Assembly: GCA_963664405.1 (NCBI GenBank)
Contig: OY761158.1
Coordinates: 6,624,001 to 6,688,000 of the forward strand
Direction of reading: 5' to 3'
Source of the DNA: Thermoanaerobaculia bacterium
GTDB taxonomy: Bacteria; Acidobacteriota; Thermoanaerobaculia; Multivoradales; Multivoraceae
Length of the DNA stretch: 64,000 bases
Position numbers and translations under genes: made by a program. Each line of letters opens with the position of its first letter. Position 1 is the stretch's first letter. Below the pieces are notes generated by a model, which was not told where the DNA came from, searched no databases, and saw only the letters and a program-made list of their open reading frames with translations. Of this stretch, positions 1-64,000 are shown piece after piece.

Positions 1-46
1 CTCCAGTCGCTGCTGCGGTAGGAGTCGGGGATCGTAGCTTCGCCAT
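1..46 (-). CDS. Possible N-terminus of a gene running off the window (MAKLRSPTPTAAATG...)
   Basis: Minus-strand ATG at 46 preceded by GAAGG and a TACTAT -10-like hexamer; too short to assign. Confidence 0.35.
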   Translation of the reverse strand, partial: MAKLRSPTPTAAATG

Positions 47-221
47 GGTGTGACCTTCGGAAATGCGATAGTAGAGACCCCTCCCCCGAGATATCCCGTC
101 GTCGGCGTCTCTATATAGAAGGCCATCTATATTATCGCAGTGGAGGCCGTGAGATCAACCGAGTCGCCCTTCACCGAGTCGACATAGACTGGTGACGAGC
201 GCTCAGGAAGGAGGGAGAGCA

Positions 222-584
222 ATGACCTACGATGCGAAAAACGTGTTCGCGAAGATCCTTCGCGGGGAGATTCCCTGCCGCAAAGTCGTCGAGTCTGAGT
301 ACTCGCTCGCCTTCCACGACGTGCGTCCCCAAGCGAGGGTTCACGTTCTAGTGATTCCGAAGGGAAGCTACATGACTCTTGACGAGTTCTGCCGCGAGGC
401 TAGTGCCGAAGAGATTGCAGACTGGCTGCGGACCGTAGCCGAAGTCGCCGAGATTCTCGGTGTCACCGAGTCCGGTTACCGGGTGCTTGCCAACAACGGA
501 GCAGACGCGCACCAGGAGGTTGCACACCTCCACATGCACCTCTTCGGCGGCAGCGACCTAGGCCGCATGATCGAGGCTCCTTGA
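222..584 (+). CDS. HIT family (histidine triad) nucleotide-binding protein
   Basis: NVFAKILRGEIP, HVLVIPK and HLHMHLFGG (HxHxH) motifs; GGAGGGAG RBS before ATG 222. Confidence 0.95.
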   Translation: MTYDAKNVFAKILRGEIPCRKVVESEYSLAFHDVRPQARVHVLVIPKGSYMTLDEFCREASAEEIADWLRTVAEVAEILGVTESGYRVLANNGADAHQEVAHLHMHLFGGSDLGRMIEAP

Positions 585-591
585 CCGCAGC

Positions 592-999
592 TCAGTGGCT
601 GATGAGCGGTTTCAGCGCCTTAGCCTGCTCGATCCAACCGGAGATCCGCTTCTCGCTGGGCGCGACTCTGGCGAGCTTCTTCTTGGCGTTCACTTCCTGA
701 GCCTTAGCGGCGAGTGAGGAGGCATTTCGCCTTCGCAGCTCTTTGACCGTATCGACGCCCGCATTTTCGAGAATCTCGGCATACTGCTTTCCGATTCCGC
801 TAATGCGCATCAGATCGGCCATATTGGCCCATTTGAGTAGCTGCTTCTCAGAGAGGCCCGAGCTCTTGCTCGCTCTGCGGCGGCCCTTTCGGTCGCAAGA
901 GCTCTTCAGCAAGCCTGCAGTCGTGACGATTCCGATCTTCGCGAGCTTTGCCCGGTAAGTCTTGCCAATGCCCTCTATCTCGGCGATCTTGTAGCTCAT
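592..999 (-). CDS. DUF4332 domain (HhH-like) protein
   Basis: MSYKIAEIEGIG...WANMADLMRISGIGKQYAEILENAGVDTVKEL pattern; AAGGAG RBS before ATG 999. Confidence 0.85.
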   Translation of the reverse strand: MSYKIAEIEGIGKTYRAKLAKIGIVTTAGLLKSSCDRKGRRRASKSSGLSEKQLLKWANMADLMRISGIGKQYAEILENAGVDTVKELRRRNASSLAAKAQEVNAKKKLARVAPSEKRISGWIEQAKALKPLISH

Positions 1000-1063
1000 T
1001 CGAATCTCCTTCAGATTCCAATAACCAGAGGAGGAGTTTAGCACTCTGCTCAGAAGTGCGATC

Positions 1064-2482
1064 TCAATTCGGGGCTCGTAGGGGCGGCGCGAAGATGCGT
1101 GCCGGCGGTAGTCTGTCTCGATACGGCAGCGGTACTTCGGCGCTCTCGATGCTGTACGTCTCGCCGCGGACACAAAGCGCGGCGAGGCCGCGCTCGTCCG
1201 CTCTTCGGGCGTAGATGTGGCCGTGGCTGAAGTAGTAAGTGAGGATATTGCTGCCTTGTGAAGTCGCGCTCCACGCACAGCAATTGGTGAGCCCAAGCAG
1301 CTCCCTCGAGTCATCACCGGTGCCCTCGATGACATTCGCGAGGGCGCCGAGCTCGTCGATTGTTGGCAGGCGCCAGTCGTCGAGCTCCCCGATCCGAGAG
1401 CCGTTGCAGAGGTCCGTGGCAGCGGCATGATCCCGAATCGAATCGGCGGCGAGATTCCATTCCTGCCCGTTGCGGAGGTTCTCGACGATTCCCGGAGCCG
1501 AGACGAGGACTGGCGACTCTCCATCCACAACCAGGATTAGGGGCTCCGAGGTTGGGATGCTGATCCGTTGGTCGAAGTAGAGAGTGCCCTTTCGACTCAT
1601 CGCCCGAACCCGGATCTCGTCGCCCGCCTTGCCGGCCGCGTAGCGTTCGCCAAGCTGGATCGCTACGAGGGAGCTGTCGTCGAGCTGGATAAAGCCCGGG
1701 AGGGCCGCTTCAATAACCAGGCCCAGCGCCCCTACGCCGGGTGCCGCCGCCGGCGTGTCACATTCGAGATCCAGGCTGACCCGAGCGCTTCCTTCGACAG
1801 TGGAGAATACCTGCGCTGCCGGCTGGCAGTTGGGCGCCTCGGCCTCAACTCGAAGCACCGGTGTCCACCTCTTCATCGACAGGTCGACGAAACTCGCTTC
1901 GCCGATCCCGTCGGAGAGCGCTGTCGCGATGGCCGTACCTGCTCCGAGCGGATTGATCACCCGTAGCGTGGCGTTGGGCAGGGGCTCGCCCGCCGTTGCC
2001 GAGCTCACTTTCTTGCGTACCTGGACGGAGAGCGAGACGGTAGCGGAAGCCAGGGTATCGAGGCTTGCCCCGCAGCGCTGCTGCGGGTCACGGGGAAGAG
2101 TGCGCTGGTTGTTCTGCTCATTCGACTCCGAAAGACGCCCTTCCGGATCTACCGTGGCCTTCAGCAGGCTCAGCCCCGCCGGCAAGGGCACCTGGGCGAA
2201 ACGAAGCTCGGCGTCGCTTCCGGGAAGGAGCGGGGCGTCGGTGGTCGACTGCTGTGACCAGGGCGGATTCGAAAGTACCTCTAGGCGGAGCTCGACAGGT
2301 CCTGCCGTAGCCCCACTTCCGATATTGGCGAAGCGCACTCGAACTCCGTTACAGAGACCGATTTGGCCCGGTCCCTGGGTTTGAATGGAGATGATCTCGA
2401 GATCTGGTTGACTGGTCGCCGGCGCGGCCAATCGAAGAAGAAGGCCTAGGAGCGCCGAGTGGTGAAGGGCGCGTCGGCTCAC
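1064..2482 (-). CDS. Secreted CARDB + DUF1566 (Lcl C-terminal-like) protein
   Basis: Signal peptide; PDL...VDPEGRLSESNEQNN CARDB motif; C-terminal DWRLPTIDEL...ALCVR. Confidence 0.7.
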   Translation of the reverse strand: MSRRALHHSALLGLLLRLAAPATSQPDLEIISIQTQGPGQIGLCNGVRVRFANIGSGATAGPVELRLEVLSNPPWSQQSTTDAPLLPGSDAELRFAQVPLPAGLSLLKATVDPEGRLSESNEQNNQRTLPRDPQQRCGASLDTLASATVSLSVQVRKKVSSATAGEPLPNATLRVINPLGAGTAIATALSDGIGEASFVDLSMKRWTPVLRVEAEAPNCQPAAQVFSTVEGSARVSLDLECDTPAAAPGVGALGLVIEAALPGFIQLDDSSLVAIQLGERYAAGKAGDEIRVRAMSRKGTLYFDQRISIPTSEPLILVVDGESPVLVSAPGIVENLRNGQEWNLAADSIRDHAAATDLCNGSRIGELDDWRLPTIDELGALANVIEGTGDDSRELLGLTNCCAWSATSQGSNILTYYFSHGHIYARRADERGLAALCVRGETYSIESAEVPLPYRDRLPPARIFAPPLRAPN

Positions 2483-3834
2483 GGCTCGGCTCGGGTACGC
2501 ATCGTCACGAACTCTTCGGCGGTGGTCGGGTGGATCCCGACCGTCGCGTCGAAGTGCGCTTTGGTGGCGCCGCTCTTGAGAGCAATCGCCAGGCCTTGAA
2601 TGATCTCCGCGGCGTCGGGACCGAGCATATGGGCGCCAACTACCCGATCGCTGCTGGGGTCGACCAAGAGCTTGATCAGGGTTCGCTCGCTCCGGCCCGA
2701 AAGAGTGTGCCGCAGGGGCAGAAATCGTGAGCGGTAGACGTCGACTTCCGCGAGAGAGTCCCGGGCTTCTTCCTCGGTGAGTCCGACGGAGCTGAGGCAG
2801 GGTTGCCCGAAGACCGCGGTCGCGATGTCGCGATAGTTCATCGCTGTCGGCGTGTCGCGGAAGAGGGTGTCGACGAGAGCCATCGCCTCGGCGATGGCAA
2901 CGGGGGTCAGGTTCATCCTGTTGGTGACGTCTCCGATCGCCCAGATGTGGGCCGCGCTGGTTCGTGAATAGTCGTCGACCCGAACTGCTCCTTCTCGATC
3001 GAGCTCGACGCCGGCGCGGCGGAGGCCGATTCCCGACGTGCTTGGCGTGCGTCCGGTTGCAAGCAGCACCTGGTCAGCAACGATAGTGGAGCCATCGTCG
3101 AGGTCGAGCACAAGCTCGCCGCCACGACGCTGCAGGCCGATTGCCCGGACCTCGTTCCGTATGTCGATCCCTCGTGCCCTCATCGCTCCTTCCAGCTCCA
3201 GGCGTAGCTCGCGGTCGAAGCCGCGGAGGATGAGCTCTCTGCGGTACAGCAAGCTGACTTTCGAGCCCAGTCCCTCGAAGATGTTCGCGAATTCGACCGC
3301 GATGTAGCCGCCGCCGAGAATGGCGATACGTTTCGGCTGCTCGGCGAGCTCGAAGACATCATCAGAGATCAAGGCAAGGTCATTTCCCGGGAACTCCGGG
3401 CGAGTTGGCCTCCCGCCGGTGGCGATGAGGATGTTTCTGGCGCTGCGCTCTTGAGAGCCGCAGCCGACGATGTTTGGGTCCAAGAGCACTGCACGACTTT
3501 CGAGAATCTCGACGCCGGCATCCTGAAGAAGGCTCCGGTAGATGCCGTTGAGACGGAGGATCTCTCGATCTTTGTTCTCGATCAGGGTGTTCCAGTTGAA
3601 GGTGGGCTCCGGGCCGCTCCAACCGAATCCGACCGAGTCCTCGATCTCGTCGCGGTGGTGCGAGGCGTAGACCATGAGCTTTTTGGGAATGCAGCCGACA
3701 TTGACACAGGTGCCTCCCAGGTCTCGCTCCTCCGCGATCGCTACGCGCGCCCCCGCGCTCGCCGCCATTCTCGCCGCGCGCACACCTCCGCTGCCCGCAC
3801 CGATGACGAAAAGGTCCAGCTCGTTCGATGTCAA
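2479..3834 (-). CDS. gor: Glutathione-disulfide reductase
   Basis: GAGSGG FAD motif, GGTCVNVGCIPKK redox motif, GGGYIAVEFA, HPTTAEEFVTMR. Confidence 0.92.
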   Translation of the reverse strand: MTSNELDLFVIGAGSGGVRAARMAASAGARVAIAEERDLGGTCVNVGCIPKKLMVYASHHRDEIEDSVGFGWSGPEPTFNWNTLIENKDREILRLNGIYRSLLQDAGVEILESRAVLLDPNIVGCGSQERSARNILIATGGRPTRPEFPGNDLALISDDVFELAEQPKRIAILGGGYIAVEFANIFEGLGSKVSLLYRRELILRGFDRELRLELEGAMRARGIDIRNEVRAIGLQRRGGELVLDLDDGSTIVADQVLLATGRTPSTSGIGLRRAGVELDREGAVRVDDYSRTSAAHIWAIGDVTNRMNLTPVAIAEAMALVDTLFRDTPTAMNYRDIATAVFGQPCLSSVGLTEEEARDSLAEVDVYRSRFLPLRHTLSGRSERTLIKLLVDPSSDRVVGAHMLGPDAAEIIQGLAIALKSGATKAHFDATVGIHPTTAEEFVTMRTRAEP

Positions 3835-4640
3835 ATTTCTTCACCTGAAAGAGAGGTTGAAGAGGCGCGACGCGGGCTACTAGGTACTTGGAGGCCCAGA
3901 GCGCGCAGCTGCTCGGTGGCGACCGCTGCCCAACCGCGATTCGCAGCCGGACTCGCGGGACTGGGGTGGAGGATACGTCCGATCTCGATCGGGAGCGAGG
4001 CGCAGGCTTTTCGAATGCGGCCCTCGGCGAAGGCGCCGACTCCGACAACCTTGGTTGCGCCGAGGGTCACGACGATGTCCCTCAAGGCCCGATCGCAGGA
4101 GCCGGTGATGGCGTCGCGGTCGCTACGAAGAAGACGGTCTGGGGTGAGGTTCCTGCCACCGTCGTCGAGGAAGAGGAGGGGGCAGTAGTTGGTGACCCAG
4201 CGATCGCTAAAGAAGGCCTCGGGCGATCCCCAGTGCTCTCGAGCCCAGCCCCAGAGACGCGCACCACTGACCTCCTCCCGCGGACAGGCGAAACCGAGCA
4301 CGGGGCGTTTGGGGTGCTCGGGCACGGGGCGCCCAACCGATTGGTGCTTCAATTTGAGCCAGTCGCTGACCACAGAGACAGCGCCGAACGGTACCCCGGT
4401 CTGGGCCATGCCCCACGGCCCGGGGTTCATCCCGACCAGCACCGTACTCTTGTTGCCGGAGCCATAACGCTCGAGGAGCTCCGAGTGCGGTCGCCAGGCG
4501 TAGTCCAACGGCCTGTACACATAAGCTACAGGGTGAGCGAAAGCCACCTCTCGCAACTCGTCGCGGAGTCGGAGCGTGATTTCGTGAAGAGAGCTCATCG
4601 GCCTAAGAAGAGAGGGGGTTTGCGATGTGGAGCCGCCCAC
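3831..4640 (-). CDS. SMUG1-type single-strand-selective uracil-DNA glycosylase (start may be 4598)
   Basis: GMNPGPWGMAQTGVPFG, HPKRPVLGF, EVSGARLW, NYCPL and HPSPASP motifs. Confidence 0.92.
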   Translation of the reverse strand: MGGSTSQTPSLLRPMSSLHEITLRLRDELREVAFAHPVAYVYRPLDYAWRPHSELLERYGSGNKSTVLVGMNPGPWGMAQTGVPFGAVSVVSDWLKLKHQSVGRPVPEHPKRPVLGFACPREEVSGARLWGWAREHWGSPEAFFSDRWVTNYCPLLFLDDGGRNLTPDRLLRSDRDAITGSCDRALRDIVVTLGATKVVGVGAFAEGRIRKACASLPIEIGRILHPSPASPAANRGWAAVATEQLRALGLQVPSSPRRASSTSLSGEEI

Positions 4641-4660
4641 CTCTTTGTTTAGGGTGCGGC

Positions 4661-5353
4661 TCAGGGAAGTCGGTCTCGAAAGGCGCTGGCGGCAGTAGGG
4701 ATATCGACCTTTGCCTCGCCGAAGAGAAGATCCTCGGGTAGCGGTTTCTCGCGATAAAACCGCGAGACATCCTTACGGCTTATTTTGAGCTTGGCGCCGC
4801 TCAGACTGACGCCGGCGAAAAATCCGGTGGAGTCTGCGTAGGAGTAGATTTGGGCGTCGAGCCGGATGTCAGTGGTACCCTCGACGTCGGCACTGCGTGG
4901 CCCGGCCGCGACAGTGGCGTCGGCTCCTAGTGTGAATTTGCTCTTCATCAAGGAACGGGCACTCCTTTCACTGACGATGAACAGAACGATGTCAGAAGAG
5001 TGTGCCCCGACTTGGAGTCCGATGCTGCCTCCCGACATGCGGAGGAAGGCCGGCGGGCTCCAGTCGCCCGAATTTTGGCGGCAGGATATGACCCCCTTGC
5101 CATGCCTGCCTCCAATACCCAAAGCGCCTTTGATGACTCTGGGAAGAACGGCGATACACGTACACTCGTCGATCAATCTCCCTGGGGGCAGGTTGTCCCC
5201 TTCGAGCAGTTTCGCTAGGACGTCGCCAGCACGGGCCAGCCGCTCGTCCAGTGACGCAGCCCGGGAAGGAAGTGCCGAGATTGCAGCCAAGATGGTGAGG
5301 GAGAGCAGGACGGGAAGAGTGCTGAGATGCGAGCGCTGCTTGCTGTTGCTCAT
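4661..5353 (-). CDS. SYLF/Ysc84 lipid-binding domain protein
   Basis: GIGGRHGKGVISCR...WSPPAF...GGSIGLQVG...GFFAGVSLSG; signal peptide from ATG 5353. Confidence 0.85.
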   Translation of the reverse strand: MSNSKQRSHLSTLPVLLSLTILAAISALPSRAASLDERLARAGDVLAKLLEGDNLPPGRLIDECTCIAVLPRVIKGALGIGGRHGKGVISCRQNSGDWSPPAFLRMSGGSIGLQVGAHSSDIVLFIVSERSARSLMKSKFTLGADATVAAGPRSADVEGTTDIRLDAQIYSYADSTGFFAGVSLSGAKLKISRKDVSRFYREKPLPEDLLFGEAKVDIPTAASAFRDRLP

Positions 5354-5377
5354 TTCCGTAGGATACCGCAGTACGCG

Positions 5378-6688
5378 ATGAGCGATCCGAGACAGGAGAG
5401 TGCCGACCAGGCCGGCCGCGGTGCAGGGCGAGAGGTGTGGAGTTGGGCGCTCTACGACTTCGCCAACTCTCCGTTCACTACCCTGGTCGTCACCTTTGTC
5501 TACGCGACCTACTTCACCCAGGTTATTGCGGCCAACGAGGAGCGCGGCACGGTGTTGTGGTCGCGGGCGGTGGCCTTGACCGCGATCGCGGTTGCGCTGC
5601 TCTCGCCGTTCCTTGGCGCTTTGGCTGACCGTGGCGGATACCGCAAACTGTTCTTGCTGATCTCGACAGCAGTGTGCGTCGTTGGCAGCGCGGCTCTCTA
5701 CTGGGTCGAGCCGGGGCGGGCCGTAACGGCCCTCCTTTTCTTCGTCCTCGCCAACGTTGCGTTCGAGATGGGAATGGTGTTCTACAACGCTTTCTTGCCG
5801 GACATCGCAACTCCCGGCCGAATCGGTCGAGTTTCGGGTTACGGGTGGGCATTGGGCTACGGTGGCGGCTTGGTCGCTCTCGTTGTGGCTCTTGTAGCCT
5901 TGGTTCAGCCCGAAGTTCCCTGGTTCGGTTTTGCTCGTGACAATGGTGAGAACATACGTGCGACCAACCTTCTGGTAGCCGGCTGGTTCGTGGTTTTCAG
6001 TCTCCCCTTGTTCTTCTGGGTTCACGAAGACAAGTCTAGGGTCTCGCTAGGTGGCAACGTCGTTGCTGAGGCCTACGATCAGCTGCGCGGCACGTTTGGA
6101 GAGATTCGTCGCTATCGCCAGGTTGTTCGGCTACTTCTCGCACGGGTCCTCTACAACGACGGCTTGGTCACGGTGTTTGCTTTCGGGGGTATCTACGCCG
6201 CTGGAACTTTCGACTTCAGCTTCGAGGAAATTCTGGTGTTTGGCATCGTGCTCAATGCGACCGCAGGAGCTGGAGCCTTCATTCTCGGGTTTCTCGACGA
6301 TCGACTAGGCGGTAAGAGGACGCTGACCATCAGTCTCTGGGGCTTGATCGCGGCCTCATCTCTGGCGGTTGTCGCTCCTGACAAGACCACCTTTTGGGTG
6401 GCCGGAATCGTAGTCGGGATCTTCTCCGGTCCCAATCAGTCAGCCAGCCGCTCTCTTCTGGGACGCTTTGTGCCCCCCGAGAAGGAGAACGAGTTCTTCG
6501 GCTTCTTTGCCTTTTCCGGCAAGGCCACCGCCTTCCTCGGTCCGTTCCTGCTCGGCGTTCTTACCGCCGCATTCGGTTCCCAGCGTGCTGGGATCTCGAT
6601 CGTCGTACTCCTTCTCGTCGCCGGTTTGGTGGTGCTGCGAGGAGTCGACGAGGAAGAGGGGATCCGCGTCGCTGCGCGGAGCGGGTAG
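5378..6688 (+). CDS. MFS transporter, UMF1/Atg22-like family
   Basis: WSWALYDFANS, FYNAFLPDIA, GRVSGYGWALGYGG, QSASRSLL, EFFGFFA; about 12 hydrophobic segments. Confidence 0.9.
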   Translation: MSDPRQESADQAGRGAGREVWSWALYDFANSPFTTLVVTFVYATYFTQVIAANEERGTVLWSRAVALTAIAVALLSPFLGALADRGGYRKLFLLISTAVCVVGSAALYWVEPGRAVTALLFFVLANVAFEMGMVFYNAFLPDIATPGRIGRVSGYGWALGYGGGLVALVVALVALVQPEVPWFGFARDNGENIRATNLLVAGWFVVFSLPLFFWVHEDKSRVSLGGNVVAEAYDQLRGTFGEIRRYRQVVRLLLARVLYNDGLVTVFAFGGIYAAGTFDFSFEEILVFGIVLNATAGAGAFILGFLDDRLGGKRTLTISLWGLIAASSLAVVAPDKTTFWVAGIVVGIFSGPNQSASRSLLGRFVPPEKENEFFGFFAFSGKATAFLGPFLLGVLTAAFGSQRAGISIVVLLLVAGLVVLRGVDEEEGIRVAARSG

Positions 6689-6740
6689 GAGAGGCTACCT
6701 GCTGGCGCCGGCGAGATTAGAGTTATAGCGATCGAAAGCC

Positions 6741-6766
6741 GGGGCCGCCCCTGACGGGACGGCCCC
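6741..6766 (-). terminator. GC-rich hairpin between convergent genes, likely terminator
   Basis: GGGGCCGCCCC-TGAC-GGGACGGCCCC; a short T run follows on the minus strand. Confidence 0.5.
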
Positions 6767-6785
6767 AGTCCGGCTCTCTTCTGCA

Positions 6786-6952
6786 CTAGACCAGCGTTTC
6801 CAAAGTTCGCGCACATATCTCGGCCCCTTCTGCCCGCTGCCGGCGTTGCGCCTCCTCAACATATTCCCCAATATGCCTGCGTCGGCGCGCCTAGCCAGCG
6901 AACAGAATGAGCTCGAGCTATGCAGCACGAACTCTGGAAAACGCTGGTCTAG
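6786..6952 (-). repeat. Palindromic CTAG-bounded element, copy 1
   Basis: CTAG at 6786 and 6949; imperfect inverted arms of ~55 bp; central core shared with 27223-27263. Confidence 0.85.
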
Positions 6953-6957
6953 CTCCC

Positions 6958-7704
6958 TCAGAACGAAGCAGCGATCGAGATACCGCCGTAAAAGTCCACT
7001 TTCTGGGTCGGAAGGACCATGGTGTCCAGAGAGTCGGTGTAGTTTGCGAAGAAGGAGACGCCCCAGATCTCTCCCGCCGGGATGGTGAGCGATCCTCCGA
7101 TGGTGCCGGCGAAAAGGCCACTGTCGACCCCTCCTGCGTAGAAGGCCGCGAAGTCCGAATCGGCGAAGGAGGCAATGAGGTCGACGCCCCACTCGACTCC
7201 ACGGTCACCGATCTCCGAGCCGAAGGAAACGCCGAGCTCGGCGTAGAGAGCGTCTACCTCGTCCATGTCGTAGTAGAGGGTCAGACTCGGCGAGGCGACG
7301 ACGTCGAGGCCGAGGCCGAGGTAGACCTCGCGAGTACCTTCAAAGACTGTATTTGGAAAGGTGTAGTCGATGTAGCCAACCTCGGCACTGAGAATGCCCT
7401 CGGTTGGAAAGGCATAGGCCAGCGCGAGGTCGAGCTCACTGAACTCGCCCTCGAGGCTGTTGACATCGTCAATGTCGAGGTTCCCCCATGTGTTGAAAGA
7501 GAATCCACTTTCGTGGGAGATGGTGATCGAGGGCTGAAACACGGCTCCGTCGACGAGTGTGAGGCCGCGCCAGACGTAATGCGAGACGAAGTCGCCACTG
7601 TAGTCGACGGCGATTTCGGCGGCAGACGCGGCACCGGCGCCGGCAAGAAGCAGGGCGAGAGCAAGCAATAGAAGCGAGACGGTACTCAAAGTGCGGCGAA
7701 ACAT
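6958..7704 (-). CDS. TorF/Gcw_chp-like putative outer-membrane beta-barrel
   Basis: Signal peptide, SHYVWRG, FQPSI, ELDL..Y, amphipathic strands, terminal Phe. Confidence 0.75.
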   Translation of the reverse strand: MFRRTLSTVSLLLLALALLLAGAGAASAAEIAVDYSGDFVSHYVWRGLTLVDGAVFQPSITISHESGFSFNTWGNLDIDDVNSLEGEFSELDLALAYAFPTEGILSAEVGYIDYTFPNTVFEGTREVYLGLGLDVVASPSLTLYYDMDEVDALYAELGVSFGSEIGDRGVEWGVDLIASFADSDFAAFYAGGVDSGLFAGTIGGSLTIPAGEIWGVSFFANYTDSLDTMVLPTQKVDFYGGISIAASF

Positions 7705-7797
7705 TCTCTTTTCCTCCGGTAGGGTTCTGAGGGAGCGTTTAGGTTGCCGCTCGGAAGCTAGGAGGCCGAACGGCGGCGTGAGACAGGCTCTACAGAT

Positions 7798-7813
7798 CGC
7801 AAGGTGCGTGCCA
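7798..7813 (-). promoter_or_regulatory. Sigma-54 (-24/-12) promoter of the TorF-like gene
   Basis: Minus strand TGGCACGCACCTTGCG matches TGGCACG-N4-TTGC(W), ~95 bp before the ATG. Confidence 0.8.
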
Positions 7814-7913
7814 CCTCTCGACTTGCGAGAGGGAGGTAATGCAACGTGTTATAGGGAAAGGAGATAGCGCATGGCTAGTGGCCGCAGCGCCAATCTCCTC
7901 GCAGCTACGTCAC

Positions 7914-7956
7914 GACGAAAATGTAGGAGCTCGGCGACGGGGTGACGAAATCGTAG
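7914..7956. promoter_or_regulatory. Tandem candidate enhancer (bEBP) sites
   Basis: GACGAAAATGTAG (7914) and GACGAAATCGTAG (7944), 30 bp apart, upstream of the sigma-54 site. Confidence 0.5.
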
Positions 7957-7983
7957 CGAGTGAAGGGGCGAGTAGGCTGTCTT

Positions 7984-9297
7984 TCAGGCGACTCTTTCGC
8001 AGGCCTTCTGCAAACGGCGCAGCCCCTCGTCTACCTCTTCCGTCTCGATCAACATTGAGGGCCCGAGGCGAATCACATTGCCACGAAGGCCGCCGCTGCC
8101 AAGGAGGAGGCCTTCTTCTCGGGCTGCCTCGAGCAACGCTGCCGCCCGAGTCGGGTCGGGCGTACGGCTGGAGGGATCCTCGACCAACTCGGCTGCCTGC
8201 ATCAGTCCCATGCCCCGAACCTCACCGATCCACGGATGACGGCTCGCCATTTCCTCGAGCCCTCGACGTAGTTGGGCTCCCCGTAGCGCGCTGCGTCTAG
8301 GGGTTTCGAGCCTACGCATGACCTCGAGAGTGGTGCGCGCCGCAGCCATTGACAGCGGGTTGCCGCCAAAGGTGGAAATGGTCTTAGCGGTCCACGACTC
8401 GGCGATCTCGGGGCGGGTGATGGTGGCTCCGACCGGCAGACCATTCGCAATGCCTTTGGCCATCACCATGATGTCGGGCTCCACTCCCCAATGCTCGATG
8501 CCGAACCATCGGTCGCCGGTACGCCCGAAGGCGGTCTGGACCTCGTCGCTGATGAAGAGGCCGCCGTAACTCCGAATCACTTCCGCGGCGCGCTCGAAGT
8601 AGCCGGACGGTGGCACGATGAAGCCGCCCACTCCAAGTATGGTTTCAGCGATGAAAGCGGCCGGCCTGCCGCTGGTAGTGGTCTCGATCACCTGTACCAG
8701 ATCTTCGGCGTAGCGCTCGGCGCAGTCACCTGAGCAAGGGCCGTCGCAGAAGGTGCAGCGATAAGGGTACGGGGCGAGGGCGTGTTTGATTCCGGCGATC
8801 GAGGATGGCAGCGGCCGCCATCGTCCGTGGGCGGTGAGATTGGTGCTTAGAGCGCTTCGTCCTGAATAGCCCAGGCGCAGGGCGATCACTTCGCTGCGTC
8901 CGGTATGCTGGCACGCGAGCATCACCGCCGTCTCTACCGCTTCGGTGCCGCTATTGGTAAAAAAGCTCGAGGATAGCTCGCCAGGGCTGATTTCGCTCAG
9001 AGCTCGCGCAGTATCGACCTGGGGCTCATTTACGTAGCAGGTCGAGATGTGGCCGAGGGTGCGAGCTTGGGCGGACAGAGCCTCGACGACTTCCGGATGG
9101 CAATGGCCGAGCGAAGTGGTGAGGATCCCGGCGAAAAAATCGAGGTACTCGCGACCTTCGCTGTCACGGACCCAGACTCCCTCGCCTTCGCTCAAGACCA
9201 ACGGTTGCTGGTAGTAGGGCGGGGCGCAGGGGAAGAGATAGCGTCGATGATCGTCGAGAATGTCGGCGGCGGGGGACACCAGGGGACTTTGCGTCAT
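7984..9297 (-). CDS. Class-III PLP aminotransferase (AGXT2/GABA-AT-like)
   Basis: YLDFFAGI, FTNSGTEA, FISDEVQTAFGRTG, PDIMVMAKGIANG, STFGGNP. Confidence 0.92.
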   Translation of the reverse strand: MTQSPLVSPAADILDDHRRYLFPCAPPYYQQPLVLSEGEGVWVRDSEGREYLDFFAGILTTSLGHCHPEVVEALSAQARTLGHISTCYVNEPQVDTARALSEISPGELSSSFFTNSGTEAVETAVMLACQHTGRSEVIALRLGYSGRSALSTNLTAHGRWRPLPSSIAGIKHALAPYPYRCTFCDGPCSGDCAERYAEDLVQVIETTTSGRPAAFIAETILGVGGFIVPPSGYFERAAEVIRSYGGLFISDEVQTAFGRTGDRWFGIEHWGVEPDIMVMAKGIANGLPVGATITRPEIAESWTAKTISTFGGNPLSMAAARTTLEVMRRLETPRRSALRGAQLRRGLEEMASRHPWIGEVRGMGLMQAAELVEDPSSRTPDPTRAAALLEAAREEGLLLGSGGLRGNVIRLGPSMLIETEEVDEGLRRLQKACERVA

Positions 9298-9414
9298 GAT
9301 CGAGAAGGGGATCGCGCGAACGAGGGCGTGCGATCGTACCACGCGGGAGCCTGGTGCCGTGGGCGCTTGACGGACGCAAAGGGGGCGCGGAGAGCAAGGT
9401 AGAATGCCGTTCGG

Positions 9415-11343
9415 TTGACCGCAGAGTCGAGCTTGTCAGCATCCCACTCATTTCCAGCCTGGGCTACGCTGAGCTCGCTGCTCGTCTGGTTGCTCGCGGC
9501 GTGCTCTCCCCAGCAGGCGACTCAGGAGCGCCTGTGGGTCGACGAGGAGGAGTGGCAGCGGATCGAGCTCGGCTGGGCGCGCGCGGTCTCCCTCGACCGC
9601 TCGCGAGTGATTCCGGACGTAAGCCGAGGTGAGCGGCTCGAGGCAGTGATTTTCGTCTCAGAGACCGGCGGCGAACTGGTGGTGGAATCGGGCGGGAGAG
9701 AGAGCAGGGTCCCTGTTCGAGGATCTCAGCGGATCGAAGTCAAGCTCTCTCCGGGGCATGCAAAGGTGCACTATGAGGGCTCTCCCGCGGTCATGCACGG
9801 CGCCCGCCGAGTACGAGGTGAGCCGGCCACCAGGAGAGAGATGCTGGTCCTTGTCGATACCCTTCGCGCCGACTACGCCACCGCGGAGCGGATGCCGGAA
9901 GTCGTTGGCTTCTTCGCTCCCGGCGCTCTCTTTCGCCGCGCCTACAGCCCGGCTACATGGACACCCCCTTCGGTGGCCTCGATCTTCACCGGTAAGGTGC
10001 CGGCGAAGCTTCGCCTCGCGGATGCCGACGGCAGTTTGATCGCGCTTCCTCCGCGGCAGGACACCCTGGCCAAGGCGATGGGCCGAAGGGGCTTCCACTC
10101 GGTGGCGATCATTGGTAACTACGTCATCAATCATGAGAATGGCTTCTCGGCCGGGTTCGACCTGTTTTTGGCCCCTGAGGTGCTCGATGCCGGAGAGTGG
10201 CCCGATGCTGAGCTGATCGCCGACCGCGCCCGCCAGGTGCTCAGCTGGCTTGGCGATCGCGACCTCTTTGTCTACCTTCACTTCTCCGATCCCCACGATC
10301 CCTACCGCAATCACGAGGCCGGGAGCGCTCTGGCTGCTCCTACGACCGGAGAAGAGCCCGGTCCGACACCCTCGGAGCTGGCGGCGTTGAAGGAGGCCTA
10401 CGGCAGTGAAGTCCGCCGACTCGACGGCGTCCTCGGCACCCTACTCCGCGACGCTGAGCCGCTGGATGTCGTGGCCTTTACCTCCGATCACGGTGAAGAG
10501 TTTCTCGAGCATGGCGGCTTCAAGCACGGGCCGACCGTCTATCCCGAGGTGAGTCGGGTGCCTCTCATGGTCCGGGGTGGCGCTGTGGAAGCGGGAAGCT
10601 TCGATGACCCGATTTCTCTAGTCGATCTCAAGGGGATGCTGACCGAGCCGCCTGGAGCGAGCTCGACGTCGGCTCATGGGGTGGGGATCGAGAGCTTTAC
10701 CCACGGTGTCCCGCCGCGCTGGTCTTGGGCTCATGAGGCTGGGCAGGTCTTCTTGTTCGCCCAGGAGCTCGGTGGGCGACGGGATCAGAACGGCGACGCT
10801 GTCGCCACCTGGCTGGAGCGCAATCACCCCGCCGTCGTGTACAGCGCGGCTGACGGCGAGGCTCGATTCGGCGGTCCCGGGGAGTTGCAACAGGCGATGC
10901 TCCGACTCGGCGGACACTTCTGGGGCTATCGAAGGGGTGTGTGGATCTTCCAGCCCGAGCCGGGGGAATTGCTCTTGGAAGTTGGCGGCGTCGAGCAAGA
11001 AGGCTGGGTCTGGGGGCCTGAAGCCGCGACGAGTGTCGTGGCGAATGGCGAAGGCGGGGTCCTCTTGAGCCGAGAGGAGGGGCCGAGCTTGATCTTTCTT
11101 GCCGGAAGCGAGGCTTCTTCGCAGGTCGTGGACTTAGCGATGGCTGAGCCGATCTTGCTTCGTAAGGGGCCTCCTCGAGAGCTTCCCAGCCCTGCGCGAC
11201 TCATCGCTTGGGCCGATCCCGGAAGAGACTCGGCCGAGATCGCGGGTGTGTCGGAGACCATGGAGAGGCTGCGAGTCCTGGGCTACCTCGATACCCAAGG
11301 CGCACAAGATCGCGAGACAGCGAAGAAGGAGAGACGACCATGA
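9415..11343 (+). CDS. Sulfatase-like (alkaline phosphatase superfamily) probable lipoprotein
   Basis: VDTLRAD, WTPPSVASIFTG, DPHDPY, TSDHGEEF..HG, ERLRVLGY; LAAC lipobox. Confidence 0.8.
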   Translation: MTAESSLSASHSFPAWATLSSLLVWLLAACSPQQATQERLWVDEEEWQRIELGWARAVSLDRSRVIPDVSRGERLEAVIFVSETGGELVVESGGRESRVPVRGSQRIEVKLSPGHAKVHYEGSPAVMHGARRVRGEPATRREMLVLVDTLRADYATAERMPEVVGFFAPGALFRRAYSPATWTPPSVASIFTGKVPAKLRLADADGSLIALPPRQDTLAKAMGRRGFHSVAIIGNYVINHENGFSAGFDLFLAPEVLDAGEWPDAELIADRARQVLSWLGDRDLFVYLHFSDPHDPYRNHEAGSALAAPTTGEEPGPTPSELAALKEAYGSEVRRLDGVLGTLLRDAEPLDVVAFTSDHGEEFLEHGGFKHGPTVYPEVSRVPLMVRGGAVEAGSFDDPISLVDLKGMLTEPPGASSTSAHGVGIESFTHGVPPRWSWAHEAGQVFLFAQELGGRRDQNGDAVATWLERNHPAVVYSAADGEARFGGPGELQQAMLRLGGHFWGYRRGVWIFQPEPGELLLEVGGVEQEGWVWGPEAATSVVANGEGGVLLSREEGPSLIFLAGSEASSQVVDLAMAEPILLRKGPPRELPSPARLIAWADPGRDSAEIAGVSETMERLRVLGYLDTQGAQDRETAKKERRP

Positions 11344-11800
11344 ATCGTCTCGAAGGCCGGCTTCTCGAGCTCGGACACACTCTGCCCGAGCCCAAACATG
11401 CGGTTGGAAACTACCTGGGGTCCAAGCCGAGCGGCGACCTGCTCTTCGTTTCGGGCCGGGTCAGCCAGCTTCGGGGTGAGGTCGGTTCTGCGATCGACGC
11501 CGACACGGCGAAGCTCGCCGCGCAGAGCGCGATGCTCGATATCCTGGCGATCGTCAAAGAGGACATCGGCGACCTGGATCGGATCGTGTCGTCGAGAAGA
11601 TGCAAGGCTTTGTCCGCTCGGCACCCTCCTTTACCGAGCAACCTCGGGTAATCGATGGCGCGTCCGAGCTACTGATCGAGCTGTTAGGTGAGGATGGTCG
11701 TCACGCACGAACCGCGACTGGGGCCGCCCAGCTCCCGTTCGGTGCCGCGGTACAGCTCGACTTGGTGCTTCGCCTCGCGGAGCCGACCCGAGACGGCTAG
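11340..11800 (+). pseudogene. RidA/YjgF family protein with a frameshift near 11590
   Basis: N-half (LPEPKHAVGNY...DLDRIV) and C-half (GFVRSAPSFTEQPRVIDGASELL...GRHARTATG) lie in different frames. Confidence 0.8.
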
Positions 11801-11875
11801 AGCTCCGGTGAACGCGGAAGGCGACTGCTGCTATTCTGGTTCTTCGGTGCAGCCAACGAAAATAGGAGAGGACGG

Positions 11876-12727
11876 ATGATTCAGGCAGGCGAATACTGCG
11901 GCTTCGAGCTCACGATCGAGGACCCCGGGATTGTTGTTGTCACTTTCAACGAGCCGGAGCGACTCAATGGCATGACCCAGCCTTTCAAGCGGGACCTGGT
12001 TGAAACGCTCACCCAGTGCCAGATGGATGACAAAGTCAGAGTCGTCGTCTTCACCGGCAGCGGCCGGGCCTTCTCGGCCGGCGACGACATCAGCGGCCAT
12101 GGCCGAGAGCACGAGTCCAAGCTGGTGCCTGGGATCTTCCGCGGCCATCACAATCACATCGGCACATATGAGGGTCTGCGCATGCTCTCGCAGCCGGTCA
12201 ACACCGCCATCCGCGATCTCGACAAGCTCTGCATCTCCGCCATCAACGGCGTCGCGATCCAGACTGGGTTCTCGCTCGCCCTAGCCAGTGATTTTCGCAT
12301 CGCAGCCCGCAGCGCCCGGGTCGGCAGCGCCACCCTACGTTTCGGCCTCCTACCGGACGAGGGCGGCCAGTACCTGTTGGTCCAGCTCTTGGGTGTGGCC
12401 GGGGCGATGGACTTCCTGATGCGCAAGCGCATCGTGGATGCCGAAGAAGCGCTGCGACTCGGGCTCGTCCACGAGGTCGTCGAAGATGAGGAGCTGATGG
12501 CTCGAGCTCTGGAGCTGGCCCGGGAGCTGGCCGGCGGTCCACAAGTGGCGATGCGTCTGCTCAAACGCTCGATCTACAACGCCGCGGAGATGACCTTTTC
12601 CCAGGCTCTCGACGAGATTGCCTCGAAAACCCCGATCGCGGATCATCACCCCGATGCTCGAGAAGGCGTCGCGGGATTTCGCGAGAAACGTCAGCCCCGC
12701 TTCAATCGCTGGCTCGAAGAAGAGTAG
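11876..12727 (+). CDS. Enoyl-CoA hydratase/isomerase family protein
   Basis: PERLNG, GSGRAFSAGDD, AINGVA, LALASDFRIA, DAREGVAGFREKR. Confidence 0.92.
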   Translation: MIQAGEYCGFELTIEDPGIVVVTFNEPERLNGMTQPFKRDLVETLTQCQMDDKVRVVVFTGSGRAFSAGDDISGHGREHESKLVPGIFRGHHNHIGTYEGLRMLSQPVNTAIRDLDKLCISAINGVAIQTGFSLALASDFRIAARSARVGSATLRFGLLPDEGGQYLLVQLLGVAGAMDFLMRKRIVDAEEALRLGLVHEVVEDEELMARALELARELAGGPQVAMRLLKRSIYNAAEMTFSQALDEIASKTPIADHHPDAREGVAGFREKRQPRFNRWLEEE

Positions 12728-12733
12728 CGTGAG

Positions 12734-15571
12734 TTGTGGGCGATGAGCCCTGTTGATTCGGCCGTCGGCCGGCTAGGGGGCCGAGCGGCGCTTGCTATCT
12801 TGGCCCTGGTTCAGAGCGCCGCTGTTTTCGGCCAGGTGGAGAACGAGCGCATATATCTCTCCGGTCGGGGCCGGTCCGACCCGGTACCGTGGCAGTTTCG
12901 TATCTCCTCAGGACAGCGGGCAGGAGAGTGGTCGACGATCGGCGTGCCTTCGCAGTGGGAGCATCAGGGCTTCGGCGCCTACGCCTATGGCTTCGAGGAG
13001 TCGAGCTCGGAGGAGGTGGGGAGCTACGCCCTCCGCTTCTCGGTCCCGTCGGAGTGGACAGGAGATCGCGTCGCCCTCGTCTTCGAAGGAGTGATGACCG
13101 ACTGCAGCGTTTCCCTCAATGGGGAGCCATTGCTGCCGGCGCATCAGGGCGGCTTCACCCGTTTTTCCTACGCCGTCGAGGATGTCCTGCGCTTTGGCGA
13201 AGAGAACCTTCTCTTGGTGCGGGTGGCCGAGCGCTCGAGCGAGCCATCGGTGAATCGAGCGGAGCGCGATGCCGACTATTGGGTGTTCGGCGGTATCTAT
13301 CGCCCCGTCTATCTCGAGAGCAGCCCGTCCACCTCGATCTCCTCGCTGCGTATCGACGCTCGGCATGATGGAGACCTCGCTCTGAGTGTGGCCCTGAGTG
13401 GCGCGGTGAGAGGAGAGCTCGAAGGAAGAGTCGTGGAGTGGAGAAGTGGAAGGGAAGTGGCTCGTTTCACCGCAGCTGTCGAGGGCGAGGAGGTCGAGCT
13501 TCGGCAGGCGATTCCTGGCGTCAGTGCCTGGAGCGCCGAGGACCCCTTTCTCTATCAGCTCGAGCTTGTCCTGCATGATGACTCCGGGCCGGTTCACCGC
13601 CGGGTGGAGCGCTTTGGTTTTCGCTCATTCGAGATTGATCCAGCCAGGGGATTGCTGGTGAACGGCGAGCGGGTCCTTCTCAAAGGGGTCAATCGGCACT
13701 CGTTCTGGCCCTCTTCCGGGCGGGCTCTAGATGCGACGATCAACCGTCAAGACGCCGAGCTGATCAAGGCACTCAACGCCAATGCTGTGCGAACTTCCCA
13801 TTACCCGCCGGACAGAGAGTTTCTCGCCGTCTGCGACGAGATCGGGCTCTATGTCCTCGACGAGCTTCCAGGCTGGCACGACGCGTACGCGACCGAGATC
13901 GGTCGCACCTTGGTGGAGGAAATGGTGGCCAGGGATCACAATCATCCTTCCGTTATCGCCTGGACGAACGGCAATGAAGGAGGTTGGAATCGCGCGCTCG
14001 ATTCTGAGTTCTCCCGCTGGGACCTTCAAGCTCGGCCGGTTCTGCATCCGGATGAGATCTTCGGCGGCATTGATGCTACTCACTATCGTGACTGGGCTGA
14101 GATGACGGAGGCGCTCGACAGCCGATCTTGGCGAAATCGTTGGCGCGGACTGTTCTCACCTCTCCCGTTGGTGATGCCGACGGAAGCGTTGCACGGCCTT
14201 TATGATGGTGGGCATGGTGCGGGCTTAGAGGACTTTTGGGGCCTCCTTCGTGAAGCGCCGAGAGGCGGCGGGATCTTTCTCTGGGCCTTCCTCGACGAAG
14301 CGGCCCTGCGAGTCGACGAAGAGAACCGACTCGATACTCGAGGCAACTTCGCGCCGGACGGCCTGGTCGGACCGTGGCGTCAGCGAGAGGGGAGCTTCTG
14401 GGCGGTACGATCTCTTTGGGCGCCTGTTCGGGTGGCGATGGCCGGGGTTTCGAGCCGAGCTCTCGAACTGCAGTTGGAGAATCGTTTCGATCACATCGGC
14501 CTCGCCGGCTGCCGTTTTTCCTGGGAGTGGCTCCGCCTTCCGCGCCAGGCGGAGGGTGGGGAAGTGGTGCTGGCGCGAGATTCCGCTCCGGGACCGGACA
14601 TCGATGTCGGTGCAACCGGATCGCTGACGATTCCTTTTCCGCCGGCAGACGAAGAGGAAGGGTTTCTGGCTCTGCGGTTGCGCGCGCTCGACAGGGACGG
14701 CCGCGAGCTTGGCGTATGGGTGTTTCCGGTCGAGGGCATCGAGCCCGCTCCCTCTCGAAGGAGTGAGGCGAAGCTTCTTGCCCGGCAGGCGGGGGGTAGC
14801 CTTTTTCTCGAGAGTGGTGATCTCGTGGTGGAGCTCGACCCCGATTCAGGGGCTGTGGTCGAGCTCTCACGGGGAGGCCGCGTGCTGCCCCTGCGAGGAG
14901 GCCATTCAGCTGCAGAGGAGAGCCGGCCGGTATCGAGGGTCGAACGAATCGATGAACAGGATCGCAAGGGGGTGCGCTTTCACTATGGTGGCGGAGACCT
15001 GCTCACAACGACTTATTCGGTCGACGGCTCCGAATGGCTGAGTGTGGAGTGGGAGATCGAGGTCAAGCAGGAGTCGGCTGTCGTCGGACTCACTTTCTTC
15101 TATCCTGAAGAAGGTGTTCTGGGAGCTCGCTGGCTGGGTGTCGGGCCTTTCCGAGTGTGGGGGAACAGGCTTGGTGGTGGAGTGCTTGGCGTGTGGGAGA
15201 AGGAGTGGAACGACACCGCTACCGGAATACAGTGGCAGTATCCCGAGTTCAAGGGCTTTCATGCGGGCGTGCGGTGGATGAGTCTGCGCGGTCGCGAGGG
15301 GAGCCTGGGCCTGAGGTTGCAAGAGGGCCTGTATCTCGGCCTCTTCCGTCCGGCCTTTGCCCAGGGGATGGGGGGTGACGGTAAGCCTCTCGCTCGCCAC
15401 ACCGAGGCCGACCAGCCCCGCGGCGATCTCTCGTTTCTTCACTCGATCTCGTCGATGGGTACCAAGTTCCACTCCGCCGAGGAGCTCGGTCCGCAAGGCC
15501 GTGGTCGTCTCGCAGCCGGTGTCTATCGGGGGCGAATCTGGCTCCGTGTCGAGGACGAGGAGTCGCGGTAG
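12734..15571 (+). CDS. Glycoside hydrolase family 2 (beta-galactosidase-like)
   Basis: FEGV, GGIYRPV, LKGVNRH, NAVRTSHYPP, NHPSVIAWTNGNE. Confidence 0.9.
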   Translation: MWAMSPVDSAVGRLGGRAALAILALVQSAAVFGQVENERIYLSGRGRSDPVPWQFRISSGQRAGEWSTIGVPSQWEHQGFGAYAYGFEESSSEEVGSYALRFSVPSEWTGDRVALVFEGVMTDCSVSLNGEPLLPAHQGGFTRFSYAVEDVLRFGEENLLLVRVAERSSEPSVNRAERDADYWVFGGIYRPVYLESSPSTSISSLRIDARHDGDLALSVALSGAVRGELEGRVVEWRSGREVARFTAAVEGEEVELRQAIPGVSAWSAEDPFLYQLELVLHDDSGPVHRRVERFGFRSFEIDPARGLLVNGERVLLKGVNRHSFWPSSGRALDATINRQDAELIKALNANAVRTSHYPPDREFLAVCDEIGLYVLDELPGWHDAYATEIGRTLVEEMVARDHNHPSVIAWTNGNEGGWNRALDSEFSRWDLQARPVLHPDEIFGGIDATHYRDWAEMTEALDSRSWRNRWRGLFSPLPLVMPTEALHGLYDGGHGAGLEDFWGLLREAPRGGGIFLWAFLDEAALRVDEENRLDTRGNFAPDGLVGPWRQREGSFWAVRSLWAPVRVAMAGVSSRALELQLENRFDHIGLAGCRFSWEWLRLPRQAEGGEVVLARDSAPGPDIDVGATGSLTIPFPPADEEEGFLALRLRALDRDGRELGVWVFPVEGIEPAPSRRSEAKLLARQAGGSLFLESGDLVVELDPDSGAVVELSRGGRVLPLRGGHSAAEESRPVSRVERIDEQDRKGVRFHYGGGDLLTTTYSVDGSEWLSVEWEIEVKQESAVVGLTFFYPEEGVLGARWLGVGPFRVWGNRLGGGVLGVWEKEWNDTATGIQWQYPEFKGFHAGVRWMSLRGREGSLGLRLQEGLYLGLFRPAFAQGMGGDGKPLARHTEADQPRGDLSFLHSISSMGTKFHSAEELGPQGRGRLAAGVYRGRIWLRVEDEESR

Positions 15572-16926
15572 TGATCTGGAAAGGAAGCTCAGCTCGGACC
15601 GTCCTGGTGACCGCGCTACTCGGTCTCTTGAGTGTTTCGCAGGCCAGGACTTTGTATGGGGAGGATTGGCCCTCGCTCCTCGGCCCAGGACGCGACGGCA
15701 GGTCGGCGGAAACAGGAGCGCTTGCGCCCTGGTCCGCGGGAGGCCCCGAGCTGCTGTGGCAGCGTCCCACCGGCGAGGGGTACAGCGCACCGGCAGTGGT
15801 CGGGGGCCGTCTCTATTTCTTCGATCGCGATGACGACGAGGTGCGAATTTCGTGCCTGGACGCGGCAAGCGGCAAGGAGATCTGGGTACAGCGCGCGAGT
15901 ACGGTCTATAGCGACTACTACGGTTACAGTAACGGGCCCAGGGCGAGTCCTGTCGTCGACGGAGACCGGGTCTATACCTTCGGCGTTGACGGTTGGCTGC
16001 GATGTCACGATGTTCAGAATGGTGATGTTCTTTGGCAGGTGGACACCGGCACTGAGTTCGGTGTGGTCCAGAATTTCTTCGGCGCGGGCTCGACTCCGGT
16101 GGTCGAAGGCGATCTGCTTCTGGTCCAAGTGGGCGGGAGTCCGATTGGGAGTCCAGGGGTCCATAGTGGCAAGGTAACGAGCAACAGCAGCGCGATCGTC
16201 GCCTTTGACAAGCGCAGCGGCCGTGTCCGCTATCAGGCCGGTGACGAGCTCGCGAGCTATGCGAGCCCCATCGTTGCGAGCATCGACGGTCGTCGTCTCG
16301 GTCTCCTCTTTGCGAGGGGGGGGCTGCTCGGCTTCGACCCGTCGGACGGTGCCGTTGGGTTCGAGTTTGCTTGGAAGGCCCGACGGCTGCAAAGTGTCAA
16401 CGCCGCTACTCCAGTGGTCGTTGGGGATGAGGTTTTTCTCACCGAGGCCTATGGCCTGGGGGGGGTGCTGTTACGAGTGAGTCACAGTGGCTACGAGGTC
16501 GTATGGCAAGACCCTCCGACCCGCGCCAAGAGTCTGGCCAGTCACTGGTCGACCCCGGTCTATCACCAAGGCCATCTTTACGGGTCGAGTGGCGAGCACA
16601 GCGCCGCCGCCGAGCTGCGCTGCGTCGAGTGGGCGAGTGGACGGGTACGATGGCGCGAGCCGGGCTTGAAACGTTGCACGCTTCTGTACTTCGACGGTCG
16701 GATTGCCGTGCTTTCAGAGTATGGCGAGTTGCTCGTGGTCGAGGCTCGATCCGACTCCTTCAAACCCATCGAGAGGGCTACCTTGAGTGACGCTTCCGGC
16801 CGCCCCCTATTGCGCTATCCGGCTTGGAGCCCGCCGGTGCTCTCAAACGGTGCTCTCTACTTGCTCGGCGGCGGGCGTCTTGTCGCTCTCCGTCTGCTTC
16901 TTCCCGCCACGGTAGGGAAGCCCTGA
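15571..16926 (+). CDS. PQQ-like beta-propeller repeat protein
   Basis: DWPSLLGPGRDG, repeated GYSAP/RASP/GSTP/YASP and W-terminated blades; signal peptide. Confidence 0.85.
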   Translation: MIWKGSSARTVLVTALLGLLSVSQARTLYGEDWPSLLGPGRDGRSAETGALAPWSAGGPELLWQRPTGEGYSAPAVVGGRLYFFDRDDDEVRISCLDAASGKEIWVQRASTVYSDYYGYSNGPRASPVVDGDRVYTFGVDGWLRCHDVQNGDVLWQVDTGTEFGVVQNFFGAGSTPVVEGDLLLVQVGGSPIGSPGVHSGKVTSNSSAIVAFDKRSGRVRYQAGDELASYASPIVASIDGRRLGLLFARGGLLGFDPSDGAVGFEFAWKARRLQSVNAATPVVVGDEVFLTEAYGLGGVLLRVSHSGYEVVWQDPPTRAKSLASHWSTPVYHQGHLYGSSGEHSAAAELRCVEWASGRVRWREPGLKRCTLLYFDGRIAVLSEYGELLVVEARSDSFKPIERATLSDASGRPLLRYPAWSPPVLSNGALYLLGGGRLVALRLLLPATVGKP

Positions 16927-16957
16927 TCGCGAAAGAGGTCCGCTGGCACCGCTCGCC

Positions 16958-17791
16958 TCAGTCGCCCTCCGTCGCGCGCTCCAGGGCTCTGGTTCGCTCC
17001 TCGACCTCGGTCTCGCGCACAGCCAACTTCCGCCGGGCCTTCTCTAGCGCTTCGTTTGCCCTCTTCAGCCTCGCCTCCGACTTCGTCAGGTCCCGCTGTG
17101 CCTGTTTGACCGATCCTTTTGCGTCAGCGATCTCGACCTCCGCCGCCTCGATCTTCGGGAGGACCTGGCTCAGTGCTGCCTCTGCGGAGCTCAGCTCTGA
17201 GCGAAGACCTTCCAGGAGGGCTTTGGCGGGCCCGGAGCTCCGCGGTGAGCGGGGCGACGCGACGGCAACGGGCTTCGCTGCAGGAGTGAGGGGAACGGTC
17301 GCGAGGACTTCAAAGCCCGGCGGATCGAGCTCGTCGAACATCCTGCCGGGCGCAGGTCCGGGCGGGGCGCGTCCGAAGGCGGCCATCGCTTCGAAAGTCT
17401 TGGCCAGCCTCCTCAGCGTTGCCGGAGTAGGCGGGAGGGCTTGTTCGCGAAGGAGGTCGGAGGCGACGATGACCGCAGCCTCGATCGCCGCTCTTCGCCG
17501 CGCGCCGGCTCCGAGCTGAGCGTCGGCGCTGGCTCCATCCTGGATGAGCTTTTTGAGGTGGTCTCCGCTGGCGAGGATCTCTTCGAGATGAGGATCTTCG
17601 CGCAGGGCGAGGCAGTTGACCGCCCACGCCGTCGGTGAGGGCTTGCGGCGCGCCTTGATCTGGGCGGCTGCCTCGCGTTGGCCGGCCAGGCGGGCTTGCT
17701 TGGCGAGGTCGCCTCGAAGCCCGACGAAATCGCCGGGCGGAGCGGCGTAGAGGCGATCAAGCTCTGCTTCGAGGTCCAGCTCAGGGCTCAC
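16958..17791 (-). CDS. Hypothetical protein with C-terminal coiled coil
   Basis: LDRLYAAPPGDFV...RKPSPTAWAVN; overlaps upstream stop codon. Confidence 0.7.
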   Translation of the reverse strand: MSPELDLEAELDRLYAAPPGDFVGLRGDLAKQARLAGQREAAAQIKARRKPSPTAWAVNCLALREDPHLEEILASGDHLKKLIQDGASADAQLGAGARRRAAIEAAVIVASDLLREQALPPTPATLRRLAKTFEAMAAFGRAPPGPAPGRMFDELDPPGFEVLATVPLTPAAKPVAVASPRSPRSSGPAKALLEGLRSELSSAEAALSQVLPKIEAAEVEIADAKGSVKQAQRDLTKSEARLKRANEALEKARRKLAVRETEVEERTRALERATEGD

Positions 17792-19443
17792 TGGAGCTCG
17801 CGCTTCAGCAGCAGCATAGTGCGGTCATCAGGGTACGGAACGGACTGAACGAAGTCGGCTACGTCCTTCTCTATGGCGTCAGCGATTTCTTCGATAGTCT
17901 GCTTGTAGCTACCCGCAAAGCATCGTGTCAGGCGTTCGAGACCATACTCTTCTTCCGCTTCGTTCTCCGGCTCGGTGATTCCATCGGTGTAGAGCAAGAG
18001 GCTGGCGCCGGGCTCGATATGCGCTTCGCGACTCTCGTACTCCGCCTCCGGTAGCAGTGCGATCGGGAGGCCACAAGTTGGCAACTCCTCGATGCTACCG
18101 TCGGCGTGGGCGAGAAGAGCCGTGTTATGCCCGGCGTTGGTATAGCTGATTCGCCCGGTCTCATGCTCAAGGACGTAAAGAAATGCGGTCGCGTACTTGG
18201 ATGGAGGCGTCCGCTTGTAGAGTCGACGGCAGAGCTTCGAGCAGATGTCGTCGGTCGAGTCTCCGCTCTCGATCGGGGCTGCCGCAAGTGCCTCCAACGA
18301 CGCGGTGACGATTGACGCCGCGATGCCTTTTCCCGAGACATCGGCGAGGAAGAACGCGCACTCTCTGCCTTCTGCCCGCTCCACCACGACGTAGTAGTCG
18401 CCCGACACTCCGCGAGACGGAATGTTTCGCCCGTGAATCGAGTATCCCTCGATCTTCGGCAACTCGTCCGGAAGGAGACTCACTTGGATGTGACGAGCGA
18501 GCTCGAGCTCGGCTTGGAGCTGGCGGCGCTGTACGGCTTCCTCGGTGAGGGCAATATTGCGGATCTTGAGAGCCGCGACGGAGGCTAGCGAGACAAGGAG
18601 CTCCATGTCCTCCTCCGAGAACTGGCGCACCGCGACTTTCGAATTGAGAACGATCATGCCGAGGGTACCGTCGGCATCGAGCATCGGAGCGGCAACCATG
18701 GAGCGGATACCGGAGAGCATGATGCTCTCGGAAGCGGAGAAGCGCTTGTCGGTGGAGGCGTCGAAAACCAGCGCTGCCATTCCCTGCTCGAGCACCTGCT
18801 TGTTGAGGGCGCGTGAGAGAGGGATATCCGTGCTCTGTCCGGGTAGCGCTCGAGTGGCGGCCTGATAGTAGTCGCCCTCCCCGTCTTCCAGGTAGATGAC
18901 GCCCTGTTGGGGCTTCAAGTGGTCGAAGACACGATCGAGAATGAGATCAAGCAATTCTTGATTGGTGAGATGCCCCGACAGGGCCTCGTGAACGTTGCGA
19001 AGGATCTCGAGACGCTGGGCGTAGCGCCGCAGAGCGTCGGCGCTGTCCATGAGGTCGGTGCTCGAGCCGATGTCTTCTTCGAGGAGCTCCGAGGCAGGTC
19101 GGAAGATCGTGGCGCCGATATCGGTGTCTCGCGTGGTCGCTTTGCTGATGCTGGTGCGATCACTGCCGAAAGAGATCGAGCTCGCCGACAGGCGAATCAC
19201 ATCGCCGGGACTGAGCGACCTCGGCCCCTCGATCTGTTCATCGTTGACGAAGGTGCCGTTTCGCGAGCCCAGATCCTCTACCTTGACGACGCCATCCTCA
19301 GCTCTGAGGCGAGCGTGATGGCGGGAGAGGAAGGGGTCGGAGAGAGCGAGGTCAGCGGTTGAGGAGCGTCCGATGATGACGTCTTCCTCTCCGAGCTGGA
19401 AGTCGAAGGGCTCCCCTTCGGCCGGCGTAATTCGGAGCTTCAT
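17788..19443 (-). CDS. FHA-GAF-SpoIIE (PP2C) phosphatase
   Basis: IGRS..SRHHA..DLGSRNGT (FHA); GAF; VSGDYY, DVSGKG, YTDGITE, DDRT. Confidence 0.92.
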   Translation of the reverse strand: MKLRITPAEGEPFDFQLGEEDVIIGRSSTADLALSDPFLSRHHARLRAEDGVVKVEDLGSRNGTFVNDEQIEGPRSLSPGDVIRLSASSISFGSDRTSISKATTRDTDIGATIFRPASELLEEDIGSSTDLMDSADALRRYAQRLEILRNVHEALSGHLTNQELLDLILDRVFDHLKPQQGVIYLEDGEGDYYQAATRALPGQSTDIPLSRALNKQVLEQGMAALVFDASTDKRFSASESIMLSGIRSMVAAPMLDADGTLGMIVLNSKVAVRQFSEEDMELLVSLASVAALKIRNIALTEEAVQRRQLQAELELARHIQVSLLPDELPKIEGYSIHGRNIPSRGVSGDYYVVVERAEGRECAFFLADVSGKGIAASIVTASLEALAAAPIESGDSTDDICSKLCRRLYKRTPPSKYATAFLYVLEHETGRISYTNAGHNTALLAHADGSIEELPTCGLPIALLPEAEYESREAHIEPGASLLLYTDGITEPENEAEEEYGLERLTRCFAGSYKQTIEEIADAIEKDVADFVQSVPYPDDRTMLLLKRELQ

Positions 19444-19508
19444 CGAAGGCTCAGGATATCACGAGCTCTGGCCGCGGCCGGACGTCCTCGGTGACGACTT
19501 CGAAGGGC

Positions 19509-20228
19509 TCAGGCGCTCCCGTAAGCATCCAGAAGCTGAGTCGCGAGCTTTGGGCCAACCCCGGCCTCTTCGTGCTTGAAGAAAACATAGGCATCGCTCC
19601 AGGACTCGCTGTCGATGCGTTCGGCCCAGCTCGCGAGATCCGCCTCTTCGTAGTTCTCGCGACGAAGTCGAAGATAGCCCCAGCTTGCCGTTGCCACCCA
19701 CGGCGCGTCGCGGTCCTCGGCCCCCGCATCGGCAATGCAGAGCGAGGCATCTGCGTCGGCCAGGACGGTGAAAACTTCGTCGTCGAACCAGGATTGGTAG
19801 CGGAATTCGAAGGCGGCCTTGGGTTGGCGCGGGAGCAGTGAGCAGAACTCGCGCAGACGCACGACATCTTTCTTGAGATACGGCGGCAGTTGGAAGAGGA
19901 GCGCGCCGAGTGTGTCTCCAAGCTCCGCCGCTACGTCGAGAAGATAGAGCAGCGAGTCGCCGGCATCCTTGAGCCGGCTGTGGTGGGTGATGCGCCGAGA
20001 GGCCTTGAGAACGAAGCGGAACTCCGGCGGCACCTGCGTGCGCCACTTGGCCATGACCGTGCGCTGCGGCATGCGATAAAAGGTGTTGTTGATCTCCACC
20101 GCCGGCATCTTCTCGGCGTAGTAGGAGAGGAGTTTTCCGGGTGGCAGATCCTTGGGATAGAAGCTTCCCTTCCACGCCTTGTAGGAGAATCCGCTGGTGC
20201 CGACCAGAAGTCGCGGAGCGTTGCCCAC
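19509..20228 (-). CDS. DUF72 family protein
   Basis: VGTSGFSY..WKG.FYP, VEINNTFY, LFQLPP, EFR..SW. Confidence 0.92.
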   Translation of the reverse strand: MGNAPRLLVGTSGFSYKAWKGSFYPKDLPPGKLLSYYAEKMPAVEINNTFYRMPQRTVMAKWRTQVPPEFRFVLKASRRITHHSRLKDAGDSLLYLLDVAAELGDTLGALLFQLPPYLKKDVVRLREFCSLLPRQPKAAFEFRYQSWFDDEVFTVLADADASLCIADAGAEDRDAPWVATASWGYLRLRRENYEEADLASWAERIDSESWSDAYVFFKHEEAGVGPKLATQLLDAYGSA

Positions 20229-20229
20229 T

Positions 20230-20829
20230 TCAGCTCTGCGTCTGCAGTCGGCCGTCCAGGTCGAGCTCGGCGGCGATGCCGCTCATTGCTTCGAGGACGG
20301 TGGAGACATGCTGCCAAAGCTCGAGCTCGTTTCCAAAACACACGCGGCTGAAGTCTTCGGTCACTTCTTGCACATGCGAGCGATCGACCCCTCGTGCAAA
20401 GGCCTTGTCCTTCCATTTCTTCTTCAACGACTTGATCCGTACTTCCCGCACATCTTTGTCGGGGCGCACGAGGGCGCAGGCGCTGATCAGGCCGGTAATC
20501 TCGTCGCAGGCGAGAAGGGCGAAGTCGAGAGGGTGCCGGCGTTCGACCCCTGTTCCGGCTGTGTTGTGGGCGAGGACGGCGTTGACGACACCCTCGTCGC
20601 AGCCGCGGTCGCGGAGTATGGGGGCGCCTTCCAGAGGATGCTGCTCGAGAGTAGGGTGGATCTCCCAGTCGAAGTCGTGGAGCAGCCCGGCCAATCCCCA
20701 CAGTGCCGGATCTCCGTCGAGCCGATGTGCATACCAGCGCATGGCAGCCTCCACTGCCAGCATATGGCGGCGCAAGCCGGGGGCAACCACATACTCGGTC
20801 ATCAGGGCAAAGGCTTCGTTTCGATCCAT
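20230..20829 (-). CDS. HD/HDIG domain hydrolase
   Basis: HMLAVEA, GLLHDFDWE, ACDEITGL, KDKAFARGVDR; AGGAG RBS before ATG 20829. Confidence 0.88.
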   Translation of the reverse strand: MDRNEAFALMTEYVVAPGLRRHMLAVEAAMRWYAHRLDGDPALWGLAGLLHDFDWEIHPTLEQHPLEGAPILRDRGCDEGVVNAVLAHNTAGTGVERRHPLDFALLACDEITGLISACALVRPDKDVREVRIKSLKKKWKDKAFARGVDRSHVQEVTEDFSRVCFGNELELWQHVSTVLEAMSGIAAELDLDGRLQTQS

Positions 20830-20877
20830 TGATGCTCCTGCGGCAATTCTAGCCTCCAACCGGTTACACTTGCTTGG

Positions 20878-21681
20878 ATGTTTTCTCGGCGGCCTGTACG
20901 TGGCATTCCTACCTTCGGGGGACTTGGCTCCAAGGGTGGCGCGCCGAGGGACATTCTGGTCCTTCTGGCCGTTCTCTTTCTGACTTTTTCATTGCAGTTC
21001 TTCGCCTCGACCCGGTTCTTGCCGGATCTGTTGCGTTTGACGCCCTCGGTTTGGAGTGGCTTGCAGGTCTGGCGCCTTCTCACCTACCCTTTCGTCGGTG
21101 AGGGAGGCTTGGGCATCTGGTTCCTGCTCGAGCTTCTGATTCTCTTCTGGTTCGGTCGCGACATCTTCGCTCGTCTGGGCCGTCGCAGTTTCTGGATCCT
21201 GGTTGGTTGGGGAGTGATCACGGCCTCAGTGGTTGCGGTTGCGCTCGACTTGCTCGGTCAGCTGGCTCCAGGAATCTCTGGCCCGGCCCCCTTTGCCTTG
21301 CTCCAGGGACAGCGGACCCTGCTGGTGATCGTCATCGCAGCCTTCGCCACTCTCTTTGGTAATGCCACCGTCCTTCTCTTCTTCGTTCTCCCGGTTCAAG
21401 CCAAGTGGTTTCTCTGGATCGAGATCGTATTCGCCTTCATGGGCTTTCTCGGAACCAAGGATCTTGCTGGCTTCGTGGGCATCTGTGCGACCGTTGGCGT
21501 GGTCTATAACCTCTTGACTCGCGGTGGCCTCGCGCGAGGTCTGCGCGAGCTTTGGCTACGCTTCGAGCAGCGTCGCATCCAGGCCAAGATGGCGCGCATG
21601 CGCCGGCGCAGCGGGCTCCGCGTGGTCAAGGGTGACGACGATGGGGCGGACGAAGATCGGCGCGATCCCTGGGTCCACTGA
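20878..21681 (+). CDS. Rhomboid-like membrane protein
   Basis: QVWRLLTYPF motif, several TM helices, LRVVKG...WVH tail; no clear GxS catalytic motif. Confidence 0.7.
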   Translation: MFSRRPVRGIPTFGGLGSKGGAPRDILVLLAVLFLTFSLQFFASTRFLPDLLRLTPSVWSGLQVWRLLTYPFVGEGGLGIWFLLELLILFWFGRDIFARLGRRSFWILVGWGVITASVVAVALDLLGQLAPGISGPAPFALLQGQRTLLVIVIAAFATLFGNATVLLFFVLPVQAKWFLWIEIVFAFMGFLGTKDLAGFVGICATVGVVYNLLTRGGLARGLRELWLRFEQRRIQAKMARMRRRSGLRVVKGDDDGADEDRRDPWVH

Positions 21682-21688
21682 CGATCGG

Positions 21689-22684
21689 CTAGAGTCGATT
21701 CTCTCCGTCGGTCGAATAGAGGATCTCGGGGTTTGCCTGCTCGCGCTGGATGAGGCCCTTGTCTTCGAGATAGCGAAGGTGGGCGACGGTCTCACCGGTC
21801 GCAAACCAACGCTGCATAAGTGGGAAGTCATCCCACGAAGCGGCTCGAATCGACCAGGTCATCAGGCCCGCGGTCTGGTAGGCGTTTTTGCGTCCCTCTT
21901 CGAGAAGATCGATCGCTTCGTTGGCACGGTCCCGATGATGCTCGATCAACTCTTCGACTCGTCCCCGGAAGTCGTGAACGAGACTGCGGTGACCTGGCAG
22001 ACAGATATCCACTTCGAGAGGCGCGACCTTCTCGAGACTCGACAGGAATAGCTGAAGTGGGTCGTCGTCGTCCGACCAGGCCTGAATATTCGGAGTGATG
22101 TCTCCTAGAACATGATCGCCGGCGAGAAAGATCTTCTTCTCCGGCTCGTACAAGGAGATGTGGCCGAAAGTATGGCCCGGGGTGTCGATGGTCTCGAATC
22201 GATAGTTACCGATCTCGACGGTGTCTCCTTCTCGGAGAGGGACATAGCTGACCGGGTTCTGGGCCCGGTACTTGAAGGCCGGGTGGTTTCGGAAGGTGGC
22301 CTCGAGATCGTCCAGGGGGAAGCCGCTGCGGGCGAGGTAGTTGCTCATCGCACTGCCCTTGGCAAAGCCCCGCATGCTCGATTGCATTGTCGCGGCGTCG
22401 ATCTCACCCATATAGGCTCTGCGTCCGTCGCGGAGAAGGCTGGGGATGAGGCCGTGGTGATCAGCGTGAAGATGAGTGGCGATGAAGTCGGTTCTCTCGA
22501 GGTCGATGCCGATCTCGTCGAGCCCGGCGTCGAGGGCCTCTCGGCACTCGGGCCGGTTCATCCCGGTGTCGACGACAAGATTTCTGTCTCTGGCGGTCAG
22601 TACGTAGGAATTGATCTCTTTGAGCGGGCTTCCCGGGAGCGGAACTACGACGCGATAGAGAGCAGGAAGGACTTCCTCGATCAT
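21689..22684 (-). CDS. MBL-fold metallo-hydrolase
   Basis: THLHADHHG, TPGHT, GDHVL, LPGH. Confidence 0.9.
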   Translation of the reverse strand: MIEEVLPALYRVVVPLPGSPLKEINSYVLTARDRNLVVDTGMNRPECREALDAGLDEIGIDLERTDFIATHLHADHHGLIPSLLRDGRRAYMGEIDAATMQSSMRGFAKGSAMSNYLARSGFPLDDLEATFRNHPAFKYRAQNPVSYVPLREGDTVEIGNYRFETIDTPGHTFGHISLYEPEKKIFLAGDHVLGDITPNIQAWSDDDDPLQLFLSSLEKVAPLEVDICLPGHRSLVHDFRGRVEELIEHHRDRANEAIDLLEEGRKNAYQTAGLMTWSIRAASWDDFPLMQRWFATGETVAHLRYLEDKGLIQREQANPEILYSTDGENRL

Positions 22685-23694
22685 CGATACCCTTCCACTA
22701 CAGGACGTCGTGGCAGTCGCCACCAGACATCGTTACAGAGCGCGGTGAGATCTTCGTCGAGCTCGAGCTCGGCACCGGCGATGCTGGCGTCCAATTGTTC
22801 AGGGCGGCTGGCGCCGATGATGGCGGAGGTGATCCCAGGTTGGGCCAACACCCACGAGATCGCCACCGAGACCAGCGACAGACCACGCTCCTCGGCCGCC
22901 GCGCGCAGCTCGTCAGTGGCCTCGAGCTGTTTCGAGTCCCAGTAACGCTTCTGGTACATCTCGGCAGCCCCGCCGAGGGTGAATCTCGTTCCCTGCCTCG
23001 GCTCCTCGCCGGGGCGGTACTTTCCTGACAGCAATCCACCGGCGATCGGGTTGTAAACGATCACCCCGACCCGAGATGCCCGGGCCAGAGGGAGCAGCTC
23101 GGTCTCGATGTCGCGGTACAGGAGGTTGTAGCGTGGCTGCAGAGTCTCATAGCGTGCCAGCTGAAGGCGGCGACTCGCCGCCAGCGCCTCGCTCAAGCGC
23201 CAGGCAGGGTAGTTAGAGCAGCCGATGTAGCGAACCTTGCCCTGAGCGACCAGGTCGTCGAGGGCGGCGAGAGTCTCCTCAATGGGCGTATGAGGGTCGA
23301 AAGAGTGGGTTTGATAGAGATCGATCACATCGGTCTGCAGCCGGCGCAAGCTGGCCTCCACCGCCTTCTGAATGTGTATTCGGGAGAGACCTGAGTCGTT
23401 GGCTCCCGGGCCCATCAAGCCGCGGCACTTGGTGGCAAGAAAGATGTCGTCGCGAACGCCACGATCGCGCATCCAGCGCCCGATGATCTCTTCGGTCCCG
23501 CCAGCGGTGTCGAGCCCTCCGCCCACCGGGTAGACGTCTGCGGTGTCGAAAAAGTCGACTCCTGCCTCGAAGGCGCGGTCCAGGATTCGGAACGAAGTCT
23601 CCTCGTCGCACTGCAGGCCGAAGGTCATTGTGCCGAGGCAGATGACCGGCACACGTGCCCCGGTTGCTCCTAGGGGTCGATTGTCGATCGGCAT
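22681..23694 (-). CDS. Aldo/keto reductase
   Basis: LGTMTFG, FDTADVY, SLRRLQTDVIDLYQ, GKVRYIGCSN. Confidence 0.95.
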   Translation of the reverse strand: MPIDNRPLGATGARVPVICLGTMTFGLQCDEETSFRILDRAFEAGVDFFDTADVYPVGGGLDTAGGTEEIIGRWMRDRGVRDDIFLATKCRGLMGPGANDSGLSRIHIQKAVEASLRRLQTDVIDLYQTHSFDPHTPIEETLAALDDLVAQGKVRYIGCSNYPAWRLSEALAASRRLQLARYETLQPRYNLLYRDIETELLPLARASRVGVIVYNPIAGGLLSGKYRPGEEPRQGTRFTLGGAAEMYQKRYWDSKQLEATDELRAAAEERGLSLVSVAISWVLAQPGITSAIIGASRPEQLDASIAGAELELDEDLTALCNDVWWRLPRRPVVEGYR

Positions 23695-23727
23695 AGGCTA
23701 GGCCTGGAAAAGCGCGGAAAGGATACC

Positions 23728-24411
23728 TCAACCGTGTTGCGGAAGGCGCTCGCGAAGCCAGCGTGCGATGAGCTCGATCTCCTCGAGGCAGACTTCGTGA
23801 CCCATCGCGAACTCGTGCCATTCGGTCGGGCGATCCTCGGCGACGCGAGCTTCGCAGGCAGCCTGGCCGCGCTCGACAGGGACCATGGGATCGTCGCTGC
23901 CATGGCAGAAGAGCAGAGGCGTAGCCTCGTTCTCGGCACACCGCTCTTCCTCTAGGCTCTCAGGCAGAATCTCGTAGGAGCTGAGCACGAGGACACCGCC
24001 AAGCGGGTGTGAGTGACGCAAACCGGTATAGAGGGCGATTGCGCCTCCTTGACTGAAACCGGCAAGGACGATGCGTCGCGAAGGAACTCCTCGATCTCTC
24101 TCGCGGGCCATCAGGGCTTCGGTCTGCTGTTTCGACTCGGCTACGTGCTGCGGATTGGCCCCTCGCTTGCCGAGGCCTTCGATGTCGTACCAGGCGGGCA
24201 TGAGGACGCCGTTGTTGATCGTGACGGGGCGTGCGGGCGCGTGCGGAAGGACGAAGCGCGCCCAGCCCAGGTGGAGCAGAGGCACGATGGGCTCGAAGTC
24301 GTGCCCGCTGGCGCCCAATCCATGCAGCCAGACGACACTTGCGGCCTCGCCGGCCTCGGTTGGCTCGATCTCTATGGAGGGGAGCAGATCGCCTCGCTCA
24401 GGAGATCTCAA
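23728..24411 (-). CDS. Carboxylesterase/phospholipase (alpha/beta hydrolase)
   Basis: WLHGLGA, MPAWYDI, GFSQGG, HGSDD, MGHEV. Confidence 0.92.
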   Translation of the reverse strand: MRSPERGDLLPSIEIEPTEAGEAASVVWLHGLGASGHDFEPIVPLLHLGWARFVLPHAPARPVTINNGVLMPAWYDIEGLGKRGANPQHVAESKQQTEALMARERDRGVPSRRIVLAGFSQGGAIALYTGLRHSHPLGGVLVLSSYEILPESLEEERCAENEATPLLFCHGSDDPMVPVERGQAACEARVAEDRPTEWHEFAMGHEVCLEEIELIARWLRERLPQHG

Positions 24412-25658
24412 AGGACGCCCTTCTCGAAGGAGACCAGAAGGATCGAAAGAGCCAGCACCTCGGTGGCTTGGCGAAGCTCGGGCAGGGTTGGAAAGGTTGG
24501 CGCGATGCGGATATTCCGATCGAGCGGATCCTTGCCGTAGGGGAAGGTAGCGCCCGCCGGGGTGAGTTTGACCCCCGCTGCAGCAGCCTTGGCGACTGCC
24601 TCCTTGGCACAGCCCTGGGCGGTGTCGAGGCTGATGAAATAGCCCCCTCGGGGCTGCGACCAGCTGGCGACACCGCGGTTCCCGAGCTCTTCGCAGAGCA
24701 CCTGGTCCACCAGTTCGAACTTGGGACGGATGATCTCCGCGTGTCGTGCCATGTGAGCTTCGAGACCGACGCCGTCACGCAGGAAGCGGACATGGCGTAG
24801 CTGGTTGAGCTTGTCGGGGCCGATCGTCTTCTTGGATCGAAACTCGGAAAGCCACTCGAAGCCACTCACGCTACTCGCGACCATCGAAATACCTGCGCCG
24901 GGGAAAGTCACTTTCGAGGTGGATGCGAAAACGAAAGCTCGATCGGGGTGTCCGGCGCGGGCGCATTCGTCGAGGATGCTGCGCAGCGGCTGAGGGTCGG
25001 GGTAGAGGTGGTGAAAGGCGTAGGCGTCGTCCCACAGGATCCGAAAATCGGGGGCGGTGGTCTCCATCGCGGCGAGCTGTGTCACGACCTCGTCGCTGTA
25101 GGTTGCACCGGTGGGATTACTGTAGCGGGGCACACAGAAGATGCCTTTGACGGTAGGGTCGGACGCGACCAGCCTTGCTATGGCCGCAGTATCGGGCCCA
25201 TTCTCGTCGATCTCGATAGGGATCATCTCGAGACCGAGAAACTCGCAAACGGTGAAGTGGCGGTCGTAGCCTGGAGCGGGACAGAGGATCTTGGGACGGC
25301 TCTCTTCGCCCCAAGGTCTTGGGCTTCCAGGCACGCCCTGGCGGACCGCCTCTGAGAGAACGTCGTACATCAGGCTCAAGCTGGCGTTGTCGCCTAAGAG
25401 AATCTGCGTCGGGGGAATGCCCAAGAGCCCGCCGAAGAGCTCACGGGCCTCGGGTAGGCCCTCCAGGATGCCGTAATTCCGGCAGTCCGCGCCTGCTTGC
25501 GAAAGGTAGCCCGCGCCTTCCGAAGCTGCGAGTAGGTCGTGGCTGAGGTCGAGTTGCTCGGCACAGGGTTTCCCTCGGGTCATGTCGAGGTCGAGGCCGA
25601 GATCGCAGGCAGCCTGGTAGCGCTCCTTTACCGCGGCGGCGGTGGGTTCCTGGGGCAT
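24408..25658 (-). CDS. PLP aminotransferase class I/II (aspartate aminotransferase-like)
   Basis: LDMTRGKP, PGYDRHF, YSNPTG, WDDAY, STSKVTF, NIRIAPT. Confidence 0.9.
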   Translation of the reverse strand: MPQEPTAAAVKERYQAACDLGLDLDMTRGKPCAEQLDLSHDLLAASEGAGYLSQAGADCRNYGILEGLPEARELFGGLLGIPPTQILLGDNASLSLMYDVLSEAVRQGVPGSPRPWGEESRPKILCPAPGYDRHFTVCEFLGLEMIPIEIDENGPDTAAIARLVASDPTVKGIFCVPRYSNPTGATYSDEVVTQLAAMETTAPDFRILWDDAYAFHHLYPDPQPLRSILDECARAGHPDRAFVFASTSKVTFPGAGISMVASSVSGFEWLSEFRSKKTIGPDKLNQLRHVRFLRDGVGLEAHMARHAEIIRPKFELVDQVLCEELGNRGVASWSQPRGGYFISLDTAQGCAKEAVAKAAAAGVKLTPAGATFPYGKDPLDRNIRIAPTFPTLPELRQATEVLALSILLVSFEKGVL

Positions 25659-25887
25659 GTTCGATGGTCCTCTCGGAGTTTGTGGCCGGCGCGACCCGGC
25701 GGACCGGGATCTTCTCAGCCCCCTTGGGCTTTGACAACCTGGGCTCGGGCTATGCGGCGTGCCACCGGGCTGAGCACAGCGAGGAGCAAGAGAGTTATGG
25801 CCGGCGCGGCAAGGAGCCGGGCGCCGGCAGCGTAGACCACGGCATTCCCGAGATTGCCGACGAAGGCCCCGATCCCTCCGTCGACCG

Positions 25888-27141
25888 CTAATCGGACCTG
25901 TTCGGGATCGAGCGACCCTTCATCGTTTTCTCCTTCGAGAAAGGTCCACCGTCGGGCTCGAGGTCGAGGGCTCGACTGTAGCGCTCGAGCGCGACCCGGG
26001 CGGCATGGTGGCCGACTGTGCCGATGCCATCTTCGTGGTGGAGAGCGATCACCTCGAGACGGCCCTTAGGGCGGTGCGCTTTGAGGTCGAAGCGGGCCAC
26101 CAGGTTCTCGCCGGCGAGGACCGGGAGACAGAAGTAGCCATATTTGCGGTTTCTTGCGGGCTTGAAGATCTCGAGGATCTGATAGAAGTCGAAGAGCGCC
26201 TGTACTCGATCGCGGTCCCAGAGTACTGGGTCGAAAGGGGACAGAAGGGTTCCCCGGTCTCGACGCGGACGCGCCGCCAGCAGGCGCCCGGTGAGCTCGA
26301 GGTCCACAGGACGGATCCAGCCGGAGTGCCTACGATCCTTGCGCACCAGCTCGCAGGGCAGGATCGCTCCGTCTTCCGCCAGCTCGGAGAGTGCTTGACG
26401 AACTTCCCGCCGTAGATTGCGCAGGCGCCAGGTCTGGGCGAGAGTGCTGCTTTTTGCCCAGCCGTGACCGGAGAGAGCCCGCAGCAGGAGGATCTTGATG
26501 GCCTCGGGTGTGGGCGTCGCGGCTTGGAGAAGCTCGGCAGGGATGACTCTCTCTGCGAGGTCGTAAGATCGTTGGAAGCGCTTTCGCTCGCGGATGGCGA
26601 GAACGCCGGTGCCCCACAGCGCGTTCGCGACTTTCTTGGTGAGCTTGAGGTTCCACCATCCTCGCGACCCTTCGCCCTCGAGGTCGATCGAGCGTAGAGG
26701 GCCCTCAGCGCGGATGCGGGCGACGACCTCGTTCGCGACCCTCCGGTGCCGGCTGAGAAGGTCGCCCCACCATGGGTGGCGACGGTAGGCTCGACGGCGG
26801 AACGCGAAGACAGGGTAAAGATCGATCGGCAGCCAGCTCGCCTCGTGGCCCCAGTACTCGAAGAGCGGTTCTCCTGGGCGCAGAAGCTCTTCTCCGAGTG
26901 CCGGATCGAAGCCCTCGATGCGGGAGAGCAAGACCAGGGCGTGGGAGCGGGCGCCGGCTATGGAGACGGTGTCGAGTTGGAGGTAGCCAAAGCGATCGAC
27001 GACACGCAATGCGGCACTTCGCGCTCGTTTGCCGGCACCCGCGGCGCGCTTGGGCATCGCGGTCCACTCCGGCTTGAGCAGGCCGGCCCTGGCGAGTGCC
27101 AGACGCCGAGCAGCGCGCTGGTCGATGGAGAGGGTCGACAC
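25888..27141 (-). CDS. YcaQ/AlkZ-like crosslink-repair DNA glycosylase (start uncertain)
   Basis: LQLD (QxD), FEYWGHEAS, LLSPFDP, RKYGYF.LP, RFDLKAHR. Confidence 0.88.
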   Translation of the reverse strand: MSTLSIDQRAARRLALARAGLLKPEWTAMPKRAAGAGKRARSAALRVVDRFGYLQLDTVSIAGARSHALVLLSRIEGFDPALGEELLRPGEPLFEYWGHEASWLPIDLYPVFAFRRRAYRRHPWWGDLLSRHRRVANEVVARIRAEGPLRSIDLEGEGSRGWWNLKLTKKVANALWGTGVLAIRERKRFQRSYDLAERVIPAELLQAATPTPEAIKILLLRALSGHGWAKSSTLAQTWRLRNLRREVRQALSELAEDGAILPCELVRKDRRHSGWIRPVDLELTGRLLAARPRRDRGTLLSPFDPVLWDRDRVQALFDFYQILEIFKPARNRKYGYFCLPVLAGENLVARFDLKAHRPKGRLEVIALHHEDGIGTVGHHAARVALERYSRALDLEPDGGPFSKEKTMKGRSIPNRSD

Positions 27142-27163
27142 TAGCGGACCGTAGCACTCGATG

Positions 27164-27343
27164 CTAGTGGACCGTAACACTTGAACGTTTAGTGGCTGAG
27201 CGAGTCATCGTGGTCGAGATCAAGGCGCGCCGACGCAGGCATATCGGGGACTATGTCGAGGAGCGCGGGGGCGCCCAGCCTACGTAGAGATCGGCCGCGA
27301 GGGCCGCTCAGGCGCTAAGCGTTTGGGTGTTACGGTCCACTAG
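27164..27343 (+). repeat. Palindromic CTAG-bounded element, copy 2
   Basis: 17-bp perfect terminal IR CTAGTGGACCGTAACAC extended by G-U-rich arms; core shared with copy 1. Confidence 0.85.
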
Positions 27344-27358
27344 GGACCGTGGATAGGG

Positions 27359-27841
27359 CTAGGCCGGCGGCCGCGCGCTCAGGCTGATGACTCGCCCCAC
27401 CCGAGTGGGCCAGGGTACGTCTCGGATGGAGTCGTGCAATTCTTGGAAACGCTCGAGGATTGCGGGAGCGAAAGCGCAGGTGCGGCGCTCTGTACTCGAC
27501 ACGTGCAGAGAGAGGAGCTCGTTGGTCGCCGCCAGATAGCCTTCCTCGGCGTGAAAGAGGCGATGAAAGTAGTGCACCTTCTTTTCGCTCCAGCCGAGGA
27601 GCTGCGTGGTGATGTAGAGGGGAGCGCCTTCGAGGAGCTCACGCTCGTAGGTGGCGTGGCTTTCGGCGCTGAAGGTCGCAATTCCGTGCCGCTGTCGATG
27701 TTTGTCGTCGAGTCCGCAGAGATCGAAGAAACGGGTCGTGGCCTCGTCGAACACGACCATGTAGTAACCGACATTGAGGTGGCGGTTGCGGTCGATCCAC
27801 TGCGGCAGCACGGTCCCTTCCCAGGTGCGAAGTAAATTCAT
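27359..27841 (-). CDS. Hotdog-fold thioesterase family protein
   Basis: WIDRNRHLNVGYY..VFD, ESHATYEREL, ATNELLSLHV. Confidence 0.85.
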   Translation of the reverse strand: MNLLRTWEGTVLPQWIDRNRHLNVGYYMVVFDEATTRFFDLCGLDDKHRQRHGIATFSAESHATYERELLEGAPLYITTQLLGWSEKKVHYFHRLFHAEEGYLAATNELLSLHVSSTERRTCAFAPAILERFQELHDSIRDVPWPTRVGRVISLSARPPA

Positions 27842-27896
27842 CGTGGCATTATCTCCCGCCCGCCGAGGGGTGGTTGGGTCCCGTAGAATGGGAAAG

Positions 27897-28607
27897 ATGA
27901 CACTTCACAGCGCGGAGGTTCCTATTCGATGTGTGGTTTTCGACCTCGATGGCACCTTGGTCGACACCCTCGGTGAGATCACGAGTGGCCTCAATGCCGG
28001 GTTGGCCGCTGTCGGCGTCGCCCCTCACGATCGCGAGAACGTTCGGGGCTGGATCGGAGACGGCGTCGAGAAATTGATCGAGCGAGCCCTCCCGAGAAGG
28101 CACTCAGATCGATCGGAGGATGTCCTTCGTGCCGCGCTAAGTGCCTATCGGAGCCGAGTGGGCTCGCTCAGCCAGGTGTATCCAGGCATTGCCGATTGCC
28201 TCCGGTCTCTTCGACAGGATGGGCTGGGGCTCGCCGTTCTCACCAACAAGTCCCACGAAGTGGCTACGGCGATGGTGCAGCGTTTTTTTCCTGACGTCTT
28301 CGAGGTCGTGGAGGGTGCGGCCGAGGGCCGACCTCTCAAGCCGGAGGCTGCGGCTCTTCGAGGGATCAGCGGCAGAATCGGTATCGACGTTGCAGAGGTT
28401 CTCATGGTGGGAGATTCGTCGGTCGACATCGAAGCAGCCGCAAACGCCGGTGCTCGGGTCGCTGCCGTGACCTGGGGCTTCCGATCCCGCAGCGAGCTCG
28501 CGGCGGGCTCTCCAGATTGATTGATCGACCACGCGAAGGAGATTGTGGCGTTGGTGGCAAGCCGGCGAGCAGCTCCGATGATCGCACGCCGCGCGGGTCT
28601 CGAATAG
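27897..28607 (+). pseudogene. HAD phosphoglycolate phosphatase-like gene with in-frame TGA at 28518
   Basis: FDLDGTLVD, LTNK, KP, MVGDS..DI; family-like C-terminus (LIDHAKEIVALV) continues past the TGA to TAG 28607. Confidence 0.65.
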
Positions 28608-28700
28608 ATCCGGTCCGAGTGCATATGTGTCGTTGATGGGTATTGCCGCCGCAAGAATGAAGATCCCGAACCAGCGCCTCCTCGAGCCGAGATCGAAGGC

Positions 28701-29273
28701 GTGGAGCGGAGGCTCGTAGAGCTGGCCCGCGAGGGCGACCCGAAGGCCCGAGAGGAGCTCGCTCAAAGGTGCGGAACGGCGGCATTCCGTTTCGCGATGG
28801 TGCTCGTATCCGAGCGAGAGGTGGCAAGTGAGCTGAGCCAGGATGCTTTGCTTCGCTTCTTTGTAACCCTGCCAAGCTTCGACGTGTCGCGTCCAGTACT
28901 GCCCTGGCTCTTTCGAATCGTTCGCAACCGCCTCGCCGACATGCGGAGAAGAGAGCGGACGCCTGCCGGCGCCGCCTTGCGCTTCGCGGTTCCGATCGAG
29001 GATTGGCTGCCGGTCACCGATCGTTTCGCGGACCCTCACGGCGACATCGAGCGGCTCGAGCTGCAGCAGCTCGTGTGGCGGTGTCTCGGTCAATTGAAGC
29101 TGCCCCATCGGGAGATCATCGCTCTTCGTGATTTTCAGGACCTTTCCTACCGTGAGATCGCGACTGTGCTCGAGATCCCGATGGGAACTGTGATGTCGCG
29201 CCTGCACGCCGCTCGCATGGCGCTGCGCGGGCACCTGCTAGAGACCGGTTATCACTTCGGAGAACGGCGATGA
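28701..29273 (+). CDS. ECF sigma-70 factor
   Basis: ELSQDA, WLFRIVRN, LSYREIATVLEIPMGTVMSRLH. Confidence 0.92.
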   Translation: MERRLVELAREGDPKAREELAQRCGTAAFRFAMVLVSEREVASELSQDALLRFFVTLPSFDVSRPVLPWLFRIVRNRLADMRRRERTPAGAALRFAVPIEDWLPVTDRFADPHGDIERLELQQLVWRCLGQLKLPHREIIALRDFQDLSYREIATVLEIPMGTVMSRLHAARMALRGHLLETGYHFGERR

Positions 29274-29722
29274 GCGAGGATCGGCTCGGTATGAGGATGC
29301 CCTTCGACGAGGAGCTTCTTTCCGGCTATCTGGATGGAGCTCTCACCCAACAGGACACGCAGAGAGTGCGGGTGCATCTGGAGGAGTCCACATCCGCTCG
29401 CGCCCTGCTCGAAGAACTGCGGATGATGAGGGAGGCGAGTATGAGTAGTCGGATCGAGACACCGGGCGATGCGCAGTGGAGCGAGGTGCCCAAGACACCT
29501 GCGAGTCGGTGGTCGAAGAGAGCCGGATTTTCGCTGTTGCTGGTTTGGCTAACGGTGGTCTCAGGGGTCGTGCTGTGGGGGGTGGCGACCGGCACCGAGG
29601 CGTGGTGGGAGAAAGCGCTTGTCTTCGGGGGTATTGCTGGCTTGGGGCTGTTGTTCTTTTCGGTGCTACAGGATCGGATCCGTACGAGTCGTACGGATCG
29701 CTATCGGGGGGTGAAGAAATGA
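29270..29722 (+). CDS. Membrane anti-sigma factor (degenerate zf-HC2-like)
   Basis: ELLSGYLDGAL...HL, two TM helices; coupled to the ECF gene. Confidence 0.8.
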   Translation: MSEDRLGMRMPFDEELLSGYLDGALTQQDTQRVRVHLEESTSARALLEELRMMREASMSSRIETPGDAQWSEVPKTPASRWSKRAGFSLLLVWLTVVSGVVLWGVATGTEAWWEKALVFGGIAGLGLLFFSVLQDRIRTSRTDRYRGVKK

Positions 29723-30039
29723 TGGTGGTGACGACGGCTGAGATCAAGGGGAAGAGAATTGTCCGTGTGCTCGGGCTGGTGCGAGGAAACACGATTCGAT
29801 CTCGTCATTTGGGCAAAGACATCATGGCGAGCCTACGCGGCATCATTGGCGGGGAGGTCTCGGAGTACACCAAGCTCTTCGGTGAGGCACGCGAACAGGC
29901 GTTGGATCGGATGGTGGAAGAGGCGAGAGAACTGGGCGCGAACGCGATCGTCGAGATCCGCTTCAGCACCTCGATGGTGATGGCCGGAGCCGCCGAGCTG
30001 CTGGTCTTCGGTACTGGAGTAGTGGTCGAGGACGAGTGA
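29719..30039 (+). CDS. YbjQ/UPF0145 family protein
   Basis: LGLVRG, GGEVSEYT, AREQALDRM..A..LGANAI, GTGV. Confidence 0.92.
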   Translation: MMVVTTAEIKGKRIVRVLGLVRGNTIRSRHLGKDIMASLRGIIGGEVSEYTKLFGEAREQALDRMVEEARELGANAIVEIRFSTSMVMAGAAELLVFGTGVVVEDE

Positions 30040-30043
30040 GCGA

Positions 30044-31941
30044 CTAGGGGCAAGTCTCGAACGCGTTGGTGTCCTGGATCGGAGCAAAGGGGTTGCCCTT
30101 GGGATTCTCGTAACGACGAAGAACACCGCTCTCCGTGTCGACTACGGTGAGAACCACTTCCACATTAGTCAGGCCTGATGCGAAGACCCAGAAGCTCTCG
30201 AAAGCTGTTGAGCAGGCGTCGAGGACCTTGACGATCAGCTCCACGTTTGCGGCGTCGAAGAACCAGAAGTAGCCTGCGTCGTCAGTCAGCTCGATGGCTT
30301 GTCCCGAGCCCGTGTTGTCGTTGAAGTCCTCCCAGGTCACCTCGACTCGAAAACGCCCCTGACTCAGACAGAGCATGGTCTCACTCGGCTCGCACTCCTC
30401 CGGCGGCGAGTCGTTGTCGATGATCAGGACTTCGGCCTCGCTTCGGCTCCCGAGAGAGGCACCGATCGGCTCGCTGAGAGTGAGAGTCACGGTCTCGTCA
30501 GGCTCGATCAAAAGGTCGTCGATCAGCGGAACTTCGAAGCTCTTCTTCGCCGTATCTCCACCGCCCCAGACCAAGGTGCCGCTGACCGCCGTGTAGTCGG
30601 CGCCGGCGGTCGCCGAGCCTCCATCGGTTGCGTAGTTGACGCTGACTGAGCCATCAGCGCCTCCCACCCTCTGTGCCCGCACGGTTACGGTATCCTCGCT
30701 CTCGTTTACTTGATAACGATCTCTGGTGAGCTCGAGCGCGCCGGCGACCGCGGTGCCGACCAGGCGAGCAAGGACTCCGTCGGCGGAGGTCAGGTAGATC
30801 TCCCCGTTGACGTCCTCACCAAAGCTGGTGAGCTCAGCTAGCACGAGATCGAGCTCCTCGGTCTCCCAGATCTGGCCGATTCTCCTTGCGGCCCAGAGTG
30901 CCCCGGTGCAGAAATCTCCGTACAGGTAGTCGCCTTGGAGCTGCGGGACCTGGTCACCGCGGTACACGTAGCCGCCGATTACGGAACATCCGCCACCGCC
31001 GTGGCCGTACTCGATCGCGGGACTCGTGAAGGCGATGTCGCGGTGCAGGCGGGTACTGGATCTGGACACGCCCCGACTGCGTTGATACAGAGGGTGCCTT
31101 CGAGGCGCGCCCAGCCGTAGTTCTCGCCACCGCGGCTGGATGCGGGCTGGAAGTTCACTTCCTCCCGCGAGCTCTGGCCGACGTCACCGATGAAGAGATC
31201 GCCTGTCTGTCGATCGAAGGAGAACCTCCACGGGTTGCGCAAGCCCAGGGCCCAGACCTCGTCGCCCGGCCCGCCATCGCCGACGAAGGGGTTGTCGGCG
31301 GGAATGCCGAAGAAGGGCGGCGTGTCGATGCTCGTGTCGACATCGAGCCGCAACATCTTGCCGAGCAAGGTTCCGTCACGCTGAGCATTACATAGGGGGT
31401 CGTTGCCGCCACCGCCGTCGCCGAGGCCCAGGTAGAGATAGCCTTGGGGACCGAACTGGAGCTGCCCTCCGTTGTGATTCGCTTGGGGCTGGTCGACGTT
31501 CAGAAGAATGACTGCGGAGTCCTCGTCCGCGATGGCGGGGTTGCCGGAGACCTCGTACCTGGCCAGTACCGAGTTTCCGGCGAGGTCGGTATAGCTGACG
31601 AAGATCAGGCCGTTCTGGGCGTAGTTGGGGTGGAAGGCGACACTGAAGAGACCGCGTTCCGGCCCCTGGGAGGCCAGGGCCCCGATGTCGAGGAAGGGGG
31701 CGGCCAGGATCTCGACGCCGTCCCAGACCAGGATCCGGCCGTCTAGGAGGGCGATGAAGAGCCTCTCGTCGCCGGCATGGGTCACCGCGACCGGAGTGCC
31801 AAGCCCCTGGGTGACAACCTCCAGCGCGAGCGAGGGCGGTTGAGCCTCCGACGGGAGTGGCATCAGGCCGGCGATCGAGAGTACGGCCGCGCTAAGCACC
31901 ACAACGAGCCGAGCGCGACAAGGACTCCGAGTCAAGCTCAC
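30044..31941 (-). pseudogene. PQQ-dependent sugar dehydrogenase (YliI/sGDH-like) + Calx-beta + C-terminal domain, frameshift near 31040
   Basis: ERGLFSVAFHP, NHNGG, GLRNPWRFSFD, NYGW in one frame; SVIGGYVYRG, SFGED and Calx-beta in another. Confidence 0.8.
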
Positions 31942-34289
31942 TGAGCACCTCGTTCAGCGGGCCACAGTGTCGCGAGCGCGGGCAGAGTGGTAATCGACGC
32001 CAGCAGACACAGAGGCAGACCGATGAGCATGACCAGTGCCATGCTCTCCAGTCCAGCGTGATTAGTAAAGAGCAGTACCAAGAAACTACTGCAGGTAGTC
32101 GCGGTCGTCATGAGAATTGCCCGGCCGACAGCACCGGCAGCGGCCGCGGGGGAGTCTTCGGGCTTTTCCTTCAACCGATGTGCCACGTGAATGCCATCGT
32201 CTACGCCAAGGCCGACGATCAGGGGAACCACCAAAGAAGTCATTACATTGAAGCCGATTCCGAGCCAGCAGAGTATTCCGAAGGTGCTCAGCGTGCCTAG
32301 TATGACCGGTACCAGCGCCAGGGTCAGGTAACGAAAGCTGCGCAGGTCCACAGCGAGGACGATCACCACGAATGCGAGTATTCCTGCTGCGACTCCTTTG
32401 ACCCAGGGGCGCTCGGCTGCGAGCATTCCCTCGAGCAGGGTGGCGAGGGCCGTGGCGTCCGGATGGATCGCTTGCGCGGCCCGACGTTCCACTGCCGCCT
32501 GCTCGCCATCGAAAGTAGGCTTGGCGGCATAGGCGTAGAAGAGCAGGGTGCCATCCGGCGCGACGAAGCGCTCACGCAGAGTCGGCGGCAGATCCTCGAT
32601 CCCGGGCGGGCCCCGTCGTTCTGCGTCCCGGAGGAGCTCCATGGCATCGCGGAAGGCCGCGATCTCCGGGCCCGCGCCGGCCTGCTGCAGAGTCTCCGCT
32701 TGCTCCAGGCGCTCGCTGACCAAGGAGCGGAGATCGGTGAGAATGCTCTGCCTCTCCGGTTGATCGGACGGAAAGAAGCGCGCGATGCTCTCGGTGCGCG
32801 AAAAGAGGGGCTCCTCCTTGAACTGGGCCTCGAGCTCGCGCGTCTGGTCCAGATTGTCGACGCCCATCACCCACGGAGCTGTGTTCAGCTCGAAGAGATC
32901 TTGGATTCGTTCCACGGTTGCGACCGCGGGAACGTCTCGATTGAACACCTTTTGGAGGTCGGTCTCGACGCGAAAGCGTGGAGCTCCGGCGAGCGCTGCT
33001 CCCATCAGCAGTCCCGAGACCAGGAGACAAATTCGAGGATGACGGGTGGCGATCGTGGCGGTATGCATGACCAGGCTCACTCTCTCAGTGCTTGGGGCGG
33101 GCGATGCGGCCCCTAAGCCGTGGCGGTCGAGTAGTGCCCATAGAGGCGGCATCATCCCGACCACGAGAATCAAACAGAAGAGGAGGCCGATTCCGCCAGA
33201 AAGGCCGAGATGGAGGGCCACCGGGTCCGGAGCCGCGGCCGTTACGAAGAACGCTCCGGCGGTCGTCAGCGCCCCGGCGATCACCCCTCGACCGGTACCC
33301 CGAAGAGTGGAGACGAGGGCGCTCGCGAAACGTCGCTCGCGGAGGAGCTCTTCCTGTTGTCGAACGATCAGATGGATGGTGAAGTCGATGCCCAATCCGA
33401 AGATCGTCACACCGAAGAATGTCTCCATGACGGTGATTTTGCCGAGAACGAGTCCCATAGCGCCCAAGGTGGCGCTGATGGCGAGAAGGAGGGGAAAGAC
33501 AACGACCGCGAGGCCGACCAGGCGTCGCTCGATTCGGGAAAAGACCAGGAGGACGAGGAGCAGGCTGAACGGGCTCAGTCGACGGATGGTACCGAGCGTT
33601 CGTGTCTGGTCCTGGGCCGCGATCGCCGGTAGGCCGGAGAACTCGGCGGTGAAACCGGGGTGTTGAGCGATCAGTTCTTCGGCCTGAGCTGCGAGCTCGA
33701 AGAAGCTGGCGTTGCCGAGAGCGACGTCGAGGGGGTTCTCCTTGAGCCGCACCTGGATGAGGCGCATGCCTTCGAGCCGGGTCGGGTCGAGGTTCGAGGG
33801 AATCTCCATCTCTTCCCTAAGGAAGCGAGCGTTGTCGAGATCCGATGGATCGCGGACCAAACGGACCCATGCATCGAAAACGGGCCTCTCTGCGATCCAG
33901 ATCGCGTTTTCGGTGAGCCATTGGGTTGGCATCGAAAAGTATGCTGAGCGAACGAGATCCGAGCCCGCGAGGTCTCTCTCCAAGGCGCTCGCCACGTCGT
34001 CGATCCGGGACTCGGGGCCGGAGAGGAGGAGGATGAGCTCCCCACCGAGCTGATAGCGACGGCTGAGCCTGAAATAGCGCTCGATCTCAGGATTGTCCCG
34101 GTCCATGATGCCCGCGAAACTGAGGTCGACCGGGGTCGACAGCGCGAACGGGGTGAGAGCGAGAAAGGGTGCCGAGAGCAGAATGAGGACGCGGAGGGGG
34201 TGCCTCTCAGAGAGGGTCGCATGACGCTCTAGGAGTCCTCGTAGGCCCGTCCTACGAGTCGGCACGGGAGTCGTGTCCGGGCGGTTCAC
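31938..34289 (-). CDS. MMPL/RND family transporter
   Basis: Two halves with GLGIDFTIH and GLGVDDGIH motifs and TM bundles; probable GTG start 34289. Confidence 0.85.
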   Translation of the reverse strand: MNRPDTTPVPTRRTGLRGLLERHATLSERHPLRVLILLSAPFLALTPFALSTPVDLSFAGIMDRDNPEIERYFRLSRRYQLGGELILLLSGPESRIDDVASALERDLAGSDLVRSAYFSMPTQWLTENAIWIAERPVFDAWVRLVRDPSDLDNARFLREEMEIPSNLDPTRLEGMRLIQVRLKENPLDVALGNASFFELAAQAEELIAQHPGFTAEFSGLPAIAAQDQTRTLGTIRRLSPFSLLLVLLVFSRIERRLVGLAVVVFPLLLAISATLGAMGLVLGKITVMETFFGVTIFGLGIDFTIHLIVRQQEELLRERRFASALVSTLRGTGRGVIAGALTTAGAFFVTAAAPDPVALHLGLSGGIGLLFCLILVVGMMPPLWALLDRHGLGAASPAPSTERVSLVMHTATIATRHPRICLLVSGLLMGAALAGAPRFRVETDLQKVFNRDVPAVATVERIQDLFELNTAPWVMGVDNLDQTRELEAQFKEEPLFSRTESIARFFPSDQPERQSILTDLRSLVSERLEQAETLQQAGAGPEIAAFRDAMELLRDAERRGPPGIEDLPPTLRERFVAPDGTLLFYAYAAKPTFDGEQAAVERRAAQAIHPDATALATLLEGMLAAERPWVKGVAAGILAFVVIVLAVDLRSFRYLTLALVPVILGTLSTFGILCWLGIGFNVMTSLVVPLIVGLGVDDGIHVAHRLKEKPEDSPAAAAGAVGRAILMTTATTCSSFLVLLFTNHAGLESMALVMLIGLPLCLLASITTLPALATLWPAERGAQ

Positions 34290-34382
34290 GGCGTCGACGG
34301 TAGCACTCCGGTCGCGCGATTTGGCCTCTGTTGCCTGGGTTCCTGGGCTCTGGGATGATGTCGCGGTTGAGCAGGTGACGTA

Positions 34383-37300
34383 GTGCACGAGAGAGTCTGG
34401 CAGTTTTGGATCGACGTCGGTGGTACCTTCACCGACTGCCTGGGCAGGTCGCCGTCTGGATCCATCGCGACGACAAAAGTTCTGAGCTCGGCCGTGGTCA
34501 AGGGCTCGGTGAGGCGATTTTGCGAAGCGAGACAGCTTGTCGGCTCGGGGCTCGAGCTCTATCCGGATCACTTTTTCCGTGCTTACCGGCTGCGCCTACT
34601 GGATGGCGTCGGCGCGGTGCAGGGTGAGAGCCGAGTCGCCGACTCCTTTTCCGAGGGCGGGACGCTGGTCTTGGAACACGCGCTCATGCAGACGGACGAG
34701 CTCTCCGGTGGACTCCAATTCGAGCTTGCCAGCGGCGAGCCTGCGCCGATTCTTGCGATTCGTCGCATTCTTCGCTTACGTCTCTCGGAGCCGCTTGGCG
34801 AGATCGAAGTGCGACTGGGCACGACTCGGGCGACAAACGCTCTTCTGGAGCGGAGAGGGGCCCGTACCGCGCTGGTCACGACGAAGGGCTTTGGAGACAT
34901 TCTCCTCATTGCCAATCAGGACCGTCCAAGGTTGTTCGAGCTCGACATTCGGAAGGCTCCACCGCTCTTTTCTCGAGTAGTGGAGGTGGAGGAGCGAATG
35001 GATGCGGAGGGCATGACACTGGTCGAGCCCGAGCTCGAGCCACTGCGAGCTCAGTTGGCGGAGCTCGTTGCTCAGGGGGTCGAGGCGATTGCGATCTGCC
35101 TCCTCAACTCCTATCGCAATTCTCGCCATGAAGAGCTCGTCGCGGCCGTTGCCCACGAGACTGGGTGTCCACAGGTGTCGGTCTCATCGACACTGTCGCC
35201 GACGATCAAGATGGTGCCGCGAGGGGACACCGCAGTCGTCGATGCTTATCTCTCTCCGGTGATCCGTGACTATGTGAAGGACATTCGTGCTTCGATGCCG
35301 CTGGGCCGCCTCAAGCTGATGACCAGCGCCGGGGGGCTTGTAGCCGCGGAGACGGCGAGTGGGAAGGACACCATTCTGAGCGGTCCGGCTGGGGGCGTGG
35401 TCGCTCTGGCTGAGGTCTCCGAGGCAGCGCGGCTGGCACGGACCATAGGCTTCGATATGGGGGGCACTTCTTCTGATGTCAGTCGTTTTTCAGGTGAGCT
35501 CAGCTACGAGTACGAGACCGAGAAGGCCGGTGTTCGCATTGTCTCGCCGATGTTGGCGATCGAGACGGTCGCGGCCGGGGGTGGCTCGATCTGTGGGTTT
35601 GACGGTCAGAAGTTGGTGGTCGGTCCTCGCAGCGCCGGAGCCGACCCCGGGCCTGCTTGTTACGGCAGGGGCGGACCTCTCGCTCTGACCGATGCCAATC
35701 TCTTCCTGGGTCGCGTGCTGTCGGAGTACTTCCCCTTCCCACTTGATGCCGATGCCGTCGAGCGTGGCCTGACGCTGGTGGCTGAGCGCGTCCGAGACGA
35801 GATCGGCCAGGAGCTCACACTTCAGGAGCTGGCCACCGGCTTCGTACGCATCGCGAACAATAGTATGGCCGCCGCAATTCGTCGCATCTCTGTCGCCAAG
35901 GGCTACGACGTACGAGATTACGCCTTGATCTGTTTCGGAGGAGCCGGCGGACAGCACGCCTGTGCTTTGGCGAGAGAGCTTGGCATGAAGAAGGTTCTGG
36001 TCCACCCTTACGCCGGGGTCCTCAGTGCCTGGGGCATGGGTGTCGCCGACGTTCGGCGCTTCGCGGTAATGACAGTGCTCGAGCCCCTGAGTCCCGAGGT
36101 GCTGAGGGGACTGAGGGCCCCTCTCGGCGAGCTCGAGGGGAAGCTTCGCGACGAAGTGCTCGGTGAGGGGATTCGCGGCGACCACCTGACCAGCCGGGTG
36201 CTCTTGGACCTTCGCTATCGCGGCCAGTCGACTTCGTTGCAGATCACCGAGCCCGCAGGGGAGGACTGGGCGGGGGCGTTCGAGAAAGAGCATATTCGTC
36301 TTTATGGTCACCACTTTGCCGATCGAGAGATCGAGATTGAAGCGGCTCGATTGGAGGTGAGAGGTGCCGCGGAGAAGGCAAGCCCCGAGCTCGCCGAGGA
36401 AGAGCCGAGAGCAGCGGAGCCGGTGTCCAGTAGCCGCTTTACGGTTGACGGTGAATGGGTCGAGGCTCCTGTCTTCGACCGTGGGCTGCTGCGACCCGGG
36501 GACACTTTTGCAGGCCCTGCGATCGTTGTCGAAGCTACGGGTACCACGGTCGTGGACGCCGGTTGGAGCTTTCACCTGAGCGGGCGGGGGGATCTCGAGC
36601 TCGCCGACGAGGGCGTCGAGGCGACGCACAAGCACCCCTCGGCGGTAAGTCCCGTCGAGCTCGAGATCTTCAACAGCCACTTCGCGTCGATCGCTGAGGA
36701 GATGGGAGCTACGCTTCGGCGTACCTCGCTCTCCGTCAACGTCAAAGAGCGCCTCGATTTTTCATGTGCCGTTTTCTCCGGTGACGGCAGTCTGGTCGCC
36801 AACGCTCCGCATATGCCTGTTCATCTCGGCGCGATGAGCGAGACCGTGCGCCAGGTGCTTGTAGACGTGCCGGATCTGATTCGGGGAGATGTCATCGTCA
36901 CCAACGACCCCTTCCGCGGAGGGTCCCATCTACCGGATATCACTGTGGTCACACCGCTCTTCCAAGGAGAGAGCGAGCGCCCCGAGTTCTTCACCGCGAG
37001 CCGCGCACACCATGCCGAGATCGGCGGAATTCGACCCGGTAGCATGCCTCCGGACTCGGAGAACCTGGATCAAGAAGGAGTTCTCATCCGGAGCTTCAAA
37101 TTGGTGGAGGGGGGCCGCCCTCGTTTTGCGGAGTTACGGCGCCTGCTCGTTGGAGCGACCTATCCATCTCGGTCGCCGGACGAGAATCTGGCGGATCTGG
37201 GCGCGCAGGTCGCGGCCAACCAGCTGGGAGTCCGACGGTTGCGGGAGCTAATGACCGCGAGCGGACACGAGGCTACGCTCGCCTATATGGGTCACATCCA

Positions 37301-38231
37301 GCAAGCCGCGGAGGCAAAGATGCGCCGTAGCCTGGAGGAGCTGCAGGATGGGGTTTACGAATTCGAGGATCGCCTCGATGAAGGATCTGTTGTCCGGGTT
37401 CGTATCGAGATACTCGGGGATGAGGCGGTCCTCGACTTCGGCGGTACTTCGCCGCCGGTGGCTTCCAATCTGAACGCCAATCTCGCGATCGTCAAGGCGG
37501 CGGTGATCTATTGTTTTCGCTGTCTCATCGATGAGGACATTCCGCTCAATGAAGGAGTGCTCGCTCCGCTCCGACTGGTAGTTCCGGTGAGCCTTCTGAA
37601 CCCTCCAGCCGCAGATGATCCGCGCCAATGCCCGGCGGTCGTTGGTGGCAACGTAGAGACTTCCCAGCGAGTGACTGACGTCATCCTCGGCGCTTTGGGC
37701 CTCGCCGCGGCGAGCCAGGGCACGATGAACAATCTGACCTTCGGCGATGGCAGTTTCGGCTACTACGAAACGATATGCGGGGGAGCGGGGGCCGGGCCTG
37801 GCTGGAATGGCGCTCACGCCGTTCATACCCACATGACCAACACCAGACTAACCGACCCGGAGGTTCTCGAGGCGCGTTACCCGGTGCGCCTGCGAAGGTT
37901 CGAGATCCGCCAGGGATCCGGGGGTAGCGGGCGCTTTCGCGGCGGCGACGGTTGCCGGCGCGAGATCGAGTTTCTGGCTCCGCTCGAGGTATCGATTCTC
38001 AGCCAGCGCCGCACTACCCGCCCCTTCGGGCTGGCAGGCGGCCGGCCGGGGGCGGCCGGCCAAAACACCCTTCTTGGTGCCGATGGGAAGGAGGTCGAGC
38101 TTGGAGGTGTTGCGAGCTTTGGTGCCGCGGTGGGGGACCGCCTCCTGATCGAGACTCCCGGGGGTGGCGGCTTTGGGGAGGAGAAGGAGGGCAGGGTCTC
38201 CGCCGGCTCTACTCGGCCAAGAAGGGTTTGA
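34383..38231 (+). CDS. 5-oxoprolinase / hydantoinase A+B fusion
   Basis: [59 protein letters not shown]. Confidence 0.93.
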
Positions 38232-39096
38232 CCACGGCGAGGAGCTCGTCGAGCTTGTCGTGGTGCACCCAGTGGCCGGCATCGGAGAAGGCACTCACGC
38301 GGGCATCTTGGAAAGCACTGAGCCGTCCATCTTCGGTCGGATCGGAGGCCCAGCTCTCGGTGCCGTGGACCAACAGGGCAGGTGAGCTGATTCTCCCCCA
38401 GATCGAGCGCAGGTCCTCGCCGCTGAATTGATAGGGCCCGAGGACTCGCACGTAATTGTCGAACTTCCAGCTATAAGTCCCGTCCTCGTTGCGAGAGACC
38501 CCATGAATGGTGAGATGTCTGGCCTGCTCATCCGAGAGGTGCCGGTTCGCCTCCTTCATTCGTGTCATCGCCGCTTCCATGGAGGGATACTTTCTAGGGC
38601 TGCGGCCTGCTAGGTCTTGCATCTTGGAGATCCATCCGTTCATGCGCTCCCAGGCTTCGACGCCCCGCCTGCGGTCGATCATCTCGGGCGGGGCTCCGAG
38701 CCCTTCGATCGAGACCACGCGGCTCACGTTCTGTGGGTAGGTGCCCGTGTAGTGGAGGGCCACGGCGCCACCGAGAGAATGGCCGATGATGCGTACCGGA
38801 TACTCGTCAATAGCCTTGAGTAGCTGCACCATGTCGAGCACGAAGTCGGACTGGGTGTACATGCCGCCGATCGACCACGCGCTGTCGCCATGTCCCCTGA
38901 GATCCGGGGCGACGATGTGATAATCCAAGCGTAGCTCTCGGGCCACCCAGTCCCAGTTGTGGGCGTGATCTCGGCCGCCGTGGATGAGGAGGAGGAGGGG
39001 CTTCTGCGGGCTCCCCCAATCGAGATAGTGGAGGCGCAGACGCTGCGAAATGTAGAACTGCGATGCCGGGCCGATGATATCGGGTTGGTTGGCCAT
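38209..39096 (-). CDS. Alpha/beta hydrolase
   Basis: HGGRDH, DLRGHGDS, GHSLGG, AGHWVHHD. Confidence 0.92.
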   Translation of the reverse strand: MANQPDIIGPASQFYISQRLRLHYLDWGSPQKPLLLLIHGGRDHAHNWDWVARELRLDYHIVAPDLRGHGDSAWSIGGMYTQSDFVLDMVQLLKAIDEYPVRIIGHSLGGAVALHYTGTYPQNVSRVVSIEGLGAPPEMIDRRRGVEAWERMNGWISKMQDLAGRSPRKYPSMEAAMTRMKEANRHLSDEQARHLTIHGVSRNEDGTYSWKFDNYVRVLGPYQFSGEDLRSIWGRISSPALLVHGTESWASDPTEDGRLSAFQDARVSAFSDAGHWVHHDKLDELLAVVKPFLAE

Positions 39097-39100
39097 GGCG

Positions 39101-40645
39101 CTATTGTACGCGGGGTGTAGCCGGGCACCTGGGCGCGGTGTTCAGTCGCCAAATGGCTGCCAAGCGGCCGGAGGCGAAGAGCGGGCCACGGACGACTGTT
39201 CGGAGAGTGTCATAGGTGTCGCGGACGCACGGATCGACGATCCGATTTTCACCGGTCTCCAAGGACTCGATGTACCCGGTGGGGAGCTCCCGGCTGAAGT
39301 GGCCGATGCGCCACCATCGATTCGGCTCCATCGGCAGTCGAGCGAGAAGTGGGTCGCCCACCGCCCACTGATCGACCAGATGGACGCCGGGGCCGGCGTA
39401 GTAGCCGAACAACCCGATCCCCTCGCCGAGGGCGACAGAGGGTCCTCGACGACGCAGATCCTTCCCAGCTTCGACGTCGGCGTGGGCCGGCATCGACTCG
39501 AAGCGGCCGGCGTTGAGAAGCCCTGTGGTGGGGTAGTAGTAGTAACGCTCATTGGTGATTCTGAAGCGGTCGACTCGCTTGGTCTCGACGGCTCCGTACT
39601 CGGCTCCGGCGGCGACTCGATGGGCGAGCCCTGGCAACCCGAGCCCCAGGGCGAGCGCCGGGATCAGCCAGGCTCGGCGACCGCGCTGGGGGTGCCAGTA
39701 GTGCATCCACATAGCGACAGCGAAGACCAAGGGGAGGCTGAAGAACCTTCCGCTCATGAAGTCGCCGCCGATACGTACGATGTAGGCTAGATAGAGTAGC
39801 GTTCCGGCACCGATCCATCGTTGCTCCCGGCCGCGAGCCGTGAAGCAACAGAGGAGCGCGCCGCCGATGCTCAGAAGGGTGACGGGGTCCCAGCTCAGGG
39901 AATTGAGAAAGTATCCGAGGCCCTGTTTTGCGAGCTCCAGAGAGGAGATGCCGGTACCGAGCTTCGCATAGGCGCTATTGGGGAAGGGGGCGCCATAGTA
40001 GAAGAGCGTGAACGCCACCCAGGCCAACATTGGAGCGCCTCCGACAATCGAGGCTACGAGCTTCTGTGCCTTCGGCAAGGTCCACATCCTCGCCAGTAGA
40101 GCCGGAAGGTAGAGAAGGATCGTATCCATGCGGTTGAGCATGGCCAGGGTAGAGATCAGGATGAGTACCGTGACTTCTCGCGAGCCTCGCCCAGCCCGGA
40201 AGTAGCGCCACAGGAAGAGGGCCGCGAGGGCGTGGCTGAGTGGGTTCTCTAGCCCGGACGCTGAGTACTCGATGAAGGCTTTGGAAAGAGCCAGTAGCAT
40301 GAGCCCAAGCAACATCCCTTCGACACTGCGAGCGACACCCCTTCCCAGAACCGCGACGGCTAGTAGGGTGAACGCCACGGATAAGAGAGTACTGGTGTAG
40401 TAGGCCTCTCCCGTCAGCGAATAGAGGGCCGCAATCGAGAGCATCCACAGCGGATGGGTGTAGGTCTGGACTCGCTCGGCTGCGTTCCAACGAAGGCCGA
40501 GACCATGACTCCAATTGTCGACCGTACGAAAGGTGATGTACGCGTCGTCGCAGATCCAGGCGGACCAGAGAACCAGGATCAACAGAACGGCGCCACCGCC
40601 GGTCAGGATCCAGATGAAGCCGCGCTTCCCGCCAGGGTGGCCCAT
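39101..40645 (-). CDS. GT-C fold membrane glycosyltransferase (AftB-like)
   Basis: DDAYITFR, ER...THPLW, SGLE, PNSAYAK, GGDFM.GRF, D.LLARLP, RIGH..R. Confidence 0.75.
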   Translation of the reverse strand: MGHPGGKRGFIWILTGGGAVLLILVLWSAWICDDAYITFRTVDNWSHGLGLRWNAAERVQTYTHPLWMLSIAALYSLTGEAYYTSTLLSVAFTLLAVAVLGRGVARSVEGMLLGLMLLALSKAFIEYSASGLENPLSHALAALFLWRYFRAGRGSREVTVLILISTLAMLNRMDTILLYLPALLARMWTLPKAQKLVASIVGGAPMLAWVAFTLFYYGAPFPNSAYAKLGTGISSLELAKQGLGYFLNSLSWDPVTLLSIGGALLCCFTARGREQRWIGAGTLLYLAYIVRIGGDFMSGRFFSLPLVFAVAMWMHYWHPQRGRRAWLIPALALGLGLPGLAHRVAAGAEYGAVETKRVDRFRITNERYYYYPTTGLLNAGRFESMPAHADVEAGKDLRRRGPSVALGEGIGLFGYYAGPGVHLVDQWAVGDPLLARLPMEPNRWWRIGHFSRELPTGYIESLETGENRIVDPCVRDTYDTLRTVVRGPLFASGRLAAIWRLNTAPRCPATPRVQ

Positions 40646-40700
40646 GGGAGGCGATGATACAGCTCGATCGTGTCTCCTCCGCTATGATTCTGCCGAATTG

Positions 40701-42239
40701 ATGACGGAGGCACAGGGAATACCGCTGCTTGACCGGGCGAGAGACTTTGCCGAGCGAGCGGCGCTGGAGGACGGCGATCTCCATTTGGACTACGCCGGCC
40801 TTCTTCGTGAGTCGCAACGGATTGCTGCCGGCCTTCTCGATGGCCATTCCGATCTCGAGCAGGCGAGGGTCGCTTTCCTGGTACCTCCGGGCCTCGACTA
40901 CGTTCGTGTGCAGTGGGGTATTTGGCAGGCCGGCGGAATCGCTGTGCCCCTTTGCACTTCTCACCCCGCTCCCGAGCTCGACTATGTGCTTGCCGATGCC
41001 CAAGCGAAGATCGTGATCGCAGATCCCCTGTACATGGAGACTCTCTCTCCACTAGCTGTGGCGCGAGGTGTGCGTTTGTTCTCGACCGCTACGATCGCAC
41101 AGGAGCCCACTCCGCTGCCACGTTTGGGTCCAGAGCGACTGGCAATGATCGTATATACGAGCGGCACCACCGGTGGCCCCAAAGGCGCCGCAACCACTCA
41201 CGGGAATATTCAAGCCCAGGTGGAGGCGCTGGTGTCGGCGTGGGGCTGGAGTCGGGACGATCGCATCCTCCTCACACTCCCTCTTCATCACGTACACGGC
41301 ATCGTCAACGTACTGTGCTGTAGCCTGTGGTCGGGCGCCACCTGTCGTATTCACGCTTCATTCGATGCCGGCCGGGTTTGGCGGGCTTTCAGTCGAGCGG
41401 GGCTGACCTTGTTCATGGGCGTGCCGACGATGTACTTTCGGCTCATCAAGGCGTGGCAGGAGGCATCGAAAGCCGAGCAGCAGGAGTGGTCTCGAGCCTG
41501 TCGCGGCTTCAGGCTCATGGTGTCGGGCTCCGCGGCGTTGCCGGAGAGCGTCCTGGAGCAATGGCTCGAGATTAGCGGCCATACTCTGCTCGAGCGCTAT
41601 GGCATGACTGAGACCGGAATGATCTTGTCGAACCCGCTCGACGGAGATCGAGTCCCCGGTGCTGTCGGAGCTCCTTTACCGGGTGTCGAAGTACGCCTCG
41701 TCGGCGATAACGGCGAAGAAGTGTCGGGGAGCGGCGAGGGCGAGGTGCAGGTGCGCGGCCCAGCCGTATTCCGTGAGTACTGGAACCGCCCAGACGCAAC
41801 CACCAGCGCTTTCACCGGCTCTTGGTTCCGGACGGGTGACATTAGCCGCTTCGATGGCAAGACCTACAAATTGCTGGGGCGGGCGAGCGTGGATATCGTC
41901 AAGACCGGGGGGTACAAGGTTTCGGCGCTGGAGATAGAGGAAGTGCTTCGCCGCCACCCTCGAGTGGAGGATTGCGCGGTGGTAGGTGTTGCCGACGAGG
42001 AGTGGGGAGAGAGGGTGGTTGCTGCCATCGTGCCGACAAACGCACAACGAGCTCCCAGCGCCGACGATCTACGTGCTTTCACTCGCGAGCGATTGGCGGC
42101 CTATAAGTCGCCCAGGGAGTTTCGCCAGGTGTCGTCGCTCCCTCGAAACACTCTCGGCAAGGTCACCAAGAACGAGGTCAAGGCCTTGTTCAGCGACTCA
42201 AATTCCGCGGGCGACGACGGGCCTCGAGGCGAAGCTTGA
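40701..42239 (+). CDS. Acyl-CoA synthetase (MatB/ACSF3-like)
   Basis: YTSGTTGGPKG, LPLHHVHG, LERYGMTE, WFRTGD, DIVKTGGYKVSALEIE. Confidence 0.9.
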   Translation: MTEAQGIPLLDRARDFAERAALEDGDLHLDYAGLLRESQRIAAGLLDGHSDLEQARVAFLVPPGLDYVRVQWGIWQAGGIAVPLCTSHPAPELDYVLADAQAKIVIADPLYMETLSPLAVARGVRLFSTATIAQEPTPLPRLGPERLAMIVYTSGTTGGPKGAATTHGNIQAQVEALVSAWGWSRDDRILLTLPLHHVHGIVNVLCCSLWSGATCRIHASFDAGRVWRAFSRAGLTLFMGVPTMYFRLIKAWQEASKAEQQEWSRACRGFRLMVSGSAALPESVLEQWLEISGHTLLERYGMTETGMILSNPLDGDRVPGAVGAPLPGVEVRLVGDNGEEVSGSGEGEVQVRGPAVFREYWNRPDATTSAFTGSWFRTGDISRFDGKTYKLLGRASVDIVKTGGYKVSALEIEEVLRRHPRVEDCAVVGVADEEWGERVVAAIVPTNAQRAPSADDLRAFTRERLAAYKSPREFRQVSSLPRNTLGKVTKNEVKALFSDSNSAGDDGPRGEA

Positions 42240-43765
42240 CCGGAAATGGGGGAGCCGGCTCTGACGGTCTCAAGAGCGTCGCCCTGGCCGCGGGCCCAAT
42301 CGCTGCAGGCACTCTCTATCTGATCCTCGGCAGATCCGAAGGGCTTTCCGATGCCGGACGCGGGGTGGCCGCGCTAGCGGTCTTGATGGCGGTTTGGTGG
42401 CTGACCGAGGCCATTCCGATTCCGGCGACAGGCCTTCTTCCGATCGCGGCCCTACCCCTGGTCACCCGTGGTGAGGTCTCAGTGGCGAACGCGGCGGCGC
42501 CTTATGCCCGCGATCTCATTTTCCTATTCATGGGCGGCTTCATGTTGGCCCTGGCCATGGAGAGATGGAACCTCCATCGTCGGGTCGCGATCCGTACCGT
42601 ACTGATTGCGGGTACTCGACCTACCCGAATGATCTTCGGCTTCATGGTCGCTACCGCCTTTCTCAGCATGTGGATCTCCAACACGGCGACGACGGTGATG
42701 ATGCTGCCGATCGGGCTGAGCGTCATCGACCTGGTGCGGCGCGAGCTGGCGAAGAACAAGGACCCGTCGCTTCCGGCAGCGGGAGAGCCGTTCCCGTTTG
42801 CTATCGCCCTGCTCCTCGGTATCGCCTATGCAGCTTCGATTGGTGGCGTCTCTACGATCATCGGGACGCCGCCCAACGGCCTCCTCGCCGCGTTTGTGCG
42901 GGACACTTACGGACTCGAGATCTCGATGCAGAGCTGGCTGCCGATCGGGCTCAGCTTCACTGTCGTGTTCTTGCCGGTTGCTTGGTGGGTACTGACTCGC
43001 TGGAGTTTCCCGGTGACGATCGGAGATATCCCCGGAGGCCGGGCTCTCATCCGTGGAGAGCTGGCCCGGCTTGGTCCGATGTCAGCGGCCGAGAGAAGAG
43101 TGCTTATCGTCTTTGTGTGCACCGCGACGGCGTGGGTCGGTCGCAGCTGGCTCACCGGACTCACCTTTGCCGGTGGTGTCAGGCCTTTTATGGGGTTGTC
43201 CGATGCCGGTATCGCGATTGGGGCAGCCTTGTGCCTGTTCATCCTGAGAGCTCCGGGCGAGGGGGAGAATCTACTGGACTGGAACCAGGCAGTGAAACTT
43301 CCCTGGGGCATCCTCATTCTCATCGGCGGAGGTTTGAGTCTGGCCGCGGCGGTCAGCCAGACAGGCGTGGACCGCTTCATCGGTGAGTCGGTGGCAGGGC
43401 TCCAAGGGATCCCAAGCCCGGTCGTGGTCGTCGTAGTCGGGGGAATGGTCATCCTACTCACCGAATTGACGAGTAATGCGGCGACCACCGCAACCTTTCT
43501 GCCAATCATGGGCGCGGTTGCCGAGGGCCTGGGCATCGACCCACTATTGTTGGTGATTCCTCTGACCATGGGGGCAAGCTGCGCATTCATGATGCCGGTC
43601 GCGACGCCGCCGAATGCCATTGTGTTCGGGTCGGGCGAGATCACCATCGCCCAGATGTGCCGTGCCGGCCTCTGGCTCAATGTCATCGGCCTGGTGCTAC
43701 TGGTAGCGGTGGTCTATCTGGTTGCCGTGCCGGTCCTGGGAATCGACCTGGTGGCGAGTCCCTGA
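42236..43765 (+). CDS. DASS/SLC13 sodium:dicarboxylate symporter
   Basis: WWLTEAIP, SMWISNTAT, GTPPN, TELTSN, FMMPVATPPNAIV. Confidence 0.92.
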   Translation: MTGNGGAGSDGLKSVALAAGPIAAGTLYLILGRSEGLSDAGRGVAALAVLMAVWWLTEAIPIPATGLLPIAALPLVTRGEVSVANAAAPYARDLIFLFMGGFMLALAMERWNLHRRVAIRTVLIAGTRPTRMIFGFMVATAFLSMWISNTATTVMMLPIGLSVIDLVRRELAKNKDPSLPAAGEPFPFAIALLLGIAYAASIGGVSTIIGTPPNGLLAAFVRDTYGLEISMQSWLPIGLSFTVVFLPVAWWVLTRWSFPVTIGDIPGGRALIRGELARLGPMSAAERRVLIVFVCTATAWVGRSWLTGLTFAGGVRPFMGLSDAGIAIGAALCLFILRAPGEGENLLDWNQAVKLPWGILILIGGGLSLAAAVSQTGVDRFIGESVAGLQGIPSPVVVVVVGGMVILLTELTSNAATTATFLPIMGAVAEGLGIDPLLLVIPLTMGASCAFMMPVATPPNAIVFGSGEITIAQMCRAGLWLNVIGLVLLVAVVYLVAVPVLGIDLVASP

Positions 43766-43860
43766 GCGAGCCGAGATCGGTTGGCGAGCCCACGGGCCCG
43801 TGGGTCTTCGGTTCCTTTGGGCTTGCCAGCGGTTTCGGGCGACCTGCGTCTCTTATAGGC

Positions 43861-44541
43861 ATGAAGGGCACTGTGCGGGATCTTCCCCTCGAAGACAGAC
43901 CGAGGGAGCGCCTCCTTCTTCGAGGAGCCAAGAGTCTCTCGGACTCCGAGCTTGTCGCGATACTCCTTCGCACGGGCTGCCGGGGCAGCTCAGCGTTGGA
44001 GGTAGGGAGAGATCTCCTTCTCTCCTGTGGCGGCCTACCCGGCCTTGCTTCGCGGGATCTCAGGGCGTTGGATCAACGCGGTCTCGGTGCGGCGAAGATG
44101 GCGACTCTTCTCGCCGCAGTCGAGATCGGTCGTAGGGTGGCTAGAGCAGAGCTACCGTCACGAGTGCCCCTGAGCGAGCCGGATGCTGTCGCCCGTTACT
44201 TGAGCATGCGCTACGGTTGCCCAGACCAAGAGGTGATGGGGGCACTGTTTCTCGATGCTCGTCAGCGACTGCTTGGCGAGTCGGAGCACTTTCGCGGCAC
44301 GCTGAGTCGAGCCGCCGTCGAGCCGCGCCCGATCTTGAAAGAAGGGCTCCTGCAGGGAGCCGCAGCGCTACTGCTCTTCCATACCCATCCAAGCGGCGAC
44401 CCGAGTCCCAGTGCCGAAGACCTGGCCTTTACCCGTCGAATGTCGAAGGCCGGCGAGGTGGTTGGTATTCGGCTGCTGGATCACCTCATTCTAGGGTCCG
44501 GCAGCCGCTGGCTCTCTCTACGGCAGAGAGGGGCGCTGTGA
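43861..44541 (+). CDS. radC: RadC (JAB/MPN domain) protein
   Basis: RPRERL, LSDSEL.AILL.TG, HTHPSGDPSPS..D, LLDHLI. Confidence 0.93.
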   Translation: MKGTVRDLPLEDRPRERLLLRGAKSLSDSELVAILLRTGCRGSSALEVGRDLLLSCGGLPGLASRDLRALDQRGLGAAKMATLLAAVEIGRRVARAELPSRVPLSEPDAVARYLSMRYGCPDQEVMGALFLDARQRLLGESEHFRGTLSRAAVEPRPILKEGLLQGAAALLLFHTHPSGDPSPSAEDLAFTRRMSKAGEVVGIRLLDHLILGSGSRWLSLRQRGAL

Positions 44542-44562
44542 GGGGGGGGCGCGGCCCCCCTT
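44541..44562. terminator. Hairpin between convergent radC and pnp
   Basis: AGGGGGGGG-CGCGG-CCCCCCTT. Confidence 0.5.
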
Positions 44563-44575
44563 CTCGCGGTGTGTG

Positions 44576-46807
44576 CTAGCGGCCTCGACCGCCTCTGCCG
44601 CCGCGCCCGCCGGAACGACCTCGGTCGCGATCGCCTCCGCGGCCGCGATCGCGACCCCGGTCGCCACCGCCGCCCCTACCCGGATCCTCGACTCCCATGC
44701 CCTCGTATTTTGCGGGATCATAATCCGGGGCTTCCATGATCACGGCCTTCCGCGACAGGCGCACTTTGTTGGGGGGCTCGATGTCGATGACTTTCACACT
44801 CACCTCGTCCCCTTCGCTGAGGATGTCGCGCACGTCGCCGACGCGGTAAGGAGCGAGCTCGCTGACGTGGCACAGTCCGTCGGTTCCCGGCAGGATCTCG
44901 ACGAAGGCTCCGTACGCCTCGATGCGCTGTACGGTGCCGGTGTAGACCCGGCCCACTTCGGGCACCTCGGTGAGCTCTTCGATCATCTCGATCGCACGCT
45001 TCGCGGCGAGGCCATCTGGCGAGGCGACGATGACTTTGCCGTCGTTCTCGATCTCGATCTCGCAGCCGGTCTCCTCTTGGATCGCCCGGATGGTCTTGCC
45101 TCCCGGGCCGATGATGTCGCGAATCTTGTCGGGCGGCACCTGCAGGGTGTGCAGTCTCGGTGCCCAGTTCGAGAGGTCCTCTCGAGGCTGGCGGATCTGC
45201 TCTTTCATCGCGGCCAGGATGTGGAGGCGGCCCGCTTTGGCCTGCGTCAGCGCTGTCGCCATGATCTCCTTGGAGACGCCCGCGACTTTGATGTCCATTT
45301 GCAGAGCCGTAATTCCTTCTTCGGTTCCTGCGACTTTGAAGTCCATGTCGCCGTAGTGGTCTTCTTGTCCCGCAATGTCACTGAGGACCGCGAAATCGCC
45401 GTCCTGCATGACCAGGCCCATCGCCACGCCCGCGACCGGAGCCAGTACTGGAACGCCGGCGTCAAAGAGGGCCAGCGAGCTTGCGCAGACGGTAGCCATC
45501 GAGGAAGAGCCGTTGGACTCCAGAATGTCGGAGACCACGCGGATGGTGTAAGGAAAGTCGTCTTCCTGAGGTAGCAGGGGGGTCAGGGCCCGTCGGGCGA
45601 GGACTCCGTGCCCTATTTCCCGACGGCCGGGGCCCCGTAGGAAGCGAACCTCGCCGACAGAGAAGGGGGGGAAATTGTAGTGGAGAAGGAATTTCTCAAA
45701 TGTGTCACCTTGGTATCCCTCTACCAGCTGAGCGTCGCGCCGTGTACCGAGGGTCACGGTGGCGAGAGCTTGAGTCTCGCCACGGGTGAACAGTCCGGAG
45801 CCGTGGGTTCTGGGTAGTAATCCCACTTCGATATCGAGATTGCGGATCTCGTCCGAGGCTCGGCCGTCGAATCGTTTCCCTACCTTGAGGACCGCGTCGC
45901 GGAGGGCTTCTTCTTCGAGTACCTTGAAGATCTTCTTGGCGTTGTCTCGCGCCTCCTCGTCGTTTTCGGGGAGGCTCTCGAGGTTCGCCTTGACCACCTT
46001 GTCGACGGCGTCCTTGCGGGCGAACTTGGCGGGTGTGTTCAGGGCGGCCAAGAAGTCGTCCCAGGCGGAAGCACGAAGGGTGTCGTAGAGCTCCTGAGGG
46101 TAGGGCTCGGGGGATTTCCAGTCGGGCTTTTCGAGCCGCATCTCACGGAACATCTCGTGCTGCGCCAGAATGATCTTCTGTGTCTCTTGCTGGGCCGCGA
46201 AGATGCAATCGAGGATGACCTGCTCGGAGAGCTGGTTCGCCGCGGCTTCGACCATGACGATTGCCTGCTCTGTCGAGACCACGACGAGGTCGAGGTCAGC
46301 CACGTCGCGCAGGCTGTTGGTTGGGTTGAAGACCATCTCACCCTCGATGAGCGCGACTCGAACGGCTCCCAAGGGGTTGTAGTAGGGGATGTCCGAGAGC
46401 ACGAGGGCGGTGGATGCGCCGTTGATACCGAGGATGTCCGAGTCGTTCTCCCCGTCGGCCGAGATTACGAGCGAGATGATCTGCGTTTCATGGGTGTAGC
46501 CTTCGGGGAAGAGCGGTCGAAGGGGACGGTCGATCAGGCGGCAGGTAATGATCTCTTTCTCGCTGGGGCGTCCTTCTCGCTTAAAGAAGCCACCCGGGAT
46601 GCGCCCGCCTGCCGCGGCATTCTCGCGATAATCAACGGTCAAGGGCAGAAAGTCACGGGGCCGTCCGCTCTTTTCCGCACACGCCGTGGTGAGGACTATG
46701 GTGTCGCCGAGGCGGATCTCGCACGATCCGTCGGCTTGCTTGGCGAGTCGGCCCGACTGGATGAGGAGCGGGTTTTCTCCGATGGAGATTTCTTTTCTGT
46801 GGGTCAT
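44576..46807 (-). CDS. pnp: Polyribonucleotide nucleotidyltransferase
   Basis: FLPLTVDYRE, RLIDRPLRP, FTRGETQA, ESNGSSSMA, GDMDFKVAG, KH and S1 domains. Confidence 0.98.
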   Translation of the reverse strand: MTHRKEISIGENPLLIQSGRLAKQADGSCEIRLGDTIVLTTACAEKSGRPRDFLPLTVDYRENAAAGGRIPGGFFKREGRPSEKEIITCRLIDRPLRPLFPEGYTHETQIISLVISADGENDSDILGINGASTALVLSDIPYYNPLGAVRVALIEGEMVFNPTNSLRDVADLDLVVVSTEQAIVMVEAAANQLSEQVILDCIFAAQQETQKIILAQHEMFREMRLEKPDWKSPEPYPQELYDTLRASAWDDFLAALNTPAKFARKDAVDKVVKANLESLPENDEEARDNAKKIFKVLEEEALRDAVLKVGKRFDGRASDEIRNLDIEVGLLPRTHGSGLFTRGETQALATVTLGTRRDAQLVEGYQGDTFEKFLLHYNFPPFSVGEVRFLRGPGRREIGHGVLARRALTPLLPQEDDFPYTIRVVSDILESNGSSSMATVCASSLALFDAGVPVLAPVAGVAMGLVMQDGDFAVLSDIAGQEDHYGDMDFKVAGTEEGITALQMDIKVAGVSKEIMATALTQAKAGRLHILAAMKEQIRQPREDLSNWAPRLHTLQVPPDKIRDIIGPGGKTIRAIQEETGCEIEIENDGKVIVASPDGLAAKRAIEMIEELTEVPEVGRVYTGTVQRIEAYGAFVEILPGTDGLCHVSELAPYRVGDVRDILSEGDEVSVKVIDIEPPNKVRLSRKAVIMEAPDYDPAKYEGMGVEDPGRGGGGDRGRDRGRGGDRDRGRSGGRGGRGGRGR

Positions 46808-46910
46808 TTTCTTCCTTACGCTGGGTACAGTACTCCGCATGTCCGGTGTGCAGGGGAGGGCGCTCGGGCTACGGAGGACACCCGAGGCAGGATCTTTGTG
46901 GATTTGATGT

Positions 46911-47180
46911 CTATTTACGCAGACCGAGGCGTCCGATTGTGGACTTGTAGCGCTCGCTGTTCTGCGATCTCAGATAGTTCAAGAGGCGGCGTCGCCGCCC
47001 GACCAGCTTGAGCAGGCCGCGGCGGCCATGGTGATCCTTCGCGTGGACCCGGAAGTGCTCCGTCAGGTGGTTGATGCGATCCGTGAGCAGCGCCACCTGA
47101 ACCTCCGGCGAACCGGTGTCGAAATCATGGAGTTTGAAATCTCCGATGATCGAGTTTTTCTGCTCTTTACTCTGCCCCAA
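46911..47180 (-). CDS. rpsO: 30S ribosomal protein S15
   Basis: [18 protein letters not shown]...KDHH.RRGLL; TTG start after AAGGAG. Confidence 0.97.
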
Positions 47181-47226
47181 AACACACTCCTTATTTCTTC
47201 TTTTCGCGCGCGATATTACCACAGCG

Positions 47227-48132
47227 CTACTTGAAAACGATTTTCGGTTGGACTACTCGCACGCCTTCGGGCCCAAGGCACTCGATGACGGCTCCGACAG
47301 CTACGAACTCGTTGTGGCCGTTGATCACCTTCACCCAGTCGCCTTCGCCGACGCGGGCGTCTTTCACCAGTACTGTCTGGCCGTGCGTGATGCGCTTCTC
47401 CTGCTGAGGATCTGTGCGGATGGACTCGAAGGGAAGGGGGATGTCATCAAAGGGTATGAAGGCGGGGGTGAGTCGATCTTCGGCGAGCGCCACAGCCAGT
47501 GCGGCGACGGTGAGAGCGTCCTCGACCTTGAAAGAGCCGATCTGGTGTCGACGCAACTCCACTAGATGGGCCGCAGTTCCGAGACGCTGACCCAGCTCGT
47601 GTGCCAGTGAGCGAGCGTAGGTTCCGGAGGCGCAGCGGAGTCGGAAGCGCAGCAGGTCGCCTTCGAGCTCCCCGGTGGCGGAGAAATCGTAGATGTGTAC
47701 GCGCTTGGTCTTGAGCGGAACTTCTTGACCGCGCCGAGCGAGCTCGTAGAAGCGCACGCCGCCGACCTTCTTGGCGCAGTAGGGTGGCGGTTGCTGGTCG
47801 ATCTCGCCTTCGAAGAGCTTCATCGCCGCGGAAATGGACTCTGTGCTCAGCCCGTCCGTTGTGGCCTCCACCGTAACGGTTCCGGACGCGTCGTAAGTGT
47901 CGGTCGCCTGGCCAAAGCGGATCGCTCCTTCGTACACCTTGGGCGCGCGGATGAGAAATCGGGTAAGACGAGTGCCGCGCCCTACGGTCAGGAGTAGCAG
48001 GCCCGTAGCGTCCGGGTCGAGGGTGCCGCAGTGTCCGACTTTCTTCTCGCCGATAACGCGCCGTACTTCTTGGACGACGTCGTGAGATGTGCATCCGGCG
48101 GGCTTATCGAGAAGGAGCAGGCCGTGTCTCAT
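47227..48132 (-). CDS. truB: tRNA pseudouridine(55) synthase
   Basis: [27 protein letters not shown]. Confidence 0.96.
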
Positions 48133-49124
48133 GTCTCTTCTCGCATCTTCGCCGTGAGTAAGTCCACTACTTGTTGCCGTACCGAGTCGAGCTCACCCGC
48201 GAGGACGAAGCCGGCGGCGTTGCGGTGGCCACCACCCCCGTGCTCGCTGGCGATCTTCTCGACATCGATTCCGTCACTACGGCTACGGAGCGAGATTTTG
48301 ACTTCCCCGTTCTCGACGTCACGGAAGAGCGCGACGGCCTCGACGCCGCGAATGGTCCGCGGAAAGTCGACGAGACCCTCGGAGTCGCTTGGCGAAGCGA
48401 CCGCTTTTTCGTACATTTGTGGGGTCAACGCGACCGTGGCCAGCCGGCCCTCGACGTCGATCTCGAGGGTCGGAAGCATCTCGCCGAGAAGGCGCAGACT
48501 GCCGAGAGGCTTACTCTCGAACAGCCACTCTGAGACCCGCTCTGGGGAGGCCCCGGCTTCGACCATGCGCGCGGCGGCAGTGAAGGCTTGCGAGGTCGAG
48601 TTGGAGAAGCGAAAGCCGCCGGTGTCGGATACCAGAGCGAGGTAGAGCGCGGTTGCTGTGTCGCCGTCGATCTCGACGGCGAGAGCATGGGCCAGATCCA
48701 GAACCAGGACCCCCACGGCGGGGGCGGAAGGGTCGACCCAGTTGACTTGCCCGTAGTGCTGATTGCCCAGATGGTGGTCGATGTTGAGGATCGGCAACTG
48801 ATCGAGCGCGTCTGCCAGGCCGCTTCGGTCCAAGGTCGGGCACTCGAGCGCGATCGCGGTGTCGTAGATCTCGGGGAAGCCGCGTGGCGGCTCAGGGCCG
48901 ATGTGGAAGCGGTCAGTTCCCGGCATCGGCGAATAGAGAGCGGGTACAGGGTCGCGGTTCCACACCGTGACCGCCTTGCCCAGCTGTCGGAGCACGCGCG
49001 CCAAGCCGAGCTCGGAGCCCATCGCGTCCCCGTCGGGGTTAGCGTGGCTGGTGATGAGTATCCGTCCAGCCTCGCGCAGGCGAGAGACCAGCTCCTCAGG
49101 TGCTGGGGTCGTTGTCGAATTCAT
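48129..49124 (-). CDS. nrnA: DHH/DHHA1 phosphoesterase (NrnA-like)
   Basis: HANPDGDA, NIDHH, DTGGF, SLRS, GGGGH..AAG. Confidence 0.9.
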   Translation of the reverse strand: MNSTTTPAPEELVSRLREAGRILITSHANPDGDAMGSELGLARVLRQLGKAVTVWNRDPVPALYSPMPGTDRFHIGPEPPRGFPEIYDTAIALECPTLDRSGLADALDQLPILNIDHHLGNQHYGQVNWVDPSAPAVGVLVLDLAHALAVEIDGDTATALYLALVSDTGGFRFSNSTSQAFTAAARMVEAGASPERVSEWLFESKPLGSLRLLGEMLPTLEIDVEGRLATVALTPQMYEKAVASPSDSEGLVDFPRTIRGVEAVALFRDVENGEVKISLRSRSDGIDVEKIASEHGGGGHRNAAGFVLAGELDSVRQQVVDLLTAKMREET

Positions 49125-49449
49125 CGAGGATCTCCGAGATTCGAAGGTTGTGATCGGCCGCTCGATCGAGCTCGAACGAGAGCTCGGGCGTGGAACGCAA
49201 TCTCTTTAGTCTGGAAGCGAGCTTGGAACGTAGAAAGCCGCGCGCCTTCACCAGCGCGGCGACGCAAGCTTCTCGCTCCTCTTCGGTGCCGAGAGCCGAG
49301 ACCGCGACTCGTGCGTGCCTAAGATCTCCAGAGACCTCGACGCGAGCGACGGTCGCGAGCTTGACTCGGGGGTCACGAACTTCTCGCAGCAGTAGGGTGT
49401 TGATCTCCGCTCGCAACATGTCGCCGACTCTTTCGGTGCGAAGGGTCAA
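49096..49449 (-). CDS. rbfA: Ribosome-binding factor A
   Basis: R.ERV, DPR, DLRHARV, TPEL.F..D; GGAGG RBS before TTG. Confidence 0.93.
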   Translation of the reverse strand: MTLRTERVGDMLRAEINTLLLREVRDPRVKLATVARVEVSGDLRHARVAVSALGTEEEREACVAALVKARGFLRSKLASRLKRLRSTPELSFELDRAADHNLRISEILDEFDNDPST

Positions 49450-49739
49450 GATATGCCCTCCAGATACTGAGGCTGCCAATGGGTGATGTAACAGCCGCCG
49501 TGATCGTCGACAAGGCTCCGGATCCGCTCGAGTACGCGGTCCACGTCGCCTTGGCGGTGGCCGAGGAGAGCCACCGCGATCTCGCTGCGCTGATGCAGCT
49601 CTTGCAGGTCGCTCTCGAGAATCGACACGCGGAAGCGGACGGCGATCCTCTCGACCAGGCTCTTGATCACCTTTCGCTTCTCCTTGAGACTCGTCGCCTC
49701 AGGGACGTGCAGCTCAAAGACGGAAATACCCACGACCAT
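49446..49739 (-). CDS. DUF503 (YlxP) protein
   Basis: SLKEKR.V.KSL, RF.VS..E; typical position between infB and rbfA. Confidence 0.9.
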   Translation of the reverse strand: MVVGISVFELHVPEATSLKEKRKVIKSLVERIAVRFRVSILESDLQELHQRSEIAVALLGHRQGDVDRVLERIRSLVDDHGGCYITHWQPQYLEGIS

Positions 49740-49794
49740 AGACAGTACCTAACGGGGAGAGTGGTAGCAGGCTTGCGGCGCTACCGACAAGGAA

Positions 49795-52170
49795 TCAGAG
49801 AGTAGCGGCGACCTCTTCGCGCTCGTAGACTTCGATGAAGTCGCCTGGTTTGACGTCCTGGAATCGATCGAGCCCGATGCCGCAGTCGAAGCCACTTCGC
49901 ACTTCGGCGGCGTCGTCCTTGAACCGGCGCAGCGACTCGACTCGTCCTTCGTAAACGACGACGTTGTCTCTCAGCAGACGGGCTTTGGCGCCACGAGGAA
50001 TGATGCCCTCGACGACATGGCAGCCGGCAATGGTACCCATCTTCGGGATCTTGAAGGTCTCACGCACCTCGGCTCGGCCTCTGTCGACATCCCGGAAGGT
50101 GGGCTTGAGCAGGCCGGTCATCGCCTTGAGCAGCTCGTCGGTGAGCTCGTAGATGACGGTATGGGTGCGGATTTCCACCCGTTCTTTCGCGGCGAGATCG
50201 GTGGCGGAGCGCTCGGCCCTGACGTTGAAGCCGACTACGATCGCATTGGAAGCGGTCGCGAGAGTCACGTCGTTGGTGGTGATGCCGCCGACGGCGCCAT
50301 GAATGACGCGGACCCTCACCTTTTCGGTCGACAGGTCCGTCAAGGTATCCCTGAGCACTTCGAGAGAACCGTGCACGTCTGCTTTCAAGACGATCGGCAG
50401 CTCTTCGATTTCGCCCTCCTGAATGCGGTCGAAGAGTTGCTCCAGAGAAAGCGAGCCATGGGTTGGGAGCAGTTCTCTTTGTCGCGCTTCATCGCGACGG
50501 AATCTCGCGATGCTTCGGGCCCGCTGCTCGTTCTCGACAACTTGGAAGATGTCTCCGGCCGCGGGCACCTCGCCGAATCCGGTTACTTCCACCGGGCTCG
50601 CCGGTCCGGCCTCCTGAATGCGGGTGCCGGTGTCTTCACTCATCGAGCGCACTTTGCCGAAGGTCGAGCCCGATACGAATACGTCGCCCACGCGCAGGGT
50701 GCCGCTCTGCACCAGCACGGTAGCGATGTTTCCCTTACCGGGGTCCTTTCGAGCTTCCAGAACGGTGCCCTGCGCGGCAACGTCGGGGTCTGCCTTGAGG
50801 TCGAGTAGGTCGGCCGTCAGCAGCAGGATCTCGAGCATCTCGTCGATGCCCTCGCCCTTGAGGGCGGACATGGGGATGGCAGGAACATCGCCGCCCCACT
50901 CTTCGACCATGATGTCGTGGTCGGCGAGATCCTTCTTGACTCGGTCGGGATTGGCGTTCGGTTTGTCGATCTTGTTGATCGCTACCGCGATCGGAACGTT
51001 GCCCTCTTTGGCGTGGTTGATCGCCTCGACGGTCTGAGCCATGACGCTGTCGTCGGCCGCTACGACCAGCACGACGATGTCGGTGACCTTCGCACCGCGA
51101 GCGCGTAGCTTGGTGAAGGCTTCATGGCCTGGGGTGTCGATGAAGACCACTTTGCGACCATGGACATCGACGGTATGGGCACCGATGTGCTGAGTGATGC
51201 CGCCAGACTCGGAAGCGGCGACCCGAGAAGAGCGGATGGCGTCTAGGAGCGAGGTCTTGCCGTGGTCGACATGCCCCATGACGGTGATTACGGGGGCCCG
51301 CGGGCACAGGTTGGCTTCGCGGTCCGGGGCAAGTAGCTCTTCTTCGAGCTGGACCTCTTCCTCGAAGGAGACCTGCAGGGTCTCGAAGCCCAATTCTTCG
51401 GCCAGCTTCTCGGCGAGAGCGCCATCGAGAGTGTGGTTGATCGAGGCCATGATCCCGCGCTTCATGAGAAGCTGAATCACCTCCTTGGACCTCACTCCCA
51501 GCTTGTCCGCGAAATCGCGTACCCTCATGCCCTCGGTGATCGTTACGGGGGGGCGCTCCGAGCCCGGTTCGGTGTCCGAATCCGGCGCGACATCGCGGCG
51601 GTCTTTGCGTCGTTGGCGACGAGCCGAGGCCCGGGCTTCTGCGGACTCCTCGGCCGGAGCCGGCGTCGTTTTAGTTCCGTCTTGCCCTCGAGTCTCGACC
51701 TGGGTCTCGGAAGGCGCGCTCGTGTCGATACTTGCGCTAGCGCTCTCTCCCGCTGGAAGTGCGGCGCCCGTCGTTGCCGTCGCAGCAGCCTCCGGGGTCA
51801 CGGCTACCGGGCGGTCTTCACTCGGAGCCCCGGCGGGCTTGTCCCTGGCTGAGGGGATGGTCTTGATTCGGGGCTCGATGCGCTGAATGAGCGGTCGTCT
51901 CCGCGGGCCGCGGAGGGGGTTCGGCGGCACCCGTCGCGGCGGCGGCCTGCGAGCTGCCGGAGGAGCGTTGACCGCCGACTCAGGGTCGCGCAAAATTACC
52001 TCACGCGGCTGATGAAGCTTCTTGCCGGTCATGATCGCTTGGATCACCTCGGCGTCAATGGACTGGTCCTCGCCTTCGAGGCGTACACCGATGGATCTCA
52101 ACTTGAAGATGAGGTCCTGCAGGGGGACCCCCATCTTCGTTGCCAGATCGCTCACCTGAATCTTCGCCAT
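49795..52170 (-). CDS. infB: Translation initiation factor IF-2
   Basis: [34 protein letters not shown]. Confidence 0.98.
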
Positions 52171-52200
52171 GCGAGAATTGCCTCCGCGACGCCAGTCGGT

Positions 52201-53736
52201 CTAGTTCTGCCCTTCAGGAGGATCGATAGCCGCCGGCTTTGGCTCTTGCGACCCCTCCGTCGCATCGTCGCCGTCTCCGGCCTCCGGCGCCTCGCCGTCC
52301 GCCGGCGCTTCGCCGCTCTCACTTTCTTGAAAGGCTTTGCTGAGAGCCGCCATGAAGTCGGAGTCTCCCATCGGTGAAGATTCGGCATCCGCGGACGGTG
52401 CCTCCACTTCCGCTTCCTCTTTCTCTTCGAGCTTGGCCTGCTCCTGGCCGGCCCACTCCTGCAGCGCGGCAACCGTCGAAGGGCCGACGCTCTCAACCTC
52501 TTGCAGCTCGCTCGGCGTTGCTTCGAGCAAGCGGTCGAGGCTATCGAAGCCCGCAGCCTGCAAGTGAGACGCGGTCTCTTCACTGATGCCGGGTACCGTG
52601 GAAAGCTCGAAGGTGGGTGTCTCTTCGTCGCCCAACGAGGTTTGCAGCATCCGCGCCAAGGCGCCGGCGACCTCGTCCTTGACGTCGGTCTCGCTCTTGA
52701 CGTCGATCTTGCTCTTCAGCAGCTCAGCAGCCAGACGTACGTTCTGGCCTCTTTTTCCGATCGCCAGAGAGAGTTGCTCGTCTTCGACGATCACGTCGAG
52801 GTGCGGAACGTCTCCGACGTGGGTAACGGAGACCCGGGTGATTTTGGCGGGAGCCAAGGCGCTCTGGGCGAAGGTGACGAGGTCGTCGCTGTATTCGATG
52901 ATGTCGATCTTTTCGCCGCGTAGCTCGCGGATGATCGACTGAACTCGCGAGCCCTTCATCCCTACGCACGCTCCGACCGGGTCAACGTCCCGCTCGCGAC
53001 TGAAAACAGCGACCTTCGCGCGCTCTCCGGGAGCTCGCACCGCGGTTCGGATCACCACGGTACCGTCGTAGATCTCGGGTACCTCCATCTCGAAGAGCTT
53101 GACCAGCAGCCGGGGGTCGGTCCGAGACAGAACGATCTGGGGGCCCTTGGGCTGGGTGTGGACCTCGATGATCACGCCACGGATGCGCTCGCCCTGGCTG
53201 TAACGCTCGTGCCGCGACTGCTCGCCCCTCGGCACCACGGCTTCCACCCCTCCGAGGTCGATGATGATGTCGCCGCGCTCGAAGCGTCGCACGGTGCCAT
53301 TGAGCACGTCTCCGACCTTCTCTTCGTATTCCTTGAAGATCTTTTCTCGCTCAGCCTCGCGGATACGCTGGTAGAGCACCTGCTTTGCCGACTGAGCGGC
53401 GATGCGGCCTAGGCCTTCGGTCGAGATCGGGAGGTGTATCTCCTCTCCGACGGTGGCGTCGGTCTTATGATCCTTGGCCTCTTCGAGGCTCCACTCGGCT
53501 AGCGGATCTTCGACCTCTTCAACAACCTGCTTAACGATGAAAGCCTCGAAGTTGCCGGTCTGCAGGTCGAGGATGCTACGAACGGGCTCCTTGATGCGGT
53601 GCTGCTTTTTTGCCGCCGAAGCCATCGCGTCTTCTAGCGCGGAGACCCACCGAGTCATATCGATGTCCTTTTCGTGGGCGACCTGCCGTAAGACTTCGGC
53701 GAGATCCAGCTCTTGTGTTTGCGTTGCCATCGCCAT
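52201..53736 (-). CDS. nusA: Transcription factor NusA
   Basis: GRIAAQSAKQ, EVPEI.DG, DPVGACVG..GSR, SLAIGKRGQNVRLA; C-terminal HhH and acidic tail. Confidence 0.97.
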   Translation of the reverse strand: MAMATQTQELDLAEVLRQVAHEKDIDMTRWVSALEDAMASAAKKQHRIKEPVRSILDLQTGNFEAFIVKQVVEEVEDPLAEWSLEEAKDHKTDATVGEEIHLPISTEGLGRIAAQSAKQVLYQRIREAEREKIFKEYEEKVGDVLNGTVRRFERGDIIIDLGGVEAVVPRGEQSRHERYSQGERIRGVIIEVHTQPKGPQIVLSRTDPRLLVKLFEMEVPEIYDGTVVIRTAVRAPGERAKVAVFSRERDVDPVGACVGMKGSRVQSIIRELRGEKIDIIEYSDDLVTFAQSALAPAKITRVSVTHVGDVPHLDVIVEDEQLSLAIGKRGQNVRLAAELLKSKIDVKSETDVKDEVAGALARMLQTSLGDEETPTFELSTVPGISEETASHLQAAGFDSLDRLLEATPSELQEVESVGPSTVAALQEWAGQEQAKLEEKEEAEVEAPSADAESSPMGDSDFMAALSKAFQESESGEAPADGEAPEAGDGDDATEGSQEPKPAAIDPPEGQN

Positions 53737-53742
53737 CACTTC

Positions 53743-54210
53743 CTATATGTCGATCTCCAACCGAGCGGCTTCAACCGCGGTGAGGGGTAGGCATGTGGTC
53801 AGCTGGCTTTCTCGCTCACGAATGGCCACTGAGCCTCCAGCTCGCTCGGTATCAAAGTCCCCCAGAGTGCCAACTACGGTCTTAAGGTCCCCGGTGGCCG
53901 AGTCACGAAAAGTGACGCGGACCAGCTCGCCACGGAATCTCCGATAGTCATTTGGTCCGTATAACTTGCGGTCGAGCCCCGGAGAGCTCACCTCGAGCAC
54001 ATAGCTCGTCGAGTCGGTGTCCTCGAGGTCGAGGATGAGTGAGGCCTGTCTAGAGAAGCTCTCGCAGTGTTCGAGGGTCACTCCGTCTGGATGATCGAGA
54101 GTCAAACGGAGAGTACCGCCCTTGAGCTCGACCTCGAGCAACTCGCAGCCCTCCGCCGACGCGATCTTCGCTAGCTCTTCCTCAGTCTTCTGATCCACTT
54201 GCGATGCCAT
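53743..54210 (-). CDS. rimP: Ribosome maturation factor RimP
   Basis: Y.LEVSSPGLDR.L; first gene of the nusA-infB operon. Confidence 0.94.
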   Translation of the reverse strand: MASQVDQKTEEELAKIASAEGCELLEVELKGGTLRLTLDHPDGVTLEHCESFSRQASLILDLEDTDSTSYVLEVSSPGLDRKLYGPNDYRRFRGELVRVTFRDSATGDLKTVVGTLGDFDTERAGGSVAIRERESQLTTCLPLTAVEAARLEIDI

Positions 54211-54232
54211 AAGTTCAGATACTCTTTCCACC

Positions 54233-54260
54233 AACAAAAAAGCGGGCACGAAGCCCACTT
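54233..54260 (-). promoter_or_regulatory. rimP leader hairpin / attenuator
   Basis: AAGTGGGC-TTCGT-GCCCGCTTTTTTGTT, the hairpin plus U-tract commonly found just before rimP. Confidence 0.7.
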
Positions 54261-54446
54261 CTCAGACGTGCGACACGCGGGCGTCGACGAGGTTCCCCAT
54301 CGACCGCGAGAGTATAGGTGAAGACGGCCCCTCCTTCAAGGTCTGCGAGCCCTGCCGAGGCTCGGTCATGGCGCACCAGGAGCGGCCAAATTGGCATCTT
54401 TGGAGCGCCCTCGCACCGGCGGTCCAGGTGCGCGGCGCTTGCATTG

Positions 54447-54462
54447 TGGCAGGGCATTTGCA
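54447..54462 (+). promoter_or_regulatory. Candidate sigma-54 promoter of degP
   Basis: TGGCAGGGCATTTGCA, one mismatch to TGGCACG-N4-TTGCW, ~65 bp before the start. Confidence 0.6.
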
Positions 54463-54526
54463 ACGCTCTCTACTCAGACGGGCGGATCCGCCTTGGATTT
54501 CGGATCTCTAGAAAGGATCATCTTTG

Positions 54527-56014
54527 ATGAAGACGAACCGCGGTCACTTCTTCCTGACGCTTTTACTCGCGTTTGCAGCCGTCATCTTCGGCATGGTGTT
54601 GGCCGGGGGTAGTCGGCTCACCCCTTCAGGGTTCTCTGCTCCGGGTCCTCAGCGCGTTTCTGCACCTGCCGCAGCCAACGTTCCCCTTCCTAGCTTCGCC
54701 GATCTCGCCGAGGCTGTGCTGCCGGCAGTCGTCACTGTACAGGTGAAGTCGATTCAGACCGGCGCCCAGCGGCGCACGCCGTTCGAGTTCTTCTTCGGAC
54801 CGCAAGGCCAGGGCGGGGAAGAGCCTGAGCGAGAGTTTCGTTCCGAGGGTACCGGTAGCGGTTTCGTGATTTCGAGTGACGGCTGGATCGTGACTAACAA
54901 TCATGTCGTCGAAGACGCCACCACTGTGGAGGTGGTCCTCGACGATCGCGAATACGCCGCCGAAGTGAAGGGAAGAGACCCGGCAACGGATCTCGCACTA
55001 CTCAAGGTAGATATCGATCGCGATCTCCCCTACCTCGGCCTAGCTCAGACCGACGAGTTACGAGTGGGAGATTGGGTGATGGCGGTGGGGAGTCCGCTCC
55101 TGCTCAGCCAGTCGGTGACCGTGGGAGTGGTCAGCGCAAAGGGCCGCAGTAACTTGAATATCACCGACAGCTCGTTCGAGAATTTCATCCAGACCGATGC
55201 GGCGATCAATCGGGGTAACTCGGGTGGCCCGCTGGTGAACCTCAGAGGAGAAGTCGTAGGCATCAACACGGCGATGAACTTTGGCGCCGAGAATGTCGGT
55301 TTTGCAGTGCCGGTCAGCACACTGAACGGGGTCCTGGATCAGCTCCAGTCGACCGGTCATGTGCGCCGTGGCTATCTAGGTGTGAACATCACCAACCTCG
55401 ATCACGACTCGGCCGAGGCTTTTGGTGTCGACTCGACCGATGGTGCTCTGGTGCAAGAAGTGGTAGCCAATAGCCCCGCTCAGGAGGCCGGCCTGCGTAA
55501 CGGCGACATCATTACCCGCGTCGACGGGCAGTCCATCCGGAACACACGCCAGCTCATCGACTACATCGCGGCGAAGCCGCCGGACTCGAAGGTCCAGGTC
55601 GACGTCCTGCGTGGGGGACGGTCTCAGGAGCGGACGATCACTCTTGGAGAACGCGAGGGAGCTACGGTCGCAGAGGCTGACAGCGAGCCCGAAGAGAGCG
55701 AGATGGAGTGGCTGGGCCTGCAATATCAGGACCTGACATCCGATCTGCGCCGGCAGACAGGGATCCCTCGCAGTATCAGCGGCGTATTTATTTCTGATGT
55801 CGCCGCTTCGAGTCCGCTCATCGACGAGGCCGTACGCCCCGGAAATGTCATCGTCGAGGTCAACGGAGAGGATGTTGGCAACCTGGATGAATTCGAAGAG
55901 CTGGTGGAGACGGTCGAGCCCGGTGGCTTTCTCCGTCTTTACGTTCGCCGATTCAGAGGCGGCGGTAGCGAACAGGGCTTCTTCGCGATTGTTCGAGTAC
56001 CGGTGCGTGAGTGA
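54527..56014 (+). CDS. HtrA/DegP (Do/DegQ) serine protease
   Basis: GSGF, TNNHVV, DLAL, QTDAAINRGNSGGPL, two PDZ domains. Confidence 0.95.
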   Translation: MKTNRGHFFLTLLLAFAAVIFGMVLAGGSRLTPSGFSAPGPQRVSAPAAANVPLPSFADLAEAVLPAVVTVQVKSIQTGAQRRTPFEFFFGPQGQGGEEPEREFRSEGTGSGFVISSDGWIVTNNHVVEDATTVEVVLDDREYAAEVKGRDPATDLALLKVDIDRDLPYLGLAQTDELRVGDWVMAVGSPLLLSQSVTVGVVSAKGRSNLNITDSSFENFIQTDAAINRGNSGGPLVNLRGEVVGINTAMNFGAENVGFAVPVSTLNGVLDQLQSTGHVRRGYLGVNITNLDHDSAEAFGVDSTDGALVQEVVANSPAQEAGLRNGDIITRVDGQSIRNTRQLIDYIAAKPPDSKVQVDVLRGGRSQERTITLGEREGATVAEADSEPEESEMEWLGLQYQDLTSDLRRQTGIPRSISGVFISDVAASSPLIDEAVRPGNVIVEVNGEDVGNLDEFEELVETVEPGGFLRLYVRRFRGGGSEQGFFAIVRVPVRE

Positions 56015-56067
56015 CGGGGCCTCGATCTCGAGAGTGCTTTCGTGATGGATCACGCTAGACTTGTGTC

Positions 56068-57476
56068 GTGACGACAGGCTTAGGAGCGAAGCCGCGGGCA
56101 GAGACTAAGGGCTCGGTTCTCGTCGTGGATGACGAGCAGGCGATTCGAGAGAGCTTGCGGATGGTCCTCGAGTACGAGGGCTACAGAGTCGACGAGGCCT
56201 CCTCGGGCCGCGAGGCGCTGGCCAAACTGGCCGAGCGACCGGGCCAGGCGGTGCTATTGGACATCAAGATGCCCGAGATGGACGGTCTCTCGGTGCTGAG
56301 TGCTCTGCGCGAGCGCGGCTACGAGATGCCGGTTCTCATGATCAGCGGCCACGGTGACATCGCAACCGCGGTCGAGGCGACTCGCCGCGGGGCTTTCGAC
56401 TTTCTCGAGAAGCCGCTCCAGCGTGAGCGAATGCTCGTGGCTCTGCGCAACGCGGTCGAGAGCAGTCGTCTGAAGCGCGAGAATCAGAACTTTCGATCCC
56501 AGCCAGAAGAGTTGATCGGAGATTCGACGGCGATGCGGGCGCTGCGGGCCACCATAGCCAAAGCGGCGCCGACGACCGCCACCGTACTGGTGACGGGCGA
56601 GAGCGGCACTGGCAAGGAGTTGATTGCGGGCGCTCTTCACCGACAGAGTCAGCGCCAAGGGGGCCCTCTCATCCAAGTCAACTGTGCCGCCATCCCCGAT
56701 GAGCTCATCGAGTCGGAGCTCTTCGGACATGAGAAGGGGAGCTTCACCGGGGCGGTGCGCAAGCAGATAGGGAAGTTTGTCGCCGCCGACGGGGGCACAA
56801 TCTTTCTCGACGAGATCGGAGACATGTCTGCGCGCACCCAGGCCAAGGTGCTGCGGGTTCTGGAAGACGGCGAAGTGGAGCCGGTTGGAGCCGCCGGTTC
56901 GGTTCGAGTGGATGTGCGTGTGCTGGCCGCGACGCATCGGGACCTTCTTGGCGAGATCGAGGAGGGTCGATTCCGCGAAGACCTCTACTATCGGCTCAAT
57001 GTGATCCCGGTGATCTCGCCGCCATTACGAGACCGGCTCGAAGACGTGCCGATGCTCGTCAAGCACTTCGTGGGGCGCTTTGGCGGCAACAACGGGTACC
57101 GCCCGAAGAGTTTCGACGCCGGCGCGCTTGCACAACTCAAGAGCCTTCCCTGGAAGGGGAATGTGCGTGAACTGAAGAATCTGGTCGAACGGCTGCTTAT
57201 TCTCGGCTCCGGAGACACGATCTCTAAAGAGGACGTGCTCGCCAGCTATGGAGGCGCCGAGCTCGAGCTCTCAGGGAGCCTGACCGGTGTAGCGACCCTA
57301 AGAGAGTTCCGCGAGGTCTCGGAGCGACTCTTCCTCCTCGATAAGCTGCGCGATCAGGGCTGGAACGTAACCCGGACAGCCCAGGTGATCGACACGCCGC
57401 GGAGCAATCTCTACAAGAAGATGGAGCAGTACAACATCCGTCGAGAAGGTTCCGAGAAGCAGAAAGGGGAGTCAGG

Positions 57477-57480
<4 letters not shown>
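56068..57480 (+). CDS. Sigma-54-dependent response regulator (NtrC/NtrX family)
   Basis: Receiver (DD, LLDIKMP, KP), [34 protein letters not shown]-terminal HTH. Confidence 0.95.
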
Positions 57481-59210
<1,730 letters not shown>

Positions 59211-59236
59211 AGGGACCGAAACGAGGAAACGCGGGT

Positions 59237-60085
59237 CTAGTGCCCAGGGCGGCGGCAGATCACCGCGGTGTCACCCTTCTCGGCGAGCTCTTTCTCGAAG
59301 TGGCTGACGATCAGGTCGCGGCGCGACACTAAGGCTCGAATCTCTGGCTTCCGGAGCACATCCTCCAATCTGGCGGTCAACGACTCTACTGTCAGCGTCC
59401 TCAGAGCTTCGAAGACCCTGGCGTCGATCCTGGCGTTGGCGATCTCACCCGGCGACCTCAGTTTTTTATCGACTCGAAATGCCCGAGTGAAGTCGATCAG
59501 CACGATCTGCCATTCGGTGGTGATCAACAGATTTCCCAGGTTGGCGTCGGTGTTGTAGATCAGCTCGTTGAAGATTCTGGCCTGCTGCATCTGGTCGTTC
59601 CACTCACTCGGACTCGGAGGCTCGATCCTCTTCTCGTATCTCTCTCGCTCCATCATCAGAACGTCGTCGGCCCACCAGGTGAGGGCGCCGTCGGTACCGT
59701 CGACTTTGCGCTTCACCGAAACCGGAATCATCCCGAGATTCAGCATCCGGTCGAGGCGGTAGGCGGCGATGTTGTATCTGTAGCTATCGCGGAAGTTGAG
59801 CTCTGTCCCTCTCTCGCCCCGAAAGGAGGCCTTGTGGACGTCGATGACCTGGAGGCTGGCATCGTGAGTGATTCGCCCGTCGGACAGAGTGAGACGCCGA
59901 GTTTCGGTAATGCCTGTGGGGACGTGGGTCGACTTGATGATCTTCGCTTCGCGCAGGAAGGTCTCGGTCTCTTCGTCTGAGAGAACCGCCTGGACTGGAG
60001 ATGCTCTCGCCTGCGCTCGAGCGGGCGGAGACGTGACAGCGCCCAGGACGAATAGAGAGCAGCCGGCGATCCAAACCTTGTTCAT
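59237..60085 (-). CDS. Secreted kinase-like hypothetical protein
   Basis: Signal peptide; AAYRLDRML..IP, IFNELIYNTDANLGN, LIDFTRAF. Confidence 0.7.
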   Translation of the reverse strand: MNKVWIAGCSLFVLGAVTSPPARAQARASPVQAVLSDEETETFLREAKIIKSTHVPTGITETRRLTLSDGRITHDASLQVIDVHKASFRGERGTELNFRDSYRYNIAAYRLDRMLNLGMIPVSVKRKVDGTDGALTWWADDVLMMERERYEKRIEPPSPSEWNDQMQQARIFNELIYNTDANLGNLLITTEWQIVLIDFTRAFRVDKKLRSPGEIANARIDARVFEALRTLTVESLTARLEDVLRKPEIRALVSRRDLIVSHFEKELAEKGDTAVICRRPGH

Positions 60086-60134
60086 CGGATGTGCCCTTCG
60101 CTGTTGAGGGGTCGATTGTAACCCGCGGCCTTGC

Positions 60135-60803
60135 TTAGGGCCGCTCACTCCCTTGAATAGCCGCCTCCACTTCGGGCGAGAAGAGCGAGAGCACCGGCAG
60201 CGCGAAATGCCGTCGCAGCTCCTGACGTCGAATACGCTCTTTCGCCGCCGAGATCTCGTCGGGAGCAAAATTCTCGGTGAGGGGCTGCAGGCGGTCCGAG
60301 ACGCGTTGCTCGAGGGCTTCGGCCTGTTTTGTGTCGAGGTCGGCTTCGGCCTGTTTCACCATCGTCGCGTCGAGCTCGAGGAGACGGTTCTCGACGGTTT
60401 CGAGGCGCCCGCCATCGAAGGCGCGGATCGAGCCGGCCAAGGCCTCGCTTTTTGACCAACCCGACGGCAAACTGGAGGCGAGGGCATCGAGGCGCCGCTC
60501 GACATCGAAGCTTCCACCACTAGCTATCTCTGCGGGACCGCGAAGCTCTGTGATCTGTCGCCACGCCTTTTCGACTGCCGGGCGACAGTAGCGAAGGCCC
60601 GAGACTCGACCCTCCTGGCCGCGGGCACGACGGCCTTCGAAAATCTCTTCGAGAGCTGTGATCACGATCTCCAGTGGTATGCCGACCTCTCGCCATCGTT
60701 GCGCGATCCGCCAATCCGCCGGTGCCAGCAGCAGGGGAGCGCCGCGGAGCCGGATGAAAGCTCTCTCTAGCGCTTGGAAGTAGCGGAGCTCTTCGCTTTC
60801 CAC
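60135..60803 (-). CDS. Hypothetical protein
   Basis: YF..LE..F..LRG.PLLL.P.DW...W...GIP; follows coaX in the operon. Confidence 0.75.
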   Translation of the reverse strand: MESEELRYFQALERAFIRLRGAPLLLAPADWRIAQRWREVGIPLEIVITALEEIFEGRRARGQEGRVSGLRYCRPAVEKAWRQITELRGPAEIASGGSFDVERRLDALASSLPSGWSKSEALAGSIRAFDGGRLETVENRLLELDATMVKQAEADLDTKQAEALEQRVSDRLQPLTENFAPDEISAAKERIRRQELRRHFALPVLSLFSPEVEAAIQGSERP

Positions 60804-60808
60804 TGTGG

Positions 60809-61603
60809 TCAGCCGAAGTTCAGCTGGCAGATCTGGCGGAGGCCGATCAGAGTCAAATTCGGATCAACCCGCTGGATGTGGCGGGAGCCGGAGGCGATCA
60901 TCTCGGACTCTCCACCGGTCGCGATTACAGGGCAGCCAGGGGGCAAGTCGGCGAGGAGCCGTTCGAGGATGCCGTCGATAAGGCCGATGTAGCCATAATA
61001 GAGACCTGCTTGAATCGCCTCGGAGGTGTTGCTGCCGAGGATCTTTTCGGGCTTGCGCACGTCGACCTTGTAAAGACGAGAGGCTCGAGCAAAGAGAGCC
61101 TCCGCCGAGATGCCGAGACCTGGGGTTATGACTCCGCCGATATAGGCGCCGTCGGTCGCGATCACGTCGAAGGTGATCGCGGTACCGAAGTCGACAGCAA
61201 TTACGGGGGCGCCGCAGAGTTGTCGAGCCGCGACTGCATTGACGATGCGATCCGCACCGACCTCGTCGGGGTTGGCGTAGCGCACCTCGATCCCGGTGTC
61301 GAGGCCAGGGCTCACGAAAACTGCCTGGGTGTTGAAATGGTCCGTCGCCAGGTGTTCCAAGTGCATATTGACCGGCGGAACGACCGAGGAGACCATGACC
61401 GCACCGACTTCGTCGGGGTCGACGCCGCGCCGGGAGAGTAGAGGCAGGAGCAGGGCGGCGTACTCGTCGGCCGTTCGCTGGCCCTCGGTTGAGATCCGGA
61501 AGTCTTGCACCAGATCGTTACCGCGGAAGATGCCGAAGACCGAGTTCGTGTTGCCGACATCGACGACCAGAATCAGCTTCTCGAGATGCGCGGTTGCGCT
61601 CAT
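60809..61603 (-). CDS. coaX: Type III pantothenate kinase
   Basis: DVGNTN, SSVVP, VGADR, VDFGTA.TFD, ATGG. Confidence 0.95.
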   Translation of the reverse strand: MSATAHLEKLILVVDVGNTNSVFGIFRGNDLVQDFRISTEGQRTADEYAALLLPLLSRRGVDPDEVGAVMVSSVVPPVNMHLEHLATDHFNTQAVFVSPGLDTGIEVRYANPDEVGADRIVNAVAARQLCGAPVIAVDFGTAITFDVIATDGAYIGGVITPGLGISAEALFARASRLYKVDVRKPEKILGSNTSEAIQAGLYYGYIGLIDGILERLLADLPPGCPVIATGGESEMIASGSRHIQRVDPNLTLIGLRQICQLNFG

Positions 61604-62382
61604 TCGATCACCTCCCCGCTGGTTAAGAGACGCTCTTGACCCTGGATCTCGAGGCGTAGAAACCCATGCCCGTCAAACCCGAGGAAAGTGCCTTCGATCT
61701 CCTCTCCGGCGACCCGACACCGCAACGAGTCTCCCTGCCGGTGTGCCGTCAGCTCTTGATAACTGCGGTTGGCGTAGCTCTTGTCGCCGACGTGTACGAG
61801 CTCGGTAGAGACTCCGGCTACGAGCGAGCAGACGAAACGAGAAAGCGGCGGCGGGGCTTCGACCTCCAGCCGCAGGGATGTCGAGACCGCCGTTGGGAGC
61901 TGGGCGGCGGTATGGCCATGGTTGAGCCCGAGGCCGATGAGCGCCGCTACCGACCCTGAGGCGTTCGACACCGTCTCGATCAGTATGCCTCCGATCTTGC
62001 GGCCGCCGACGTGGATGTCGTTCGGCCATTTCAGCTCCGCTTCGCATGCCAACTCGGACCGCAGCGTTCGGGCGATACCGACGCCGGTGAGGAGGGGCAG
62101 GGTTTGGAGGTCATCCTCCGCGATCTCGCGGACTATGGTGAGGTAGGCACCGAGTCCCCGCTGGCTGATCCAAGACCTTCCTTGACGGCCTCTGCCGGCA
62201 GTTTGTTTGAGCGCGAGGACGGTTACCTCCGGACAGGCGCCGCCTTCTTGCTGGAACTCTTCGACCAGTCGCCGAGCGAACAAGTTAGTCGAGTCCAGCT
62301 CGGCGGCGAAGATCAAGCTGCCGAGCTTCGTTTGGCTCCAGTCAGCGTCGAGCTCCTCGACCAGCTGAGAGAACGTGCTCAC
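61600..62382 (-). CDS. birA: Biotin--protein ligase
   Basis: STN, QTAGRGRQGRSW, KWPND, KIGGIL; no N-terminal HTH. Confidence 0.93.
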   Translation of the reverse strand: MSTFSQLVEELDADWSQTKLGSLIFAAELDSTNLFARRLVEEFQQEGGACPEVTVLALKQTAGRGRQGRSWISQRGLGAYLTIVREIAEDDLQTLPLLTGVGIARTLRSELACEAELKWPNDIHVGGRKIGGILIETVSNASGSVAALIGLGLNHGHTAAQLPTAVSTSLRLEVEAPPPLSRFVCSLVAGVSTELVHVGDKSYANRSYQELTAHRQGDSLRCRVAGEEIEGTFLGFDGHGFLRLEIQGQERLLTSGEVIE

Positions 62383-62987
62383 GGAGCTCCGTCCCCCGAG
62401 CCCAGAATCTTGCGCACCTCCTCCGTTACAGCTTCGGTCATTCTCTTCTCCAAAGCTTCGACGCCGCCCATTTCGGCGAGCACTCGGCGGGCGACGCGCT
62501 CGACCTCAAGCTCACTGAGAGTCGGGGCCGGGGCCGCTAGGGCTTCGTCGACGGCGGGTGGAGGCGGCGACTCGATGGCCGAGGCTGTTGGTGGAGGAGT
62601 AGGAGAGCTCGGCGACGCGGTCTGAGCGGGGCCAAGAATCTTCGCGACACGATCGAGGAGCTCCTTGTCCGCGAATGGTTTGCGGAGAATGTCGTCCGCT
62701 CCGCACTCGGCGGCTCTGTCCGGATCGCAGTGCTCGAAAGTGCCGACCAGGAGAATGGTCGGAAGGCCCGGATGCCGAGCCTTGGCCTCACGGCACACCG
62801 AAAATCCGTCCGTTCTCGCCATGTGGACGTCGACGATCAGCAGCGAGGGGCGCGTCTTTGCAAGCCAATCGAGGGCGGCTTGCCCATCCCCCAGAAGCTC
62901 GAGCTCCGAGCCTCGGCGGGCAAGTGCCGTGGCTGTCGCCTCTCGAGTTCGAAGGCTATCGTCGGCGACGAGGATCGTCTCGCTCAT
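62379..62987 (-). CDS. Receiver-domain protein with Pro-rich linker (RomR-like)
   Basis: ADDS, D, LLVGTFE, KPF; Pro/Ala linker; charged C-terminal helix. Confidence 0.8.
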   Translation of the reverse strand: MSETILVADDSLRTREATATALARRGSELELLGDGQAALDWLAKTRPSLLIVDVHMARTDGFSVCREAKARHPGLPTILLVGTFEHCDPDRAAECGADDILRKPFADKELLDRVAKILGPAQTASPSSPTPPPTASAIESPPPPAVDEALAAPAPTLSELEVERVARRVLAEMGGVEALEKRMTEAVTEEVRKILGSGDGAP

Positions 62988-63022
62988 TCATTCGCTCCTC
63001 CACGACACCGGCTGGCCGACCG

Positions 63023-63436
63023 TCAAGATCCTGTGGCGAGACGTTCCTGCAGATAGGTGACGATTGTCTGGGTCGAGGTGCCCGGCAGAAAGATCTCGTC
63101 TACACCAGCCTCCTTCAGGCCGGCGGCGTCTCGGTCCGGGATGATGCCGCCGACGAAGACCAGGACATCGTCGGCACCCTCTTCGCGGAGTAGACGAGTG
63201 ATGTCCGGCAGCAGGCTGTTGTGGGCTCCGGAGAGGATGGAGATGCCGACCGCGTCCACGTCCTCTTGGACGGCGGCGGCCACAATCTGCGCCGGCGATT
63301 GGCGAAGCCCGGAGTAGATCACCTCGAATCCGGCATCGCGTAGCGAGCGCGCGACGATCTTAGCCCCGCGGTCATGACCGTCGAGGCCAGGCTTGGCAAT
63401 GAGGACCCGGTGCCGCTCTTGAGTTACATCGTCCAC
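63023..63436 (-). CDS. Cobalamin-binding small subunit of acyl-CoA mutase
   Basis: [12 protein letters not shown] (DxHxxG), S.LSGAH, GGIIP. Confidence 0.95.
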
Positions 63437-63508
63437 GGGCAGGAAACTATATCTCACGATTGCAGGAGTGATCGCCAGGTCTGGCGCCCTTTCTACGTCC
63501 TCAATGGC

Positions 63509-64000
63509 GTGAGAATTCAACTTCCCCCGGCCGCGGATGTGGCTCTGGGTCTCTTGCTCGGGGCCTTGGTCGCACCCCGAGTCGGGCCGGTCCCGACTTT
63601 GTTGCTCGTAGTCCTGGCCTTGCTTGGCGCTTGTCTTCGCCGTCGGTGGGGCTGGGCTGTCGTGGCTTTCGCTCTCGGTATTCTCCACGCGCAGGTGTCG
63701 TGGCTGGATAACGCTCGCCGGGACCCCGGCTGGCGGAGCGATCTGCCGGTCACCGGTGTTTTTGCGCCGGGTGCCGATGGTTGGCAGGCTGCGACCTCCG
63801 GTTGGACTGCCAGAGGTCAGTTGCTGCGGCTCGAGCAGGGTGAGAGGAGTGCTGAGCCTCGAGTGCAGATGCGAGTGACTGTCAGCGCGCGAGAGCAGTT
63901 GCCGCCCGCCTCCTCGTATTCGCTGAAGGGGTATCTACAGCGACCGACGATGTACTACAACCCCGACCGCACTGCCGTGGGCTGGTGGCAGTTTCGGGTC
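63509..64000 (+). CDS. Probable ComEC/Rec2 N-terminus (partial, runs off the window)
   Basis: Open frame from GTG 63509 with hydrophobic helices, then [14 protein letters not shown] resembling the DUF4131 G.L..P....NP motif. Confidence 0.55.

What the first reader, a model, noticed from the sequence alone, without database searches (positions are those of the whole stretch)
27164..27343. Palindromic element copy 2: strand-specific G-U pairing, antisense to flanking genes
Seen: a 180-bp element with a perfect 17-bp terminal IR (CTAGTGGACCGTAACAC...GTGTTACGGTCCACTAG). The stem extends to ~50 bp with about eight G-U pairs on the + strand, which would be A-C mismatches on the - strand. As in copy 1, the wobble-compatible strand is the one reading AGGCGCGCCGACGCAGG. 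Both neighbouring genes are on the minus strand. Inference: the folding constraint is intrinsic to the element rather than imposed by the host mRNA, supporting its own single-stranded intermediate.
Basis: partly seen in the sequence, partly recalled or inferred. Interest (0 to 1): 0.8.

Follow-up and report, generated by a model that had tools for sequence, protein, structure and literature searches.

The report
Strand-specific hairpin mobile repeat family
The 180-base palindrome is one copy of a large family of small mobile hairpin repeats in an uncultured Acidobacteriota genome whose stems fold well on one strand only, which suggests that the element is read as a folded single strand when it spreads.

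Summary
Window 27164-27343 has a perfect 17-bp terminal inverted repeat. Its + strand folds at -117.2 kcal/mol and its - strand at -82.5. Both neighbours are minus-strand genes. It is one of about 240 copies in this 6.78-Mb genome. The copies are MITE-like, 165-180 nt long and bounded by CTAG. They fall into at least six subfamilies whose ~57-nt arms are unrelated in sequence, yet all share one conserved apical core. The same family occurs in at least 20 other Thermoanaerobaculia/Acidobacteriota assemblies, with further arm types. Arms covary (44 of 60 pairs have changes on both sides). Transition mismatches are wobble pairs on the core-sense strand: 33 against 4 in this genome and 41 against 20 elsewhere. 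Orientation is random with respect to host genes (53 same, 55 antisense). Private mutations show no wobble bias, so selection acts on spread and not on resident copies. No autonomous partner with matching ends was found. An IS91+integrase unit sits nested in the apex of two copies. My best reading is a non-autonomous element recognised as a folded single strand, ssDNA rather than RNA, but this step is inferred. This is a new variant of a known kind. The scan earlier noted a similar strand-specific foldback MITE in another Acidobacteria genome.

The parts
27164..27343 (+). The flagged element: a 180-nt hairpin repeat of subfamily B, in the variant with an extra insertion in the right half of the core
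   Evidence: Sequence; folds; aligned with 19 other family members
27164..27222 (+). Left arm. It begins with the CTAG terminus. Positions 1-4 and 11 are invariant and position 12 is at least 90% conserved across the family; the rest is subfamily-specific.
   Evidence: Alignment A3 invariant and nearly invariant columns C1 T2 A3 G4 G11, T12; arm types listed
27223..27244 (+). Left half of the conserved apical core (the 22-nt motif used to find all copies)
   Evidence: 241 genomic matches at up to 4 substitutions; conserved across assemblies
27245..27263 (+). Apical loop and right half of the core (apical helix, then purine-rich internal loop)
   Evidence: Apical helix pair at columns 84/92 changes on both sides in 7 of 20 sequences; loop bases are invariant
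27264..27280 (+). Insertion variant of the right core (the alignment gap is 13 columns wide). The same variant is seen in some A and C copies, so core modules are shared between arm types.
   Evidence: Alignment gap columns; length classes 178-180 in subfamilies A, B and C; copies listed
27285..27343 (+). Right arm, ending in the CTAG terminus; pairs with the left arm through Watson-Crick and G-T/G-U pairs
6786..6952 (-). Copy 1 in the window: a 167-nt member of subfamily A with the same core and unrelated arms
   Evidence: (I1)
27141..27163 (+). Degenerate partial copy of the B-type left arm (18 of the first 21 positions identical by my reading). It abuts the element, is bounded by CTAG, and overlaps the likely GTG start of the AlkZ-like gene.
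   Evidence: Read directly
25888..27141 (-). Downstream neighbour on the minus strand: AlkZ-like DNA glycosylase. The open frame runs on to a GTG at 27180, inside the element.
27359..27841 (-). Upstream neighbour on the minus strand: thioesterase. Its TAG stop lies in the CTAG at 27359-27362.

Best explanation
The element is a member of a family of non-autonomous mobile hairpin repeats (MITE-like, 165-180 nt) that insert at CTAG. Two things are conserved: the termini (CTAG, then G and T at positions 11-12) and an apical core of roughly 60 nt, made of short covarying helices around invariant purine-rich loops. The ~57-nt arms may take any sequence as long as they pair. I propose that a trans-acting enzyme reads the element as a folded single strand, the core-sense strand, when it is copied or moved. 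Pairing is therefore kept by Watson-Crick or G-T/G-U pairs on that strand, while A-C mismatches are removed. Shown: the copy number, subfamilies, boundaries, covariation, strand bias, independence from host gene direction, and recent activity of every arm type. Inferred: that the fold is needed for spread and not for a function in place; that the single strand is DNA rather than RNA; and the identity of the enzyme, which is unknown.
For: There are 241 core matches in the genome, 240 of them in element context. 164 complete copies fall into six arm types, each bounded by CTAG, and adjacent copies share one CTAG. Every arm type contains identical pairs, with median pairwise identity 0.94-0.99. 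All six consensus sequences fold better on the core-sense strand, by 14-37 kcal/mol. So do 12 of 12 arm types from other genomes. In an alignment that treats both kinds of transition mismatch alike, arm mismatches are 33 wobble against 4 A-C in this genome (p 1e-6) and 41 against 20 in other genomes (p 0.01). For covariation, 44 of 60 pairs change on both sides and 94.4% of cells pair against 67.9% in shuffles, with 0 of 500 shuffles as high. Core helices covary while core loop bases stay invariant. Between same-direction genes the orientation is 53 sense and 55 antisense. Singleton variants at paired sites give 27 G-T, 19 A-C and 45 other mismatches, so resident copies decay about neutrally. 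Shared variants include 17 compensatory doubles. The asymmetry persists with DNA energy parameters. The core-sense strand lies on the leading-strand template in 144 of 240 copies (p 0.002). Apart from the two composites, no element carrying these ends encloses anything other than the core.
Against: No direct evidence exists for any single-stranded form. No RNA run holds the locus, and no excised form was seen. A 2706-nt composite (A3-type arms around an integrase+IS91 unit) occurs twice with identical arms, so it moved as a unit with its arms 2.5 kb apart. That is easier for a double-strand cut-and-paste enzyme than for a hairpin. CTAG junctions of the form C|TA|G... are those of IS630-type elements, and the genome has an IS630-like element with such junctions. 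The replication-orientation bias is weak (60:40) and runs opposite to that of IS200/IS605 elements. 29-nt D-type remnants at 9 loci lack both core and hairpin; if they are mobile, the fold is not required. In other genomes the wobble bias is only 2:1. My gene calls are crude.
Confidence: 0.45

Rival explanations
1. It is an ordinary double-strand cut-and-paste MITE of the IS630/Tc1-mariner type (TA duplicated within CTAG). The hairpin and its G-U bias reflect selection at the RNA level after read-through transcription, as proposed for ERIC and bcr1 repeats.
For: The junctions read C|TA|G...C|TA|G. The genome's IS630-like element (1245 bp) and those of another element-bearing genome have the same junction form. 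IS630's preference for TA in CTAG is on record (title in the reference list of PMC2170065). The composite moved as a unit with 2.5 kb of cargo. 60 of 164 complete copies sit on a TAG stop, and 75 of 216 intergenic copies lie between convergent genes, so many are probably co-transcribed.
Against: Six or more unrelated arm types are all recently active, yet the genome has one intact and one truncated IS630-like element, whose ends are unrelated to any arm and which lack the core. DDE_3 was found in only 2 of 5 other element-bearing assemblies, all of them incomplete MAGs. Orientation relative to genes is random (53:55). Singleton mutations show no selection for the RNA fold in resident copies. 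A duplex-binding enzyme does not explain why 57-nt arms covary along their whole length, or why the mismatches are wobble on one strand.
Confidence: 0.25
2. It is an RNA element: either a dispersed family of structured non-coding RNA genes, or a repeat that spreads through an RNA copy (retro-mobile). The conserved core would then be a protein-binding RNA motif.
For: The strand difference is much larger with RNA than with DNA energies (35 against 11 kcal/mol). The pattern of covarying helices with invariant purine-rich internal loops and a conserved 3-nt bulge is typical of protein-bound RNAs.
Against: No Rfam family matches, even at E up to 10. No promoter-like or terminator-like site lies in or beside the element. 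The element begins exactly at CTAG, so an internal promoter could not produce the full hairpin. Singleton decay looks neutral. No reverse transcriptase was linked to it, though I did not search for one.
Confidence: 0.12
3. The hairpin arms are the true ends of the 2.7-kb integrase+IS91 element. The 167-nt repeats are its internal-deletion derivatives, moved by its HUH transposase or its integron-like tyrosine recombinase, both of which act on single-stranded or folded DNA.
For: The A3-type repeat equals the left 101 nt plus the right ~70 nt of the composite, joined at an AAT microhomology. ORF1 is a tyrosine recombinase with Xer/integron-integrase similarity, and ORF2 is an IS91 transposase (1.3e-128). 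Both composites have identical arms.
Against: Five further integrase+IS91 copies (42-46% aa identity) have no such arms. Their left end resembles the sequence that starts just inside the apex in the composite, small hairpin included, so the IS91 unit looks complete and nested. Only A3 arms flank it, and no such unit exists for arm types B-F. G035 has 22 core matches but no IS91 transposase match at E 1e-40, and G152 has none at 1e-10.
Confidence: 0.08
4. There is no selection on folding. The wobble excess is a mutational by-product, such as strand-biased C-to-T deamination, inherited from a few founder copies.
For: Copies within a subfamily share their G-T positions by descent. T-G (T in the left arm) outnumbers G-T (T in the right arm) 26 to 7 in this genome, which could mean directional deamination.
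Against: The wobble positions differ between the six arm types, so they arose independently. Singleton substitutions show no C-to-T excess on the core-sense strand (C>T 14, G>A 26). 44 of 60 pairs show compensatory double changes. Copies lie in both genomic orientations.
Confidence: 0.05

Closest known systems
ERIC / MITEEc1 and other IS630-associated bacterial MITEs (RUP, Correia-type)
   Same: Small non-coding imperfect palindromes, many dispersed copies, intergenic and often at gene 3' ends, TA at both termini, able to form long hairpins in transcripts. Passages seen: PMC3184786 and PMC11602168 (which names MITEEc1_IS630). The IS630 CTAG/TA preference was seen only as a title in the reference list of PMC2170065.
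   Different: Here the ends vary and the centre is conserved, the reverse of a transposase-defined MITE. Six or more arm types are active in one genome with no IS sharing their ends. Orientation to genes is random. The fold is strand-specific through wobble pairs.
bcr1 repeats of the Bacillus cereus group
   Same: [quoted passage not shown]
   Different: Different host phylum and target, with no sequence relation. For bcr1 the RNA is documented; here no transcript evidence exists and resident copies decay neutrally.
REP/REPIN elements with RAYT transposases, and the TIR repeats with RAYT-like 'TIRYT' genes described in Acidobacteria
   Same: Palindromic repeats thought to be moved as single-stranded DNA hairpins by HUH Y1 enzymes. 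[quoted passage not shown] This genome has 13 RAYT-like matches.
   Different: REPs are 20-40 nt with a GTAG or CGTC tag, and they flank their RAYT gene. Here the repeats are 165-180 nt with CTAG at both ends. None of the 13 RAYT-like genes is flanked by them.
IS200/IS605 elements and their non-autonomous derivatives
   Same: Strand-specific single-strand transposition that relies on folded DNA. Insertion next to a short fixed sequence, with no need for sequence-identical ends (recalled knowledge).
   Different: Those elements have separate small hairpins at each end, not one end-to-end hairpin. They also show a strong bias for the active strand on the lagging-strand template (recalled). Here the bias is weak and opposite (96 of 240 on that template).
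Integron attC sites
   Same: Recombination sites recognised as a folded single strand. Structure and a few positions are conserved, the stem sequence is free, and only one strand folds properly (recalled knowledge).
   Different: In attC the conserved boxes lie at the stem base and the apex is variable. attC sites sit in cassette arrays beside an integron integrase. Here the apex is conserved and copies are dispersed singly.
   Same: A hairpin repeat of about 177 nt in Acidobacteria whose stem forms on one strand only. That agent also suspected single-stranded DNA.
   Different: It is an AI note on other DNA, with no sequence look-alike to this element in the index. It filed the element under IS5-type 4-bp duplication. 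I cannot tell a TA duplication from a CTAG duplication here.

Membership tests
Bacterial MITE (generic) | Short non-coding element with terminal inverted repeats | tested here: met
   165-180 nt; 17-bp perfect and ~57-nt imperfect inverted repeats. I did not assess the element itself for coding capacity.
Bacterial MITE (generic) | Many dispersed, near-identical copies showing recent mobility | tested here: met
   241 core matches. Identical pairs occur in all six subfamilies.
Bacterial MITE (generic) | Target-site duplication | tested here: inconclusive
   CTAG is present at both ends and shared by adjacent copies. No empty site was recovered, so TA and CTAG duplication cannot be told apart.
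Bacterial MITE (generic) | An autonomous element with the same ends that encodes the transposase | tested here: not met
   Arm searches find no longer element with these ends except two composites whose cargo looks like a nested IS91 unit.
IS630/Tc1-mariner-derived MITE | Ends matching those of an IS630-family element in the host | tested here: not met
   The IS630-like element shares only the CTAG junction and the next base with the arms, and it contains no core.
IS630/Tc1-mariner-derived MITE | TA duplication, often within CTAG | tested here: inconclusive
   The junctions are compatible, but no empty site was found.
REP/REPIN-RAYT system | 20-40-nt palindromes with a GTAG or CGTC tag that flank a RAYT gene | tested here: not met
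   Size and tag differ. The 13 RAYT-like matches are not flanked by the element. One gene has its own 31-bp inverted repeats, unrelated to the element.
IS200/IS605-type single-strand elements | Separate subterminal hairpins, no inverted ends, strong lagging-strand-template orientation | tested here: not met
   The element forms one end-to-end hairpin. The core-sense strand is on the lagging-strand template in 96 of 240 copies.
IS91 family (deletion derivative) | Ends identical to the ori and ter ends of an IS91-family element | tested here: not met
   The IS91-like ends lie inside the apex. Five other integrase+IS91 copies lack the arms.
Integron attC | Conserved boxes at the stem base, cassette array, adjacent integron integrase | tested here: not met
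   Copies are dispersed singly, and it is the apex that is conserved. The extrahelical bases of attC were not examined.
Any described RNA family (Rfam 15) | Match to a covariance model | tested here: not met
   0 matches at gathering score over the window, and 0 at E up to 10 over 27100-27400.

The most novel reading that the evidence does not exclude
A new kind of hairpin transposon. An as yet unidentified enzyme recognises a conserved apical module together with the CTAG base of a long single-stranded DNA hairpin. It is indifferent to the stem sequence, so arm families drift and multiply freely while the core is exchanged between them. This would be a structure-read mobile element, in the way attC sites are structure-read recombination sites.
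Probability: 0.3. Interest if true: 0.8.

Novelty: new variant of a known kind. Interest (0 to 1): 0.55.

Why it matters
Small palindromic repeats are common in bacteria, but their mode of spread is known for few of them. This family offers an unusually clean natural experiment. Many arm types with unrelated sequence share one core, all are active in a single genome, and the mismatch pattern points to one strand. If the fold is what the mobilising enzyme reads, that would add a structure-specific, single-strand route to the known ways in which non-autonomous elements move, and would lead to a new enzyme-substrate pair in a poorly studied phylum. It also matters for practice. These repeats break metagenome assemblies: many of the loci returned lie at contig ends. 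They also sit on stop codons and gene starts (60 of 164 complete copies supply a TAG stop), so they affect gene calling in Thermoanaerobaculia MAGs.

Tried and rejected
- **Rfam:** no hit at gathering score or at E up to 10.
- **Promoter/terminator scan:** 0 sites in 26900-27600.
- **RNA evidence:** no RNA holder listed for the locus, so expression could not be tested.
- **Read laying on four DNA runs:** contigs break at the repeat, no piece spans it, and no empty site was recovered.
- **IS91+integrase as parent:** rejected as the main reading.
- **RAYT-like Y1 genes as partners:** no flanking relation. Y1_Tnp was present in 4 of 5 other element-bearing assemblies, which says little without a baseline.
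- **IS630-like element as parent:** the ends and interior do not match.
- **L036 and L082:** these copies end after the apex and looked like cargo-bearing elements. L082 runs into what I read as a host nucleotidyltransferase-like gene, without a family search. L036 has no right arm within 14.5 kb. Both are truncated copies.
- **Viral contigs:** 0 matches.
- **Failed pattern:** a first class-wide pattern was badly designed (fixed loop length) and found only 2 sites even in the own genome. It was replaced by the pattern.
- **Fold-derived boundaries:** they ran into the flanks and inflated the counts. That tally (246 against 142) is superseded.
- **Age split of the replication-orientation bias:** no trend.
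- **Literature searches:** searches for a prior description found no description of this family. These were MITE + wobble, IS91 + tyrosine recombinase + hairpin, Acidobacteria + MITE + CTAG, MITEs + IS630 + CTAG + hairpin, and Thermoanaerobaculia + insertion sequence + repeat (0 papers). Supplementary MITE catalogues of PMC11602168 were not opened and could contain it.

Full report
**1. The observation**

The element lies at window 27164-27343. It has a perfect 17-bp terminal inverted repeat, and its arms reach 39 nt at 85% complementarity without gaps. As RNA the + strand folds into one long hairpin at -117.2 kcal/mol (z -11.3; 0 of 200 shuffles as good). The - strand reaches only -82.5. With DNA parameters the values are -58.3 and -47.3. 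The + strand fold holds 9 G-U pairs and the - strand fold 3.

Copy 1 is at window 6786-6952 on the - strand. Its core-sense strand folds at -109.7 with 8 G-U pairs, and the opposite strand at -81.4 with none.

The neighbours are an AlkZ-like glycosylase and a thioesterase, both on the minus strand. The element sits in the 214-nt gap between them. The thioesterase stop codon lies in a CTAG 15 nt from the element's end.

**2. What it is**

*Copy number and subfamilies.* The window lies in a single-contig genome of 6.78 Mb with 62.6% G+C. The 22-nt core motif has 241 matches at up to 4 substitutions. One of these is a chance match without arms.

With strict end motifs, 164 copies are complete and fall into six arm types: A 106, B 15, C 15, D 10, E 8 and F 10. 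The other 77 have variant ends, are truncated or carry insertions. One further singleton arm type was also seen.

Typical lengths are 165-168 nt. A 178-180-nt class carries an insertion in the right core, and the flagged copy belongs to it. All copies begin and end with CTAG, and adjacent copies share a single CTAG.

*Arms and core.* Arms of different types are unrelated in sequence beyond the first six bases, yet every type carries the same apical core.

*Activity and insertion sites.*
- Every type contains identical pairs, with median pairwise identity 0.94-0.99, so all have been active recently in this genome.
- CTAG is rare in the genome: 7502 observed against about 23,200 expected from base composition.
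- 60 of 164 complete copies supply the TAG stop of a gene called by my own crude gene caller.
- 75 of 216 intergenic copies lie between convergent genes, whereas 976 of 5045 gaps are of that type.

**3. Distribution**

The 80 rows shown come from 20 assemblies, all titled Thermoanaerobaculia or Acidobacteriota MAGs. Many of the loci lie at contig ends.

The arms in these assemblies are different again. There are 12 distinct types among 28 complete copies, and one group lacks the CTAG ends altogether. The core is nearly unchanged.

In an even sample of the class the pattern occurs in 2 of 151 genomes: G000 with 54 matches and G035 with 22. It was not found in any of the 23 other sampled genomes of the same family. 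The distribution is therefore patchy. No viral contig carries the pattern.

**4. Is the fold selected, and on which strand?**

*Consensus folds.* All six consensus sequences fold better on the core-sense strand:

| Subfamily | Core-sense strand (kcal/mol) | Opposite strand (kcal/mol) |
|---|---|---|
| A | -111.6 | -87.3 |
| B | -113.2 | -76.3 |
| C | -93.6 | -67.6 |
| D | -108.8 | -74.6 |
| E | -121.6 | -107.8 |
| F | -109.7 | -81.3 |

The same holds for 12 of 12 arm types from other genomes.

*Mismatch tally.* To avoid the bias of RNA folding, I aligned each left arm to the reverse complement of its right arm, with all mismatches scored alike.
- Over the arms only, the six consensus sequences give 33 wobble mismatches on the core-sense strand against 4 A-C (p 1e-6).
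- Single copies from the 12 foreign arm types give 41 against 20 (p 0.01).
- Over the whole element, the count in this genome is 39 against 8.
- Wobble positions differ between arm types, so they are not one inherited accident.

*Covariation.* On an alignment of 20 diverse members, the predicted structure has 60 pairs, and 44 of them change on both sides. 94.4% of cells pair, against 67.9% in shuffles and 29-39% when partners are slid by one to three columns. No shuffle out of 500 reaches any observed measure. The sequences are related, so the shuffle control overstates significance, but the slid controls keep relatedness.

Inside the core the short helices also covary. For example, the pair at columns 84/92 changes on both sides in 7 of 20 sequences. 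The unpaired bases there are invariant. Covarying helices around conserved loops are the signature of a molecule read in folded, single-stranded form. They are not what a duplex binding site would show.

**5. Where does selection act?**

*Not through host transcripts.* Between genes of the same direction, elements lie 53 sense and 55 antisense. Inside called genes the split is 14 and 10. Host transcription therefore does not set the orientation.

*Not on resident copies.* Variants seen in a single copy, which are mostly post-insertion mutations, give 27 G-T, 19 A-C and 45 other mismatches at paired sites (no significant bias). They also show no C-to-T excess on the core-sense strand (14 C>T against 26 G>A). 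Variants shared by several copies, each counted once, include 17 compensatory doubles.

The bias therefore lies in what gets propagated, not in what is preserved in place. This is the main argument that the fold matters for spread. It is an inference, and the numbers are modest.

**6. Replication**

By cumulative GC skew the origin is near 2.74 Mb and the terminus near the contig ends. The core-sense strand lies on the leading-strand template in 144 of 240 copies (p 0.002). Using local skew instead gives 141-143 of 240. My gene calls put only 52% of genes on the leading strand, so gene direction does not explain this.

The bias is weak, shows no age trend, and runs opposite to that of IS200/IS605 elements (recalled). 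One reading is that copies whose better-folding strand is exposed on the lagging-strand template are lost more often. That is speculation.

**7. Who moves it?**

*The integrase+IS91 composite.* Two 2706-nt elements have A3-type arms and enclose two ORFs. One is a 299-aa tyrosine recombinase (Phage_integrase 4.6e-44, with Xer and integron-integrase similarity). The other is a 398-aa IS91 transposase (1.3e-128). Their arms are identical. 61 of their 71 differences cluster in one 400-nt stretch, so the composite moved as a unit.

The A3 repeat equals the composite's left end plus its right end. However, five other integrase+IS91 copies lack such arms. Their left end resembles the sequence that starts just inside the apex of the composite, small hairpin included. 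The IS91 unit is therefore most simply a nested insertion in the apical loop.

G035 carries the repeat but gave no IS91 transposase match. G152 likewise gave none.

*Other candidates.* No longer element with B-F arms exists in the genome.
- The genome has one intact and one truncated IS630-like element. Its junctions have the same C|TA|G form, but its ends and interior are unrelated to the repeat.
- DDE_3 was found in 2 of 5 other element-bearing assemblies.
- Thirteen RAYT-like HUH matches are present, but none is flanked by the repeat.

The enzyme is unknown. Six unrelated arm types are active together and share only the termini and the core. The simplest inference is that one machinery reads those shared parts plus the pairing of the arms.

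**8. Comparison with known elements**

The element works like, and can be filed with, bacterial MITEs, but it fails the test of a cognate autonomous element.

The nearest described elements are:
- ERIC/MITEEc1 and other TA-flanked MITEs;
- bcr1 repeats, for which compensatory changes at the RNA level are reported (passages in PMC3184786, and PMC11602168);
- REP/REPIN-RAYT systems and the RAYT-like 'TIRYT' genes with repeat families in Acidobacteria (passages in PMC3733652).

It differs from all of them in three ways: a conserved centre with free arms, a strand-specific wobble pattern across independent arm types, and the lack of any linked gene.

My searches found no description of this family. 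I did not open the supplementary MITE catalogues of PMC11602168. It is not independent evidence.

**9. Verdict**

The second half (its own single-stranded intermediate) is the best available reading but is unproven.

I rate the element as a new variant of a known kind, of moderate interest. The open question is which enzyme reads the folded element.

Noticed in passing
genome G000:C1 about 6758843-6761548 (= L001:144-2849) and about 6272417-6275122: A 2706-nt composite occurs twice. An integron/Xer-like tyrosine recombinase plus an IS91 transposase are inserted exactly in the apical loop of an A3-type hairpin repeat. The arms of the two copies are identical, and 61 of the 71 differences lie within a 400-nt stretch downstream of the transposase gene.
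   Followed up: yes
genome G000:C1 near 34929, 41783, 596986, 615250, 887305: Five copies of a second integrase+IS91 element (42-46% aa identity to the first). They have no inverted ends, and two variants of the left ~80 nt exist.
   Followed up: partly
genome G000:C1, 9 loci (e.g. 970858, 1386504, 2162938, 4086595, 5442159): 29-nt units made of CTAG, about 20 nt of the D-type arm and ACTAG, all with the same junction and in unique flanks. A tenth abuts the composite at 6758903. They could be recurrent hairpin-promoted deletions, excision remnants or tiny mobile units. If they are mobile, the core and hairpin are not needed for movement.
   Followed up: partly
window 27141-27163 and 27344-27362: The flagged copy is flanked on both sides by short CTAG-bounded stretches that resemble the start of its own arm (18 of 21 identical on the left; only 7 nt on the right). 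This suggests repeated insertion and loss at this site.
   Followed up: no
window 27163-27241 joined to 27359 onward, in runs X8 and X10: One contig in each of two runs from related strains joins the reverse complement of the left arm and left core to the right flank, with 34 other letters between. The element may lie in the opposite orientation there. Depth is low and the data are metagenome contigs, so this is uncertain.
   Followed up: no
genome G000:C1, about 12 copies (e.g. 481222, 657386, 706669, 2209251, 6450481): An insertion of roughly 75 nt with two small hairpins of its own sits just left of the core in a dozen A-type copies. It may be another nested small element.
   Followed up: no
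genome G000:C1 3644743-3644874: A chimera: a B-type left arm and left core joined to an A3-type right arm, with the apex deleted. This shows recombination between subfamilies. The shared right-core insertion variant in A, B and C copies points the same way.
   Followed up: no
genome G000:C1, 13 places (e.g. 2207920-2208825, 2074073-2075008): Thirteen matches to the Y1_Tnp domain, lying in open frames of about 300-440 aa; the best NCBIfam hit is the REP-associated tyrosine transposase, below its cut-off. One gene is flanked by 31-bp inverted repeats, each containing a small palindrome.
   Followed up: partly
window 27141-27180: The open frame of the AlkZ-like gene runs on past the likely GTG start at 27141 to a GTG at 27180, inside the element's left arm. 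Automatic annotation may therefore start the gene inside the repeat.
   Followed up: no
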